From assembly GCA_963781585.1 (NCBI GenBank), contig CAWAGQ010000013.1, forward strand, positions 448,001 through 512,000: DNA of 64,000 bases, in the 5' to 3' direction. This document shows positions 1-64,000 of the stretch, piece by piece (the first letter of the stretch is position 1; the number at the start of each line of letters is the position of its first letter). A model generated the notes under the pieces. The model was not told where the DNA came from and made no database searches. It saw nothing but the letters and a program-made list of their open reading frames with translations. Source of the stretch: an uncultured Gemmatimonadaceae bacterium. Its GTDB lineage: Bacteria > Gemmatimonadota > Gemmatimonadetes > Gemmatimonadales > Gemmatimonadaceae. The position numbers and the translations under genes were made by a program.

Positions 1-137
1 TTACCAGACGGCCCCATGCCGCCGGATTCGCCACGGCGTAGATTAGCGCCACTACGACCACCGCGCGGCGATGACATGCGAAGGCGCGTCCTCGCCGTGG
101 CCCACGCAGGCCCGTGTCGTTCCCGAGGAGCAATCTC

Positions 138-3100
138 ATGAATCGGCCGCGGTCACCGATGCGCATCGTGAGCCTGGCTGCCACGTTAGGCATGCTGTCG
201 TCGGGCGCGCGTGAGGTGTCCGGGCGGGGCCTCGGCGCCAGCCGGGTGCAGTCAGGCGCCACCGTCGACGTCACCATCCACGAGGGGACGTCGATGGCGG
301 TGGCCGCGTCGCCCGACGGACGCACCCTGGTCGTCGATCTCCAGGGGAGCCTGTACACACTGCCGGCTACCGGGGGCACGGCGACCCGCATCACCGACCT
401 GTTCAACGATGCGCGCCAGCCAGCCTGGTCGCCCGACGGACGGTGGATCGCCTTCCAGGGATATCGTGACGGCGGCTACGACGTCTGGGTCGTTGCCCCG
501 GACGGATCGGGACAGCACCAGTTGACGTGGGGTCCGTACGACGACCGTGAGCCCGTCTGGTCGCACGACGGCTCGCGCGTGGCCTTCTCGTCCGACCGCG
601 GTGGCAACTACGACATCTGGGTCCTGGACACGCGGACCGGCGAGATCCGCCAGGTCACCCGCGATCCGGCCGAAGACTACATGCCCACCTGGGCGCCGCA
701 CGACGACGAGATCGCGTTCATCTCCACCCGCGGAGGCGGTGCGGGTGTGTGGGCCGTGCGCCTGACCGACGAGTCCGAACGCCGACTCTCGGCGCCGGGT
801 GTGCGCGCCGACGCACCGTCGTGGGGCCCCGGCGGACAGATCGTCTTTCACGCCACCACCGCCGGTGCCAGTCAGTACGAGATCGACAGTACCGCGATCA
901 CCGGCGACGAGAACGTCTTCCCGTTCCGCGCCAGCTGGCTGTCGCCGACGGAATTCGTCTACGTCTCCGATGGAAAGATCCGGCGCCGCACGCTGGGTGT
1001 CGCCGCGGCGCAGACCATCGAGTTCTCGGCCACGCTGCAGGTCACCCGCGCCGGGTACCAGCACCGCAAGCGCGACTTCGACAGCCGCGCGCCGCGCCGG
1101 GTGGTGGGCATCAACACGCCGGCCATCTCGCCCGACGGCAGGCAGGTGGCGTTCACCGCACTCCACGATCTTTACGTGATGCCGGTAGGCGGCACGCCGG
1201 TGAACCTCACCAACGACCGCTTTCTCGACGCCGATCCGGCATGGTCGCCCGACGGCTCCCGGCTGGCGTGGTCCACCGATCGCGGCGGCCAGCTGCAGGA
1301 CCTCTGGATTCGCGACATGAAGACCGGCCGGGAGCGCCGCCTCACGAGTCTCCCGACTTCGGCACTGAAAGCGGCGTGGTCGCGCGACGGCAAACGCATT
1401 GCGTTCAGCGACGTGGACGCCATGTGGCGGCGCGCGACCGTGTCGGTGGTGGACGTGGCCTCCGGCAGGGTGACCCGGTTGCACGACGCCCTCTTCGCGC
1501 CGGGGACGGCGACCTGGTCGCCGAACGACCGGCGGGTGGCGATGACGTCGTTGATCCCGTTCTCGACCCGGTTCCGTGAGGGGACCAATCAGATCCTCAC
1601 CATGAACCCTGACAGCGCCGGCGACGAGCAGTGGTTCACGCCGGTGCCGAATCTGTCGATCGATTCGCGGGTGGGCGCCGGACCGGCGTGGTCTCCCGAC
1701 GGCACGAAGATGGCCATCGTGTACCAGGGCCTCCTCTCCGTGATCCCCGTGTCGTCCGCCGGCGAGCCGCTCGGCCCTCCCCGGCGCCTGACGAGTGAGA
1801 TGGCGTACGCGCCGACCTGGACCGGGGACTCGAAGCACATCCTGTACCAGTCGCTCGACCGGCTGCGGTTGGTGGACGTCGAGACCGGGCGGATTGCCGA
1901 CGTCCCGGTCGATCTCACCTACTCGGTGGACGTCCCCTCCGACCAATACGTGGTGCACGCCGGACGGCTGGTGGACGGCAAGAGCCCCACCGCGCGTTCC
2001 AACGTGGACATCGTCATCGCGGGGAATCGCATCCGCAGCGTCGCGCCCCATGGCGCGGCGGCTCACGCCGGCATGCGGGTCGTGGACGCGTCGAACTACA
2101 CGGTGATGCCGGGACTGGTCGAATACCACTCGCACCTGCAGCCGGACCTGGGCGAGGCCGGACTGCGCGCCTGGCTCGCGTTCGGCATCACCACCGTGCG
2201 CAGTCCGGGCGGCATGCCGTACGAGGCCGCCGAGTTTCGGGAGGCCAGTGACGCCGGCAGGCAGTGGGGACCGAGGGTCTTTTCCACGGGCTATCTGCTC
2301 GAATGGCAGCGCGTCTACTATCCCATGGCGGTGCCGGTCTCCAGTGTGGCGCAGCTCGAGATGGAGTTGCAGCGCGAGAAGGTGCTGCAGCTCGACCTCA
2401 TCAAGAGCTACGTCCGGATGCCCGATCTGCAGCAGCGACGGATCGTCGAATTCGCGCACAGCATCGGCGTTCCGACCTCGAGCCACGAGATCTACCCGGC
2501 GGCCTTCGACGGCAGTGACGGCACCGAGCACATCACGGGCACGAGCCGCCGCGGCTATTCGCCCAAGATCGCCACCTTGCAACGCAGCTACGACGACATC
2601 GCCCAGCTGTGGGGGGCAGCCCGGATGACCGTCTGTCCCACGCTCGCACTGGGCGGGGCGACGCTGCGTGCAATCGTGGCCGCCGACTCCACGCTCCGGA
2701 CCGATCCGCGGATGCGGCTCTACGCCGTCTGGAATCGCGCGTCGGTGACGGGGGAGACCGGGGGCGGGCGCGGCGAGGGCGGCTTCGGCGGCGTCGCGGG
2801 ACGAGGAGGCCGGGGACGCGGACAGGGGGGTGCGGCCGGCGCGGCGGGGCGATCAGGTGGAGGAGGAGCGCGAGGAACGGGACGTGGCAGTGCGTCCGAT
2901 TTCGACGGCCCGGGCGACCTCATCATGCGGGCGATGCGGGCCGGCACGCGCATCGTCGCCGGTACCGATACGCCCGATGCACTGAATCTGCACGCCGAGA
3001 TCGCGGCCTATGTCGCGGCGGGCATGACGCCGTTCCAGGCGCTGCAGACCGCCACGGTGAATCCCGCGGCGGCGCTGAACCTCGATGCCGGGAGCATCGA

Positions 3101-3236
3101 AGCGGGAACGCTGGCCGACCTGGTCGTGGTCGACGGCAACCCGCTGGTGGACATCAACGCCACCCGCCGGGTGAAGCAGGTAATCGTCAACGGGCGCCTG
3201 TACGACCTCGCCGAACTCCTTCGGGGGTCACGTTAG
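138..3236 (+). CDS. Secreted amidohydrolase-family protein with N-terminal PD40/TolB-like beta-propeller repeats
   Basis: Repeated 'PAWSPDG' motifs, then 'VMPGLVEYHSH', 'AGTD' and 'GSIEAGTLADLVVVDGNPL'. ATG 138 has GAGGAG 7 nt upstream. Confidence 0.85.
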   Translation: MNRPRSPMRIVSLAATLGMLSSGAREVSGRGLGASRVQSGATVDVTIHEGTSMAVAASPDGRTLVVDLQGSLYTLPATGGTATRITDLFNDARQPAWSPDGRWIAFQGYRDGGYDVWVVAPDGSGQHQLTWGPYDDREPVWSHDGSRVAFSSDRGGNYDIWVLDTRTGEIRQVTRDPAEDYMPTWAPHDDEIAFISTRGGGAGVWAVRLTDESERRLSAPGVRADAPSWGPGGQIVFHATTAGASQYEIDSTAITGDENVFPFRASWLSPTEFVYVSDGKIRRRTLGVAAAQTIEFSATLQVTRAGYQHRKRDFDSRAPRRVVGINTPAISPDGRQVAFTALHDLYVMPVGGTPVNLTNDRFLDADPAWSPDGSRLAWSTDRGGQLQDLWIRDMKTGRERRLTSLPTSALKAAWSRDGKRIAFSDVDAMWRRATVSVVDVASGRVTRLHDALFAPGTATWSPNDRRVAMTSLIPFSTRFREGTNQILTMNPDSAGDEQWFTPVPNLSIDSRVGAGPAWSPDGTKMAIVYQGLLSVIPVSSAGEPLGPPRRLTSEMAYAPTWTGDSKHILYQSLDRLRLVDVETGRIADVPVDLTYSVDVPSDQYVVHAGRLVDGKSPTARSNVDIVIAGNRIRSVAPHGAAAHAGMRVVDASNYTVMPGLVEYHSHLQPDLGEAGLRAWLAFGITTVRSPGGMPYEAAEFREASDAGRQWGPRVFSTGYLLEWQRVYYPMAVPVSSVAQLEMELQREKVLQLDLIKSYVRMPDLQQRRIVEFAHSIGVPTSSHEIYPAAFDGSDGTEHITGTSRRGYSPKIATLQRSYDDIAQLWGAARMTVCPTLALGGATLRAIVAADSTLRTDPRMRLYAVWNRASVTGETGGGRGEGGFGGVAGRGGRGRGQGGAAGAAGRSGGGGARGTGRGSASDFDGPGDLIMRAMRAGTRIVAGTDTPDALNLHAEIAAYVAAGMTPFQALQTATVNPAAALNLDAGSIEAGTLADLVVVDGNPLVDINATRRVKQVIVNGRLYDLAELLRGSR

Positions 3237-3401
3237 GCTGCCGGGCGGACCTCGTGTCCAATCGCGATGCGGCGGGCGGGTGCGAGGAGTTTGCGGACCA
3301 GATCGAGCGTCTCCGTCACCTGTCCAGGCTGCCGGGTTGGACGCCAGAGGCGGGAAAAGGATTGGCCGTCCGTCCGCTGGACGCGCGACCATCGCCGCGG
3401 T

Positions 3402-4469
3402 TCAGGGAACCATCACCGCTCGCCTGAGCAGCCCGCCATGGTGTGCCAGGTCGAACACCTCGTTGATCCGCTCGAGCGGATGCCGCTCGACGTACGGCTT
3501 CACCCGGATACGGCCCGCCAGAATCCACTCGAGGATCTCCGCGTAGAGCAGGGGATCGGCACCCCAGTTCCCCCGCGCCTCGGCGTCGTAGGCCATCAGG
3601 TTCGACAGGCAGATCTCGATGCGGTCCATGGTATAGCCAACGACCGCCAGCGCGGCGCCGAATCCAATGAGTCCGAACGCGGTTTCCTGCCCGGCGCGCG
3701 TGCCAGACGTCTCGAAGATCTTCCACAGGAAGGGCGGGGCATCGAGGGAGTCGGCCGCGCTTCGCACCTGCTTCCGAATGTCCCTGGGGGCGACGCCGGC
3801 CACGTCGAGCGCGACGCCGGCGCCGGCGCCGCGGGCCTGCTCCAGCTTCCGCTTGTCCACGTCCAGCGCGATGACCTTGGCCCCTGAGGCGACCGCGATC
3901 TGCACACCATGCACGCCGATTCCTCCGGCGCCGATGAACACGGCGAGGTCGCCGGCGGAAAGGCCTGAGCGCTTGACCGCCTGGAACGGTGTCGAGACCG
4001 CATCGGAGACGACCGCCAGCTCCCACAGCTCGTGGGTGGCGAGCAACTCGTCAGGCACGGGACAGAGAAAGCGCGCCGGCACCACCACATGCGACTGGTA
4101 CCCTCCGTGGCGGTCATTCCCCGGCATCACCTGACTTCGGCAGATCGTGCGTCGTCCGGCCCGGCACAGCGCGCACTCGCCGCACGGCAGCACGGCCGGC
4201 ACGATGACGGCCCGTCCGACCAGCCGCGCATCGATGCCAGGACCCACGTTGTGGACGTATCCGCTGATCTCGTGTCCCAGCACCAGCGGCAGCGTGCCCC
4301 GCGTCTTGACGCCATGATGGAGAAACGACAGGTCGGTGTGGCAGACGCCGCACCCCGACACCTGGACCACCGCCTCGCCCGGCCCGGGCGCCTGCGGTTC
4401 GAGCGCACGGCGCTCGAACGGTGCCCCGGGTGCCGTCATCAGCCATGCGTCCCACGTGGCTTCGGCCAT
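3402..4469 (-). CDS. had: 6-hydroxycyclohex-1-ene-1-carbonyl-CoA dehydrogenase (Zn-dependent MDR)
   Basis: 'CGVCHTDL', 'LGHEISG', 'PCGECALC...C', 'GNWG' motifs; last gene of the bcr operon; start ATG 4469 with GAGGAG RBS. Confidence 0.85.
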   Translation of the reverse strand: MAEATWDAWLMTAPGAPFERRALEPQAPGPGEAVVQVSGCGVCHTDLSFLHHGVKTRGTLPLVLGHEISGYVHNVGPGIDARLVGRAVIVPAVLPCGECALCRAGRRTICRSQVMPGNDRHGGYQSHVVVPARFLCPVPDELLATHELWELAVVSDAVSTPFQAVKRSGLSAGDLAVFIGAGGIGVHGVQIAVASGAKVIALDVDKRKLEQARGAGAGVALDVAGVAPRDIRKQVRSAADSLDAPPFLWKIFETSGTRAGQETAFGLIGFGAALAVVGYTMDRIEICLSNLMAYDAEARGNWGADPLLYAEILEWILAGRIRVKPYVERHPLERINEVFDLAHHGGLLRRAVMVP

Positions 4470-4486
4470 CGCCGTCTGGACTCCTC

Positions 4487-6388
4487 TCAGGACTCCGTGG
4501 TGTTGATGACGACCGTGTCGTCGCCGAATATGAAGCTTCCGCACTCGTGGCATCGATCGAGGGTACGATCCGCCCCCGCAAAACAGCGCCGGTCGTCAGG
4601 CGCCAGCCGCATCACCTTCCGCAGGAAGCGGCAGTCGCAGTCACCGCTGGGCTCGTAGACCGCGTCCAGGTACGACCCGGCGTCTTCCAGCACATTGCGC
4701 ACCCGGACCTTGAGCGACGGCGTGAGCTCCTGCTCGTCGATCGAGAGCTCCTTGCTGATCACCGCGAAGGCCTGGATGCGCTCGTACTTCACGGGATGCT
4801 CCCGATTGAAGGCGAGGATCGTCGCCCGCAACGAGTCCCGCACGACGCGCTCGGCGCGCGCCCGGTCGTCGCCGAACTCTTCGCCGATCCGGAAGAAGTC
4901 CGGGAAGATCAGGGCCGCGAGAAAGTCCCTTCCGCCGCCGGTCACGATGACGTGGCGGATGTACGAGTTCATCCCGGCAAGCCGGTTCTCGATGCCCGTC
5001 GGCACCACCTTCTCCGCGTTCAGCATCTTGAACACGCGATCCTTCCGCGCGACCAGCTTGAGTCCGGCGCCTGCCAGCTCGCCCAGGTCGCCGGTGTGAA
5101 ACCATCCGTCGCCGGGCAGCGCCGCGGCGGTTGCCGCCGGATTCCGGAAGTAACCGCGCATGACGTTAGGCCCCTGCACCAGGATCTCGCCGTCTTCGGC
5201 AATCCGGACCCGTACCCCCGGGATGGGATACCCGACCATGCCCGGAACCGTACGGGGCTCGCCGAGATCCGTGAGCGTGCAGCACGGCGATGTCTCCGTG
5301 AGCCCCCAGCCCTCGAGTACCGGGATGCGCCGCCCGGCGAAGAAGCCGGAGACATTTGCCGGTAGCGGCGCGGCGGCCGTGAAAACGAAACGCAACCCGG
5401 GGTGGAAGATCCGCGCCTCCTGCTCGGGGTGCGCCTGCGCGTACGCAACCAGTTGCTGGTAGACCTTCGGAACGCTGAAGTAGATCGTGGGCCGCACCTC
5501 GAGCCACTGATCCAGCAGCCGCTCGAAGTTCTTGCCGAGCGACTGGTCGATGTGCAGTGCGGCGCCGCTGTACAGCGCACCGTATTTCTCGAAGATGCCG
5601 CCGAAACTGTGGTGCCAGGGGAGGTACGACAGGAACCGGTCGTCGGGAGTGACCGACCAGATGGCGGACAGGGCACGCTGCTGCGAGAGAATGTTGTCGT
5701 GGGTGAGCAGCACGCCCTTGAGCGGACCGCTGGTGCCTGACGTGTACATCATCAGGCTCGCCGTCGCCGGGTCGACGTTGGCGGCGTCGTCGAGGAAAGC
5801 GGTCAGGCGCTGCGGATCGTGTTCCGGCACTGCGAAGTCATGAAGGACGGCTCCGAACGTGGTGGGCTCCGAGCGCCTTCCGCGGTGCCGGCCCGCACCG
5901 GTACCTGACACCACGCCGTCGAACACGACGACCGCGCGCACGTGGTCGGGCACGCCGATACGAAGGAGATGATCGGGAGTCGCGACGATGAGCACCGTTG
6001 GTTCGGCATGCTCCACTAGTGCGCGCGCCTGCTCGGCCGGATAGCCGGTAAAGATGGGGACGTAGATCGCGCCAAGGCACATCGTCGCCATCTCCGCCAC
6101 CAGCATCTCGCCTCGATTTGGCGACAGCAGCACCACCCGGTCGCCCATCCGCACCCCGGACGAGGCGAGAAACGTGCCGAACGCGGCAACGTCCCGTGCG
6201 AACTGATGCCAGGTCGTCGCGCGGAACGCACCGTCGTGTCGTTCGGCGAACGCGGTTCGCCCGTCCAGTGCTGCCACGTTGCGCGCCAGCATCGCACCGA
6301 CGGATTCCGGTTCGCCCAGCGGGGCGAGGCGCGAGAAGATCACGTCGCCCTCGCGCGCGGCGGCCCGGGAGGAGCCTCCGTCAGTCAT
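4487..6388 (-). CDS. AMP-forming acyl-CoA synthetase (long-chain ligase-like) with Cys-rich C-terminal extension
   Basis: 'YTSGTSG.LKG', 'EGWGLTET', 'GWFHTGDLG', 'ELTPSLK' motifs; start approximate (6388/6394/6406). Confidence 0.8.
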   Translation of the reverse strand: MTDGGSSRAAAREGDVIFSRLAPLGEPESVGAMLARNVAALDGRTAFAERHDGAFRATTWHQFARDVAAFGTFLASSGVRMGDRVVLLSPNRGEMLVAEMATMCLGAIYVPIFTGYPAEQARALVEHAEPTVLIVATPDHLLRIGVPDHVRAVVVFDGVVSGTGAGRHRGRRSEPTTFGAVLHDFAVPEHDPQRLTAFLDDAANVDPATASLMMYTSGTSGPLKGVLLTHDNILSQQRALSAIWSVTPDDRFLSYLPWHHSFGGIFEKYGALYSGAALHIDQSLGKNFERLLDQWLEVRPTIYFSVPKVYQQLVAYAQAHPEQEARIFHPGLRFVFTAAAPLPANVSGFFAGRRIPVLEGWGLTETSPCCTLTDLGEPRTVPGMVGYPIPGVRVRIAEDGEILVQGPNVMRGYFRNPAATAAALPGDGWFHTGDLGELAGAGLKLVARKDRVFKMLNAEKVVPTGIENRLAGMNSYIRHVIVTGGGRDFLAALIFPDFFRIGEEFGDDRARAERVVRDSLRATILAFNREHPVKYERIQAFAVISKELSIDEQELTPSLKVRVRNVLEDAGSYLDAVYEPSGDCDCRFLRKVMRLAPDDRRCFAGADRTLDRCHECGSFIFGDDTVVINTTES

Positions 6389-7223
6389 CGCCATCGTCCT
6401 TGCCATGGCGCGCGAGGGCAGCCTCACGAGTCGCGCCATCCGGGCCCACCGATACCGCGCCCTCGCGCGCGGCCAGTGCCGCGCCGAACGCGCCCATCTC
6501 CTGGGGATGTGGCGGGACGACGACTTCGCAGCGAAGCTCAGACGACAGCAGCGCGACCATGGTCGGATGAAACGCCACCACGCCGCCGGTGGCGACGACC
6601 TGCCCGTGAAAGACATCCATGGCTATCACCCGCTTCACCAGCGAGCGGTAGGCGGCCATTGCCAGGTCGGCCGGCCGGTTCCCGCTGCGAATGAGCGCCA
6701 GCAACTCGGTGCCGGCGAATACGGTGCAGAAGCTCGACAGCTCGAGCGCGTTGGAGGCCTGCTTCGCGAGAGCGTCCATCTCCTCCACGCGGATTCCGAG
6801 TCGAAGCGCGATCTCGTCGAGAAAGCTTCCGGTGCCGGCGGCACACTTGCGGTTCATGCGGTGCGACACGCGTTGCCCGGCGGCGTCGAACCGGATCACC
6901 TTGGCGTCCTGTCCGCCGATATCGATGACCGTCGCCGGACCGGGGATATAGAACGCAGCGCCGCGGCCGTGGCAGTCCAGCTCGGTGCGCGAGCCGTGGG
7001 CGAATGTCACCGCCTGACGCCCGAATCCCGTCGCCCAGATCGCGCGCACCTGGCCGGCCTCACACCCCGCGTCGGCCAGCGCGTTGGCGTAGACCCGCTC
7101 GGCGGCCGCGGCCAGATCTGCACCCGAGCGCACCACCGACATCCCGAGCACCCGCGCGCCGGCGTCGATGATGACCGCCTTCGTGTTCCACGAGCCGCTG
7201 TCGATGCCGGCGTAGAGCGTCAT
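6381..7223 (-). CDS. 2-hydroxyacyl-CoA dehydratase activase (ASKHA ATPase, HgdC/FldI/BcrAD family), canonical copy
   Basis: 'GIDSGS..TKA', 'ATGFGR', 'DIGGQDAK', 'KCAAGTGSFL', 'CTVFA', 'GAFGAAL'. Confidence 0.88.
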   Translation of the reverse strand: MTLYAGIDSGSWNTKAVIIDAGARVLGMSVVRSGADLAAAAERVYANALADAGCEAGQVRAIWATGFGRQAVTFAHGSRTELDCHGRGAAFYIPGPATVIDIGGQDAKVIRFDAAGQRVSHRMNRKCAAGTGSFLDEIALRLGIRVEEMDALAKQASNALELSSFCTVFAGTELLALIRSGNRPADLAMAAYRSLVKRVIAMDVFHGQVVATGGVVAFHPTMVALLSSELRCEVVVPPHPQEMGAFGAALAAREGAVSVGPDGATREAALARHGKDDGDD

Positions 7224-8512
7224 CGTCCTCCCGCCTGACGACTGGCCGAGCGCGCGTCCGCCAGCTGCTCGACGAATCCTTCGATGTTGGTGCGCGCCTG
7301 CTCGTCCGAGAAGCAGCGCAGGTCGTTCACGTCGCCGTCGACCACCAGCGCCGGAATCTGCAGACGTTCGGACAGCCGGCGCGGCATGCCGTAGCGTGTG
7401 TTCGTGTTGTTGGGGCAGGTGCGGCAGTCATGGAAGACAAGTCCGTCCACGCCGTAGTCCTCGATCATCCGTTCGATGTATCGCTCCTTTGCCGCCTCGG
7501 AGCGCACGATGAACAGCTCGAGCGATGCGCGCGCCATCGAGCGAATCGGGTCGGCCGCGTCGAGGGCGGAGAAGATCCAGCTGTTGCAGTAGGTGGAGGA
7601 GACCACCGCCGCGCGAAATTCGCCGAACAACGTCGACAGCGCGCGCAGTCGGCCCCAGATGGGCATCCCGTCCCAGTACAGGCGGAACGATTCTCCGGCG
7701 ACCGCGGCGATGCCGTCGTGGGCACGCTCCTCGAGTTCGCGCCTGAGGACCCGATAGTACGCACAGGCCTCCGGTGCGCCGCGCAGCACCACCGCCGGTC
7801 CCATGTGCACGGTGCCGTCGAAAAACGTCAGCGGCGCGGGCTGGTGCGCGGCAGTCCGCAGACACGCCTCCCAGAGATCCGAGCACTCGCGTGAACAGGA
7901 GACGGCGGACGCGAGGGACGCGTCATCGAGCCGTCTTCCGGCGACGGACTCGAGCGTCGGCACGAGCTGCTCCAGCTGTCGCGCGATCGCGTCGGTGTCG
8001 CCCTCCGACACCTCGTCGATACTCCGCGGCGAGTGGACGCCGACGACCGGGACGCTCCACTCTCTTCCGTACCACCCGAACCAGTCGGACACGTCGCGGC
8101 ATTGATTCGTGCTGAAGACCAGCACGTCCGCGCGCGGCACGCGGTGCAGCCCGTAGGCCGCGAGCGGCGTCTCGCCGGCGAGATATGCCCCGATGTCGCT
8201 GGTGAGGTACGAGCAGATCTCCGGTGAATACCCCTGTGCGTGCGCCAGCGGCAGGTACCGGCCGGCGCTCCGCGCCGTGCCCAGCATGGCGGCGTGGTTC
8301 TCGGGGAAGAAGACGCGGAAGCCAAGTGCGCGCAGCAGCTCGGCGGGTCCGACACTCGTGCACCACGCTACCGGCGACAGGTTGCGCTCGCTCTCGGCGA
8401 ACGAACGGTAGTACGCGCCCATCGTGTCGCGCAGGGCGCTTGTGCTGCGGATCTCCCTCCCGTTCGGGCCTGCCGCCCCCACGCCATCACCTCGTGCCCG
8501 GGTATCGCTCAT
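7220..8512 (-). CDS. 2-hydroxyacyl-CoA dehydratase family subunit (HgdA/FldB-like) with three Fe-S Cys
   Basis: 'FPENHAA', 'EICSY', 'NQC', 'HDCRTC', 'DGD..D.R' motifs; ATG 8512 overlaps upstream stop (ATGA). Confidence 0.85.
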   Translation of the reverse strand: MSDTRARGDGVGAAGPNGREIRSTSALRDTMGAYYRSFAESERNLSPVAWCTSVGPAELLRALGFRVFFPENHAAMLGTARSAGRYLPLAHAQGYSPEICSYLTSDIGAYLAGETPLAAYGLHRVPRADVLVFSTNQCRDVSDWFGWYGREWSVPVVGVHSPRSIDEVSEGDTDAIARQLEQLVPTLESVAGRRLDDASLASAVSCSRECSDLWEACLRTAAHQPAPLTFFDGTVHMGPAVVLRGAPEACAYYRVLRRELEERAHDGIAAVAGESFRLYWDGMPIWGRLRALSTLFGEFRAAVVSSTYCNSWIFSALDAADPIRSMARASLELFIVRSEAAKERYIERMIEDYGVDGLVFHDCRTCPNNTNTRYGMPRRLSERLQIPALVVDGDVNDLRCFSDEQARTNIEGFVEQLADARSASRQAGGR

Positions 8513-9336
8513 TGTACCGTTCCCGCGGCGACAGGGTGTTCGACGGTCTGCGGCAGTGGTCGCGCGGCCATTATCGCGGCGCCCAGGGCTCCTGTGAAGA
8601 TCGGTTCCGGCACTGCCTTGACGGTCATGCCGGTGAGCGACTCCAGCGCGCGGAGCACGCCAGGGAAGTACTCGGCCACGCCGCCGCACACCACGATGGG
8701 ATCCTGGAACCCGCCGATCTCGAGGACCCGCTCCGCGATCGAGTGCATGCAGCCGAACGCCACCTCCTCGCGGGTCGCGCCGTCGCGGAGCCGCTCGAGC
8801 ACGTCGGAGGCGGAGAACACCGAACAGTAGCTGCTCACCTGGGCGGGTCGCTCAGCGGCCGCGGCCAGCTCCTGAAGCCGGAGGGCGCTCACGTCCAGGT
8901 GCCGCGCGGTGAACATGAGGAAACTCCCCACGCCAAGCGCACAGCGGCGAACGCCCCGGGCCTCCAGCTGGTGTCCATCCGCGCTCACCTGGATCACGCG
9001 CGGGTCGCGCCCTCCGATGTTCACCAGCGTCATGGGTTCGCGCAGATGGTGGAATGCTCCCAGGGCGTGGCACGCCGTCTCCGATGCGGTGAGGGTTGCG
9101 TGCGGCACGCAGTTCATGGCGAACCCGGTGGCCCCGACGCCGACGAGGTCGTCCTCGCGCCGCTGCGCGTCGTCGAGCGCGGCCATCAGCACTTCGTAGA
9201 TGCAGGCCTGGAAGTAGCCGCGCGTGGGCAGCACCGCCCGCCCGAGCACACGCCCGTCCTCACTGGCCACCAGCGCCTTCACGCATTCGGTCCCCGCGTC
9301 CACGCCCGCGGCGATCCTCGGTTCAGCCGGTTGCAT
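8509..9336 (-). CDS. Second dehydratase activase, degenerate ATP-binding motifs, both Fe-S Cys retained
   Basis: 'GVDAGTECVKA', 'NIGGRDPR', 'RCALGVGSFL', 'YCSVFS', 'GALGAA'. Confidence 0.8.
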   Translation of the reverse strand: MQPAEPRIAAGVDAGTECVKALVASEDGRVLGRAVLPTRGYFQACIYEVLMAALDDAQRREDDLVGVGATGFAMNCVPHATLTASETACHALGAFHHLREPMTLVNIGGRDPRVIQVSADGHQLEARGVRRCALGVGSFLMFTARHLDVSALRLQELAAAAERPAQVSSYCSVFSASDVLERLRDGATREEVAFGCMHSIAERVLEIGGFQDPIVVCGGVAEYFPGVLRALESLTGMTVKAVPEPIFTGALGAAIMAARPLPQTVEHPVAAGTVQ

Positions 9337-11644
9337 AACCCGTATCTCCCGCCAGCGCCCGTTCCGACGCGCCGGCGTGTTGCGTGCGTTGTTCGACGAA
9401 ATCCGACAGCAGCGCCTGCACGCGTTCGAGCGAGAACAGGCGCGGGTCGTGGGAATCGGCTTCGATCACCAGCGCCGGGATCCCCGTGAGGCGTTGGGCG
9501 CGGACGGCGAGGCCGTACCGCACGTGGCTGGCTTCGGCGGTGGTGCGGCAGTCGTGATAGACTGCCGCGTCGACGCCGAAGCGTTCGAACTCTCGCGCGA
9601 GGTAGGCCGTCTTGTACTGCTCCGAGCGGTTGCCGAACACGCCGGTGTATGCCTCCGCCATGCTCGCGATCGGGTCGTGCGGACCGAGGCCCTTCAGCGC
9701 AAACACACTGCAGAATGTGGAGGCGACGACGGCGGTTCCCGTCCCGGCGAACAGTCCCGACAGGGCGCGCAGCGCACCCCAGATAGGCGGTCCGTCCCAG
9801 TAGACGCGATGAAATTCGCTGGGGACGGCCGCAACACCCTGAGCGACGCGCTGTTCGATTTCGGCCTTGAGCTCGCGGTAGTAGGCGACGGCCTCGGGCG
9901 TGCCGCGCAGCAGGAGCATCGGCGCGAGGTGGGTCACGGCGTCGAAGAAGGTCAGCGGTGCGGGGGTCGCCTGCCCCAGCTCGAGAATCTCGTTCCACAG
10001 CGCCGACGCCTGGGCGCTCCACTCCACGATCTCGGCCAGCCGGTCGGAGTCGAGCGGTCGTCCACTGACTCTGCGGAGTTGAATCGACAGGCGCGTCCAC
10101 TGGTCGATTGCGGCGTCGAGGTCGATCCGCTCGAGGTCGTGGAGCGCGGTCGGTGGATGCAGTCCGACGACCGGCACGCCATAGTGAGCGCCGTAATACT
10201 CGAACCAGCGACGCAGCTCGTGTCCGGTGTTGGTGCTGTACACCGCGACGTCGGGGCGGGGCGGTCCCTTGATGCCGTGGGCGGTCACGAGCGGGCTGCT
10301 CCCCTCCAGCAACGCGCCGACGTCGGCGCGCATGGCGGCGCTGGCGAACTGCGAGAACCCCTCGGCCGTGGCCCGGGCGATGAGCGGCGCCGCCTGACGA
10401 GTGGCACCGATCAGGGCGGCGTGGTTCTCCGGAAAGTACGGCAGCATGTCGAGGGCCCGAATGATCTCCACCGGGCCGAGCCCCGAGCAGGCCGCCACTT
10501 TCCGGTCGGGGTCATCCGACGCGGCCTCGACATCGAGATAGTACGCGTGGATCAGCTCCTTCAGGCGGCGGGTGGATTCGAGCCGCGGTCCGACGAACGG
10601 CAGACCGGCGTCGGCCCCTCTCGCTGTCGGCCGGGACGGCGCCCTCGGCCGGGCACGGTCGCCGCCATGCGCGGCGCCCGCGTCGAGCCCCAATCGTCGC
10701 GCGAGCTCCTGCTTGTTGAGAAACTTCTGGCGCTCACGGGAGTGGATGAAGTGGACGATCGCCGCGTTATGCGGCGCCGTCAGCCCCAGCCGGCGCGCCT
10801 CGGCCACGATCGCGCCGTTGAGCGCGTCCACTTCCGTGCGCGTGCCGCGGGACAGGTCCTGCCACATCGACGGCCGGTTCTTCGCCAGCGCTTTCAGCGA
10901 TCCGATGATCGGACGGAACGGATCCTCCTCGTCGACGATCGGGACGCCTCGCGCCCGCATCACGGCGATGATCTCCATGGCGAGATCGCGCATGAACGCG
11001 AGCAGCTCGTCGTCGCCGAGGATTTCGCGGCACGTCAGCCCGGTGAGCGCCGAGGTCGGGTTCACCACCGCGTTGTGCAGGAGCTTCTGCCAGACGGCGT
11101 GATCGACGTTGTCGACCACGGTCGTCTCGAGCCCGGCCCGCCGGAACATCGCGCCGATGGCCTCGATCTCGGGCGTGACGGTGCCGGCCATGGGCGCGAT
11201 CTGGACCGGCTTGATCCCGGCGCGGTAGTGCAGGCGGCTCGGACCGGCGTGCTGGATGCTGTGGTACGTGATGCCGCACAACACATGGTCCGGGGCCACG
11301 TGGCGCGCGATGGCCTCCACGTTGCCGATGCCGTTCTGCATCGAGAGGAACCAGGTGCCCGGATGAACGACCCCCATCACCGCCTGCACCGCGTCCTCGG
11401 TCTGATAGGTCTTGGTCGCGATGAAGACCAGGTCGAACGGCGCCGCACCCTCGACGGTGGTCACCGCCCGCACCGGATAGCAGCTCTCCTCCTCGCCCAC
11501 CCGGGTGATCGACAGACCGGATTCGTTCAGGAGCTGCACGCGGGCCTTGTTCACCTCGAGGAGCGTGACGTCCTCGCCATCGCGCGTCAGCAGAGCTCCC
11601 ACCAGCCCGCCCAGGGCGCCGGCACCCACGATCACGATTCGCAT
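9323..11644 (-). CDS. Fusion: ketopantoate reductase (PanE/ApbA) domain + 2-hydroxyacyl-CoA dehydratase-like domain
   Basis: N-half 'GAGALG', 'QNGIG', 'WQKLLHNAVVNP', 'SMWQDL', 'TEVDALNG'. C-half 'FPENHAA', 'WDGPPIWG', 'HDCRT', 'EADSHDPR'. One continuous 773-aa ORF with a Pro/Arg/Ala linker. Confidence 0.85.
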   Translation of the reverse strand: MRIVIVGAGALGGLVGALLTRDGEDVTLLEVNKARVQLLNESGLSITRVGEEESCYPVRAVTTVEGAAPFDLVFIATKTYQTEDAVQAVMGVVHPGTWFLSMQNGIGNVEAIARHVAPDHVLCGITYHSIQHAGPSRLHYRAGIKPVQIAPMAGTVTPEIEAIGAMFRRAGLETTVVDNVDHAVWQKLLHNAVVNPTSALTGLTCREILGDDELLAFMRDLAMEIIAVMRARGVPIVDEEDPFRPIIGSLKALAKNRPSMWQDLSRGTRTEVDALNGAIVAEARRLGLTAPHNAAIVHFIHSRERQKFLNKQELARRLGLDAGAAHGGDRARPRAPSRPTARGADAGLPFVGPRLESTRRLKELIHAYYLDVEAASDDPDRKVAACSGLGPVEIIRALDMLPYFPENHAALIGATRQAAPLIARATAEGFSQFASAAMRADVGALLEGSSPLVTAHGIKGPPRPDVAVYSTNTGHELRRWFEYYGAHYGVPVVGLHPPTALHDLERIDLDAAIDQWTRLSIQLRRVSGRPLDSDRLAEIVEWSAQASALWNEILELGQATPAPLTFFDAVTHLAPMLLLRGTPEAVAYYRELKAEIEQRVAQGVAAVPSEFHRVYWDGPPIWGALRALSGLFAGTGTAVVASTFCSVFALKGLGPHDPIASMAEAYTGVFGNRSEQYKTAYLAREFERFGVDAAVYHDCRTTAEASHVRYGLAVRAQRLTGIPALVIEADSHDPRLFSLERVQALLSDFVEQRTQHAGASERALAGDTGYATG

Positions 11645-11687
11645 CAGCGCCTCCCGCGCCGGATGATCCGTCGCATCATCGGGGCGC

Positions 11688-12461
11688 TCACCGGTTCTTC
11701 CACGCCGGGCGGCGCTTTTCGGTGAACGACGCGATGCCCTCGCGCACGTCCTCGGTCGCCATCAGTTCATCCAGGAAAACGCGTTCGGCCTCGCGCCGCG
11801 CTACCTCGAACGGCCGACCCTGCAGCCGTCGCGCGAGCCGGACGTTCATGCGCATGACGAGCGGGCTCGCGCGCCGCAGGTCGTCAAGCAGGGCGTCGAG
11901 GACGGCGGTCAGGTCCCCGGACGGCGCGACGCGCGAGACGAGCCCCATTGCCTGCATCTCGGCTGCCGAATACGTCCGGCCCGTGCACGTGACCTCGAGT
12001 GCGCGCGCGAGGCCGATTCGGGACGCCAGCCAGGTGACGCCGACCGGCGCGAAGAACCCCAGCCGGATCTCCGGCTGACCAAACGTGGCGCGGTCGCTGG
12101 CCACCAGCACGTCGGCCATGGCGGCCAGCTCGAATCCAGCGCCTAACGCCGCACCATCCACGACCATCACGAGAGGCAGCTCGCTCGCCCCCAGGGTGCC
12201 GAAGAGCGCGCTGAACGCGGCGATCATGCCCGGCGCCTGCCCGGGAGCGTGCTCGCCCACGTCGGCGCCGGCCGAAAAGGCGCGGGCCTCCGAGCTGAGC
12301 GTGATCGCCTTGAGCGTGCGATCGGCCAGGGCGCGCTCGAGGGCGTCGGTCAGGGCCCCCATCATCGCCGCGGTGAGGATGTTGAGCGGTGGTGAGTCCA
12401 GCGTCAGGTGCGCGACGTCCTCACGGACCTCGTACCGTACCAGACTTGCGCGGTCGGTCAT
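11688..12461 (-). CDS. dch: Cyclohexa-1,5-diene-1-carbonyl-CoA hydratase (crotonase fold)
   Basis: 'PPLNIL', 'FSAGADVGEH', 'GAGFEL', 'FGQPEIRLG'; bcr context. Alternative GTG start at 12470. Confidence 0.72.
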   Translation of the reverse strand: MTDRASLVRYEVREDVAHLTLDSPPLNILTAAMMGALTDALERALADRTLKAITLSSEARAFSAGADVGEHAPGQAPGMIAAFSALFGTLGASELPLVMVVDGAALGAGFELAAMADVLVASDRATFGQPEIRLGFFAPVGVTWLASRIGLARALEVTCTGRTYSAAEMQAMGLVSRVAPSGDLTAVLDALLDDLRRASPLVMRMNVRLARRLQGRPFEVARREAERVFLDELMATEDVREGIASFTEKRRPAWKNR

Positions 12462-12477
12462 CGTCGTCACGGTCTCC

Positions 12478-13227
12478 TCACATGCACTGGCCGCCGTCCA
12501 CCCGGATCACTTCACCCGTCACGTGACGGGCGCGATCCGAGCAGAGGAAGACCACCATCTGCGCGATATCCTCGGGGTCAGCGATGCGGCCGAGTGGGGA
12601 CTCGCGGATTGCGCCGTCGAGCACGCCGCGCGGCAGCGCGGCCGCCATGTCGGTGTGGACCATGCCCGGCGCCACGCAGTTCACGTTGACGCCGAACGCT
12701 CCCAGTTCGCGGGCGAGCGAGCGGGTGAACGCCATCACTCCCCCTTTCGACGCCGCGTAGTTCGACTGCCCGAACTTTCCGCGCAGCCCGTTGATCGACG
12801 AGATGGTCACGATCTTGCCACGCTGCTGGCCACGAAAGGGCGGTACGACCGCGCGGCAGTAGGTGAAGCATCCCTTCAGGTTCACGTCGAGTACGTCGTC
12901 CCACGCTTCCTCGGTCATTTTCCAGACCACGGCATCGCGCGTGATGCCGGCGTTGCAGACGAGGATGTCGAGACGCCCCAGCTCGCGGATGGTCGCGGCC
13001 ACGCTGTTCTCCGCCGCTTCCATGCTCGTGACGTCGGCGCCGAGCGCCACCGCCCGGCGGCCCGAGTGGCGCAGCTCGCCCGCAATCGACTCGGCGCCGG
13101 CGAGAGCGCCCAGGTCCACGAGCGCCACATCGCAGCCTTCGCGCGCGAATTCGCGCGCGATCGCTGCGCCGATGCCGCGTCCGGCGCCCGTGACCAGCGC
13201 CACCTGTCCCGCCATCCCGAGATCCAT
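12478..13227 (-). CDS. Short-chain dehydrogenase/reductase (FabG/BzdZ-like)
   Basis: 'TGAGRGIG', 'NAGITRD', 'YAASK', 'VDGG'. Confidence 0.85.
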   Translation of the reverse strand: MDLGMAGQVALVTGAGRGIGAAIAREFAREGCDVALVDLGALAGAESIAGELRHSGRRAVALGADVTSMEAAENSVAATIRELGRLDILVCNAGITRDAVVWKMTEEAWDDVLDVNLKGCFTYCRAVVPPFRGQQRGKIVTISSINGLRGKFGQSNYAASKGGVMAFTRSLARELGAFGVNVNCVAPGMVHTDMAAALPRGVLDGAIRESPLGRIADPEDIAQMVVFLCSDRARHVTGEVIRVDGGQCM

Positions 13228-13235
13228 CCGATGTC

Positions 13236-14210
13236 CTAGCCTGTCCGGCCCGCGCCATTCAGCGCCGCGCCGCAACTCCCGCAGAACGTGAAGTCGGCGG
13301 GAAGCCCCGTCGCGCCGCAGGACTCGCACGTCGTGGCGTATGGTCCCCACAGGAATTCGCTGCTGGCCCCCGACGCCGCCCGCTGGCGCAGCCCCGCGAA
13401 GTCGACCTTCCGCTTCTCGACGAACGCGCGCATCCCCTCGTACGGCTCCAGCGTGGTGAAGTGCGTGGAGAGCCAGTCACGCGCGTGCCCGATGGTGGCG
13501 TTCCAGGCGGACTCCTTCCAGTAGTTCACCTGCTGCTTGGTGTAGCGCGTGCACTCGGGGAACTTCTCCAGCGCCTGCTGCGCCAGCCCCTGCACCTCGT
13601 CATCGAGGCGGACCCGCGGCACCACGCGGTTCACCAGTCCCCACTCCAGGGCCTGACGGGCGGGGATCCGCGGGTTCAGGAAGAGCATCTCGCGCGCGCG
13701 CCGGTCGCCCACGTGAATCGACAGCCACTGCGTCGCTCCACCCGCGGCCACGCTGCCGACGCTCGATCCGACCTGCCCCAGGTACGTGTCGTCCGCCATC
13801 ACCGCCAGGTCGCACGCCAGCTGCGATTCGTTCCCGCCGCCCACCGCGATGCCGTTGAGCCGGGCGATGGTGATCTTCCCGCTGCGGAGGATGCTCTCGA
13901 TGTAGCGGCTGAACAGGCCCATGTACTTCCAGTAGTCGCGGGGGCGCTTGGTGTAGACGGCGGCGTACTCCTTCACGTCGCCGCCGGTGCAGAACGCCTT
14001 GTCGCCCGCGCCGGTGTACACGATGACCCCCACCGCGTCGTCGTTCGAGGCATCCTCGAAGGCGACGATCAGCTCCCGCAGCGTGTCGGTGGTGTACGCG
14101 TTGTACGACTCGGGGCGGTTGATGGTGATGCGCGCCACCATGTCGCGCTTTTCATAGAGAATGTCCTTGAACCCGAAGCAGGTCGCGTCCTTCGAAGGGA
14201 AATACTCCAT
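13236..14210 (-). CDS. oah: 6-oxocyclohex-1-ene-1-carbonyl-CoA hydrolase (ring-opening), with C-terminal CxxC..CxxC
   Basis: 'YNAYTT', 'TGAGDKAFCTGGDVKEYA', 'VGGGNESQLACD', 'FPECTRYTK', ends 'CESCG...FCGSCG'; bcr context. Confidence 0.78.
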   Translation of the reverse strand: MEYFPSKDATCFGFKDILYEKRDMVARITINRPESYNAYTTDTLRELIVAFEDASNDDAVGVIVYTGAGDKAFCTGGDVKEYAAVYTKRPRDYWKYMGLFSRYIESILRSGKITIARLNGIAVGGGNESQLACDLAVMADDTYLGQVGSSVGSVAAGGATQWLSIHVGDRRAREMLFLNPRIPARQALEWGLVNRVVPRVRLDDEVQGLAQQALEKFPECTRYTKQQVNYWKESAWNATIGHARDWLSTHFTTLEPYEGMRAFVEKRKVDFAGLRQRAASGASSEFLWGPYATTCESCGATGLPADFTFCGSCGAALNGAGRTG

Positions 14211-14285
14211 CCGTCGATACCTCAGTCGCAGTTGGTCACCGATGAGCGGTATGGTCGATCGTCTGATTGTTCGTCACGCTCCGCG

Positions 14286-15491
14286 TCATTCCACCTTCAC
14301 CACGATTGCCGCTGCGCTGTCGCCGGCCGCGCATCCGGTGAACAGTCCATAGCCGCCGCCCAGGAGCGTGAGGTCCTCGACCAATTCCATGATGGCACGG
14401 AGCCCCGTGGGTCCCTGCGGGTGTCCCCACACCAGCGAGCTGCCGTGGCGATTCATCATCTCCGGGTCGAGGCCGAGCTCCCGCGACAGGTACACATCGT
14501 TGACCGCGAACGGATTGTGCGTCGTCACACTCGTCAGGTCGCCGGCGCTGATTCCGGCACGCTCCAGCGCCTGACGCGCGGCCGGCGCCACCGCCATCGG
14601 CATGAATCCCTTCCTGACCCGTGCCTGTCCGTACGACAGCAGCCGGATCCCCACCGCGCCGTCGCGCGAGAGCGCCTGTGCGCGGTCCCGGCTCGCGGCG
14701 AGGATCATGGCCGCGCTGCCGTCGGCCGGGTGCGTCTGCGTGCCGAAGGTCACCGTGCCCCCGTCGATGACGGGGCGCAGTCCCTGCAGCCCCTGCGCCG
14801 TGGTCGGAAAGACGCCCTCATCGCCGGTGACGGTCGCCAGAACCTTCCTGCCGCGCGCGTCCTTCACCTCGACCGGCCGCACCAGGAACCGCGACAGGAA
14901 CGCGCCGTCGTCCGCGGTGGCGAGTTGGTACTGGCGGAAGCGCAGCAACGCCATTTCCTCCTGTGCCGCGCGGCTGATGCCTGCCTCACGCGCCACGTTC
15001 TCCGCCGTTTCCACCATCGAGTTCCTGGCGTATGGATCGTGGCCGAAGCTGTCGAGCACCCAGTTCTCGGCATCGCCCGTGCCGCCTGGGCCGGCGGGAT
15101 TCGGATAGTAGACGTGTGGTCCATTGCTCGTCCGATCGGCCGACGCAGCGAGGTAGACGGTGGCGCTCCCCGATTCCAGCTCCTGGGCGCCCTGCACCAG
15201 GGTCCGGACCGATGTCGCGCACGCCTGGTTGATGGTCGGCCCGGTCACGTGGCACAGTCCCGCGAGACCGGCAAACCACGGCGCCCCGTAGAACGACCCC
15301 TTGCTCGGCACGGTCGTGCCGAGACACATGCCGTCGAACGCGGAGACGTCGACGCCGCGCTCGGACAGCGCGCGTTTCGTGACATCGGCGGCGAAGGGAA
15401 TCGGCGCCAGCGGCGCGAAGCTCCCCTGCCATGCGCAGAACGGCGTCGACCAGTAGCCGCCGTACGGAATCCAGGTGTTCGTGAATTGCAT
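14286..15491 (-). CDS. Thiolase family protein
   Basis: 'QACATS' nucleophile, 'HNPF' in place of NEAF, 'GHPQGPTG', 'CAAGD'. Confidence 0.85.
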   Translation of the reverse strand: MQFTNTWIPYGGYWSTPFCAWQGSFAPLAPIPFAADVTKRALSERGVDVSAFDGMCLGTTVPSKGSFYGAPWFAGLAGLCHVTGPTINQACATSVRTLVQGAQELESGSATVYLAASADRTSNGPHVYYPNPAGPGGTGDAENWVLDSFGHDPYARNSMVETAENVAREAGISRAAQEEMALLRFRQYQLATADDGAFLSRFLVRPVEVKDARGRKVLATVTGDEGVFPTTAQGLQGLRPVIDGGTVTFGTQTHPADGSAAMILAASRDRAQALSRDGAVGIRLLSYGQARVRKGFMPMAVAPAARQALERAGISAGDLTSVTTHNPFAVNDVYLSRELGLDPEMMNRHGSSLVWGHPQGPTGLRAIMELVEDLTLLGGGYGLFTGCAAGDSAAAIVVKVE

Positions 15492-15549
15492 CGTCGTCCT
15501 CACACAGGGCGGGGGAGGCCGGCGGCCGACCCCGCGTCTTGGCTCGTGC

Positions 15550-16206
15550 TCATTGCCCGCGCCCGTCGTGGCGCAGCCCGTTGAGCACGAGGTCCAGCAT
15601 TTCCTCGCCGACCTGTTCCACCGGTCCATGGCGGGCCGGATCGTACCACATGAAGATCCAGTTCAGCATACCGAAGATGAACAGCGTGGCGTGGCGGCTC
15701 TCCCGCGATGCCCCGGCAGCGTTAGGCGGACCGTCCTTCACCTCCGCGACCACGTCCGTCATCAGCCGGTAGTAGCGCCGGCGCAGCGACTGGATGGTGT
15801 GGTAGGGCTCGCCCGTCAGCGATTCCAGCTCGTACGTGCACGCCTTGAGCTCGTTGCGATGGTGCGAGAAGAACCCGAGGTGTCCGATCAGCAGCCGTCG
15901 GAACCGCTCCTCCGGCGTGCCGGGCTGCTCGGCGACTTCCTCCTGCGCCTGCAGCAGTGAGCCGAAGGTCCGGTACTGGAGCTGATAGAGCAGGTCCTCC
16001 TTGCTGGCGAAATAATGGTACAGGCCCGCCAGGCTCACCCCCACCGCCTGGCTCACGTCGCGCATCGAGGTCGCCTCGAATCCCTTCTCCGCGATCAGCG
16101 CCGCCGCCCGGGCCAGCAGGTGATCGACCTTCTGCCGGGTCGTCGCCCGTGGGCGCTGGTGGCGTGCCGTGGCGGCGGGCATGGCGGGATCACGCGGGAT
16201 CGTCAT
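15550..16206 (-). CDS. TetR-family regulator, PaaR/KstR2-like (acyl-CoA sensing subgroup)
   Basis: HTH 'GFEATSMRDV...LYHYFASKEDLL'; C-terminal 'IFGMLNWIFMWY'; ATGA overlap with the upstream gene. Confidence 0.85.
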   Translation of the reverse strand: MTIPRDPAMPAATARHQRPRATTRQKVDHLLARAAALIAEKGFEATSMRDVSQAVGVSLAGLYHYFASKEDLLYQLQYRTFGSLLQAQEEVAEQPGTPEERFRRLLIGHLGFFSHHRNELKACTYELESLTGEPYHTIQSLRRRYYRLMTDVVAEVKDGPPNAAGASRESRHATLFIFGMLNWIFMWYDPARHGPVEQVGEEMLDLVLNGLRHDGRGQ

Positions 16207-19061
16207 GATGGCACCTCGTGCGCTAGCGCCAGCGGCGGCTGCTGGGCCGGTGATGGGCGGTCCTTGAGTCCCCGCAGAATCTTCTCCGGGGTGATCGGCA
16301 ACTCGGTCACGCGCACGCCGCACGCGTCGTACACGGCGTTGGCAATCGCGCCCAGCACCGGCAACAGTGAACCCTCCCCGATCTCCTTGGCACCGAACGG
16401 ACCGTGCGGCTCGTAGCTGTCCACCGCTGCGGTGCGAATGTCCGGAGTGTCGCAGATCGTCGGGATCAGGTAGTCATGCAGATTCGGGTTGGCGATCTCC
16501 CCGTTGGCCCCCACCACCGTGTCCTCGAACAGCGTTTCGCCGAGACCCATCACGATCGCACCCTCGACCTGTCCGTGGAACGTCACCGGGTTGATGACCG
16601 TGCCCGCGTCGCTGAAGTCGGTCACGCGGTCGACGGTCACGAAGCCGGTCTCGAGATCGACGGTCACCTCCGCCACCACCGTCGAGAAGGAGTACGCCGG
16701 CGAGGTCCCGACCGCGCTGCCCTTGAAATCCCCGCCCAGGCTCTGTGGCGGGCGGTACCATCCGGTGCCGACCACCGGTCCGGCGCGGCTGAACGCAAGC
16801 CGTGCCGCCGCGGCCCACTCGATGCCCATGGCCGGGTAGTCGCGCACGAAAATCCGCCCGGCGCGTGCGTCCAGTGCCCCGGCGTCGCACCCCAGTTCAC
16901 GCGCCGCCACCGCGAGCACTTGCTGCTTCACGCTCTGTGCGGCCATCCGGACCGCGTTGCCGCCCATCAACGTGAGGCGGCTCGAGTAGGCGCCCAGGTC
17001 GAGCGTGCTCGACACCGTGTCGCACTCCACCAGCCAGATCCACTCGTAAGGCACCCCCAGTTCCTCGGCGGCGATCTGCACCATCACCGTGTCCGACCCC
17101 TGGCCGATCTCGGCCGCCGCGATGTGAAGCGAGACGCCGGTGCCGTCTTCGTGCACCCGGATCATGGCGTTGGAGTGCGGAAAATCCGAGCGATAGATCG
17201 GATAGCCGGCACCGGAGACAAATCCTCCGCATCCCACGCCGATCCCCCTGCCACGCGCGAGCCGCCCTCGCTTCGTCCGCCACTCGGTTTCCTGGCGCGC
17301 GCGCCGCAGCGTCTGGCCGAACTCGCACGACGAAATGTCGAGCGCGTTGCAGGTGCGCGTGTTCGGTTCCATCGCGTTCTTCAGCCGCATCTCGATCGGA
17401 TCGATGCCGAGATCCTCGGCGATCATGTCGAGCAGCGACTCGAACGCGAAGCGTGGCTGCGGCGCCCCGTGGCCGCGGAACGCACCCGACGCAGGGAGAT
17501 TGGTGTAGACGCGCAGGCCGTCGTAGCGATAATGCGGAATCTTGTACAGGGTCGGGACCATCGAGCCGGCGTAGTACGCGGTGATCACGCCGAACGACGT
17601 GTACGCGCCGCCGTCGAGCACCACGCGCTGCTGTACCGCGGTGATGGTGCCATCCCGTTTCACGCCGATCCGCAGGTCGATGGTCTGCTTGTGACGCCCG
17701 CGGAAGTGCCGGAACATCTCCTCGCGCGAGTATTCCATCAGTACCGGCCGACCCGTCATCCTCGCCAGAATCGCCGCGCAGAAGTCCAGCGGCGTCGCCT
17801 CCGCCTTGGCGCCGAATCCACCGCCCACCGCCGGCCGGATCACGCGGATGTTCCCCATCGGGATGCCCAGCGTGCGGGACAACGACCGGTGCAGGTAGTG
17901 GGGTGTCTGCGTCGATGCCCAGATCGTGAGGCGTCCCGACGGATCCCATTGTGCCAGCGCCGCATGCGGCTCCATCGGCGTCTGGTACGGGCGATTGCCG
18001 ATGAATCGCTGCTCGCGGATGTGCTCGGCGGCAGCGAACCCTCGCTCGATGTCGCCGAAGTGCCACTCGACGCGCGTGTTGATGTTACCGGCATACCGGG
18101 GATTCTCGGGATGGATGAGCGGAGCGCCGGGCGCCATGGCCGATTCGGCGTCGAAGACGGCTGGAAGCGGCTCGTACTCCACCTCGATCAGCCGCAGCGC
18201 CCGCTCAGCCGTCTCCTCGTCGACCGCGGCCACCGCCGCCACCTCGTCGCCCACGTAACGCACCCGCTCCCTGGCGAGAATCTGCTCGTCCTCGCGCGCG
18301 GGGCTCACACCGTACCACGTATCGGGCACGTCGGCGCCGGTAATCACCGCGAGCACACCGGGTAGCGCACGCGCCTTCGAGACATCGATCCGCTTGAGAA
18401 GTCCGTGCGGAATCGGACTGCCAAGAATCTTCCCGTGAATCATCCCTGGCAGCCGGAGGTCAGCCGTGTACTTCGCGCGGCCGGTAACCTTGTCCGGCGC
18501 GTCGTACCGCGTGACTCCGTGACCGACGATCGAGTGGTCGCGTTCCTGATCGCGCTCTCCGCGCCCGTGCGGCCGCGCATCCAGCGGAACGTCGCGATAC
18601 TCCTTCCACCCCTCCACCGCGCTGAGCACGCGCGGATACGTCGCACAGCGACAGAGGTTGCCACTGAGCGCCTCGCGAATCTCCCCAGTCGAGGGATCCG
18701 GATTGCTGTCGACGAGGGCTTTCGCCGCCATCAGCATGCCCGGTGTGCAATAGCCGCACTGCAGCGCCCCGTGCTTCACGAACGCCTTCTGCAGCGGATG
18801 CAACTCGCCGCCCCGTGCCATCCCTTCAATCGTCGTGATCGACCTTCCCGACGCCGCGGCAGCCGGTACCAGGCACGAGGTGACGGGCGCACCATCCATC
18901 AGCACGGTACAGGCACCGCAATCGCCGGTGCCGCACGCCTTCTTGGTCCCCGTGAGGTCGAGCAAGTCGCGCAACACCGCCAGCAGGGTGGTGTCCGGCT
19001 TCACGGCAAGCGCGTGCTCCTCGCCGTTCACCGTTAGGCGGACGAGCATCTCGTCGCTCAT
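16203..19061 (-). CDS. hcrC-hcrA: 4-hydroxybenzoyl-CoA reductase-like molybdoenzyme, fused [2Fe-2S] (gamma) and Mo-cofactor (alpha) subunits
   Basis: N-terminal 'CGTGDCGACT', 'QCGYCTPG', 'CRC'; then 'GGGFGAKAE', 'AFRGHG', 'GPFGAKEIGEG' (RGHG and KE as in HcrA); inside the bcr operon. Confidence 0.75.
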   Translation of the reverse strand: MSDEMLVRLTVNGEEHALAVKPDTTLLAVLRDLLDLTGTKKACGTGDCGACTVLMDGAPVTSCLVPAAAASGRSITTIEGMARGGELHPLQKAFVKHGALQCGYCTPGMLMAAKALVDSNPDPSTGEIREALSGNLCRCATYPRVLSAVEGWKEYRDVPLDARPHGRGERDQERDHSIVGHGVTRYDAPDKVTGRAKYTADLRLPGMIHGKILGSPIPHGLLKRIDVSKARALPGVLAVITGADVPDTWYGVSPAREDEQILARERVRYVGDEVAAVAAVDEETAERALRLIEVEYEPLPAVFDAESAMAPGAPLIHPENPRYAGNINTRVEWHFGDIERGFAAAEHIREQRFIGNRPYQTPMEPHAALAQWDPSGRLTIWASTQTPHYLHRSLSRTLGIPMGNIRVIRPAVGGGFGAKAEATPLDFCAAILARMTGRPVLMEYSREEMFRHFRGRHKQTIDLRIGVKRDGTITAVQQRVVLDGGAYTSFGVITAYYAGSMVPTLYKIPHYRYDGLRVYTNLPASGAFRGHGAPQPRFAFESLLDMIAEDLGIDPIEMRLKNAMEPNTRTCNALDISSCEFGQTLRRARQETEWRTKRGRLARGRGIGVGCGGFVSGAGYPIYRSDFPHSNAMIRVHEDGTGVSLHIAAAEIGQGSDTVMVQIAAEELGVPYEWIWLVECDTVSSTLDLGAYSSRLTLMGGNAVRMAAQSVKQQVLAVAARELGCDAGALDARAGRIFVRDYPAMGIEWAAAARLAFSRAGPVVGTGWYRPPQSLGGDFKGSAVGTSPAYSFSTVVAEVTVDLETGFVTVDRVTDFSDAGTVINPVTFHGQVEGAIVMGLGETLFEDTVVGANGEIANPNLHDYLIPTICDTPDIRTAAVDSYEPHGPFGAKEIGEGSLLPVLGAIANAVYDACGVRVTELPITPEKILRGLKDRPSPAQQPPLALAHEVPS

Positions 19062-19936
19062 CGCTGCGTCTCGCGTGCCCGCGCGACCGCCTGGGCGAGC
19101 GCACGACGGGTGAGCACATTCACCAGCTCGCGACGGAAACCGGCCGATCCCCGGATATCGGTCACCGGCAACGCCTCCTCGGCGCATAGCGCGCCCGCGA
19201 GCGCAAACAGCTCGTCCGAGACGGACTCCCCCTCCAGGACCTTCATCGCGCGCACCGCCAGGAGGGGCACCGGCGCCGCCGCACCTAACGCTATCCGGGC
19301 GCCCGAGATGCTCGCGCCGTCCAGCACCACGCGCGCCGCGACCGCCGCGACCGCAAGCGCTGCGCCGCGCCGGCGGGCGAAGCGCTGGTAACTCGCCCCC
19401 GAACGCGCCGGTTGCGCGGGAACGATTACCTCCACGAGCACTTCACCAGGACCGAGCACCGTGCGACGTGGACCGATGAAGAAGTGCTCGGCGTCGATCT
19501 CGCGCCCACCATCGGGGCTCATCGTCCGGACGCGCGCCTCGCCGACGATCGCCACGGGGGGCGTGTCCGCGCACGGCACGGCCCGGCAGAAATTCCCGCC
19601 GATCGTCGCCAGGCTCCGGATCTGCGGGCTGCCGAGCACGCGCGCCGCTTCGGCCAGCGCCGGAAACCAGGAGCCAACAAGCGGCGACCTCGCCACCTCG
19701 GCGATGGACGTCAGGGCGCCGATGCGGAGCAGCCCGTCCGCCGCGCGAATGCCGCGCAACTCGGCGACGCCGTCGAGCGCGATCAGGTGCCGGGCCGACT
19801 CCCGCTCTCTATGGTAGTCCGGCAACAGTTCGGTCCCGCCGGCCAGGAATGCGCCATCGGGTCCCAAACGCCGACCGAGCGCGCAGGCTTCGGCCAGGCT
19901 GTTGGGGCGATAATAGGCGAGCGCCCCGTTGCTCAT
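19058..19936 (-). CDS. hcrB: FAD-binding subunit of xanthine oxidase-family enzyme (HcrB/HbaD-like, no [4Fe-4S] insert)
   Basis: 'LAGGTEL', 'QIRSLATIGGN', 'DIRGSA.FR'; ATG 19936 overlaps the GNAT stop. Confidence 0.72.
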   Translation of the reverse strand: MSNGALAYYRPNSLAEACALGRRLGPDGAFLAGGTELLPDYHRERESARHLIALDGVAELRGIRAADGLLRIGALTSIAEVARSPLVGSWFPALAEAARVLGSPQIRSLATIGGNFCRAVPCADTPPVAIVGEARVRTMSPDGGREIDAEHFFIGPRRTVLGPGEVLVEVIVPAQPARSGASYQRFARRRGAALAVAAVAARVVLDGASISGARIALGAAAPVPLLAVRAMKVLEGESVSDELFALAGALCAEEALPVTDIRGSAGFRRELVNVLTRRALAQAVARARETQR

Positions 19937-20418
19937 TCCGTCGCCCTCCACTGGGTCCGCACCGGCATTTCGAGCACCAGCCGCGGAACCGGCGCGAAGC
20001 CGGACCGGGCGAAGAACCCCATCAGCTCGAGCTCGTCCCAGGCCACCTCCGTGCGCAGTCGCTCAATGCGCAGCGCGACGAGGTTGAGCATGAGCTGCTC
20101 GAGCAATGCCGCGCCGATGCCACGCCGCACGAACGAGCGATCGACCAGCACCGTGTCGAGGATCGCCACCGGTTCCGGCTGGCCGAACTCGCCGTAGTGC
20201 ACCGATGCGAGCAGCGCGCCAACGAGCGTGCCGTCCACCTCGGCGCCCAGCGATATGTTCACGTCGGTATCATCGAGGGCCCGCCGGACCTTCCCCTGGT
20301 ACCAGGTCTGACGGCTCCGGCCGCTGATCTCGAGGTCCATCTTCACGAGACGCGGGCAGTCCTCGAGCCGGAGCGTCCGGATCGAGGGTTCGGCGCCTAG
20401 TTCGACGATGCGGTCCAT
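19933..20418 (-). CDS. GNAT acetyltransferase, BadL-like single domain
   Basis: 'YGEFG', 'RRGIGAALL', 'LRTEVAW', 'FFARSGF'; lies between bcrD and the hcr genes. Confidence 0.75.
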   Translation of the reverse strand: MDRIVELGAEPSIRTLRLEDCPRLVKMDLEISGRSRQTWYQGKVRRALDDTDVNISLGAEVDGTLVGALLASVHYGEFGQPEPVAILDTVLVDRSFVRRGIGAALLEQLMLNLVALRIERLRTEVAWDELELMGFFARSGFAPVPRLVLEMPVRTQWRATE

Positions 20419-21248
20419 GCCACGCTTCCCTGTCCGAGCTTTCGATAGCGGAACCCGCCCCACAACGCCGCGCCCAATGCGCCGGCGAAGATCGCCATTT
20501 CGTGCGTGACAACCTCGCGGGTCGCGGTCGGTCCCGGCTTCTTCTCCAGTGCATCGCGCAGCGCCTGGATCATCCCGATATCCGACGCCAGCCCGCCGCT
20601 CACGAACACCGCACCGTCGCCCGGCAGCGATCGCAGCAGGCGCGCGAACCGGTCGGCCATGCTCTCGTGCACGCCGCGCAGGATGTCGGCGGTCGTGATG
20701 CCGCGCGACACCATGTTGATCACGTCCGTCTCGGCCAGCACGGCGCAGATCGAGCTGACCTTCTCCGGACGCTGCGCCTGCAGCGACAGTTCCCCGATCT
20801 CGTCGTGCGAGACGCCGAGGTAGCGGGCGATGTTCTCGAGGAACTGTCCCGATCCTGACGCGCACTGGCTGGTCATCTTGTAGTCCAGCACGCGGCCGCG
20901 GTCGTCCATCGCGACCGCCCGCGTGTGCAGCGCGCCCACATCGAGGACCGCGCGGGCCCGGACGTCGAGATAGAGGGCGCCGCGGGCGTGCGTCGTCATG
21001 CCGTAGAAGTGACCCGTGGCGTACGGGAAGTCGCCCCCCTCGCCGGTAGTGGCGATGTAGTGGATTTCGTCGACGCCGGATCCTTCCACGACCTCCCGGA
21101 ACACTTCGTCGACCACCTTCGCCACCTCGCGACGGCGGAGCCGCGCCGCGCCGTGCGCCAGCAGCGTCTCTTCGCCGGCACCGTCAGTGCGCATCAGGGC
21201 AGCCTTCACCGCGCCGCTGCCGACGTCGAGTCCGGCCGTGATGTGCAT
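20397..21248 (-). CDS. bcrD: Benzoyl-CoA reductase subunit D
   Basis: 'ATTGEG', 'GHFYGMTTHARGA', 'MTSQCASGSGQFLENIARYL', 'SSICAVLAETDVIN'. Confidence 0.93.
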   Translation of the reverse strand: MHITAGLDVGSGAVKAALMRTDGAGEETLLAHGAARLRRREVAKVVDEVFREVVEGSGVDEIHYIATTGEGGDFPYATGHFYGMTTHARGALYLDVRARAVLDVGALHTRAVAMDDRGRVLDYKMTSQCASGSGQFLENIARYLGVSHDEIGELSLQAQRPEKVSSICAVLAETDVINMVSRGITTADILRGVHESMADRFARLLRSLPGDGAVFVSGGLASDIGMIQALRDALEKKPGPTATREVVTHEMAIFAGALGAALWGGFRYRKLGQGSVAWTASSN

Positions 21249-22516
21249 CAGCTCACCATCCGGCTCGCGAACAGCGCCGCGCCCAGCGCACCGGTATAGA
21301 TGCTGTCGGGCGAGATGTTGAGCGTCCGTTCGCCATAGTTTTCCCGCACCAGATCGTGGATCGCGCGCACCGCGGCGGGATTCTTCGCCACGCCGCCGGT
21401 GAACGTGAATTCGTCGAACACGCCGCCCGAGCGCGCCAGCAGGCTCATGGCCCGGATCACGATCGCCCGGTGCAGGCCGGCCAGGATGTCCTCGCGGCGC
21501 TCACCTAACGACAGTCGCTCGCGCAGCTCGGCGCCGGCGAACACCGTGCAGGTGGAGTTGATCTTGACCCGCCGCTTCGCCTGCTCGGCCAGCGGACCCA
21601 GCTCGTGCAGGCCGAGGTTCATCTCGTCGGCGATGTACCCCAGATAGCGGCCGCACCCCGCGGCGCAGCGGTCGTTCATCTGGAAGCTGGTAACGATGCC
21701 CTGGCCGTCCACCTGGATCGCCTTGGTGTCCTGCCCGCCGATGTCCAGCACGGTCCGCGTGGCCGGGAACATCGCGTGCGCGCCCAGTCCATGGCACAGG
21801 ATCTCGGAGCGGATCTGCTCCTTGGGGAAGGGCAGCCGCGCGCGGCCGTATCCGGTTCCCACCGTCGCCGCCGGCGTGAGGTCCATGGTCGCCGCGAATT
21901 CCACCGCCTCCGCCAGCGCCGGCCGATCGACCCGCTTGAGGGCCGATCCGATATGGTCGCGGAAGTCCAGCTCGAGCGGTTCATTCTCCACGCGGATGAT
22001 GCACTTGTCGTAGGCGCCGACCAGCCGCTCGTGGCTGGCCCCACCCGGGTCCGCCAGCTGCTCGGCGAAACGCATGAACGCCGAGCCCGCGGCGTCGCGG
22101 AAGAAGTCCGAGCGCAGCATCGGTGGCTGCCTGAAACGCGCCTCCTCCTCGCTCGCGATCCGCCGGCAGATCTCGGAGAGCGTCGCCGACAGGGGCGCCT
22201 TCAACGCCGCCGGTGCGGACTTCTCGACCTCGTCCAGCATCAGCTGATCGAGCCGGCGAAGCTGATGGAGCATCTGCTCCAGTACGAACGCCCGCCGCAG
22301 CCGACTGACCGCCGCCGCCGCGCGGTCGTCGCCCGCGCGTTGCTCCACCAGCGCGAACCGGGCGTTGATGAACGCCTCGGTCTTGGCGACTGCGGCCGCG
22401 AGGTCGTAGTTCGATCGTGAGTTGGTGATGCCACGCCCCAGCACCTGGCGGTGCTCGTCGAGAATGAGCGCCTTGGTGGTGGTGGAGCCGAGGTCGATTC
22501 CGACGACGCAGCTCAT
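21248..22516 (-). CDS. bcrA: Benzoyl-CoA reductase subunit A
   Basis: 'GIDLGSTTTKA', 'GITNSRSNYD', 'SEILCHGLGAH', 'MNDRCAAGCGRYLGYIADE'. Confidence 0.93.
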   Translation of the reverse strand: MSCVVGIDLGSTTTKALILDEHRQVLGRGITNSRSNYDLAAAVAKTEAFINARFALVEQRAGDDRAAAAVSRLRRAFVLEQMLHQLRRLDQLMLDEVEKSAPAALKAPLSATLSEICRRIASEEEARFRQPPMLRSDFFRDAAGSAFMRFAEQLADPGGASHERLVGAYDKCIIRVENEPLELDFRDHIGSALKRVDRPALAEAVEFAATMDLTPAATVGTGYGRARLPFPKEQIRSEILCHGLGAHAMFPATRTVLDIGGQDTKAIQVDGQGIVTSFQMNDRCAAGCGRYLGYIADEMNLGLHELGPLAEQAKRRVKINSTCTVFAGAELRERLSLGERREDILAGLHRAIVIRAMSLLARSGGVFDEFTFTGGVAKNPAAVRAIHDLVRENYGERTLNISPDSIYTGALGAALFASRMVS

Positions 22517-23787
22517 GCGGTCTTCCCCAGACGACGCGCGTCGATCATCTGGAAGTAGCTCTCGAGACGGTTCTTGATGTTCGCCGCCGAGAAGTAGCGC
22601 GGATCCACCAGGTCCGACTCGATGAACGCCCCCGGTATTCCGGTCCGCTTCTCGACTTCCCGCAGGATCACGAGCTGCCCCGCGGAGAACGAATTGCACG
22701 ACTTCACCGAATTGATCAGGAATCCGTCAGCGTCGTACTCGCGCACGTAGTTCGAGAGCATGTCGATTCGCGACGGCAGGTTGAGGTTCGTGTAGCAGCC
22801 GCTGCAGTAGTCAGCCAGCGTGCCGAGCGGATCGGCGGCATTGTGGCGGAATCCGAAATCGTAGGTCCCGCCCACCTTCGTATAGGTGGAGGCGACCACC
22901 ACCGCAGCTTCGTCGGTGAACATCTTCCAGAAGTCGCGGAAGTGGGTCCAGTTGGGCGGTCCCTCGACCACCAGCCGATACCGCTGGTCGTTGAGCGGCC
23001 CGTCGGGAGTGACCGGTCCCAGTCCCGATGCCACACGCGCGTCGATCTCCTCTCGCAGCGCGCGATAGTACTCGACGCCTTCCGGCGTTCCGCGAAAGGC
23101 ACTGAAGATCGGCCCGACGTAGTACACGGTGCCGAAGTACCCATCGATCGGACTCGGCTTGTGCTTCGCCGACTGCAGCACCGCAACGAGGTCGTCCTCC
23201 GCCTGTGCGGCGAGCGACAGTCCCGCCCGGAGCTTGTCCTCATCGTACCTGCGGCCGGTGGCGCGCTCGAGTGCGGGGATCACCTGCTCGCGAAGCTGCC
23301 GCAGCATGTACTCGCGGTGCTCGGGCTCGAGCTTGCCGTCGCCCTGATAGGGCACGTGGAAGAACACCGCCGGACAGTCGTACTCCTGGCGCAACAGCTC
23401 GAACCACTTCATGAACGTGTAGCAGCCGGTGTACGACAGCAGAAGCAGATCGGGCTTGGGCAGCCTCGTGCCCGCCGGACTGATGTTGCCCGATTTCAGC
23501 ATGCCGATGTCGCACTTCACATAGGTGCACACGTCCTCCGAGTGCCCGGCGCGCTCGGCCTCGGCGATGTAGTCGCCCGAGAGCTTCCGCATCCCCGACT
23601 GCAGCGCGTTGATCTCGGGCAGCACGGGGAGTGCGCCGAACGAGCGAATCAGCTCGGTGAGATTGCCCGGTACGAACGTGTAGACCACCGGCTGGCCCGT
23701 CTCCGGCGCCTGTTCCAGCTCGGCGAAGTGGCGGGCGATCATCTCCTTCTGGAGCACCATCGAGCGGTCCTTCTGGGCCACGGTCAT
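22513..23787 (-). CDS. bcrB: Benzoyl-CoA reductase subunit B
   Basis: 'TFVPGNL.EL', 'HSEDVCTYVK.DIG', 'YTGC', 'KSCNSFSAGQ', 'DLVDPRYFS'. Confidence 0.93.
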   Translation of the reverse strand: MTVAQKDRSMVLQKEMIARHFAELEQAPETGQPVVYTFVPGNLTELIRSFGALPVLPEINALQSGMRKLSGDYIAEAERAGHSEDVCTYVKCDIGMLKSGNISPAGTRLPKPDLLLLSYTGCYTFMKWFELLRQEYDCPAVFFHVPYQGDGKLEPEHREYMLRQLREQVIPALERATGRRYDEDKLRAGLSLAAQAEDDLVAVLQSAKHKPSPIDGYFGTVYYVGPIFSAFRGTPEGVEYYRALREEIDARVASGLGPVTPDGPLNDQRYRLVVEGPPNWTHFRDFWKMFTDEAAVVVASTYTKVGGTYDFGFRHNAADPLGTLADYCSGCYTNLNLPSRIDMLSNYVREYDADGFLINSVKSCNSFSAGQLVILREVEKRTGIPGAFIESDLVDPRYFSAANIKNRLESYFQMIDARRLGKTA

Positions 23788-24954
23788 CAGGCGGTCCCCC
23801 AGAGTTTTATGGAATCGGAGAAGGTCCCCGCCTGTTCGCGGAATTGCTGGAATTGCCCGGTGTTCTCCGCGTACTTGAAGGCGATGCACGGGATGCCGGA
23901 CTGCTCCGCGCCGGCGCGCAGCATCGGCTGGTCGAGCAACGACGGATCGCAGAAGCTCGGCGCCGCGAAGATGATGCCGTCGGCCCGGGCCGCATCGACC
24001 CGTTCTTTCATCAGGCGTTTCTTGCCGCCTGCGTCGCCTTCATACAGGATCGAGGTCCGCAGCTCCGTATGTACGAACGACTCGGCCAGCGCGCGCACCG
24101 GGTCGTCGTCCAGGGCCACCGGGCGGGTGAGAAACCGATTCCCCAGCATGAAGTCGTCGTCGACGATGTAGCACCCGGCGCGTTCGATCGACATGATGAG
24201 ACCGAGCGGAGGCTGCTCGCAGAACGCCCCCGCAATCACTACCCGGCTGTTGTCGCGCGGGCGGCGCGGATCCGCTTCCACCGCGGTCAGAAAGCGACGC
24301 GCCATCGCCAGGAACTCGTCAGGCGGCACGACCTCGCCGGCCCGAAGCAACAGGTACAATTCCTCGGTCGACACATCCCAGGGACGATCCCGCCGCACGC
24401 GGTACAACGCGCGTATCATCTCCCGCATCTCGTTGTAGACCGCGATCGAACGGCGGAGGTCGTCGTCCGACGCGGGCTGACCGGCCACCCGCTCGAAGAT
24501 CCTGCCGCAGCCGCCGCAGCTCGCTCTCCCAGAAGTCGGCTGCCGCCGCGGGATCGGGCACCTGTGGTACGTCGAGGTAGCGCACGTACAGATCGGGGTA
24601 GAGCAACTTCCAGATCCCCGACAGATTGCGGATGACGTCGCAGGTGGAAGGGAAGAGGACCGCCGAGAGCATGTCGAGTCGACCCGACTGCGCCAGCTCG
24701 ATCACCGACCGCGGCAGGTGACAGATATACGATTGATAGAAGGCGTCCCCGCGGATGATCTCGAGGCGGTCGCCGCCGCCGTGAATCCCCACCGGGAGAA
24801 ACCCGCAGGCGTGCAGGATCTCGCGCGGCGCGTAGACGGGGAGGTAGCCACCCGCCTTGCGACCGGGATGCTCGCCCAGCCACCGCCTGACCGCGGTGAA
24901 ATCCAGGTCCTCGTACAGATCCCGCGCCCAATCGACGATCTCAGCGCGCGTCAC
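23787..24954 (-). CDS. bcrC: Benzoyl-CoA reductase subunit C, split by a +1 frameshift at ~24496 (probable sequence error)
   Basis: N-part 'GDAFYQSYICHLPRS', 'FPSTCDVIRNL'; C-part 'FCEQPP', 'SFCDP', 'KYAENTGQFQ'. Removing one A at 24496-24497 gives ...RQDLERVAGQ... and a 388-aa ORF from GTG 24954 (GGAGG RBS). Confidence 0.88.
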
Positions 24955-25068
24955 CGTCGCCTCCAGGCTGGCTGGGGCCGGCCGGCGTCCCGATGCGTCA
25001 GGAGCCAGCCAGAAGAACTCGAGATGGTGCGATCTTCGGTATTTGTACGGCTTCCCGTGAGTCAAAAC

Positions 25069-25082
25069 CGAACGAACGTTCC
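25069..25082. promoter_or_regulatory. Putative TetR (PaaR-type) operator 1, CGAACGAACGTTCC
   Basis: One mismatch to CNAACGNNCGTTNG; immediately downstream of the predicted bcr promoter. Confidence 0.6.
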
Positions 25083-25091
25083 ATAGGCGCT

Positions 25092-25119
25092 AGCATAGAA
25101 CTGCATCCTCCTGCGTCAA
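25092..25119 (-). promoter_or_regulatory. Sigma70-type promoter of the bcr operon (TTGACG-N16-TATGCT)
   Basis: -35 at 25119-25114, -10 at 25097-25092 on the minus strand, in a relatively AT-rich intergenic region. Confidence 0.6.
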
Positions 25120-25170
25120 GAGGGAGGAAGCTGACACGTGGAATTCCGCCGACTGCGGACGCGAATTTTG

Positions 25171-25184
25171 CGATCGAACGTTCG
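25171..25184. promoter_or_regulatory. Putative TetR operator 2, CGATCGAACGTTCG
   Basis: One mismatch to CNAACGNNCGTTNG; flanked by imperfect inverted AATTT..AAATT; 24 nt before the GTG at 25209. Confidence 0.6.
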
Positions 25185-25208
25185 GCAAATTCCTGAAGGG
25201 GCCAAACC

Positions 25209-27230
25209 GTGGGTTTTCGCTTCAAGGGTCTCGCCTTCGAGCGCGTCGGGGTCGTCGGGTCCGGTCAAATCGGTCCCGACATCGCGCTCTATTTCGCCAA
25301 GGCATTGCACGAATACGGCGTGTCAGTGGTGGTGGTCGACGTCTCTGGCGACGCGTTGGCGCGGGGGCGATCGAAGCTCGAGCAGAAGGTCACGAAGGGG
25401 AGGGAATCGGGCGCCTTCTCGCCAGCCGCCGCCGAGGCGATCCTGAGCAGCGTCACCTTTACCACCGACGACGAATCGATTCGCGGTGCGGGTCTGATCG
25501 TGGAGGCCGCGACCGAGAACCTCGACGTCAAGCGCCGGATTTTCGCCCGACTCGAGGACCTCACGGACCCAGCGGCGATCCTCGCCTCGAACTCATCGCA
25601 CATCGAGCCGGACGAGATCTTCACCGGGCTCCGCCACCAGGACCGGGCGCTGGTCATCCACTACTTCTTCCCGGCCGAGCGGAACCCACTCGTTGAAATC
25701 GTCCCTTCCCGGCACGTGGGCGATGCGCTCGTCCGCCAGGTGATGGCGCTGTACGAGGCGATCGGGAAGGTCCCCGTTCGCGTGGCGAGTCGGTACGGCT
25801 ACGCCGTGAATCCGGTGTTCGAAGGACTCTTTCTCGCCGCCGCGCTCGCGGTCGAAGCGGGACTGGGAACGACGAAGGAGGTCGACATCGCCGCGCGCGG
25901 TGCGCTGGGCCTCGGTGTGGGGCCGTTCACGGCGATGAATCTCACCGGCGGCAACCCGATCACTGATCACGCGCTCGACGAGATGCACCTGCGCTTCGGC
26001 GCCTGGTGGCGCTCGCCCGCCCTCATGAAGGAGGCAATGTCGTCGGGGCGGCCGTGGGACGTCGCGAAACGGGACGAGCGCGTCTCGATCCCGGAAGAGC
26101 GCGAACGCAGAATCGTCGGCGTCATGCAGGGAGCGTACCTCGGTCTTGTCGGACAGATCCTCGACACCGGCATCATCACCCCTGGTGACATGGAGTTGGC
26201 GGTGGAGGTCGGCCTCGTAATGCGTCCGCCGCTCGCGTTCATGAACGAACTTGGCGTGGACCGTGCGCTGTTGCTGGTCGAGGCGTATGCCGCGGACCAT
26301 CCCGGGTTCCCGGTGCCGCGATTCCTCGTCGACCAGGCACGCACCGCCCGGCCATTCCCCGTCGAGCACGTCGTGAGGCGCGACGACCGCGACGTGGCCG
26401 TGCTCACGATACGCCGGCCGCAGGTTCTGAACGCGCTCAGCGACGACGTGTACGCCGAGCTGTACGATCGGTTTGCTGCGCTGCGCGATGACCCGGCGAT
26501 TGCGGCGGTTGTGCTCACCGGCTTCGGTACCAAGGCCTTCGTTTCCGGCGCTGACGTCAAATTCCTGTCGAGCATCGATTCGCCACAGGTCGGGTTGGAG
26601 ACGTCGGAGCGCTCGAAGCGAACTGGCGATCTCATCGAGCATCTCGGCAAGCCGGTGATCTGCGCGCTCAACGGCTTTGCGATGGGCGGCGGCAACGAGC
26701 TGGCGATGTGCTGCTCGGCGCGGCTGGTGAAGAAGGGGCTGAAGCTCGCCGTCTCGCAACCCGAGGCGAATCTGGGCATCATCCCGGGCGCCGGGGCAAC
26801 GCAGCGCCTCCCGAGACTGGTGGGCGTCGAACGGGCGGCCGGGCTGCTCCGGACCGGTCGTGGATTGTCGTCGCGTGAGGCAGTGGAGTGCGGTCTCGCG
26901 CGTGAAGAGGTCGAGGGGGACGTGGTGGAAGCGGCGGTATCGCTGGCGCGCGCTGCGGCGCGTGGCGACATCTGCCTGACGACGATCGATCCGGCGCCGC
27001 TCGACACGCCGGCGTCAGTCCCGCCGGTCGACATCGGTCACCTGAGTCGCGCGATCGATGCGCTCCTGTGCCGCGCCGTCATCGAAGGGTGCCGGAAGCC
27101 GCTGGCCCAGGGGCTGCGCTTCGAGTCGGAGCTGTTCGGTGCGTGCTGCGCGACTGAGGATATGCGGATCGGCGTGCGCAATTTCCTCGAGAACGGACCC
27201 CTGGTGAAAGCCGTGTTCGTGCATCGGTGA
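25209..27230 (+). CDS. Bifunctional 3-hydroxyacyl-CoA dehydrogenase / enoyl-CoA hydratase (dehydrogenase domain first)
   Basis: 'GVVGSGQIG', 'EAATE', 'ASNSS', 'HYFFPA'; C-half 'FVSGAD', 'GGGNEL', 'PE.NLGIIPGAG.TQRLPR'. Divergent from bcrC. Confidence 0.88.
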   Translation: MGFRFKGLAFERVGVVGSGQIGPDIALYFAKALHEYGVSVVVVDVSGDALARGRSKLEQKVTKGRESGAFSPAAAEAILSSVTFTTDDESIRGAGLIVEAATENLDVKRRIFARLEDLTDPAAILASNSSHIEPDEIFTGLRHQDRALVIHYFFPAERNPLVEIVPSRHVGDALVRQVMALYEAIGKVPVRVASRYGYAVNPVFEGLFLAAALAVEAGLGTTKEVDIAARGALGLGVGPFTAMNLTGGNPITDHALDEMHLRFGAWWRSPALMKEAMSSGRPWDVAKRDERVSIPEERERRIVGVMQGAYLGLVGQILDTGIITPGDMELAVEVGLVMRPPLAFMNELGVDRALLLVEAYAADHPGFPVPRFLVDQARTARPFPVEHVVRRDDRDVAVLTIRRPQVLNALSDDVYAELYDRFAALRDDPAIAAVVLTGFGTKAFVSGADVKFLSSIDSPQVGLETSERSKRTGDLIEHLGKPVICALNGFAMGGGNELAMCCSARLVKKGLKLAVSQPEANLGIIPGAGATQRLPRLVGVERAAGLLRTGRGLSSREAVECGLAREEVEGDVVEAAVSLARAAARGDICLTTIDPAPLDTPASVPPVDIGHLSRAIDALLCRAVIEGCRKPLAQGLRFESELFGACCATEDMRIGVRNFLENGPLVKAVFVHR

Positions 27231-27236
27231 GCCGGT

Positions 27237-29864
27237 TCAGTCCGACCGCAATGCCGTCAGCGGGTCGGTCCGCACGGCGCGTCGCGCCGGCATCCAGATG
27301 GCACCGACTGCCACGCCGAACAGCAACGCCGGCGCCGCCACCAGAGTCAGGCCGTCCAGCGCCGTCACCCCGTAGAGCAGCCCGGCGAACACGCGCGCAA
27401 CCGCGAACGTCGCGGTGAGGCCGATGCCGATCCCGGCGCCCGCCAGGACAGCGCCCCGCGTCAGCACCTCACGAAACACCTGGCGCGGTGAGGCGCCGAG
27501 GGCCATGCGCACGCCGAGCTCGCGAGTTCGCTGCGCAACCGTGAACGAGACCACGCCATAGATTCCGACCGCGCCCAGGCCTAACGCCAGCAGGGCGAAG
27601 CCGGTCAGCAGCAGGGCCGTGAACCGCGCCCGCGCGACCGAGGACGATACGATCTCGCCCATGGTCCGCACGTCGGTGACCGGAGCGGTCGGGTCGAGTG
27701 CCGCCACCGCCGCGCGCAGCGTCGACGCGAATGCGGTCGCCTCACCCGCCGTGCGGGCGACGATGGTGAGATCGGTCTCCGGAAGCTGGGCCAGCGGCCG
27801 GTAGATCGTCATCTCGTTGGTGCCGTTGACGCTGTCCTGCTTGACCTCCCGCGCAACGCCCACGATGGTGATCCACGTGCTGGTGTCGGCGGGTGGGCTG
27901 ATGCGTTTGCCGACCGCGTCCTCGTCAGGCCAGAAGTGACGAGCCACCGATTCGCTGACGATGGCCACCGGAGGTGCATGGGCACGATCGGCGCTGGTGA
28001 ATGGGCGCCCGCGCGCGATCGGGATGGACATGGTCTCGAAGTATCGCGGCGTGATGTGCTGCTCGTGTTCGATCATCGGCAGCTCATGCCGCGCATCCTC
28101 ATACTGTCCCTCGACCCGCACGGCCATCCCGTACACGGGTCCGCGGAGCGGCGGCCGGTCGATCGCCGCCACCGCCGTGATCCCCGCGGCCGACTCGAGG
28201 CGCGCAAGAAGGGCGTCGAGGAACGCGGCCCGCCGCGCCGGTTCGCGATAGCTGCCGATCGACAGCGTGACCCGGCCGGCGATCACCCGGTCGCCGCGGA
28301 ATCCCGGATCGACCCGCCGCAGGGCGTCGAAGCTGCGCAGCAGCAACCCCGATGCCGCGACCAATACCACCGCCAGCGCCAGCTGCAGCGCGGTCAGCCC
28401 GCCCGCCAGACGGCGATGCTCGACGTTGGCGGACCCGCCCCGCGCAGCGAGCGCGGCCCCCGGATCGTGGCGCGCCGCCCGCTGGGCCGGGAGGAGTCCG
28501 AACGCGATCCCGCATGAGGCGGTGAGTGCCGCGGTGAACAGGAGCACCCGTCGGTCCACAGCGACTGGCGCCGTGCCGCCGATTTGCGCGGGAAGCCCGG
28601 TGACCAGGGCGTGCACGCCGGCCCAGGCGAGCACAATGCCCACCGCGCCCCCGATGCCCGCCAGCACCAGATTCTCGGTAAGGAGCTGCCGGGTCAATCG
28701 CGCCCCGCTGCACCCCAGCGCCGTGCGGACCGCGAACTCACGGGCGCGGCCGATCGACCGGACCAGCACCAGATTCGCCACGTTGGCGCATGCGATGAGC
28801 AGCAGCGCGAGAACGACGCCAAGCAGGACCAGGAGAGTGGTGCGCGCTGGCCCGGCGATTTCGGACTGAAGCGGCACGACGGTAGCGTCGTCACCGAAGG
28901 TCGGACCGGCGTCCCATAGCGGATTCTCGCGCCGCATGAGGTGTGCGGCGGCCTTCGCGTCACGCTCGGCCTGGGCGAGCGATGCGCCGGCGCGGAGCCG
29001 CGCGAGCGCGTGGTATTTGTACCATCCCCAATAGTTGCCCGCGTTGGTGGGATCGAACGTCGACTGGATCCAGAGTTGTGTCGCGACGGTCGGGAAGTAG
29101 AACGACGGCGGCATAATGCCCACGATGGTGAACCGCACCCCTTCCACCAGAATCGTGCGCCCCACAAGGCCCGTGTCGCCGCCGAATTGCGCGCGCCAGA
29201 AGGCATCGCTCAGGATCGCTTCGCGCGGTGACCCGGGCTTGTTGGCGCCGGGCGAGAAATCGCGGCCCCGCGCCGGCGATACGCCCAGGGTGGTGAAGAG
29301 GTTCTCCGAGACGTCCATGCCCTCGGCGCGCACCGCGGTTGCATCGTCGCCCACGTTCATCTGCCACCCCGAGTAGGTGGCGAACTGCGAGAACGATCGG
29401 GCATGATCGCGGATGCCGAACAGCACACCGGCGGACATGTTGCTCCACACGCTGACCAGCCGGGCGGGCCGTCGGTACGGGGGTGGACGAAACAGCAGCG
29501 CATCGGCGACGCTGAAGATGGCTGTGTTGGCCCCGATGCCCAGCGCCAGCGTGACCACGACCGACGCGGCGTAGCCGGGTCGGGTGACGAGGGCCCGAAG
29601 CGCGAATCGCACGTCCCGCTGCAGATCGCCCATCCATTCCCGGGCCGCGCGACGCTCACGCGCCGACTCATCGAGGTGCTGGAGCTCCGACCGCACCGTG
29701 GTGCCGTCGCCAAACCGGCGCACGGCTTCCCGTTCGGCGTCTTCGCGCGTCATCCCGCGTGCCACGAAGTCGTCGATGCGCCCCTCGACGTGAAAGGCCA
29801 GCTCGTCGTCGATGTCGCGGCGGACGCCGCGGCGTGTGAGGGGAAGACGAAACAAGCGCTTCAC
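27237..29864 (-). CDS. ABC transporter permease, duplicated MacB/FtsX (ADOP-type)
   Basis: 'DDELAFH', 'LALGIGANTAIFS', 'LIACANVANL', 'RTRELGVRMALGA', 'PARRA..DP..ALRSD'; GTG 29864 overlaps the PadR stop. Confidence 0.9.
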   Translation of the reverse strand: MKRLFRLPLTRRGVRRDIDDELAFHVEGRIDDFVARGMTREDAEREAVRRFGDGTTVRSELQHLDESARERRAAREWMGDLQRDVRFALRALVTRPGYAASVVVTLALGIGANTAIFSVADALLFRPPPYRRPARLVSVWSNMSAGVLFGIRDHARSFSQFATYSGWQMNVGDDATAVRAEGMDVSENLFTTLGVSPARGRDFSPGANKPGSPREAILSDAFWRAQFGGDTGLVGRTILVEGVRFTIVGIMPPSFYFPTVATQLWIQSTFDPTNAGNYWGWYKYHALARLRAGASLAQAERDAKAAAHLMRRENPLWDAGPTFGDDATVVPLQSEIAGPARTTLLVLLGVVLALLLIACANVANLVLVRSIGRAREFAVRTALGCSGARLTRQLLTENLVLAGIGGAVGIVLAWAGVHALVTGLPAQIGGTAPVAVDRRVLLFTAALTASCGIAFGLLPAQRAARHDPGAALAARGGSANVEHRRLAGGLTALQLALAVVLVAASGLLLRSFDALRRVDPGFRGDRVIAGRVTLSIGSYREPARRAAFLDALLARLESAAGITAVAAIDRPPLRGPVYGMAVRVEGQYEDARHELPMIEHEQHITPRYFETMSIPIARGRPFTSADRAHAPPVAIVSESVARHFWPDEDAVGKRISPPADTSTWITIVGVAREVKQDSVNGTNEMTIYRPLAQLPETDLTIVARTAGEATAFASTLRAAVAALDPTAPVTDVRTMGEIVSSSVARARFTALLLTGFALLALGLGAVGIYGVVSFTVAQRTRELGVRMALGASPRQVFREVLTRGAVLAGAGIGIGLTATFAVARVFAGLLYGVTALDGLTLVAAPALLFGVAVGAIWMPARRAVRTDPLTALRSD

Positions 29865-30202
29865 GCGCCGGCTCCCCGCGCCGACAGAATGAGGGTGGCA
29901 GCGCGCACGTAACGCTGCCAGAGCGACGTCTGGCCCACGAGCTGCGCGCGCCCGCGGCGCGTCAGGCGATAGAACTTCGCCCGGCGTCCCTGGTCGGTGA
30001 GCCCCCATTCCGACTCGAGCCAGCCCTTCTGCTCCATACGGTGCAGGGCGGGGTAGAGCGCGCCTTCCTCCACCTCGAGGTTTGCTTCGCTGGTGCGTTC
30101 GATCCAGCGCACGACGGCAAGTCCGTGCATGGCACCCCAGCTCAGCGCCTTGAGGATGAACAGGTCGAGCGTTCCGCGAACCAGATCGAGGGTCTGCGCC
30201 AC
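29861..30202 (-). CDS. PadR-family transcriptional regulator
   Basis: 'GTLDL.ILKAL', 'EEGALYPALHR', 'RRAKFY.LT'. Confidence 0.9.
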   Translation of the reverse strand: MAQTLDLVRGTLDLFILKALSWGAMHGLAVVRWIERTSEANLEVEEGALYPALHRMEQKGWLESEWGLTDQGRRAKFYRLTRRGRAQLVGQTSLWQRYVRAATLILSARGAGA

Positions 30203-30211
30203 CGGCGGCTC

Positions 30212-30234
30212 CTATCCTAAGGTTCTTAGGTTAG
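30212..30234. promoter_or_regulatory. Inverted repeat CCTAAG-N3-CTTAGG, putative PadR operator
   Basis: Perfect 6-bp arms at 30216-30221 and 30225-30230, extended by CTA/TAG, directly upstream of the padR RBS. Confidence 0.6.
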
Positions 30235-30439
30235 ACGCGCGGCGCTGGAAAAAGGTTGGCGGGGGTACCGGGCGTGGTGCGGCGTGGCGTACCGGGCGGG
30301 GAACGAGGAGACGCCGGACGGAAGATCCCGGCGTTCACCCGCCCTGGCGAGGATTGGCGTCGCAGATGCCGGCCATCATATTGGCCGTAGTGACGCGACC
30401 TGCCCGCGAAGCCCCGGCGCGACTTCGGACCCCCGTCGA

Positions 30440-30952
30440 ATGACAACCGACTGGCCCGGCAGCGTCCATCGCGTGCTTCGCACCGCACACGTGCACCAGG
30501 TCGGCGTCGTACCCGACGCAGGTCACGCGCGGTTGATCGCGCTCTGCGAGGCGGACCGTGCCATACGGGTCGTCAGGCTCACCAGCGAGGAACAGGGCGT
30601 CGCGTTGCTGGCCGGAGCCTGGCTCGGCGGCGGGAAAGGCGTGCTGCTCATGCAGAGCAGCGGCACCGGCAACTGCATCAACATGCTCTCGCTCGCGCAG
30701 GCATGCCGGTTTCCGATCGTGATGCTCGTGACCATGCGCGGCGAGCCCGGAGAGACAAACCCGGCGCAGCTCCCGATGGGAGGCGCGACGCAGCGCGTGC
30801 TGGAGGCGATGGGCGTCGCGGTGTCCCGCGTGGACCAAGCCGATGATGTCGCGCCTACGGTCGCGGCAGTGCTCGAACGCGCGTATTTACTCGAGCGCGC
30901 GCACGCGGTACTCATCGCGCAGCAGGTGCTTGGCTTCAAGGAGTTCAAATGA
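30440..30952 (+). CDS. Thiamine-diphosphate decarboxylase alpha subunit (sulfopyruvate/phosphonopyruvate decarboxylase-like)
   Basis: 'VPDAGH', 'EEQGV', 'LMQSSGTGNCIN', 'TMRG', 'Q.PMG'. Confidence 0.8.
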   Translation: MTTDWPGSVHRVLRTAHVHQVGVVPDAGHARLIALCEADRAIRVVRLTSEEQGVALLAGAWLGGGKGVLLMQSSGTGNCINMLSLAQACRFPIVMLVTMRGEPGETNPAQLPMGGATQRVLEAMGVAVSRVDQADDVAPTVAAVLERAYLLERAHAVLIAQQVLGFKEFK

Positions 30953-31638
30953 GCGCGGGTATGTCCGCACGGGGAACACCGCCGAAGCGCGACGCGGCCG
31001 GGAAGGGCGAGCGGGGAGCCGCGCTGCACCGTCGCGACGTGGTGCAACGCCTCCTCACCGAACGCGGCGACCTGCTCGTGATCGCGGGGCTGGGAGCGCC
31101 GGCGTGGGACGTCGCCGCCGCGGGCGACCGCGCGCTCGATTTCCCGATGTGGGGCGCGATGGGCGGCGCATCCATGGTGGGGCTCGGCCTCGCCCTCGCG
31201 CAGCCGAAACGCGGAGTGCTGGTGATCACCGGGGACGGCGAGATGCTCATGGGGCTCGGTGCGCTGGCGACGATTGCCGTGCAGCGGCCGCGGAATCTCG
31301 CTATCGTCGTCCTGGACAACCAGCGGTACGGCGAGACGGGCATGCAGCGGACCCACACCGCGTACGGCGTCGATCTCGCGGGGATGGCGAAGGCGGCAGG
31401 ATTCCGGCAGGTGCGGCGCGTGCGCACGCGTTCGGGGGTGGCGCGATTGGCCAGACTCGTGCTTCGCGGTGCCGGACCGGTATTCGGCGTGGTCACGGTG
31501 AGGGCGGAGAGGCCGCCGCTCGTTCTTCCGTCGAAGGATGGAGTGTGGCTCAAGCAGCGATTCCGCGCGGCGCTGGGCGCGAGCGTTGTGCCTACGCGCG
31601 GAGCCAGTCGGCCCGCCAGGTCTGAATCGCCTCCTTGA
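30949..31638 (+). CDS. Thiamine-diphosphate decarboxylase beta subunit
   Basis: 'GAMG', 'GDGEMLMGLG', 'DN..YGETG.Q'; ATGA-coupled to the alpha subunit. Confidence 0.8.
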   Translation: MSAGMSARGTPPKRDAAGKGERGAALHRRDVVQRLLTERGDLLVIAGLGAPAWDVAAAGDRALDFPMWGAMGGASMVGLGLALAQPKRGVLVITGDGEMLMGLGALATIAVQRPRNLAIVVLDNQRYGETGMQRTHTAYGVDLAGMAKAAGFRQVRRVRTRSGVARLARLVLRGAGPVFGVVTVRAERPPLVLPSKDGVWLKQRFRAALGASVVPTRGASRPARSESPP

Positions 31639-32032
31639 TCGACTTCTGATCGGCTAGTTCCCCCCCCGCCGCGCGCCTGACGAGACCGGGGAGCTCGGCA
31701 TCCGAGGCAAACCGCAGCGCCACGATCTGCCCCCGCGAGAGCTTCGCGATGTCGCCGACCATATCGGCAGGCAGCAGACGTTGCATGCGCAGCGTCTCCT
31801 CGAGTCGGATGACCCGGTCCTGTACACTCACGGCCATCGTCCGGGACGCCACCACCGCGGCAACGATCGCCAGGGCCCACAGCGCGGAGCTGACGGTGGC
31901 CACGCTCGGCTCCTGGAAGGCGGTGGAGATGGCCAGCGCCGCGTACCCCGATGTCACGGGAAGCGCGAAGAAGTGGTACAGAGGGAAGTACCGCGCGTGA
32001 CGGCGCGCGCTCTGAGTGCGTTGAGGTGTCAT
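31592..32032 (-). CDS. Small membrane protein (DUF6526-like)
   Basis: 'YHFFALP', two hydrophobic segments, 'QDRVIRLEE', 'ALRFASD.EL', 'IK.AI..WRAD..R'. Confidence 0.7.
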   Translation of the reverse strand: MTPQRTQSARRHARYFPLYHFFALPVTSGYAALAISTAFQEPSVATVSSALWALAIVAAVVASRTMAVSVQDRVIRLEETLRMQRLLPADMVGDIAKLSRGQIVALRFASDAELPGLVRRAAGGELADQKSIKEAIQTWRADWLRA

Positions 32033-32166
32033 GCGGTGTTCCGGGTTGAGGGCTCCGGCGGTCCGGCGCGCGCCGCGGGCGGGCGGTCTGTCGTGGGCGA
32101 CAGGGCCGAAAGATGCGGCCTGGAAATCTGAGCCGCGAGAATCAACTGCTGATGGAACGCTCTCGG

Positions 32167-32449
32167 CTAGCGCCGTCCCTCGAGCTCTTTCACGTCGGCG
32201 CGATCGCGGTCGCGGCCCGAAGCCACCTTGTTGGTCACCAGATCGGCGTTCACCGAACCGCGGACGTGCTACTGCTCGGCCAGCGTCGTGAGCGTCACGG
32301 GCATCGTGCGCCGTGTGTAGGACGGGAGCGGCCGCTGAGTCAGCGCCCGCATCCGACGGCTGAGCTCAGCGAGCAATGCCAGCCGCTCTTCGGCCGAGCC
32401 AGCCACCCGGGCATCACTCGCTCCGCAGCGGCACGACGCGCGCTTTCAT
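32167..32449 (-). pseudogene. Decayed small protein + nucleotidyltransferase pair
   Basis: ATG 32449 'MKARVVPLRSE*' shifts frame into 'DARVAGSAEERLALLAELSRRMRALTQRPLPSYTRRTMPVTLTTLAEQ*' (stop 32269). Then 32247-32167 'ADLVTNKVASGRDRDRADVKELEGRR*', the K..SGR..D..D C-terminal motif of minimal nucleotidyltransferases. Confidence 0.55.
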
Positions 32450-32575
32450 TCGCCTTCTATCGGTCGGCATGCGTTGGAATCTAGGCGTCCGCTGCGTGGC
32501 GCACAGCACCTCCTTGTGAACTGCCAGGCCGGAGCCGTGTGCGGGAATCCATGCTCAGCGCGCCGGCGAATTCGT

Positions 32576-33877
32576 TCACCGGTCGGCTCTCCCCTGCCCG
32601 AGAGATCGCCGGTGCGTCTCCGGCGCGAACCACGTTGCAACCACGCTGATCGCGCTCGACCCCGCCATGTACCACGCCACCGCGTGCGCCCCGTCGCGCG
32701 CCAGGAGCAGGGTGGCGATGAATGGCGCGAGGCCCCCGGAAAAGACCGACGCGAGCTGGTAGATGAGGGACGCGCCGCTGTATCGCACGCGGGTCGAGAA
32801 CAGCTCCGCGAAGTAGGCCGCCTGCGGCCCGTACATCATGTCCTGTCCGACGTTCAACCCCAGAATGATCGCGATCGGCACGAACGCGGCGCCGAGGCCG
32901 ATGAGCGGGAAGAACAGGAACGAGTAGACGAGCGACAGCACCGCGCCGGCCAGGTACACCGGACGTCGCCCAATGCGGTCGGAGAGCGCGCCGAAAATCG
33001 GATTCGAGAACAGGCCCACCACCGCCGCCACCGCCACGCCGGCGAGCATCGCCTTCCTGGAGTAGCCGAGAGTCTTTTCTCCGTAGCTCAGCACGAAGAC
33101 GGTGTAGATGTAGAAGAGCATGTTCTGCGCGAAGCGCATGCCCATGCCGACCACGATCTCCCGCGGATGGGCGCGAAAGACCTCGAGCAGCGGCGCGCGC
33201 ACCGTGTCGCGACGCTCCTGGAGATCGGTGAATGCCGGAGTCTCGAGCAGGCGGAGCCGCACGAACAGGCCGACGGCGACGAGCACCGCGCTCAGGAGAA
33301 ACGGGATGCGCCAGCCCCACGCCACGAACTGCTCGTCAGGCAGGGTTCCCGAGAAGAAGGCGAAGACGCCGGTGGAGAGGAGGAGTCCGGCCGGTACGCC
33401 CATCTGCGGCCAGCTTCCGTGAAGGCCTCGCCGGCCCGTGTCGCCCGAGTGCTCCACTGCCATCAGCACCGCGCCGCCCCACTCGCCGCCGACGCCAATT
33501 CCCTGCAGGAAGCGCAGCACCACCAGGATGACCGGCGCCCAGTAGCCGATGGCGTCGTATCCCGGCAGGATGCCCATCAGCATCGTAGCCACGCCCATGA
33601 TCAGGAGCGACCAGACGAGCGTCTTCTTACGCCCCACCCGGTCGCCGTAGTGGCCGAAGATCGCGCCGCCTAACGGACGGGCGACGAAGCCGACCGCGAA
33701 GGTGCCGTACGCGCTCAGCGTCCCGGCCAGCGGATCCAGCGTCGGGAAGAAAAGGCGGTTGAAGACCAGCGCCGCGGCGGTGCCGTAGAGGAAGAAGTCG
33801 TACCACTCAATGGTAGTGCCGATGAAGCTGGCGAAGATGACCGCGCGCAGATTCTGGCGGGTGGCTGGTTTCGTCAC
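32576..33877 (-). CDS. MFS transporter, MHS family (ShiA-like)
   Basis: 'GTTIEWYDFFLYG', 'GHYGDRVGRK', 'GGEWGGA', 'RVRYSGAS'; GTGA overlap with the kinase stop. Confidence 0.9.
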   Translation of the reverse strand: MTKPATRQNLRAVIFASFIGTTIEWYDFFLYGTAAALVFNRLFFPTLDPLAGTLSAYGTFAVGFVARPLGGAIFGHYGDRVGRKKTLVWSLLIMGVATMLMGILPGYDAIGYWAPVILVVLRFLQGIGVGGEWGGAVLMAVEHSGDTGRRGLHGSWPQMGVPAGLLLSTGVFAFFSGTLPDEQFVAWGWRIPFLLSAVLVAVGLFVRLRLLETPAFTDLQERRDTVRAPLLEVFRAHPREIVVGMGMRFAQNMLFYIYTVFVLSYGEKTLGYSRKAMLAGVAVAAVVGLFSNPIFGALSDRIGRRPVYLAGAVLSLVYSFLFFPLIGLGAAFVPIAIILGLNVGQDMMYGPQAAYFAELFSTRVRYSGASLIYQLASVFSGGLAPFIATLLLARDGAHAVAWYMAGSSAISVVATWFAPETHRRSLGQGRADR

Positions 33878-36156
33878 GCCTGCCGCCTCCGCTCCCACTC
33901 GACGACCGCCTCCCACCGCGGCTTCACCCGGGCAAGCAGCTGCTGGAAGCCGGGCTCCTGGCGCACGTCGTCGAGGAAAGCCCCGTACTCTGCGAGGAAC
34001 GGGTAGTTGATGAACCCGCGTTCCACCGCCTTCCCGACCCAGCGCACAGCATCGTCGCGCCGCCCGATCAGCGCATAGGCTTCGGCGGCAAACATGGAGG
34101 CGAATTCGTTCTGGAGCGCGGCCTCCATCACCGGAGTCGCGAATCGCAGGGCTCCGTCCCGATCACCCATCACCGCGTGCTGCAGGAACGACGCCCCCGA
34201 TCCCAGCGGCGTTCCCGCGAGCAGGGCGCCGGTGCGCCCCAGGATTTCGCCGGCCTCGTCCCGGAGCCCGGCGGCCGCGATCTGCATGCCGGCGATGAAG
34301 GGAACCATCGACGCCGCCGGAGCCATGGCGCACGCGCGGCGCCCGGCATCGACCGCCTCCGGAAAGCGCCCGTTCACCCACTGGTAGGAGCTGACCACGA
34401 GGTGCGTAATCGCGCTCAGGGGGTCGTCCCGGACCAGCCGATCCACAAACCGTCCGTGGTGTTGAAGCCCGGACGTGTTCGAGTACCGACAGAGTTCGGC
34501 GAGGAGGTTCGAATCGCCCGGCCACACTTCCTGTGCGTGGTAGAGGTCGGGTAGCGCGACTTCCGACAGGCCTCGACAGCCGGCTATCAGGCCGCGCACG
34601 AAGATGGCCAGCGCGTACTCCGGGTCGAGCGCGAGGGCACGCCCCACGTAGTCGGTCGCGCGAGGAAGCCCGACCTCCGCCGTCACGAGATTCATGTTGA
34701 CTTCGTTCCAGAACAGCTGCGCCTTGCTCGCGAGCAGCAGCGGCGTATCGCCGACGATCGCCAGCGCACTGTCCACGAGTTGCAGGGCACGGCCCGACGC
34801 CTCCGGCGTCCAGTTGTACATCTCCCGGCGTGAGCGCAGGTAGCAGTCGTACGCCACCGGGTTCTCGATGGGACGCGCGGCAACCTGGCGCTCCTCGCGC
34901 TCGGTCAGCGTCACCTTCAGCGCCGCGACGATCTTCCGCGCGATCTCCTCCTGAATGCCGAAGACGTCGTCCAGCGTGCCGCTGTACTTGTCACTCCAGA
35001 CCGGCTTGTCGGTGCGGGCTTCCACAAGCTCCGCGGTGACGCGTAGCGCGTTGCCGGCGCGCCGCACAGAGCCCGTGACGACGTGGCTCACTCCGAGTTC
35101 CTTCGCGAGCGTGGGAGTGTCCTTCGTCGTGCCCTTCAGCGTCATCGCTGAATTGCGCGAGATGACCCGGAGCGCGGCGACCTTCGAGAGGTCGGCGATC
35201 ACCTCTTCGGTAAGGCCGTCGACGAAATACTCGTTGTCGGAATCCTGGCTGCGGTTCACGAACGGCAGCACGACAATGGCAGCCTGGTCGCCGGTGTGCG
35301 AGGGCGACTCCGCGCGCAGCGCTGTGGCGAAGGCCTCGGCGCTCGGGGGCCGGTCTGCCGGCAGCTTGTTGAGCGCTCGCGCCAGCGCATCCGCCACTGC
35401 TGCGCTCACCGTACGCCGCGCCGTGGTGATGGGTGGAGCGGGGTCGGTGAGATGTCGTGCAATCACTGTGGCCGGATTCGAGGAGACGAACGGCGGGTCG
35501 CCGGCAAGCATCTCATACGTCAGGCACCCGAGCGCATAGACGTCGCTGCGTGCGTCGATCTCACGTTCTCCCAGGGCCTGTTCGGGGCTCATGTACGACG
35601 GGGTGCCCAGGGAGAGGCCGGTCTGTGTGAGCCGGTCGCCACCGGCGGTCGACACTGCCACGGCGATCCCGAAATCGGCCACGAGCGGTACGCCGTCCTG
35701 CAGCAGGATGTTCTCGGGCTTGATGTCGCGATGAATCACCCCGCGCCTGTGCGCGAAGTCGAGTGCGCCGGCGATGACACAGGCGATGTCCAGGGCCTCG
35801 CTCATGGAGAGCTGTCGTTCGCGCCTGAGTTTGTCGCGGAGCGTCTCCCCTTCGATGTAGGGCATGACATAGAACAGCAACCCATCCGCGGTCCCCGAAT
35901 CGAAAAGGGGAAGGATGTGCGGATGCTGCAACGACGCCGTGGTCTTGATCTCCGCCAGGAAGCGCTCGGCGCCCAGCACGGCCGCGAGCTCGGGCTTCAG
36001 GACCTTGAGCGCGACCCTGCGGCCGTGCTTCAGGTCCTCGGCGAGATACACGGTCGCCATGCCGCCCTGCCCCAGCTCGCGCTCGATGCGGTAGCGTTCG
36101 GCGAGGGCCAAGGTCAGGCGGACTGGGGACGCGGACACCGCGCGAACTTGCGACAT
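33874..36156 (-). CDS. Ser/Thr protein kinase with TolB-N-like and TPR domains
   Basis: 'LGQGGMATVY', 'HRDIKPEN', 'DFG', 'GTPSYMSPE', 'IVVLPF.N.S', TPR-like helices. Confidence 0.9.
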   Translation of the reverse strand: MSQVRAVSASPVRLTLALAERYRIERELGQGGMATVYLAEDLKHGRRVALKVLKPELAAVLGAERFLAEIKTTASLQHPHILPLFDSGTADGLLFYVMPYIEGETLRDKLRRERQLSMSEALDIACVIAGALDFAHRRGVIHRDIKPENILLQDGVPLVADFGIAVAVSTAGGDRLTQTGLSLGTPSYMSPEQALGEREIDARSDVYALGCLTYEMLAGDPPFVSSNPATVIARHLTDPAPPITTARRTVSAAVADALARALNKLPADRPPSAEAFATALRAESPSHTGDQAAIVVLPFVNRSQDSDNEYFVDGLTEEVIADLSKVAALRVISRNSAMTLKGTTKDTPTLAKELGVSHVVTGSVRRAGNALRVTAELVEARTDKPVWSDKYSGTLDDVFGIQEEIARKIVAALKVTLTEREERQVAARPIENPVAYDCYLRSRREMYNWTPEASGRALQLVDSALAIVGDTPLLLASKAQLFWNEVNMNLVTAEVGLPRATDYVGRALALDPEYALAIFVRGLIAGCRGLSEVALPDLYHAQEVWPGDSNLLAELCRYSNTSGLQHHGRFVDRLVRDDPLSAITHLVVSSYQWVNGRFPEAVDAGRRACAMAPAASMVPFIAGMQIAAAGLRDEAGEILGRTGALLAGTPLGSGASFLQHAVMGDRDGALRFATPVMEAALQNEFASMFAAEAYALIGRRDDAVRWVGKAVERGFINYPFLAEYGAFLDDVRQEPGFQQLLARVKPRWEAVVEWERRRQA

Positions 36157-36384
36157 GGGTGTTCAGTGCGCCAGCGGTGCGGTCAGGTCGCGCTATCGCG
36201 CCTGATGTTGCGCGATCCCGCAACGTGCCCCTTCATCACGCGCGTCGCAATGGAGTCGGCGGGCGTCCGACATTACTCACGCAGCACACACCCCCCGACC
36301 GCGCCGCGACGGCCGCATGCAGCGACGCGCGGTCCATTAGTATGATGGGGCGCCGCGTGCGCGGCCACGACACCTCACGTATCC

Positions 36385-37500
36385 ATGAAGACTGCGTTCG
36401 GCGCCCGGCCGCGGGGCGCTAGCCTCGAACGGATGATGGCCTCGCCGCGCTGGGTGGACGGCGCGTTTCGCAACGTGCACCCGATGATCCCGAATCTGCG
36501 TGCGCCGGTGCGGATGCCGACCATCACCGAGTTCCTGATGAGCAACGGCCGGCGGGTGCCGCCCGCACCGCTGCCAGTCAGCGATCCCCGCCCGGCATGG
36601 CGTATCCCGAGCGAGTCCGGTCTTCGTGTCACGTGGATCGGGCACTCGACGCTGCTGATCGAGATGGACGGCGTCACGGTGCTCACCGATCCCGTGTGGG
36701 GCTCGCGCGCGTCCCCGTTTCGGGTCGCCGGCCCGAAACGGTTTCAGCCGCCTCCAGTTGCGCTCGAAGAGCTTCCGCCCATCGACCTGATCGTGCTCTC
36801 GCACGACCACTTCGACCATCTCGACTTTCCCACCTTCCGCAAGCTCGCGTCATGGAAGACGCCAGTCGTGACCTCGCTGGGCGTCGGTGCTCACCTGGAG
36901 GCGTGGGGCGTGCACCGCTCGCGAATCACGGAGCTCGACTGGTGGGAGAAGGCGAACGTTCCCGGCGTGGATCTCGAGATCGCCGCCACGCCGGCTCAGC
37001 ACTTCAGCGGCAGGACGATCCACGGTCGCAACTCGACGCTCTGGTCGTCATTTGTACTCCGCGGCGCCACGCACACCGTCTTCTTCGGTGCCGACACGGG
37101 ACTGACGACTCTCTATCGCGACATCGCCGCGCAGTTCGGACCGTTCGACGTGGCGATGCTCGAGGTCGGCGCCTATCACCCGGCGTGGGGCGACATCCAC
37201 CTCGGCCCGGATAACGTGATCAAGGCGCTGGGGATGCTCGGCAACCCGCCGTTCCTGCCCGTGCACTGGGGAACGTTCAACCTCGCGATGCATGCGTGGG
37301 ACTGGCCGGTCGAGCGGCTGATGGAGCTGGCGCCGCCGGCAGGGATCACGATGATGATCCCGAGGCTCGGCGAGGCGATCGAGCCGGCGATGGGAGCGCG
37401 CGTGGATCCCTGGTGGCGCCGCGTGGCGAAACGCCGATCGCCAGACGGGAAGGGCGGGGTCCGCAAAGCGGCCTCACGCGCCAGTTGGCCTCTCGACTGA
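36385..37500 (+). CDS. MBL-fold metallohydrolase (RomA/NAPE-PLD-like)
   Basis: 'WIGHST', 'SHDHFDHLD', 'PAQHFSGR', 'PVHWGTF'. Confidence 0.88.
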   Translation: MKTAFGARPRGASLERMMASPRWVDGAFRNVHPMIPNLRAPVRMPTITEFLMSNGRRVPPAPLPVSDPRPAWRIPSESGLRVTWIGHSTLLIEMDGVTVLTDPVWGSRASPFRVAGPKRFQPPPVALEELPPIDLIVLSHDHFDHLDFPTFRKLASWKTPVVTSLGVGAHLEAWGVHRSRITELDWWEKANVPGVDLEIAATPAQHFSGRTIHGRNSTLWSSFVLRGATHTVFFGADTGLTTLYRDIAAQFGPFDVAMLEVGAYHPAWGDIHLGPDNVIKALGMLGNPPFLPVHWGTFNLAMHAWDWPVERLMELAPPAGITMMIPRLGEAIEPAMGARVDPWWRRVAKRRSPDGKGGVRKAASRASWPLD

Positions 37501-37613
37501 CTCAATCCGGATCACCCTGTCCGGAGTCGTCACCCTCAAACGTTGTCATGGCGACCACCGTCGCGGCACGCTGCCGCCCCGGATGACATCTTACCACGAA
37601 CAGCGAGGTCCCC

Positions 37614-37967
37614 ATGGCCGACTTCATCTACCTCTACCGCAACTCCACCAGCGCCCGCAACGCCGCGATGGGCACGCCCGAGGCTCGTCAGAAGAGCATG
37701 GAGCGCTGGATGGCGTGGCTCCGCGACCTCGAGAACAGGGGCCACGTCCGTTCGGGCGGCCAGCCGCTCGAGCCCGCGGGCAAGATCGTGAAGGGCGGGA
37801 CGCGTGCCATTGTGGATGGCCCGTTCGTCGAGGCGAAGGACGTGATTGGCGGCTACTCGATCATCATCGCCAAGGACGCCGCGGAAGCCGCGGAGCTCGC
37901 GAAGGGCTGCCCCGCGCTCGACGACCCGGAGGGCTCGGTCGAGGTTCGTCCAGTCGCCGCGATGTAG
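37614..37967 (+). CDS. YciI/DGPF-family protein
   Basis: 'DGPFVEAKDVIGGY', 'VEVRP'; directly upstream of an ECF sigma factor. Confidence 0.88.
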   Translation: MADFIYLYRNSTSARNAAMGTPEARQKSMERWMAWLRDLENRGHVRSGGQPLEPAGKIVKGGTRAIVDGPFVEAKDVIGGYSIIIAKDAAEAAELAKGCPALDDPEGSVEVRPVAAM

Positions 37968-37983
37968 CGCACGCGTGAGTGCG

Positions 37984-39252
37984 ATGGAAACGGCGCCCCT
38001 GCACGAACACCTCTTCCGGCACGAGTCGGGCCGGATGATCGCCTCTCTCACGCGACTCTTCGGGGTTCAGAACCTGGCGCTGGCGGAAGACGTGGTGCAG
38101 GACGCCTTCTGCCGCGCCCTCGAAGTCTGGAAGCTGCGCGGCGTGCCGCCGAACCCGTCGGCCTGGCTGATGACCACGGCCAGAAACCGTGCGCTCGACG
38201 TCATTCGCCGCGAGCGCACGGCGCGCACGTTCGCGCCGGAGCTGACGAGGCTCCTCGAAAGCGAGTGGACCGCGGCGGCCGTCGTGGACGAGGCCTTCTC
38301 GAGCGACGTCGTCCTCGGCGAGCAGCTCCGCATGATGTTCTCGTGCTGCGATCCCGGCCTCGCGGAACCCGCACAGATCGCCCTCATCCTGAACGTGCTG
38401 TGCGGGTTCGGTGCGGCGGAAATCGCGGCCGCGTTCCTCACGGGACGCGCGGCGATCGAGAAACGCGTCACGCGGGGCAAGAAGGCGCTCGCCCGGTCCC
38501 CGACGCTGTTCGACCTCTCCGACGCCGATTTCACCGAGCGGCTCTCGGCCGTTCATCGCGCGCTCTACCTGCTGTTCAACGAGGGGTATCACGGCGCCTC
38601 GGCGAAGGACACGGTTCGCGCCGAGTTGTGCGACGAGGCGATGCGGCTCGCGGCGCTGCTGCGTGAACATCCCGCCACCCGGACGCCGTCGACCTGCGCG
38701 CTGTTGGCGCTGATGGCGCTGCACGCCGCGCGACTCCCCGCGCGTCTCGATGAAGCCGGCGAACTGCTGTCGCTCTGGGAGCAGGATCGCGCGACGTGGA
38801 ACCAGGACCTGATTGCCGACGGACGCGCGCTGCTGGAGGAATCCGCGACGGGCGACGAGGTGACAACCTACCACCTCGAAGCGGCGATCGCGGCGGTGCA
38901 TGCCACCGCGCCGTCGCTCGCCGATACCGACTGGGACGCGATCGTCAGATTCTACGACCAGCTGGTGAGAATCGCGCCTTCGGCGGTGGTCGAACTGAAT
39001 CGCGCGATCGCCATCGCGCAGCGGGACGGCCCGGACGCGGGCATCGACGCCATCGCGCGCATCGCCGACCGCGAGCGGCTGGACGCCTACCCGTTTCTGC
39101 CGGCCGCGCTTGGCGAAATGGAACGCCGGCGCGGCAATGCCGCCGAGTCGAGTCGCCACTTCAAGCTGGCGCTGTCACTCGCGCGGAGTGACGCGGAGCG
39201 GCGCTTCCTGGAGCGGCGTTCCACTGGTTGTGTCGAGCACCGTCATCAGTAG
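37984..39252 (+). CDS. ECF sigma factor with C-terminal TPR extension (ECF42-type)
   Basis: 'AEDVVQDAF', 'LRMMFSCC.P', 'LYLLFNEGY', 'EQDR..W', 'LNRAIA'; paired with DGPF protein. Confidence 0.88.
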   Translation: METAPLHEHLFRHESGRMIASLTRLFGVQNLALAEDVVQDAFCRALEVWKLRGVPPNPSAWLMTTARNRALDVIRRERTARTFAPELTRLLESEWTAAAVVDEAFSSDVVLGEQLRMMFSCCDPGLAEPAQIALILNVLCGFGAAEIAAAFLTGRAAIEKRVTRGKKALARSPTLFDLSDADFTERLSAVHRALYLLFNEGYHGASAKDTVRAELCDEAMRLAALLREHPATRTPSTCALLALMALHAARLPARLDEAGELLSLWEQDRATWNQDLIADGRALLEESATGDEVTTYHLEAAIAAVHATAPSLADTDWDAIVRFYDQLVRIAPSAVVELNRAIAIAQRDGPDAGIDAIARIADRERLDAYPFLPAALGEMERRRGNAAESSRHFKLALSLARSDAERRFLERRSTGCVEHRHQ

Positions 39253-39338
39253 CTCGCGCTCGAGGCGTGTATCGGTCGGACAGGGCCGTCGCCAAGCGGG
39301 AGTGATCTGTCATCGGGAGGGTGAGGGCGGTCGTGGCG

Positions 39339-40340
39339 TCACAGCTTCAGCTTCACGAGATCCACACCGGCTTCCTTCAGCATTCGCACCGCGGTGTCGT
39401 TGAGCGGATAGGCCTCGTTGTAGACCACCCGCCGGATTCCGGCATTGATGATCATCTTGCTGCACATCAGGCAGGGCGAGTAGGTGGTGTACAGCGTGGC
39501 GTCCTTGATGGCGATGCCGTGATAGGACGCCTGCACGATGGCGTTCTCCTCCCCGTGTGAGCAGAGGCACTCCTCGAGGTTCCTGCCGCTCTCGCTGAAG
39601 CCGTTGCAGCGCGGGCATCCCCCCTCGTTGCAGTTCTTCACGCCCCGCGGCGTGCCGTTGTAGCCTGTGCTGATGATGCGCCGGTCGGAGACGACCACCG
39701 CCGCCACCTGTCGCTTCATGCAGTTGCTGCGCGCGGCCACCTGTCTGGCGATGTCCATGAAGTACTGGTCCCACGAAGGCCGGGAGAACGACACCCGAAG
39801 TTCCTGCAGCGCGGCCCCCAGCTTGTCGGCGAATTCCTCCAGGGTGCCGCTGTTCTCGATCGTGCGGTTGGCCAACCGTTCCGTTTCCAGGAGCTGCTGG
39901 GCGGCGGCGTTGCTGCTGGCGAACTCGCGTTCCTCCTGGCGGATGAAGTCCTGTAGCGTTTGCGCGTCGCCTGCGCGCTTCCGCGCCATGGATCGTTCGA
40001 ACCGGGCCTCGAGCGGGGCGAAGATGTGGAAGAGCGAGAATGATCCCGCTTTCTTGAGCGCCATGGCTTCCGCTGGATGACGGATGCTGTCCACAGCGTA
40101 GTTCCTGTCGGACTGCATCCGCGCGACGGTCAGTTGCGCCAGTGCCGCCGGACCATGGCGCTCGCGCAGCTCGTTGCCCAAGGCAGTCAGGTTCTCTCGC
40201 GTCTCCGGCAGGCCCCGTTGCCTCGCTTCCTCGCGAATGACGTCCGACAGCGAGAGGGAGGAGAACCCCTTGGTGGCAAGCACCTCGCATGCCGTCGTTT
40301 TGCCGCCGGCGTTCCTGCCCGTGAGTCCGATGATGATCAT
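39339..40340 (-). CDS. P-loop kinase-like domain fused to dCMP deaminase
   Basis: 'IGLTGRNAGGKTT', 'DSIRHP.E'; then 'RPSWDQYFM', 'TGYNGTP', 'HGEENA', 'PCLMC'. Confidence 0.88.
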   Translation of the reverse strand: MIIIGLTGRNAGGKTTACEVLATKGFSSLSLSDVIREEARQRGLPETRENLTALGNELRERHGPAALAQLTVARMQSDRNYAVDSIRHPAEAMALKKAGSFSLFHIFAPLEARFERSMARKRAGDAQTLQDFIRQEEREFASSNAAAQQLLETERLANRTIENSGTLEEFADKLGAALQELRVSFSRPSWDQYFMDIARQVAARSNCMKRQVAAVVVSDRRIISTGYNGTPRGVKNCNEGGCPRCNGFSESGRNLEECLCSHGEENAIVQASYHGIAIKDATLYTTYSPCLMCSKMIINAGIRRVVYNEAYPLNDTAVRMLKEAGVDLVKLKL

Positions 40341-40495
40341 GGTGGCGTTCGGTGTCCCGTCAATGCGTGAAAAGATGCTGTGCACGCATCCTCGCGTAAC
40401 CCCGGCGGACCGCGGGCAATCAGAGAGAAGACGGCTGGCCGCGACAGACTGGTCGTGCGCCGAGATTAACTGTCGGTAGTACTGGCCTTTAGTAT

Positions 40496-40510
40496 CGTAA
40501 GCAGCTTACG
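40496..40510. promoter_or_regulatory. Perfect palindrome CGTAAGC-A-GCTTACG, putative operator
   Basis: 7-bp arms ending 7 nt before GTG 40518, between divergent genes. Confidence 0.55.
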
Positions 40511-40517
40511 TTCATCG

Positions 40518-40919
40518 GTGTCGAGCATTCGAGACTATCTCGCCGAAATCGGTCGACGCGGGGGCATCAGAAGCCGCCGTGTTCTCGAACCCGGGACGGC
40601 GCGCCGCATGGTGCAGATTCGCGAGGCGAGGCGAGCCGCCAGAAACGCGAGCGCTGCGCCGGCGCGCGCCAGTGGCACTCCCGCCGACACCACCAACGCC
40701 GCGCAGGCCGTCCAGGATGCGCTCCTGAAGCGCACATCACCGGCCGACAAGCTGGCGCAGGTGGCACGACTCTCCCGCATGGTGGACCAGCTTGCGATGG
40801 CGGGACTCAAGCAACGACACCCGGCTGAGGACGAGGAGATGATTCAGGATCGCCGGGCAGAACTTCGGCTGGGCCGCAGGCTGGCCACCACGCTGCACCG
40901 CGCGCGACATGACGCCTGA
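40518..40919 (+). CDS. Putative antitoxin (KGG-like N-terminus + MenA1/Rv0078B-like domain)
   Basis: 'YLAEIGRRGG', then 'SPADKLAQVARL....LAMAGLKQRHP'; overlaps the downstream nucleotidyltransferase. Confidence 0.55.
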   Translation: MSSIRDYLAEIGRRGGIRSRRVLEPGTARRMVQIREARRAARNASAAPARASGTPADTTNAAQAVQDALLKRTSPADKLAQVARLSRMVDQLAMAGLKQRHPAEDEEMIQDRRAELRLGRRLATTLHRARHDA

Positions 40920-41478
40920 CGATGTGCAGGATCCCGTGACGATCGCGCTGAATATCGGCGCCCGGTTGGATGCGCTTGGTGTTGCCTGGGTCACGGGAGG
41001 GTCCATCGCGAGCTCGGTGCATGGGGAGCCGCGGGCCACGCAGGACGTGGACATGGTCGTGGCCCTGCGCCCCCGACACGTGAAGCCTTTGGTGGAGGCA
41101 CTCGGGCGCGACTACTACGTCGACGCAGACGAGCTGCGCTCCGCCGTGAAGTCTGCCGCCTCATTCAACGCCATTCACTTCGCCAGTGCCATCAAGGTGG
41201 ACTTCTTCGTCGCCGGAAACGACCCATTCGAGGCGGAGCGGCTGGCGTGCCGCCAGCCGGTGGGGACGCCGGGCGGGGTACTGTACGTGGACACGGCGGA
41301 GCACACACTGCTCAGGAAACTCGAGTGGTATCGTCGCGGCGGTGAGGTGTCGGAACGGCAATGGCGCGATGTGCAGGCCATCGTGCGCCTGCAGGGCGAG
41401 CGGCTCGATCGCCAGCGGCTGCGGAAGTGGGCGCGGCGACTCGGAGTCACCGACCTGCTCGTGCGGATCCTGCAGTAG
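40909..41478 (+). CDS. Nucleotidyltransferase-fold protein (MenT1/DUF6036-like), putative toxin
   Basis: 'GGSIASSVHGEPRATQDVD', 'KVDFF', 'KLEWYR.GG..SERQWRD'. Confidence 0.7.
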   Translation: MTPDDVQDPVTIALNIGARLDALGVAWVTGGSIASSVHGEPRATQDVDMVVALRPRHVKPLVEALGRDYYVDADELRSAVKSAASFNAIHFASAIKVDFFVAGNDPFEAERLACRQPVGTPGGVLYVDTAEHTLLRKLEWYRRGGEVSERQWRDVQAIVRLQGERLDRQRLRKWARRLGVTDLLVRILQ

Positions 41479-41598
41479 ATCGCGAGATGACGCTGCCAGC
41501 CTTGATCGCCCTCTCCACCGACGTCACCTTGAGCTCTTCCGGCAACGAGAACCAGGCGACGCCAGGCACCCGATGAAGGTGACGCAGGAGATCCGACA

Positions 41599-42492
41599 AT
41601 GGAACGGAAGAACGCCCGCGAATACCCACAGGAACTGCTCGACCTGTTCGACCGCTTCGTGCACGGCGACATCGATCGCCGTGGCTTTCTGGATCGCGCA
41701 ACGCGGTTTGCGGTTGGTGGCGTCACCGCGCAAGCGATCCTCGAAAGCCTGTCGCCCAACTTCGCCTGGGCCCGGCAGGTCGACGCGCAGGATCCGCGCA
41801 TCACGACCGAAACCGTCACCGTGCCGTCGCCCCAGGGCAATGGGAGCATCAAGGGCCACTTCGCGCGCCCAAGGACGTCGAACGGGAAACTGCCGGTCAT
41901 CCTCGTGATCCATGAGAACCGGGGACTCAACCCGTACATCGAAGACGTTGCGCGACGGCTCGCCGTGGCGAACTTCATCGCCTATGCTCCCGATGGCCTG
42001 ACGAGCGTAGGCGGCTATCCGGGCGACGAGGACAAGGCGCGTGCGCTCTTTCCGACCGTCGACCGCGAGAAGATGACGGAGGACTTCATCGCCTCGGCGC
42101 GGTGGCTCAAGGCGCGGCCTGACAGCAACGGCCGGTTGGGAGCCGTGGGCTTCTGCTTCGGCGGGGGGATAGTCAACACGCTGGCCGTGCGCATGGGCGC
42201 CGACCTGGCGGCCGGCGTGCCATTCTACGGCGGACAACCCGCCGCGGCCGACGTCGCAAAGATGAAGGCGCCACTCCTCATTCATTACGCGGGGCTCGAC
42301 ACCCGCATCAACGAAGGGTGGCCCGCCTTCGAAGCGGCGCTCAAGGCCAACCGCGTCTCGTACGAAATGCACATGTACGAGGGCGCCAACCACGGCTTCC
42401 ACAACGACACCACCCCGCGCTACGACGAAGCGGCGGCAACGCTCGCCTGGCAGCGCACGCTGGCGTTCTTCAACAAGCACCTGCGCGTGTAA
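41599..42492 (+). CDS. Dienelactone hydrolase family protein (YghX-like)
   Basis: 'IDRRGFL', 'HENRGLNP', 'GFCFGG', 'HGFHNDTTPRYD'. Confidence 0.9.
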   Translation: MERKNAREYPQELLDLFDRFVHGDIDRRGFLDRATRFAVGGVTAQAILESLSPNFAWARQVDAQDPRITTETVTVPSPQGNGSIKGHFARPRTSNGKLPVILVIHENRGLNPYIEDVARRLAVANFIAYAPDGLTSVGGYPGDEDKARALFPTVDREKMTEDFIASARWLKARPDSNGRLGAVGFCFGGGIVNTLAVRMGADLAAGVPFYGGQPAAADVAKMKAPLLIHYAGLDTRINEGWPAFEAALKANRVSYEMHMYEGANHGFHNDTTPRYDEAAATLAWQRTLAFFNKHLRV

Positions 42493-42577
42493 CCGCGGAG
42501 AGGCACGCGTCGTGGGAGACCTGCTCGCGCATTCCGGGGACTCGGGCCAGCTTGCGCAACGGCAACGAGCGAACGGG

Positions 42578-44536
42578 TCACACCGCCCGCGCCGCCGCAC
42601 CGCGCCGCAACATCCATCGGTAGAGCCACAGGACAGCCCCGCCGAAGCCCAGCAACCCGAGCCAGGGCGCCGCAGCGAACGACTCCGGAACGAGGCCGAC
42701 CGGCGCGTCGTTCGATGTCGCCACGATGAGCCCCGCGTTGATCACGCCCCAAAGACTCTCGCCGACGATCAGTCCCGAAGCCACCAGTGTCCCCAGCCGC
42801 TCCGTGCGATCGGGGTTGGGTGTTCCCCTGGCGCGACGGCGGAACCAGTGGCCGATCACCGCGCCGACGATCACCGCAAACGTCGCCGACATCGGCAGGT
42901 AGATCCCGATTCCGACGGCGAGCGGGGGAATCCGCATTTTCTTCATCGCGCCGAGCGCCGAGTCGAGCAGAATCATCGTCACGCCGATGACGGCGCCGAT
43001 GCCGATCATCTGCCAGTCCAGCGCGCCACCGATCACTCCCTGCGCGAGCGCCGAAATGAGCGTCGCCTGCGGTGCCGGCAACGGGTTTGGCGCCACCACG
43101 CCGACGTTGGCGGCTCCGGCGAATCCATACGCCTTCGCGAGCAGGTTGAGCACCGAGGGGATCACCGCGGCACCGGCCGCCACACCGACGATGAGCGCGA
43201 CCTGCTGGCGCATCGGCGAGGCACCGACGAGCTGGCCCGTCTTCAAATCCTGGAGGTTGTCGTTGGAGATCGTGGCGCAGGCGAAAACGATCGCGGTGAC
43301 GAAGAGCGCGAACGCGACGAGCGCGGGCCGCGTCGCCTCGTCAGGCGGAACCGCGAGCACCAGAAGCGACGCGCAGATCACGATCGACAGGATGCCGACG
43401 CCCGACACCGGGCTGTTCGACGCCCCGATCAGCCCCGCCATGTAGCCGCAGATGCCCGCGATCAGGAAGCCCACCAGCAGCACGAACGGCACCGCGACCA
43501 GCGTGAGCCGCGCGGCGCTTGCCGCCAGCGGCGTGGACCGCGCGAACGTGTACGCGAGCACGCCGGCCATCGCCAGGCACGCGACCGTCAGCGCGAGGAT
43601 CCACGATGGACCGATGTCGCGATCGAGGTCGTCGGCGCGAGTCGCGGCGCGAGACGCGGCGAGCGTGCTCACGAGGCCGCCGACGACCGGCTTGGCGAGC
43701 GTGGCGAGGGTGTAGATCGCCGCGATGCCGATCGTGCCGGCCCCGATGAATCGCACCTGCCTGCTCCAGATCGTCGCCGTGTGGGCGGCCAGCGTCACCC
43801 CCTGGGCGGCGGGGTGCAGTGCGGTGAGGATCGGTACCGCGGCGCCCCAGGCAATGATCATTCCCACCAGGAACGCGACGCCCACCGAAAGGCCGACCAG
43901 GTGTCCCGCGCCGAGCAGCGCGAGCGACCACGCGATGTCGTAGCCGCTGGAGGCACTCGCGCCGAGACCCAGGAAGCCGCTCACTTCCGCCGCGGCGATG
44001 CGCGTCGCGGTGAGAATCGCCAGGCCGCCGGACGCGACCGAGCCGAGGATGACGGCGACAAGCCCTTCGCGGGCCTCACCCGTTTCGTCCTTGACCTCTC
44101 CGCGCGCACCCGATCCGACCTTGAGCACCTCGGCCGCCGCAACGCCCTCCGGATAGGGGAGGTCGGACGTGGTGACGAGCGCGCGACGCAGCGGAATCGT
44201 GAACAGCACGCCCAGCACGCCACCGCTCACGCAGATCAGGAACGACTGCCAGAACGGAAAGCTGGTCCACCAGCCGACGATGACGAGTCCGGGGAGGACG
44301 AAGATGATCGCCGAAAGGGTCCCGGCCGCGGAGGCGACGGTCTGGACGATGTTGTTCTCGAGGATCGACGAGTCCTTGACGGCGCTCAGCACGGCCATCG
44401 AGATGACCGCCGCCGGGATCGACGAGGCGAAGGTGAGCCCGACCTTGAGCCCGAGGTAGATGTTGGCGGCGGTGAACCCGGTGGTGATCAGCGCGCCGAG
44501 GACCAGGCCGCGGAGCGTGAGTTCTCTGGGCGTCAT
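42578..44536 (-). CDS. OPT-family oligopeptide transporter
   Basis: 'YLGLKVGLTFASSIPAA', 'ENNIVQT', 'YPEG', 'NLQDLKTG', 'APQA'. Confidence 0.92.
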   Translation of the reverse strand: MTPRELTLRGLVLGALITTGFTAANIYLGLKVGLTFASSIPAAVISMAVLSAVKDSSILENNIVQTVASAAGTLSAIIFVLPGLVIVGWWTSFPFWQSFLICVSGGVLGVLFTIPLRRALVTTSDLPYPEGVAAAEVLKVGSGARGEVKDETGEAREGLVAVILGSVASGGLAILTATRIAAAEVSGFLGLGASASSGYDIAWSLALLGAGHLVGLSVGVAFLVGMIIAWGAAVPILTALHPAAQGVTLAAHTATIWSRQVRFIGAGTIGIAAIYTLATLAKPVVGGLVSTLAASRAATRADDLDRDIGPSWILALTVACLAMAGVLAYTFARSTPLAASAARLTLVAVPFVLLVGFLIAGICGYMAGLIGASNSPVSGVGILSIVICASLLVLAVPPDEATRPALVAFALFVTAIVFACATISNDNLQDLKTGQLVGASPMRQQVALIVGVAAGAAVIPSVLNLLAKAYGFAGAANVGVVAPNPLPAPQATLISALAQGVIGGALDWQMIGIGAVIGVTMILLDSALGAMKKMRIPPLAVGIGIYLPMSATFAVIVGAVIGHWFRRRARGTPNPDRTERLGTLVASGLIVGESLWGVINAGLIVATSNDAPVGLVPESFAAAPWLGLLGFGGAVLWLYRWMLRRGAAARAV

Positions 44537-45412
44537 TTGTCCTCACGATTGCAGAACGCCGCCGGCTTCGTGACGATCGCGTGGCCGGCCAGCGCCTGCG
44601 CGAACGCGCTCGCGGTTTCGAACCGATCGGCCGACAGTTTCTTCAGCGCGGTCATCACCGCTGCCGCCACGTTCGGCGGCACCGCCCTTTCGCAGCTCGC
44701 TCACCGGCCGAGGCGTGTCTGCGATAATTCGCATCATCGTCTGCTGCGCCGACCCGCCCTCGTGTGGCGGCACACCCGCCAGCATTTCGTACAGCACTGA
44801 CGCGAGCGAGTAGACGTCGCTGCGCGCCGTGATGTCTTTCTCCGCTGTCGCCTGCTCGGGGCTCATGTAGTGCGGCGTCCCTAACGAGAGCCCGGTCTCG
44901 GTCATCCGCCCGCCCGCCGCCGCACTCACCGCCAGCGCAATGCCAAAGTCCATCACCATCGCCCGCCCGTCGTGCAGCAGGATGTTCTTCGGCTTGATGT
45001 CTCGGTGGATCACCCCGTGCCGGTGCTCGTAGTCCAGCGCGTCCGCCACCTCGGTCGTGATCTTTACGGCCTCGTCGATCCCGAACTGCGTCTCCCGGTT
45101 CAGCTTCTCCCGGATCGTCTCCCCTTCGATGAAGGGCATGACGTAGTAGAGGAACCGGCCCGCCTCGCCCGAGTCGAACAGCGGGAGGATGTGCGGATGG
45201 CTCAGCGCCGCGGTGGTCTTGATCTCCTGCACGAAGCGCTCGGCGCCTAACACCGCCGCAAGCTCGGGCTTCAGGACCTTGATGGCGACCTTCCGGTCGT
45301 GCTTGAGGTCCGCGGCGAGATACACGGTCGCCATGCCGCCCGCGCCCAGCTCCCGCTCGATGCGATATCGGTCCGCGAGGGCCGCGGACAGACGGTCGGT
45401 GGGATCAGCCAT
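44533..45412 (-). pseudogene. Truncated Ser/Thr kinase (kinase domain only), +1 frameshift at ~44686
   Basis: 'LADRYRIERELG', 'HRDIKPKN' (E->K), 'DFG', 'YMSPE'. Deleting one C at 44685-44687 restores 'RKAVPPNVAAAV..ALKKL.ADRF' and ends at a TGA overlapping the OPT ATG. No sensor domain. Confidence 0.65.
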
Positions 45413-45530
45413 GTGGCGCCAACATGCAGGAGCGCATGGCAAGGAGCAAGGCGACGGGAGACGAGGCCGTCGCTTCCACGGGCGTCTCATCCCCTTCTCA
45501 CCACGCCGCGATTCAGGCGAGATTCCGCGA

Positions 45531-47769
45531 ATGATCCCATTACCTTGGACCTTCCGAACTGCCGGTGTCGTCTTCGTGCTTGGCAGCGTTCTCGCGGCCA
45601 TGCACCAAGCGCCGACGGCGCGCCCCGTGGACCTCGCCGCCGCGCGTGCCCTGTTAACACGCGTGGTGCCTGGCAACGCCCACGCGTTCGAGGTCGCGGC
45701 GATTCCCGACAGCGCCGGCCGCGACGTGTTCGAGGTGGAGAGCCGTGGCTCGAGCGTGATCCTCCGCGGTTCGTCCGGTGTGGCCATCGCCTCGGCGCTC
45801 AACTGGTATCTGGAGCATGTGGCCGGCGTGAACGCCTCGCTCCCACTGAAACCGATCACGCTTCCCACCTCTCTTCCACGTGTGCCGGCCAAAGTGCGGG
45901 TCGCGACGCCGTACAATGTCCGCTACTTCTTCAACTACTGCACCTTTTCCTACTCCATGGCATGGTGGCGCTGGAGCGACTGGCAGTCGATGATCGACTG
46001 GATGGCGCTCAAGGGGATCAACGCGCCGCTCGCCGTCACCGGCCAGGAAGCCGTGTGGCGGCTCGTCCTCGAGGACTTCGGATTCAGCCGAAAACAGGTC
46101 GCTGACTTCCTGGTGGGGCCGGCCTATCTGCCGTGGGGCTGGATGGCCAACATCGACGGCCTGGGCGGCCCGCTCCCGGACAGCTGGATCGACAGCCACG
46201 TCGAGCTGGAGCGTCAGATTCTCGCGCGTGAGCGCTCGCTCGGCATGACGCCGGTGCTGCAGGGCTTCACCGGCCACGTGCCGCAGTCGATCACGCAGGT
46301 CATTCCCGGTGCACGCATCCACCAGACCGGCGACTGGTCGGCGGGATTTTCCGGCACCTGGTTCCTCGACCCGCACGATTCGCTCTTCCAGCGCATGGGA
46401 CGGCGGTTCATCGAGCGGCAGACGGAATTGTTCGGCACCGACCACCTCTACGCGGCCGATCCGTTCAACGAGATCAATCCGCCGTCGAATGACTCGACTT
46501 TCCTGGCCGGGATGGGCGGGGCGATCTACGACGCCATGCGTTCGGCCGATTCCAGCGCGACCTGGGTGATCCAGGCGTGGTTCCTCGTGTACGGCGCAAA
46601 GTTCTGGCAGGATCCGCAGGCGGAGGCGCTGCTCGGCGCGGTGCCTGACGAGCGAATGCTGGTGCTGGACCTCTGGGGTGACCGATCGCCGGGATGGAAG
46701 GCGCGCCGCGGTTTCTACGGCAAGCCGTGGATCTGGAACGTGCTGTACAACTTCGGTGGCAAGGTCAGCGTCAACGGCGACCTGCCACGGATCGCCGCCA
46801 ATCTCGACAGCGCGATCCGGAGCCCGGACAAGGGACGCATGGAAGGTCTCGGGATGACGATGGAGGGGCTGGGCACCAATCCGATCGTCCCCGATTTCGT
46901 GATGGACCAGGTGTGGCGCGACAGCGTCCCCGATGTGGCGGCGTGGACGCACGAATACATCGCGCGCCGCTACGGGCGGTTCAATGCGTCCGCGTGGAAC
47001 GCCTGGCAGCTATTGCTCGCCACCGCGTTCCGCTCGCCGGCCCAGACCGGGAACTTCCTGGCCGAGCGGCCGCAGTTCTATATGAAGGGGCGCGCGTACC
47101 GGACCGAGCCGATCGCCCCTTACGACCACCGGATCCTGGACCGCGCCCTGGATTCGCTGCTCGCGGCCGCGCGGGTGCTCGGGGCCAGCGACGCCTATCG
47201 CTACGACGTGGTGAATCTGACACGGCAGGTGCTCGGGCCAGCTGGGACTGCCGCTCGTCAATCGCGTGCAGGAGGCGTACGAGCGGAAGGACCGGTCGGC
47301 ACTGATGGCGGCGGAGGGACAGATCAGGTCACTGCTCCGCGATATCGACACGCTGGTGGGGACGCGGCCGGAGTTCCTGCTGGGACGCTGGATTGCAGAC
47401 GCGAAGCGCTGGGGAACGACGGACGCGGAGCGGCGCCTCTACGAGTGGAATGCCCGCAACATCATCACCCTGTGGGGCACCAAGTGCACCGAAGGTCAGA
47501 ATGACGACCTGAATCTCTACGCGTTCAAGGAGTGGGAGGGGATGTTCACCTCGTACTTCCTGCCGCGGTGGGAGGCGTTCTTCAAGCAGCTGAACGCGTC
47601 GCTCGAGACCGGCGCGCCCTTCGATCGCGCGCCGTTCGCCGCGGCGTCGTGCGAATGGGAGCAGCGGTGGTCACGTGATACGAGCACGTTTCGTACCGAG
47701 CCAGTGGGCGACGCTGTGGAGACGGCGCGGGGGCTCCTGCACACGTGGCGCGCCGAGCTTCCGCGTTAG
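45531..47769 (+). CDS. Alpha-N-acetylglucosaminidase (GH89), split by a +1 frameshift at ~47236
   Basis: 'YFFNYCTFSYS', 'IDWMALKGIN', 'DPFNE', 'MEG', 'NARNIITLWG'. Removing one G at 47235-47237 joins both ORFs (..VLGQLGLPLVNRVQEAY..). Confidence 0.88.
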
Positions 47770-47790
47770 GCGTGCACGCCAACGCCCGCG

Positions 47791-48909
47791 TCAGTGAATC
47801 GACGTCGGCTCGGCGACCGAGCGGTCGAAGTGGTTTTTCGTCAGGTCGAGCGGGTCGGCACGCAGGGCGATGACGCCGTAGTGCTCGTTGCTGATCTGGT
47901 TGCCGGAGATGACGGTGCCACGAATCGGGACGACGGCGCTGAAGATGCTGATTCCGGCCGGGTGCTTGTCGGCCGGATTCAGGACGTCGGTGCCGTTGTC
48001 CGCGAGGATATTGTCCTTCAGGACGTTGCCATCCAGGTTCTGAAAGGGAGCGTGCCCGTGGATCATGAGGCCCGCATACAGGTTCCCGGTGGACGTGTTC
48101 CCTTCCACGAGGTTCCCCCACGCCGCCGATCCGGGGCTTGCGGCAAAAATGCCGATCCCGGCGCCCCCGCTGGCGGACACCGTGTTTCGCACCACGACGA
48201 TGCGATAGACGCCGCCCACCTCAGGTGCCGCCGCGGCCGTGGTATCGATCCAGTGTGAGGCCAGCGTGATACCGCAGTCCTTCGGGTTGTCGGCAATGAT
48301 GTTCTCACTGATCGTGTCGTCCGCGACGGGGCCATCTTCGTCCGTCAGCAGGATGCCGCCGAGGTTGTGCCGTATCGTGTTGCCGCGCACGACCGCGCCG
48401 GTCACCGTCTGCAGGTGGATCGCCTCGCCGCAATCCGATTGGTGCTTGGTACACAGCGGGTTGTCGATCCCGTACGCGTCATTGTCCTCGAGGATGTTGT
48501 TCTCAACTGTCACGTGCGAAGTCTTCAGGACGGAGATTCCTTCGAGACCCGCGTTCCGGATCGTGAACCCGGTGACCTTCGTTCCCGCCCCGCTGTCGCC
48601 GGTGACCAGGAAGCCGTTGGGCGGCGATGCCTGTCCCCCGGCGTCGATCGTGGCATGATGGCCGAGCAGCGCCAGGCGCTTCGACACCACGACGGCCTCG
48701 TGGTACGTCCCGCTGTCCACGGAGATCGTATCGCCGGGGGTCGCCTGGCGCACCGCGTAGGCAATCGTGCGGCAGGACGCCGCCTTGCAGTCGCCGGCGT
48801 CCTTTCCGGATGCCGCGACGCGCCGACCGGGAGTGCGGCCGGCGCATGCCCCGATACTCATGAGAGAGCACAACGTGGCAAGCGCGGGAAGCGATCGGCG
48901 GTACGGCAT
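47791..48909 (-). CDS. Exported right-handed beta-helix (pectin lyase/NosD-like) protein, possible lipoprotein
   Basis: Signal-like N-terminus with Cys, 'TIAYAV..A.PGDTI.V..GTY.E', Asn/Gly-rich parallel beta-helix repeats. Confidence 0.75.
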   Translation of the reverse strand: MPYRRSLPALATLCSLMSIGACAGRTPGRRVAASGKDAGDCKAASCRTIAYAVRQATPGDTISVDSGTYHEAVVVSKRLALLGHHATIDAGGQASPPNGFLVTGDSGAGTKVTGFTIRNAGLEGISVLKTSHVTVENNILEDNDAYGIDNPLCTKHQSDCGEAIHLQTVTGAVVRGNTIRHNLGGILLTDEDGPVADDTISENIIADNPKDCGITLASHWIDTTAAAAPEVGGVYRIVVVRNTVSASGGAGIGIFAASPGSAAWGNLVEGNTSTGNLYAGLMIHGHAPFQNLDGNVLKDNILADNGTDVLNPADKHPAGISIFSAVVPIRGTVISGNQISNEHYGVIALRADPLDLTKNHFDRSVAEPTSIH

Positions 48910-49049
48910 GCGGGTCCCCGTGTGGAGGGCGCGGGAGGATGGCCGGCGTGGGGCGGAATGTCAACCGCTTCGTCTAACAGCATCGGTCGGCCGAGCAGGT
49001 CGCCGACGGCGGCAGCGCCGGCTGGCGCGAAGCGCCGGCAGCTTCGGCG

Positions 49050-49344
49050 TCACGTCCTCGCCTTCGAGTTCAGCAACGTCAGGAAGTCCTCGACATGCAC
49101 GAGCTGACCGGGCGTGCCAGAGCCATTCACGCGGACCATCAGGAATCGCTGGTCATCGGGAGCAACGTCGTACATCCGGTGGGTTCACGGCACTCACGTA
49201 CGGCTCCGCGGAGAAGAGCGGCCTCGGCGTGCCTGACGTGAATGTGGCCTCGGTCCCGACGACGACGGACATGAGCATGCCATCGCCGCTCTTGTAGAAC
49301 AGTTCCCGCCCGCTGCGCGCCCATCGCGGCTCGGTGCCTCCGTT
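49050..49344 (-). pseudogene. C-terminal remnant of a PD40-type (kinase-associated) beta-propeller gene
   Basis: 'GGTEPRWARSGRELFYKS...GTPRPLF...', +1 shift at 49181-49183, then 'YDVAPDDQRFLMVR...LVHVEDFLTLL'; no start region. Confidence 0.65.
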
Positions 49345-49362
49345 GCACCTCGGTGGCGAGCT

Positions 49363-49908
49363 TCACACCCTGTCGCGCGCGGCGCCGCGTTCCTCCAGGT
49401 AGAGCGCGGTCCCGATGATCGCGCCCGCGAGCGCGTTCGCGAGCAGTACGCGCGGGAGGCCCAGCACGTCGATGGCGACGGGCGTGCCGGCGTACCAGCG
49501 GAGCACGTACAGCAGCCCCGTGCACACAATGCTGGTATAGGCAACACCGCCGGCGAGGCTCTTCCAGAAGGCCGAGGCGTTCAGAATGAAGGCGGCGGTT
49601 GCGCCGACTGCCGCGAAGGTCAGCAGATGCAGGACGGTGTAGCCGAGGACTTGGAGGACGAGCACGACGAACGACTGCACCTGGCTGATCATCCCCGGAC
49701 TGTTTCCTGCTCCGCCGAACAGCGCCGACGCGAGAGCCGTCGGGATGACGAGCGGCTGCAGCCTGAGCGCTCCCTCCACGAAGAAGAGGCCCGCGACCGC
49801 GGCCGCGGCGAGGAGCCCGCCCGCGACACCCGCCTGAACGCGATGCGCGACTCGCATGGCACTGTGGCGCAGGCGGCTCGCTGCGGTCCGATCAGGTCCG
49901 TCGCTCAT
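49363..49908 (-). CDS. Hypothetical membrane protein (about 4 TM segments)
   Basis: Hydrophobic segments, 'GYTVLH'; GGAG upstream of ATG 49908. Confidence 0.65.
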   Translation of the reverse strand: MSDGPDRTAASRLRHSAMRVAHRVQAGVAGGLLAAAAVAGLFFVEGALRLQPLVIPTALASALFGGAGNSPGMISQVQSFVVLVLQVLGYTVLHLLTFAAVGATAAFILNASAFWKSLAGGVAYTSIVCTGLLYVLRWYAGTPVAIDVLGLPRVLLANALAGAIIGTALYLEERGAARDRV

Positions 49909-50332
49909 CGAGCGCTCCGGTTTGGGGTGTGAAGGAGGTGGCAACTCTCTGTGCGTTCATTGGCCGTCGGTGGCGAGGCATTTCAGGAGCGCGCCGACTT
50001 TCGTGGGAGATGAGTCATAGGGCGAGGTCAACATGCCGGGGACGCACAGGTGCTCCCATGCACTGGCGGAGCACGAATGACCGAATTCCGTTGGGTCCGT
50101 AGACGTTTTCGCACCTGAAGGTGCGCACCGTGCGGCAGGCGCGTCAGGTGCGATCCGGAGGGATTGGCGCCGACGATCCCTGTTCTGTCGGAACGGTCGT
50201 CCGGCGGGCCTCGGTTCACGATGGTGCGCACCACTCTTACGCGCTCGCGCAGCGTCGGAGCGCGGTGTCTGCCTGACGAGCGACCAGGTGCTCGGATCAG
50301 TGGCGCCCGCGCCCCTGGCCACACTGACCTCC

Positions 50333-50848
50333 TCAGTTACCAGCTGGCTCGAGATTGGAGAAGTGCGAGTGGACGATCTTCCAGCCGCCATCCCGCTTCT
50401 CCAGCACGAGCGTAACTACGGCCGGCGGAGTCGGCTGGAACTGCGCCGCGATGTCCTTGGGAGTGTCGGCGGGAAGGATCGTCGTGGTGTAGCGATAGAA
50501 GCTCGCCACCGCCACCGACCCGTTGCCGTAGAGCTTGATCAGTCGGTCGCGGTCCTCCGTGAAGGTCCGGATTCCGGGAACGAGCTTCTTGAGTTGATCC
50601 ATTCCCGCCTGTTGAATCCGCATGTTCGCCGCCTGGTCGGTGCGACGCCCGGCTCCATTGCCGATCCAGACGCGGTCGGCGGTCATCAGCTGTGCCTGGC
50701 CGCTCATGTCCATCCCATCTTCGAGAGCGCCGTAGTGATCGATCAGCTGATTCACCGCGTCGATGTCCGCCTGACGCTGCGCGTTGGCGAGTGTCGGAGC
50801 ACCGAACCCCAGGACCACGGCCAGGGCACTATGCAGGATCGTTCTCAT
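50333..50848 (-). CDS. Exported SnoaL/NTF2-like protein
   Basis: Signal peptide 'MRTILHSALAVVLGFGAPTLANA', C-terminal 'TLVLEKRDGGWKIVHSHFS'; GGAGGAG RBS. Confidence 0.8.
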   Translation of the reverse strand: MRTILHSALAVVLGFGAPTLANAQRQADIDAVNQLIDHYGALEDGMDMSGQAQLMTADRVWIGNGAGRRTDQAANMRIQQAGMDQLKKLVPGIRTFTEDRDRLIKLYGNGSVAVASFYRYTTTILPADTPKDIAAQFQPTPPAVVTLVLEKRDGGWKIVHSHFSNLEPAGN

Positions 50849-51055
50849 GGACTTCTCCTCCGCCGTTGAGGGTTGGTTGAGTACATCCTGGAATGGGTGC
50901 TGCGGCTGGCCTCTGGCGCGCGCGTACGACGCCCCGGACCCCTGGCCCGCCGGTTTCCGTGTTCGCTGCGCTCTCGAACGTGCGTATCGACGGCGCGAAG
51001 CCAGTGCGCGGGCTAACCGGTTGACGCGCGGCACCGCTCTCGCGGCTATCGGTCG

Positions 51056-51124
51056 CCCGACCTCGTGCTCGATGCGGTGGCGGTTGGCCAGGACGGCGGC
51101 GAGGCGGGTAGCGATCTCACCCAT
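51056..51124 (-). pseudogene. N-terminal remnant of a Ser/Thr kinase gene
   Basis: 'MGEIATRLAAVLANRHRIEHEVG' parallels 'MADPTDRLSAALADRYRIERELG' at 45412; similarity stops before the Gly loop. Confidence 0.5.
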
Positions 51125-51291
51125 CTTGCCCAACATACGGCGCCTCTCGCGCAATGTCGAACCGAGGGCCTCGCCTTTGTCCGATTGGTGGGTGCTCGGA
51201 TCACCGTTGCCAACGCCGATGAGTCGGCCGCTGCCGGTGACAATCGCGTGATCATCGCGCTCTTCCGGATGTGCGGCGAGGCGCGGCCCAC

Positions 51292-51338
51292 AAAAACGGT
51301 CGAGGTCCAGCGTGCTCCCTTGTGCACGCTGGACCTCG
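51292..51338 (-). terminator. Intrinsic terminator: 15-bp perfect stem, 8-nt loop, followed by ACCGTTTTT
   Basis: CGAGGTCCAGCGTGC (51301-51315) pairs with GCACGCTGGACCTCG (51324-51338). Confidence 0.7.
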
Positions 51339-51391
51339 CCTTCTAAATGACCGATCGGCGCAGATGCGTCGGTCAGCCGACTAATGAAGCG

Positions 51392-51436
51392 CTAGCGGCT
51401 TCCGGCGATCCACGCCGTAGTAGGGTCACTGGACAC
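51392..51436 (-). CDS. 14-aa small ORF MSSDPTTAWIAGSR behind a 15-nt extended Shine-Dalgarno (rreB-like small mRNA)
   Basis: AAGGAGGTGATCCAG (51450-51436) runs into the GTG start; TAG at 51394-51392; own promoter and terminator. Confidence 0.62.
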   Translation of the reverse strand: MSSDPTTAWIAGSR

Positions 51437-51479
51437 TGGATCACCTCCTTGTTGTAGGGTGGAAGCGAAAGGGCGTTTC

Positions 51480-51508
51480 ACGATACAACGGCGACACGCC
51501 GGTCTCAA
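51480..51508 (-). promoter_or_regulatory. Sigma70-type promoter TTGAGA-N17-TATCGT for the small mRNA
   Basis: -35 at 51508-51503, -10 at 51485-51480. Confidence 0.55.
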
Positions 51509-51543
51509 CCCGGGTACAGCCTTGGGGGCGGCGGCCGCCCGTT

Positions 51544-52530
<987 letters not shown>

Positions 52531-52700
52531 TGCGACCTCCATACGAACGTTGACGTCCCGCGTCGAGCGCGACGTCCCTGGTTCCGATTCCCCGCGCTGC
52601 GATTCGACTACTTCGGCGCGGGCCCCGCGATCCACCGCGGCGGGCGATCGATGCACCCTGTGTGACGTTAGAGGACGCGCAGTCCGCGAGGTACCCCCGG

Positions 52701-54326
52701 TCAGCGCTCCATGAGCGGCGGTGTCTCGCGGAAGCTGCGCGTCCGGCTGAGCACGACGAACAGCGTCGCGAGCCCCAGATACGCCACCGCCCAGTGGTAT
52801 GGCAGACGCGACGATGTCTCCCATGGCAGATAGATGTTTGCGGCCGGCATCACCGAGTGAATGAACCCGAAGAAGGACAGCGTGGCGCAGGCGACGAGAA
52901 TGGCCGCCGCTCGCGCGATCTGGCGGTCGATCAGGAAGGCGAGCGCCCCGCCCCAGAGCAGCGCGGTGAGAATGAACCCGTTGGCGAGCATGACCACTAC
53001 CCCACAGGTCTGAATGAAATCGGGGTTGGTGATCCCGCTTGCGGCCATGGCCCCCGCCGGGTCGAGCGCCGCCGACATCAGGGCGCCGTTGTGCACCTGG
53101 GAGAGGAAGATCGAGACCAGGTACGCCACCGACGGCATCACGGCCAGGGTGACGGCCGCGACGTGACGCCGGGGTGACGCCAGGAAACTCTGACCGGTGA
53201 TCTCGAGGCCGATGAAGAAGAGCACCGGGGCGAGGGCGGGTCGGGGCAGGGCGCCGGCCAGAAAGGCGATGTATCCGAAGATCCCGCCGAGGCCAATCAC
53301 GAGGCCGGTCGCGAGCGTGTAGGCGGCCCGGCCGCCCATGTCCTTGTACGCCGGGTGGCCGATGTACGGCGTGGTCTGGCTGATGCCGCCGCACACCCCG
53401 GCCAGCAACGTCGCCACCGCCTCGGTGAGGAGGATGTCGCGGGTGCGATAGTCGTCTCCGGCCACGCGCGCGCTTTCCGTGACGTCGATACCGCCCACGA
53501 TCGTCAGCACCGCAAACGGCAGCGCCAGCGGCAGATACTGGGTCACCGCGAGATGGAATCCCGAGAGAAAGCCGAGCGTGGGCATGGGAAACGCGAGCGG
53601 GAACGTTGCCGCCGGAATCGACACCGGGTGGGTGGACAGGCCCGCCACCCCCATGCCGTAGTACAACAGGGCCCCCACCACTACCGCGGCCAGGACCTGC
53701 GGGGCGCGGAACGGCAGCCTGATCTTCGCCACCAGCGCGTAGAGAATGATGCCTAACGCGATCATCCCCACCACCGGTTCGCTGTAGATTTCGGTCAGCT
53801 GCAGCGTGCCCAGGAGCGCGATCCCCACGCCACCGATCGAACCCAGCAGACCGGCGCGCGGAATCCAGCGTCGCAGGCGTTCCCCCACGAACGCCATGCC
53901 AAGCTTGAAGAGGCCGATCACGACCATCGTCGCCATGCCCACCTGCCAGGCGAGCACCGCGGCGTCCGCCTCGGCCATCCGGGTCTTCGCCGCGACGAAC
54001 GCCGGGCCGAGCACCGCGAACGCCATGCCGATGGTGGACGGCGTGTCGGTCCCCAGCGGCATGGCGGTGACATCGTCGCGGCCGGTACGTCTGGCCAGCC
54101 GGAACGCCAGCCAGGTGTAGACCAGGTCGCCGAACATCACGCCCAGCGCGGTGCCGGGAAACATCCGCCGGTACACCAGATCGGCCGGGAAGCCGAACCC
54201 GGCCACCAGAATCCCGGCGAGGATCGCCAGGTTGACGATGTTGTCGAGGATGAGCCCGAAGAAGGCGTTGACGTCGCCTAACGTGGCCCATCGATACACG
54301 GGCCGGGGAGCGGCGGTGGCGGTCAT
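52701..54326 (-). CDS. NCS2/AzgA-like nucleobase permease
   Basis: '[11 protein letters not shown]', 'TAMPLG.DTPS', 'ESA..AGD.Y', '[10 protein letters not shown]'; many TM segments. Confidence 0.8.
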
Positions 54327-54374
54327 CGCGCGCCGGCGGCCCTCGGCGACCTCGCGATCCGGCCCTTCACCGCA

Positions 54375-54687
54375 TCATGGCGTATCGGTGTTGTCGATGT
54401 CGCGCACGATCTTCCAGGTCCCGTCGGGCTGACGCTTCCACACGGTGAGGTATTTGCCCTTCTCCGGCGTCGGCTTGCCCTTCTTCGGTACCATCGTGAG
54501 CTGATAGCTTCCCGTCTCGACGGCCAGGTCACCGGCCACCATCAGGTCGTTGGTGGTTGCCTTCATGTCGGTGATCGTGCCGGCCGCCATCATCTCGACG
54601 AAGCCGTGCATCACCTCCGACGAGGGCACCGGACCGGACGACCACAACCATCGGGAGCGCGGCCAGCAATGATGCCCTCGTGCGCAT
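54375..54687 (-). pseudogene. DUF4440/NTF2-like exported protein with internal deletion and frameshift
   Basis: Signal 'MRTRASLLAALPMVVVV' from ATG 54687 is out of frame with the C-half 'GDLAVETGSY...GKYLTVWKRQPDGTWKIVRD'; N-terminal part of the domain is missing. Confidence 0.6.
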
Positions 54688-54803
54688 GATGGGTCCCTCG
54701 CTTCAGCTTGATGTGGGGGAGCGGATGCCGGGCAGCGATCGGCGCGGCGCCCGACTGGAGGGGCCGCGCCGTCACGAACAGAATGTTGCCGGGAGCCGCG
54801 GGG

Positions 54804-55055
54804 CTAAGCGCCTTCGCGCACCTCGACGACCTCGTCGGGAATGAGACCGTGCGCTTCCCGGTGGACGGCGATGGCCGATTCCTTGTCCGGGGCTTCGGAG
54901 AGACAGAACACGTCGCCGGTCGCCTCGTTGAACCAGTACTTGAGATACTTCACCTGGTACTTGTCCTGTACCGACAGGTCCTTCTTGTGCGCCCCCGCGA
55001 CCGCGTCGGCCGTCAGTCCCGGCACGTGCTTGTGTACATCCATGAACAATGGCAT
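54804..55055 (-). CDS. DUF4242 / SCO4226-like small nickel-binding protein
   Basis: 'MPLFMDVH', 'AH.KDL..Q', 'VFCL.EAPD', 'VHREAHG'; AAGGAGG RBS. Confidence 0.85.
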   Translation of the reverse strand: MPLFMDVHKHVPGLTADAVAGAHKKDLSVQDKYQVKYLKYWFNEATGDVFCLSEAPDKESAIAVHREAHGLIPDEVVEVREGA

Positions 55056-55353
55056 GCGCGTTTCCTCCTTACGGTGATTCCAGACTGCTTGTGTTCCACG
55101 ATGCGGCACCCAGCGTCCTGCAAACCTCGGACCCGCCGGCGGTCTCCGGAGGAGGCCCGCCACCGCCGGACCGCGTGGCGAGTGCCAAAGAACGACCTCA
55201 CGGTCTCCGCGAACGCGTTGTGCCTCTCGTCGCCTAGAAATGACGTGGGGCGGACTGGAACCGCAAGAGTGGACAAGCGCCGCGATCGCAGCGAACCAGG
55301 GACTGGCACCGACCAGGCGGCTGCCCGCTGATCGCTGAAACCTGTCCCTTCAC

Positions 55354-56211
55354 CTAACGCGGGCGGTCGCTCCCTTCCGCCGTCGGCTGATCGAAGATGT
55401 CGCGCATGACGGCTTCGAGTGCGGTGCGGAGCTCGGCGGCGGTGGCCCCCAGATGAAAACCCGACACCGCCACCGGACGCAGCAGTCCGGCAAGCGTCTG
55501 GGGTCGTTCTGCGTCGGGCATGCCCGGAGGCTTCTGCGCCGCAACCCGCGTGCCCCGCGCGCCTTCGGTCACGACCACCCCCAACCGCTCGAGCTCTCCG
55601 TAGGCCCGTGCCACCGTCCCGGGCGCGATGTCGAGGTCGTCGGCCAGGCGGCGCACCGTCGGCAATCGATCACCCGCATTCAACTGGCCCGTCGCCACGC
55701 CCTCCTGGATCCGCGCCACGATCTGTTCGTAGATCGAGCGATCCGAGGTGTCGTCCACCTGGATCTGAAACGGCGCGGGCAGGTCACCGCTCAACGCGGA
55801 CCGCGCGCGCTCCGCCGTCACCCCGAGGGCGTTCAACACCTGCGCGGCGACCCCCTTCTCTTCGTCGAGCAGTCCGAGCAACAGATGCTCGGTGCCAACG
55901 TAGTTGTCGTTGCGTTCGCGCGCGGCAGACATCGCAAGCTCGAGGACTTTCTTCGCACGCGATGTATAGGGAAGATCAGGGCCGGTCGTCATTGTCCGGC
56001 CCTCCTTCACCGCTGCCAGAACCTCGCGACGGATCACGTCGGGCGTAGTCCCCAGCCGGGCGAGCAACCTGGTCGTCTCGTCGGACGGTTCGCGAGTCAA
56101 TCCGAGCAGGAGGTGCTCGGTGCCGACGTACTCGTGGCGCTGGCGCTTCGCCTCAGCTCGCGCATGGACCAGCGCGACACGAACCCCCTCGGTGAAGTTG
56201 TAGGCGTTCAT
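55354..56211 (-). CDS. Double Clp-N (ClpC N-terminal) domain fused to GntR-type HTH
   Basis: Two 'YVGTEHLLLGL' repeats and 'LPYTSRAKKVLE'; then 'IYEQI', 'GDRLPTVRRLA', 'TVARAY.ELE..G', 'GTRV'. Confidence 0.85.
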   Translation of the reverse strand: MNAYNFTEGVRVALVHARAEAKRQRHEYVGTEHLLLGLTREPSDETTRLLARLGTTPDVIRREVLAAVKEGRTMTTGPDLPYTSRAKKVLELAMSAARERNDNYVGTEHLLLGLLDEEKGVAAQVLNALGVTAERARSALSGDLPAPFQIQVDDTSDRSIYEQIVARIQEGVATGQLNAGDRLPTVRRLADDLDIAPGTVARAYGELERLGVVVTEGARGTRVAAQKPPGMPDAERPQTLAGLLRPVAVSGFHLGATAAELRTALEAVMRDIFDQPTAEGSDRPR

Positions 56212-56310
56212 CGTGCCAGTGACGCGTCTCCCCCAGCTGTAGCGCAGCATGACTGCCTCCGACGAAGTGCCTTCAGGACACTGGCTTGCAGCTTGTACCA
56301 GTCTCGCTGA

Positions 56311-56339
56311 ACAATGGGGCAGGGTCGATCTTGTGTCAA
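56311..56339 (-). promoter_or_regulatory. Sigma70-type promoter TTGACA-N17-CATTGT upstream of the Clp-N/GntR gene
   Basis: -35 at 56339-56334, -10 at 56316-56311; overlaps an imperfect TGTACCA-N6-CTGAACA box (56294-56313). Confidence 0.55.
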
Positions 56340-56482
56340 TAGCGGTAGAACAAGATTTTCGATGGCCACCGCGTCAGCCTGCCGCGTTCGTGAACGCGGG
56401 AGCGTCGAGATGAAATCGGTCGACGCAGGGGGCGCCGCGCTGCCGGCGTGGCGCGGACTGCCGGCCGGCCCTGCGGCCCTCC

Positions 56483-56830
56483 TCACTTCTTCTTGCGACG
56501 CGCCCGGGGCTTCTTCTTCGCCGGCTCCTCGTTAGGCTCGAGCTGGATGTTGATGCTGCTGATCTCGTCCTTGAAGTGGTCGGCCAGCCGGCCGATGAAC
56601 GCCGACAGCAGTTGCCACTCCTTCGACGGTGGACGGCACCGCACCGTGACCAGCAGCGGACCGGGAGTCTGTTCCAGCCGCAGTTCGCCCGGATACCGCT
56701 TGTGCTGGAGACGCACACCGCCGCGCACCTGCGTCACCTCAAACGAGCGGATGCGTCCCTCGGCGATCGCCGAGCGGAGCTCCGTCTGGAGAGTGGGACC
56801 GTGACGACCGACGATCTGCACGTGGACCAT
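56483..56830 (-). CDS. Hypothetical protein with basic C-terminal tail
   Basis: GGAGG RBS, coherent 115-aa ORF ending 'KKKPRARRKKK'. Confidence 0.65.
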   Translation of the reverse strand: MVHVQIVGRHGPTLQTELRSAIAEGRIRSFEVTQVRGGVRLQHKRYPGELRLEQTPGPLLVTVRCRPPSKEWQLLSAFIGRLADHFKDEISSINIQLEPNEEPAKKKPRARRKKK

Positions 56831-56965
56831 GACGCCCTCCGGAAGGTCGACGATGCGGCTGCCGCGAAGACGCTGCACGCGCCCGTCCGGCGCGCGACCA
56901 TAACGTTAGGCGTCCGGCGCCCCGCGCGCCATGCCCGATTTGCGCGGCGCGGGCGCGGGCGTGAA

Positions 56966-57802
56966 TCAGCCGGCAGTCGCCGGCTCCGGCGCCGGACGCT
57001 TCATCACGAATCCCATCGGGGCCAGTTCGCAGCCCAGACGCTGGAAGAACCCCACGCTGTCGCTGGTGGCGCCGATCATCAGCGTGCCGCCCGGCGCCAG
57101 CGCCAGCGCCCGATTCATCAGTTCCCGCCCAATGCCGCGCCCGCGATACGCGGGATCGACCATCACCTCGGGGATGATCGTGAACAGGTAGCCGTCGGTG
57201 AGCATGCGCAGCACGCCCACCAGCCGCGTGCCATCCCAGGCGCCGATGTTGCGCGTCCGGCGGATCGCGGCCGACGTCGGCAGCACGTCATAGCGGTGCG
57301 GCCAGACCCGCGCTGCGAGGGCAATGAAGTCGGGGGCCGACAGTCCGGAGGTGTCGTACCGGATTCCCGCGTGGTCCACGCCGGTCTCGCCGCGCGCATC
57401 GCGGCCGTCGGTCGACGGGATGGCCACCGCCGCTGGCCCTCCGACTTCCGCCAGGCGCGACGCCGCGTCGGCGGCCGCAACGCCGGCGAGATGGTCGGCG
57501 ACCTCCTTCCGGCGGCGCCGCCGCAGGTGAAAACGCTCCCACGACATCCCCACGATGTAGCCCGCGCCAATGCCGATCACACCGCCCAGCAGCCCCCACC
57601 ACAGCATCATCTTCGCGAAATCGTAGACCGCACGCGCGAAGTTGCCGTGACGGAAATTCACGTTGAGGATCTGCCACCGCAGCGCCACCGCGGCCATCAG
57701 CCCGATGGCGAATCCGATGAACGCGACCCCGTCGGTTATCCGGTTGCGCCGGATCGTGTAGTAGTCAGACAGGCTCCGCTCCTCGCGTCCGCGACGCCTC
57801 AC
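56966..57802 (-). CDS. Two-TM N-terminal region fused to GNAT acetyltransferase
   Basis: Two hydrophobic helices; 'LVG..R..TDG', 'VDPAYRGRGIGRELM', 'GFFQRLG'. Confidence 0.7.
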   Translation of the reverse strand: MRRRGREERSLSDYYTIRRNRITDGVAFIGFAIGLMAAVALRWQILNVNFRHGNFARAVYDFAKMMLWWGLLGGVIGIGAGYIVGMSWERFHLRRRRRKEVADHLAGVAAADAASRLAEVGGPAAVAIPSTDGRDARGETGVDHAGIRYDTSGLSAPDFIALAARVWPHRYDVLPTSAAIRRTRNIGAWDGTRLVGVLRMLTDGYLFTIIPEVMVDPAYRGRGIGRELMNRALALAPGGTLMIGATSDSVGFFQRLGCELAPMGFVMKRPAPEPATAG

Positions 57803-57805
57803 CGC

Positions 57806-59044
57806 TCATTGGTCATCCGGGGAGCCCGGCAACAGGGGTTCGAGATCGGGCGTGGTGGCCCCATTCTCCGTGCAGAGCGCGAACTTCGTCTCCCCGGCGT
57901 GGTACATGCACACGCCGGCGTGCTCCCCTCGCTTGTCGAGGACGAAGAAGCGGATGTTGAAGTTCGGATTTCCCCTGGCATTGAGCAGGCGCGCTTCGAT
58001 CGTGTTCGCCTTGATCCGCTTCAACGCATCCATGCCGGCGTCCTTCGGCGACATTCCCCGTCGCATGTTCTCGACGATGAGATACGAGCTGAGGTTGTAG
58101 AGATTCGCCTCGCCGCGTCCGGTGGAACCGGCCGCTCCCACGTCGTTGTCCACGTACAGGCCCGCGCCCAGGATGGGCGAGTCTCCCACCCGACCGGGAA
58201 TCTTCCAGGCCAGTCCGCTGGTGGTGGTCGTGCCGCAGATGTCGCCGGTGGGACTGATGCCGTTGCAGTTGATCGTCCCCCAGAAGCTCCCTTCCGGAAT
58301 CAGGCCGTCCCGCACCATCGACCTGCCCGCCGCCAGCGCCCGCTGCTCCCACGCCGCGTCGCGGACGCCCGACTCCGGCGTGCCTGGCCGTCCGGTCGGC
58401 GGCTTGGGGGGCTTTCGACCCGGTCCATTCGGGTCGAGCCAGTGTTCGGGGTCGATGCGGCGCCGCCACTCCAGCCACAGTTGTCGGGAACGCGCCGTGT
58501 TCAGGTCCGGCTCGATCGTGAACCCCATCTGGCGCGCGAAATCCTGCGCCCCCTGGCCCACCAGCAGATGGTGGTCGGTCATGTCCATGACCGCCTGGGC
58601 GACCAGCGACGGCGTCCGTACCCCTTCGATCGCCGCCACCGCCCCGGCCCGACGCCGGGGCCCGTGCATGCACGACGCGTCCAGCTGAATGACGCCGTCG
58701 GCGTTAGGCAGCGCGCCGTAGCCGATGCCGGTTTCCTCGGGATCGAGTTCCGGAATGTTGACGCCGGCAATCAGGGCGTCGAGCACATCCTTCCCTTCGG
58801 TGATGAGCCGGAAGGCGCGCTCGACCGCGTTCTCGGGACCGCCGTTCCTGAACTCGAAGCCACTGTAATCGGACACGACCACCGGCCGCACGGCACTTCG
58901 AAGGAACAGTGCCGGCGCTCCGAGGCGCCTGCTGGCGGCGGCCGGGTCGCTGGTGATGCGTTGGAGCGCGTCGACGGGCGATCCCGCCGCGCCGGCAGCG
59001 AGCCCGGCCGCGGCAAAACGGACGAAATCGCGGCGATCTGGCAT
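57806..59044 (-). CDS. N(4)-(beta-N-acetylglucosaminyl)-L-asparaginase (Ntn hydrolase), Tat-exported
   Basis: 'DRRDFV' Tat motif, 'GYGALPN', 'LDASCM', 'WGTI', 'TTSGLAWKIPGRVGDSPI'. Confidence 0.88.
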   Translation of the reverse strand: MPDRRDFVRFAAAGLAAGAAGSPVDALQRITSDPAAASRRLGAPALFLRSAVRPVVVSDYSGFEFRNGGPENAVERAFRLITEGKDVLDALIAGVNIPELDPEETGIGYGALPNADGVIQLDASCMHGPRRRAGAVAAIEGVRTPSLVAQAVMDMTDHHLLVGQGAQDFARQMGFTIEPDLNTARSRQLWLEWRRRIDPEHWLDPNGPGRKPPKPPTGRPGTPESGVRDAAWEQRALAAGRSMVRDGLIPEGSFWGTINCNGISPTGDICGTTTTSGLAWKIPGRVGDSPILGAGLYVDNDVGAAGSTGRGEANLYNLSSYLIVENMRRGMSPKDAGMDALKRIKANTIEARLLNARGNPNFNIRFFVLDKRGEHAGVCMYHAGETKFALCTENGATTPDLEPLLPGSPDDQ

Positions 59045-59259
59045 GGGAACGAGGGGGCGTGTGAGTCCGGCGGGCGCGGGAAGGCCCGGCGAACAAGCCG
59101 GTCGGAGCGAACGATTGGACCATGCTCCCGCTCAATGTACGGCGGAGCGATCGACGCCGCTGCGGCGGCAGGCGGCGTCCGGAGACACCGGTCGTTAGCC
59201 GAGAGCCGGTGCGCGATGTAGGCTAGTGCTGTCTCCATACCCTTTTCCGCCCGCCCGCC

Positions 59260-60033
59260 ATGCCGAAATATCCCGCCCTTGCACCGCTCACGATGTCGGT
59301 TCCCGCCGCTGACGGACTCGTGCTCCGCGGGTCGCTCACGTATCCGCACGGTCTCACCGGCGCGCGGTATCCCCTGGCCGTGCTCGCCCACCAGTATCCG
59401 TCGGCGCGCGAGAGCTACGCGCCGCTGGCCACCGACCTTCATGCGTTAGGCGTGGCGACGTTGTCGTTCGACCTGCGCGGTCACGGCGACTCGATCTGGA
59501 CACCGACCGGCGTGCGGGTGGTCGACACACCGGCCCTGCCCACGATGGAAGCCTTCGCCACGGCCTTCATGGCGAGCTTCGCCAAAGCCGGCTTTGCGCA
59601 CATCTCCGACGATATCGTGCGCGTATCGGCGTGGGGAATGACCCAGAATTACGTGGACCACGGTCGCGTGCTGCTGGTAGGATCGAGTGTGGGTGGCACC
59701 GGCGCCCTGCTGGCCGCCGCGAGTATCGGGAACGGGCTGCGTGGCGTGCTCACCTTCTGCGCGGCCGGCGCCCCGGCGCACGGATCCGATGCCGACCAGC
59801 GAATCCGGCGCAACTGCGAGCGCCTCACCGTGCCTGTCCTGCTGGCGTCGTCGGAGAATGATCCGTTCGATGGCGCGGCCAACGCGCGAGCGTGGAGCGA
59901 CAAGTTGTCCCACGTGCACGCCACCATCGTGAAGGGCGCGGATCACGGAATGGCCATCTACTACGCGGTTCGGAAGGAAGTCCAGGGCTTCGCGGCCCGC
60001 GCGCTGGGCATCAAGCGGCCGCGCGCGAAATAG
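59260..60033 (+). CDS. Alpha/beta hydrolase
   Basis: 'FDLRGHGDS', nucleophile 'GSSVG', Asp in 'SEND', His in 'DHG'. Confidence 0.82.
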   Translation: MPKYPALAPLTMSVPAADGLVLRGSLTYPHGLTGARYPLAVLAHQYPSARESYAPLATDLHALGVATLSFDLRGHGDSIWTPTGVRVVDTPALPTMEAFATAFMASFAKAGFAHISDDIVRVSAWGMTQNYVDHGRVLLVGSSVGGTGALLAAASIGNGLRGVLTFCAAGAPAHGSDADQRIRRNCERLTVPVLLASSENDPFDGAANARAWSDKLSHVHATIVKGADHGMAIYYAVRKEVQGFAARALGIKRPRAK

Positions 60034-60193
60034 CGGGCGGCGCAATTCGCGCGGACCGCATGCGGGTCGGGACGACGAGGCAATCTTCCGGTGCTCCCGG
60101 ACGGCCCGGTGGCGAGGTGCGCTGTCCCTTCCCCGATGCCATACCCGCGAGCGAGTTTCCCTCGATCATCCATACCGCGGCGGGGGAGTCGAG

Positions 60194-60712
60194 ATGCATC
60201 CTGCGAACAGCAAGTGGGAGAGGGCCGGAACCATCGATCCGGGCGCGGACATCGGCCACGCGCACCTCAAGGTGGCCGATCTCGATCGTGCGCTCGACTT
60301 CTACTGTGGCGTGCTGGGCTTCGAGCTGATGCAGTACTACGGCGATTCGGCGGCGTTCGTCTCGGCCGGCGGATACCATCACCACATCGGTCTCAACACC
60401 TGGCACAGCAAGGGTGGATCGCCCCCGCCGCGCAACGCGACCGGCCTGTATCACGTGGCGATCCGATACCCGACCAGAGCGGCGCTGGCCCAGGCAGCGC
60501 GGCGTCTGGTGGATGCCGGGGTGCGGTTGCACGGGGCCAGCGACCACGGAGTGAGCGAAGCGCTCTACCTCGCCGATCCCGATGGGAACGGTCTCGAGCT
60601 GTACCGGGATCGGCCGCCGGATGAGTGGCCTCGCGCCGCCGGCGGGGAGATCGCGATGGTCAGCGAGCCGCTCGACGTGGATGCCCTGCTGGCGGAGGCC
60701 GGCATATCGTGA
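60194..60712 (+). CDS. VOC/glyoxalase family protein (CatE-like single domain)
   Basis: 'IGH.HLKVADL', 'GGYHHHIGLNTW', 'SDHGVSEALYL.DPDGNG.ELY'. Confidence 0.88.
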   Translation: MHPANSKWERAGTIDPGADIGHAHLKVADLDRALDFYCGVLGFELMQYYGDSAAFVSAGGYHHHIGLNTWHSKGGSPPPRNATGLYHVAIRYPTRAALAQAARRLVDAGVRLHGASDHGVSEALYLADPDGNGLELYRDRPPDEWPRAAGGEIAMVSEPLDVDALLAEAGIS

Positions 60713-61989
60713 TGGGCGCAGCCGGCGCCACGGTTGCGGCGGTTCCCTGGTATCGCACCATCACGCGGGCGCAGTGGCGGGCTCTGGTCGCGGCCAAGCT
60801 GGGGTGGATGCTGGACTCGATGGACTTCATGCTGTACGTGATGGCCGTCGGGCGGCTCAAGAGCTACTTCGGGTTCAGCGACGCCACGGCCGGATTGCTC
60901 GGCACCGTGACGCTGCTGACGTCGGCGGTAGGGGGAATTCTGTTCGGTCTGGTGGCCGACCGGATCGGGCGGGCCCGGGCGCTGATCGTGACCATCCTGA
61001 TCTTCTCCGTATGCTCGTTAGGTGCGGCCACCTCGCAGGCGGTCTGGCAACTGATGCTCTGGCGTACGGTCCTCGGGATCGGGATGGGCGGCGAATGGGC
61101 CTCGGGGGCGGTGCTGGTGAGCGAGACCTGGCCGGCGGAGCATCGCACCAAGGCGGTGAGCATCATGCAGTCGGGGTGGGCGCTGGGGTACATCCTTGCC
61201 GCCCTGATCGCCGCCCTGGTCCTCGACGTACTGCCGTTAGGCGATGCGGCGTGGCGATGGCTGTTCGTGGCAGGCGTGCTGCCGGCGCTGTTCACGCTCT
61301 GGATCCGTCGCCAGGTCGCCGAACCCGAGGCCTGGGTGCAGCGGCAATCCGGCAGGCGCCAGTCGGGCCGCCCGTTTGCGACGCTGTTCAGCCAGACGTT
61401 CCGGCGCCGGACGGTGCTCGCCACCCTGCTCTCGGCGTTCGTCCAGTTCGCGAACTGGGGGCTCTTCTTCTGGCTCCCGGGTTTTCTGGCCAGGCCCCTG
61501 GAACAGGGCGGCGCGGGGATGTCGATCATCCGCTCCACGGGCTGGATCATTCCGGTGCAGATCGGCGCCTACATCGGTTACAACTCGTTCGGCTTCATTT
61601 CCGACCGGCTCGGGCGCCGTCGCACGTTCATCGGCTATCTGGTCACGGCCGCGATCCTGGTGCCGCTCTACGGCCAGATGGCGCGGAGCCCGCTGGTGCT
61701 GATGGCGCTCGGCCCGCTGCTCGGCTTCGTCGGCTACGGCTACTTCAGCATGTTCGGATCGTTCCTGGCCGAGTTGTTCCCGACCGCGGTTCGCGCCACC
61801 GGCCAGGGACTCACCTACAACCTCGGACGCGGGCTGGGCGCGCTTGCGCCGTACACCATCGGCTACGTGGCCACCCTGCCTAACGTCGGGATCGGATCCG
61901 CGCTCGGCCTCACCTCGGCCTTCTTCCTGGCCGGTGCCCTGCTGAGCCTGGCCTTTCCGGACCGGAGCCGACAGCCTCTGGATGACTGA
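60712..61989 (+). CDS. MFS transporter (sialate/carboxylate symporter-like)
   Basis: 'GWMLDSMD', 'ADRIGR', 'GMGGEW', 'ELFPT.VRATGQG'. Confidence 0.88.
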   Translation: MGAAGATVAAVPWYRTITRAQWRALVAAKLGWMLDSMDFMLYVMAVGRLKSYFGFSDATAGLLGTVTLLTSAVGGILFGLVADRIGRARALIVTILIFSVCSLGAATSQAVWQLMLWRTVLGIGMGGEWASGAVLVSETWPAEHRTKAVSIMQSGWALGYILAALIAALVLDVLPLGDAAWRWLFVAGVLPALFTLWIRRQVAEPEAWVQRQSGRRQSGRPFATLFSQTFRRRTVLATLLSAFVQFANWGLFFWLPGFLARPLEQGGAGMSIIRSTGWIIPVQIGAYIGYNSFGFISDRLGRRRTFIGYLVTAAILVPLYGQMARSPLVLMALGPLLGFVGYGYFSMFGSFLAELFPTAVRATGQGLTYNLGRGLGALAPYTIGYVATLPNVGIGSALGLTSAFFLAGALLSLAFPDRSRQPLDD

Positions 61990-62013
61990 GCGCGCCTTGG
62001 GCCGGAGCTCGCG

Positions 62014-64000
62014 ATGAACCGCCGACGTGTTCGTTCTTCCGCCCGTGTGATCGGGCTCGGGATCACGGCCCTCGTGCTGTGCGGCGACGCGGTGGTTGCG
62101 CAACGGACCAGGCCGCCGCGGCCAACGGCGGCAGCGCCCGTGCCGCCGCCGCCGCGGGTCGCGCCACTCACCACGTACCTCGACCAGGAATTCCTCGGCG
62201 GGCTCCGCTATCGGATGGTCGGGCCGGCGCGCGGAGGGCGCGTCACTGCGGTCACCGGCGTTCCACGGGAACCGCTCACGTTCTACATGGGCTCGACCGG
62301 GGGCGGAGTCTGGAAGACGACCGACGCCGGCCAGACGTGGACGAACGTCAGCGACGGGTTCCTCGCGGTGGGTTCGATCGGCGCCATCGACGTGTCGAAG
62401 TCCGATCCGAACGTGATCTACGTTGGTACGGGGTCAGATGCGCTGCGGTCGAACGTGTCGATCGGGAAGGGTGTGTACCGTTCCACCAACGCTGGCCGGA
62501 CCTGGCAGTTTGTCGGTCTCGACCGCGCGGGGAATATCGGCGCGGTGGCAATTCACCCCGGAACGCCCCGCATCGTATTCGTGGCCGCACTCGGAAATCC
62601 GTTCGCCGCGAATCCGGAACGCGGTGTATATCGGACCACGAACAGCGGCGATACCTGGGAGCGGGTGCTGCACGTGTCGGACAGCACGGGCGCGGTGGAC
62701 GTGGAATTGCAGCCCGGCAATTCCCGGGTCGTGTACGCATCCATGTGGCGTGCCGAGCGAAAGCCGTGGACGATCATCTCCGGGGCGCGCGAAGGGGGCA
62801 TCTACAAGAGCGCCGACGGCGGCACGACGTGGCGGAAGCTGACCAACGGGCTGCCCGATGGTCTGGTCGGGAAGAGCAACATCGCCGTCACTCCCGCCGA
62901 TTCGGACATCGTCTACGTCCTCATGGAAGCGAGGCCCGGCGGCGGGCTGTATCGCTCTGACGACGCCGGTGAGTCGTTTCACCTGGTGAGCGACTACCCC
63001 CCGCTGCTCTCCCGCCCGTTCTACTACACGGACCTGGCGGTCGATCCGCACGACCCGGACATCGTCTGGGTGGGCACCGAGGACCTGTATCGCAGCGGAG
63101 ACGGTGGCCACACCTGGCGGGTGCAGCAGAATCCGCACGGCGACAACCACGATCTGTGGATCAATCCCAACGCCGCCGACATCATGATCCAGGCGAACGA
63201 CGGCGGCGCCACGGTGACGCTCAACGGCGGCGGGACGTGGTCCAGCCTCTACAACCAGCCGACCGCCGAGATCTATCAGGTGGCAGCCGACAACCAGTTT
63301 CCGTACCGGCTGTACGGCGCGCAGCAGGACAACACCACGCTCATCGTCCCGAGTCTGCCGCTCTCGTCAGGCAGCGCCGACAGTCCGGTGCAGACATGGC
63401 GGGCGGGCCCGGGGTGCGAGACCGGTCCGATTCTGCCGCACCCGGTCGATCCCGACACGGTGTATGGCTCCTGCAAGGGGCGGTTCTCGCGAATGAACCT
63501 GAGGACGGGGCAGGAGAAGCAGTACTGGGTGGGAGCGCAATCACTGTACGGAAACACCGGGGCGGCGCTGATCTACCGGTTTCAGCGGGTCGCGCCGATG
63601 GAGATCTCTCCCCACGATCCGCGGGTGATCTACTACGGATCGCAGTACGTCCATCGGACGCGCGACGAAGGCGTGACCTGGGAGCGCATTTCGCCGGATC
63701 TGACCTGGAATCCCCCGGAGCGACAGAACCGTCCCAGCGGTGAGCCCATCACGATCGACGTCACCGGTGAGGAGACCTACAGCGCGCTGTACGCCATCCG
63801 CGAATCACCCCGGGAGGCCGGCGTGATCTGGACCGGCGCGAACGATGGCCCGTTCTACGTGACCCGAGACGATGGCAGGCACTGGACGAACGTCACCCCC
63901 GCCGGGCAGCCTCCCGGCTGCCGGGTGCAGAACATCGAGCCGTCGCCTGCCAGCCGGGGGTCCGCGTATTACGCGGTGACCTGCTACCTGACAGGCGACT
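62014..64000 (+). CDS. Exported VPS10/BNR-repeat glycosyl hydrolase-like protein, partial (runs off window end)
   Basis: Not in the ORF track. From ATG 62014: signal peptide, 'LRYRMVGPARGGRVTAV', 'GGVWKTTDAGQTW', repeated S.D.G..W Asp-boxes. Confidence 0.88.
   Translation, partial: MNRRRVRSSARVIGLGITALVLCGDAVVAQRTRPPRPTAAAPVPPPPRVAPLTTYLDQEFLGGLRYRMVGPARGGRVTAVTGVPREPLTFYMGSTGGGVWKTTDAGQTWTNVSDGFLAVGSIGAIDVSKSDPNVIYVGTGSDALRSNVSIGKGVYRSTNAGRTWQFVGLDRAGNIGAVAIHPGTPRIVFVAALGNPFAANPERGVYRTTNSGDTWERVLHVSDSTGAVDVELQPGNSRVVYASMWRAERKPWTIISGAREGGIYKSADGGTTWRKLTNGLPDGLVGKSNIAVTPADSDIVYVLMEARPGGGLYRSDDAGESFHLVSDYPPLLSRPFYYTDLAVDPHDPDIVWVGTEDLYRSGDGGHTWRVQQNPHGDNHDLWINPNAADIMIQANDGGATVTLNGGGTWSSLYNQPTAEIYQVAADNQFPYRLYGAQQDNTTLIVPSLPLSSGSADSPVQTWRAGPGCETGPILPHPVDPDTVYGSCKGRFSRMNLRTGQEKQYWVGAQSLYGNTGAALIYRFQRVAPMEISPHDPRVIYYGSQYVHRTRDEGVTWERISPDLTWNPPERQNRPSGEPITIDVTGEETYSALYAIRESPREAGVIWTGANDGPFYVTRDDGRHWTNVTPAGQPPGCRVQNIEPSPASRGSAYYAVTCYLTGD

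Follow-up and report, generated by a model that had tools for sequence, protein, structure and literature searches.

A predicted small mRNA whose Shine-Dalgarno sequence spans the 16S 3' tail, outside the known rreB and CC2171 families

On the minus strand of the 64-kb stretch of DNA analysed here (the window), an intergenic gap contains a 15-nt string, AAGGAGGTGATCCAG, complementary to the conserved 16S 3' tail and, the window itself being without an rRNA gene, presumably to that of this genome. The string ends in the first base of a GTG codon that opens a frame of 14 codons. A sequence-only reading had interpreted the locus as a stand-alone small mRNA resembling rreB of Bradyrhizobiaceae, located in a distant phylum. 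This raises the question of whether the element is such an RNA, or a small-protein gene, an untranslated RNA, part of a neighbouring transcript or a product of chance. Few natural mRNAs are known to pair with the whole anti-Shine-Dalgarno tail, and the rre RNAs belong to these few.

Layout of the element and its surroundings

The element occupies positions 51508–51292 of the minus strand, and we identified the following features in it and in the flanking DNA.

51544–52560, minus strand: upstream aldo/keto reductase gene (Pfam PF00248, E 6e-78; stop codon 51546–51544)
51503–51508, minus strand: -35-like hexamer TTGAGA (promoter scan, prediction only)
51480–51485, minus strand: -10-like hexamer TATCGT (promoter scan; transcription start near 51478–51472 implied from spacing alone)
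Between the -10-like site and the Shine-Dalgarno sequence, minus strand: C- and A-rich leader, about 23 nt long (sequence reading)
51461–51468, minus strand: leader segment UCGCUUCC, rich in pyrimidines and paired in fold predictions with the Shine-Dalgarno core GGAGGUGA
51436–51450, minus strand: extended Shine-Dalgarno sequence of 15 nt, its final base being the first base of the start codon
51392–51436, minus strand: short open reading frame (sORF) with GTG start, 14 codons, peptide MSSDPTTAWIAGSR, stop TAG at 51394–51392
51346–51430, minus strand: central structured domain, closed in the minimum-free-energy fold by the helix AGUGACC (51430–51424)/GGUCAUU (51352–51346)
51404–51412, minus strand: anti-Shine-Dalgarno-like segment UGGAUCGCC within the sORF, able to pair with part of the Shine-Dalgarno sequence, GGUGAUCCA
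51375–51369 and 51354–51348, minus strand: hairpin arms TGACCGA and TCGGTCA (sequence reading)
51292–51338, minus strand: intrinsic terminator, with a 15-bp stem (51338–51301), ACCG and the T tract TTTTT (51296–51292)
51160–51132, minus strand: further promoter-like site (promoter scan)
50333–50848, minus strand: downstream gene for a secreted SnoaL-like protein, likely start 50848

The hexamers TTGAGA and TATCGT, which the sequence-only reading had named as a promoter, are present as sequence on the minus strand with a 17-nt spacer, and their promoter role is a prediction. The pair scores 9/12, and the scan, which covered 2 kb, found two such sites where shuffles predict 0.2. The 15-mer overlapping the GTG start agreed base for base with the earlier description, the 14-codon frame reads as claimed, and the 15-bp terminator with its T tract was recovered by our terminator scan. 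The predicted transcript runs from about 51473 to 51292 and thus has the length of roughly 180 nt that had been proposed. The hairpin was confirmed only in part: both arms exist, but the minimum-free-energy fold pairs GGUCAUU with AGUGACC instead.

Chance does not account for the 15-mer. Its only exact match in the 64-kb window is the element, and three sites match it with up to two mismatches, against 0.08 expected from shuffles. The second-longest sub-match to the string anywhere in the window is 10 nt, and Shine-Dalgarno-like matches ahead of the window's ordinary genes reach 8–9 nt. A perfect 15-bp duplex with the tail is predicted at -27.2 kcal/mol, compared with -7.0 kcal/mol for GGAGG/CCUCC. 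The sequence-only reading had named an origin as an rRNA operon fragment among the results that would overturn it. We considered this origin and ruled it out, as an Rfam search identified no rRNA gene or other rRNA match in the 64-kb window. In addition, the plus-strand bases flanking the 15-mer do not, by our reading, continue like the end of 16S. The complementarity that can be claimed is 15 nt, the base 5' of the 15-mer being a C (51451); the criterion in the available text of Hahn et al (2016; PMC5711450) is 16–17 nt of complementarity to the 16S 3' end.

The same string is partly represented elsewhere in the window. At 32478–32515 (minus strand), just downstream of an MFS transporter gene, a strong Shine-Dalgarno sequence, ACAAGGAGGTG, contains 9 nt of it, and 2 nt further on a GTG opens a frame of 7 codons (MRHAADA); no terminator was seen at this site.

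Between the reductase stop codon and the element, the terminator scan identified no terminator-like site, and a GC hairpin in this interval was rejected as the reductase gene's terminator because its z of 0.06 does not set it apart from shuffles. Transcription of the reductase gene may therefore read through into the element, and the stand-alone character proposed earlier, although the element has its own predicted promoter-like site and terminator, is a prediction. Downstream, about 450 nt (50849–51291) separate the terminator from the start of the SnoaL-like gene; this interval contains no convincing gene, and Rfam matches in it are at chance level. No Pfam family was found in the two 93-aa ORFs that overlap the element. 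The predicted genes of the window have a GC3 of 0.78–0.93. No ORF with GC3 of at least 0.78 lies within 51155–52700 according to a crude gene call based on that threshold, which also missed the aldo/keto reductase gene; the upstream extension of the SnoaL-like ORF alone reaches 51154. Beyond the TAG of the sORF, its reading frame has no further stop for 352 codons and extends into the SnoaL-like gene (50333–51391, minus strand). We treated this as a coincidence in GC-rich DNA, the Arg-rich intervening translation having a non-coding appearance.

The earlier placement of the locus in a phylum distant from the Alphaproteobacteria is plausible. Two lineage-typical proteins of the window, a duplicated permease of the ADOP family (TIGR03434, cut-off 622 bits, score 840 bits) and a Ser/Thr kinase with repeat domains, find their best matches in a plasmid collection on two megaplasmids of Gemmatirosa kalamazoonensis (Gemmatimonadota), with 38–44% identity and 11–31 matching places per record. 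The best plasmid matches of other window proteins are scattered over Nostoc, Sphingobium and Actinomyces. This pattern would fit a lineage with few entries among plasmids, such as Gemmatimonadota or a neighbour, rather than the heavily represented Alphaproteobacteria.

The window also carries a gene cluster for anaerobic aromatic degradation (7220–27230), which is unusual if the genome is Gemmatimonadota-like. The cluster encodes subunits of a class I benzoyl-CoA reductase (573 bits for the A-like subunit and 342 bits for D), a 4-hydroxybenzoyl-CoA reductase in which alpha and gamma are fused, relatives of dienoyl-CoA hydratase and ring hydrolase, a thiolase and a FadB/FadJ-like protein. A BcrC-like ORF (23787–24488, minus strand) covers only profile positions 155–380 of 380 and is truncated, frameshifted or mis-called by the crude gene call. 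In a 773-aa ORF (9323–11644, minus strand), one half is like 2-dehydropantoate reductase and the other like BcrB/HadB. Elsewhere, the ORF at 39339–40385 (minus strand) resembles anti-phage dCTP deaminases (NF041025, E 1e-40; score 140 bits, cut-off 400) and includes a ComEB-like deaminase half.

Comparison with rreB, CC2171 and rreR

The only source on the rre class that we found in the literature searched is the report of Hahn et al (2016; PMC5711450). According to its available text, rreB of Bradyrhizobiaceae is a 165-nt mRNA with a 17-nt Shine-Dalgarno sequence that takes in the GTG start codon's initial base and with a 14-codon sORF; it co-sediments with 30S subunits and is weakly translated. 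The account of rreB in the sequence-only reading (Shine-Dalgarno sequence, GTG start, 14-aa product, 30S binding) matches this description. The same text reports rre RNAs in four alphaproteobacterial orders only and places the last complementary base at the first base of GTG, rarely ATG; the class it defines associates strongly with 30S subunits, and the Shine-Dalgarno sequence and the GTG keep its translation low.

The window element and rreB share the junction AAGGAGGTGATCCAGTG, the GTG start, a frame of 14 codons, a terminator and a similar size (165 nt in rreB, about 180 nt predicted in the window). Both also contain an sORF-internal GGAUCGCC able to pair with the Shine-Dalgarno sequence, and their leaders are alike over about 20 nt (CUUCCACC...ACAAC in the window, CUUCCACCAACAAC in the rreB locus L065). 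The complementarity is 17 nt in rreB but 15 nt in the window, since no GA stands ahead of the 15-mer there. The peptides are unrelated: the rreB product (MS.xKRCHLAGIAR) and that of the window agree only in length, in beginning with MS and in ending with R. We built a covariance model from eight rreB loci. The five training members included in the search scored 173–189 bits and other alphaproteobacterial families 10–30; the window element, searched with filters off, scored 10.7, and the model also gave an unrelated match of 9.3 bits 200 nt from the element. Membership in the rreB family was thus rejected.

Rfam gave no match at gathering score in the whole 64-kb window. Below threshold, the Caulobacter sRNA CC2171 (RF01867) aligned to the element over its whole length (model positions 1–159) with 29.6 bits against a gathering score of 75 (E 1e-4, with 400–800 nt searched), and we rejected membership in this family as well. 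The two have, in the same order, the Shine-Dalgarno sequence, GUG-UC, a 7-bp closing helix (AGUGACC/GGUCAUU in the window) and a terminator; the CC2171 sORF has 21–22 codons compared with 14 in the window. The CC2171 consensus opens with the same Shine-Dalgarno sequence and an MSHC frame, and from this we conclude that CC2171 is the Caulobacterales form of the rre class. The model gave 120 bits in Caulobacter, 91 in Brevundimonas, 42 at one rreB locus and 40 at one rreR locus. Among 16 non-alphaproteobacterial loci, seven scored 22.6–32.1 bits and nine had no match up to E = 1. Much of the window's score probably comes from the Shine-Dalgarno string and a generic terminator; it lies within the range that these two features produce and is therefore no independent proof of homology.

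The rreR RNAs of Rhodobacterales, as described in the available text of Hahn et al (2016; PMC5711450), resemble the window element in having an extended Shine-Dalgarno sequence that ends in GTG with the junction AAGGAGGTGATCCAGTG, a tiny ORF and a terminator, but differ in their 18 codons and conserved peptide (MSR.VLERGVGT). The segment TGG[AG]T occurs in 1 of 27 sORFs of 18 codons among the matches of the genome scan described below.

The element therefore lies outside the known sequence families rreB and CC2171. It has two of three alphaproteobacterial hallmarks, namely a leader with CAAC (among the matches listed, in 70 of 86 loci of alphaproteobacterial type and 3 of 27 others) and UC after GUG (84 of 86 and 1 of 27, likewise among the matches listed). 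The third, GA before the Shine-Dalgarno sequence, is missing (present in 70 of 86 and 4 of 27 of the same matches). These hallmarks, the leader likeness and the UGGAUC segment of the window are resemblances and do not amount to a passed family test. The earlier description as rreB-like is supported by the junction, the size class and the CC2171 alignment, which is full-length though below threshold; assignment to either family fails, with 29.6 bits against 75 for CC2171 and 10.7 against 173–189 for rreB.

Recurrence of the layout and predicted folds

A scan of genome contigs for the 17-mer AAGGAGGTGATCCAGTG, a pattern that itself ends in GTG, gave at least 120 loci. Among the 120 matches listed, 113 have a frame of at most 30 codons after the GTG; the other seven comprise six longer ORFs and one locus at a contig end. 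At these six, the 17-mer is the ribosome-binding site of an ORF of normal length (51–192 aa), and two of them, from Flavobacteriia, encode a conserved protein of 82–83 aa. A terminator-like site was identified heuristically within 330 nt at 96 of the 113 short-frame loci listed, compared with 49 of 149 control positions from the same loci. In those 96, the distance from the start of the Shine-Dalgarno sequence to the T tract has a median of 160 nt (interquartile range 143–167); in the window it is 153 nt.

Judged by record titles, 27 of the 113 short-frame loci among the matches listed fall outside Alphaproteobacteria: 11 in Planctomycetota, nine in Acidobacteriota, two each in Krumholzibacteriia and Burkholderiales, and one each in a Fibrobacteraceae MAG, Bradymonadales and Methylomirabilis. 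The non-alphaproteobacterial loci form separate families, with folds conserved within each. At the elements of 16 such loci tested, none gave an Rfam match at gathering level, and as far as our searches of the literature show these 17-mer families are apparently new to print. No locus among the 120 matches listed resembles the window beyond the 17-mer in local alignments of the 150 nt that follow it; the best score was 27, with shuffled queries reaching 28 at the 99.9th percentile and 29 at maximum. A BLAST search of the element against plasmids returned only chance-level matches of 20–37 nt (E of 9).

Three of these families were characterised further. Eight Acidobacteriota loci, several titled Acidiferrales, have a conserved TATA-like box about 55 nt upstream, after which come the 17-mer, an MRYGLR-like frame of 6 codons and a terminator whose 3' side, CUCUCUCCUUU, is predicted to pair with the Shine-Dalgarno sequence. 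Paired changes on both sides were seen in 3 of 38 pairs of this set, and three members tested gave no Rfam match at gathering score. A four-member family with the titles Krumholzibacteriia, Fibrobacteraceae and Acidobacteria has two conserved hairpins, then the 17-mer and then a frame of 14–15 codons. Here 16 of 65 pairs change on both sides, compared with 6.4 ± 1.8 in shuffles (0 of 500 reach 16) and 1–3 in slid controls, in a test that favours this structure because it was derived from the same sequences. Nine Planctomycetota/Phycisphaerae loci, and two more assigned with them, have frames of 9–16 codons, many ending in ..C.KGLR, and a conserved GGGCUGC/GCAGCCC helix; of the 34 pairs in the Phycisphaerae set, both partners differ in 11. 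Two further loci, one titled Cytophagales and the other 'bacterium', carry the Rhodobacterales-type rreR frame (MSRKVLE.., MSRVILESGVGT..), which suggests mis-binned contigs.

The 184-nt predicted transcript of the window folds with -86.3 kcal/mol (z = -6.5 against 200 shuffles), and its minimum-free-energy fold masks the Shine-Dalgarno core. With the assumed transcript start, GGAGGUGA pairs with the leader segment UCGCUUCC at ensemble probabilities of 0.89 to 0.99, and the two A before the core and the UCCAG after it are unpaired in the ensemble. This leader pairing is equalled by 6 of 100 leader shuffles and is thus weakly supported. As a feature of the whole class it was rejected, being found at 13 of 112 loci among the matches listed and only weakly in the window. 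An alternative fold, in which GGUGAUCCA pairs with UGGAUCGCC, lies 3.9 kcal/mol above the minimum and does not involve the terminator. The duplex of UGGAUCGCC with the Shine-Dalgarno sequence is predicted at -17.2 kcal/mol, a value reached by 0 of 50 shuffles, and at three Bradyrhizobium-type rreB loci the internal anti-Shine-Dalgarno-like duplex has -17.5 kcal/mol. Pairing of the Shine-Dalgarno sequence with a downstream segment was likewise rejected as class-wide, since just 28 of 113 loci among the matches listed beat their own shuffles. The motif TGGAT is five-fold enriched in the short sORFs of the matches listed (3.76 per kb, compared with 0.76 per kb in flanks), and the UGGAUC segment of the window fits it.

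Competing explanations and proposed mode of action

An ordinary small-protein gene, with a functional 14-aa peptide and a long Shine-Dalgarno sequence merely for strong initiation, would be consistent with the ideal spacing of 7 nt between GGAGG and GTG. It would also be consistent with the clade-conserved peptides of alphaproteobacterial families, such as MS.xKRCHLAGIAR and the 18-aa MSR.VLERGVGT (available text of Hahn et al, 2016; PMC5711450). However, the window peptide is unlike all 113 sORF peptides among the matches listed, and A or T closes 4 of the 13 codons that follow its start, although GC3 in this genome is near 0.85. The residues that it has in common with other families (W-I-A) are only those encoded by UGGAUCGCC, which points to selection at the RNA level, and we consider this explanation quite unlikely. 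The element might instead bind the 16S 3' tail without being translated, serving as a decoy, as a sensor or as an RNA tethered to the 30S subunit, its short frame being incidental. The strength of the predicted duplex (-27.2 kcal/mol) agrees with this, as do sORFs that vary between families in sequence and from 6 to 27 codons around a fixed 17-mer, the Acidobacteriota family having no more than 6. Nevertheless, the complementarity ends in the start codon at 113 of 113 short-frame loci listed, a count partly imposed by the GTG-ending search pattern. Moreover, in the available text of Hahn et al (2016; PMC5711450) the stability of rreB RNA depends on its start codon and was altered by start-codon replacement. 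The same text reports that rreB overproduction left growth unaffected, which argues against simple ribosome titration. We regard an untranslated RNA as unlikely, although it is the foremost of the alternatives.

It is very unlikely that the element is not a separate gene at all, but the 3' UTR or last cistron of the aldo/keto reductase gene, or the leader or attenuator of the SnoaL-like gene. The missing terminator-like site and the shuffle-level hairpin after the reductase stop codon speak for this explanation, and the sORF frame does stay open from stop to stop (50333–51391) into the SnoaL-like gene. Yet the element has its own promoter-like site. About 450 nt lie between its strong 15-bp terminator and the start at 50848, with the promoter-like site at 51160–51132 between them, and the sORF has no repeated or regulatory codon run. 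The available text of Hahn et al (2016; PMC5711450) states in addition that rre genes outside Bradyrhizobiaceae lack a conserved genomic context. A leader-peptide attenuator in particular was rejected, given the distance to the next gene, the missing codon repeats and an alternative fold that spares the terminator. Chance or decaying sequence, such as what is left of a vanished gene's ribosome-binding site, would be in line with the failure of both covariance models, CC2171 and rreB. Against this stand the exact 15-mer, which is unexpected by chance, its position in an intergenic gap between a promoter-like site and a strong terminator, and an element length like that of the 96 comparable loci among the matches listed; we consider it highly improbable.

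The explanation that we favour as probable is that the element is an rre-type small mRNA, which docks on the 30S subunit via the full anti-Shine-Dalgarno tail and is poorly translated. What the analysis shows is the sequence features with their arrangement and distances, the predicted folds and the return of this layout in other genomes; that the element would be transcribed, bind 30S subunits, be weakly translated and possibly serve a physiological role, we infer. Transcription would run from about 51473 to the terminator (51292), giving an RNA of about 180 nt. Its 15-nt Shine-Dalgarno sequence would pair with the entire single-stranded 16S 3' tail, and we propose that this whole-tail pairing would produce docking on the 30S subunit far tighter than that of an ordinary mRNA, with GUG held at the start site. 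By analogy with rreB, over-tight pairing and the GUG start would result in weak translation of the 14 codons, and the lifetime of the RNA would be tied to events on the ribosome. The segments that mimic the 16S tail, UCGCUUCC in the leader and UGGAUCGCC in the sORF, may gate access to the Shine-Dalgarno sequence.

We further suggest, as a possibility that we hold somewhat short of probable, that small mRNAs with a full-tail Shine-Dalgarno sequence are a class across many phyla with a general job on the 30S subunit, and not an alphaproteobacterial curiosity. In that case, RNA families that are not related to one another, from Acidobacteriota, Planctomycetota, Krumholzibacteriota and Burkholderiales as well as the Gemmatimonadota-like genome of the window, would keep AAGGAGGUGAUCCAG-UG, a tiny frame and a terminator, and their general job might be, for example, to report or buffer subunits that are free or the 16S tail's state. 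An alphaproteobacterial-type leader in a non-alphaproteobacterial gene context could also reflect transfer between phyla. With a probable member in what is plausibly another phylum, and with more than a fifth of the short-frame matches listed bearing non-alphaproteobacterial titles (27 of 113), the class looks general and thus worthier of functional study. The layout also provides a simple search key that may bring to light tiny genes of this kind that gene callers and Rfam miss.
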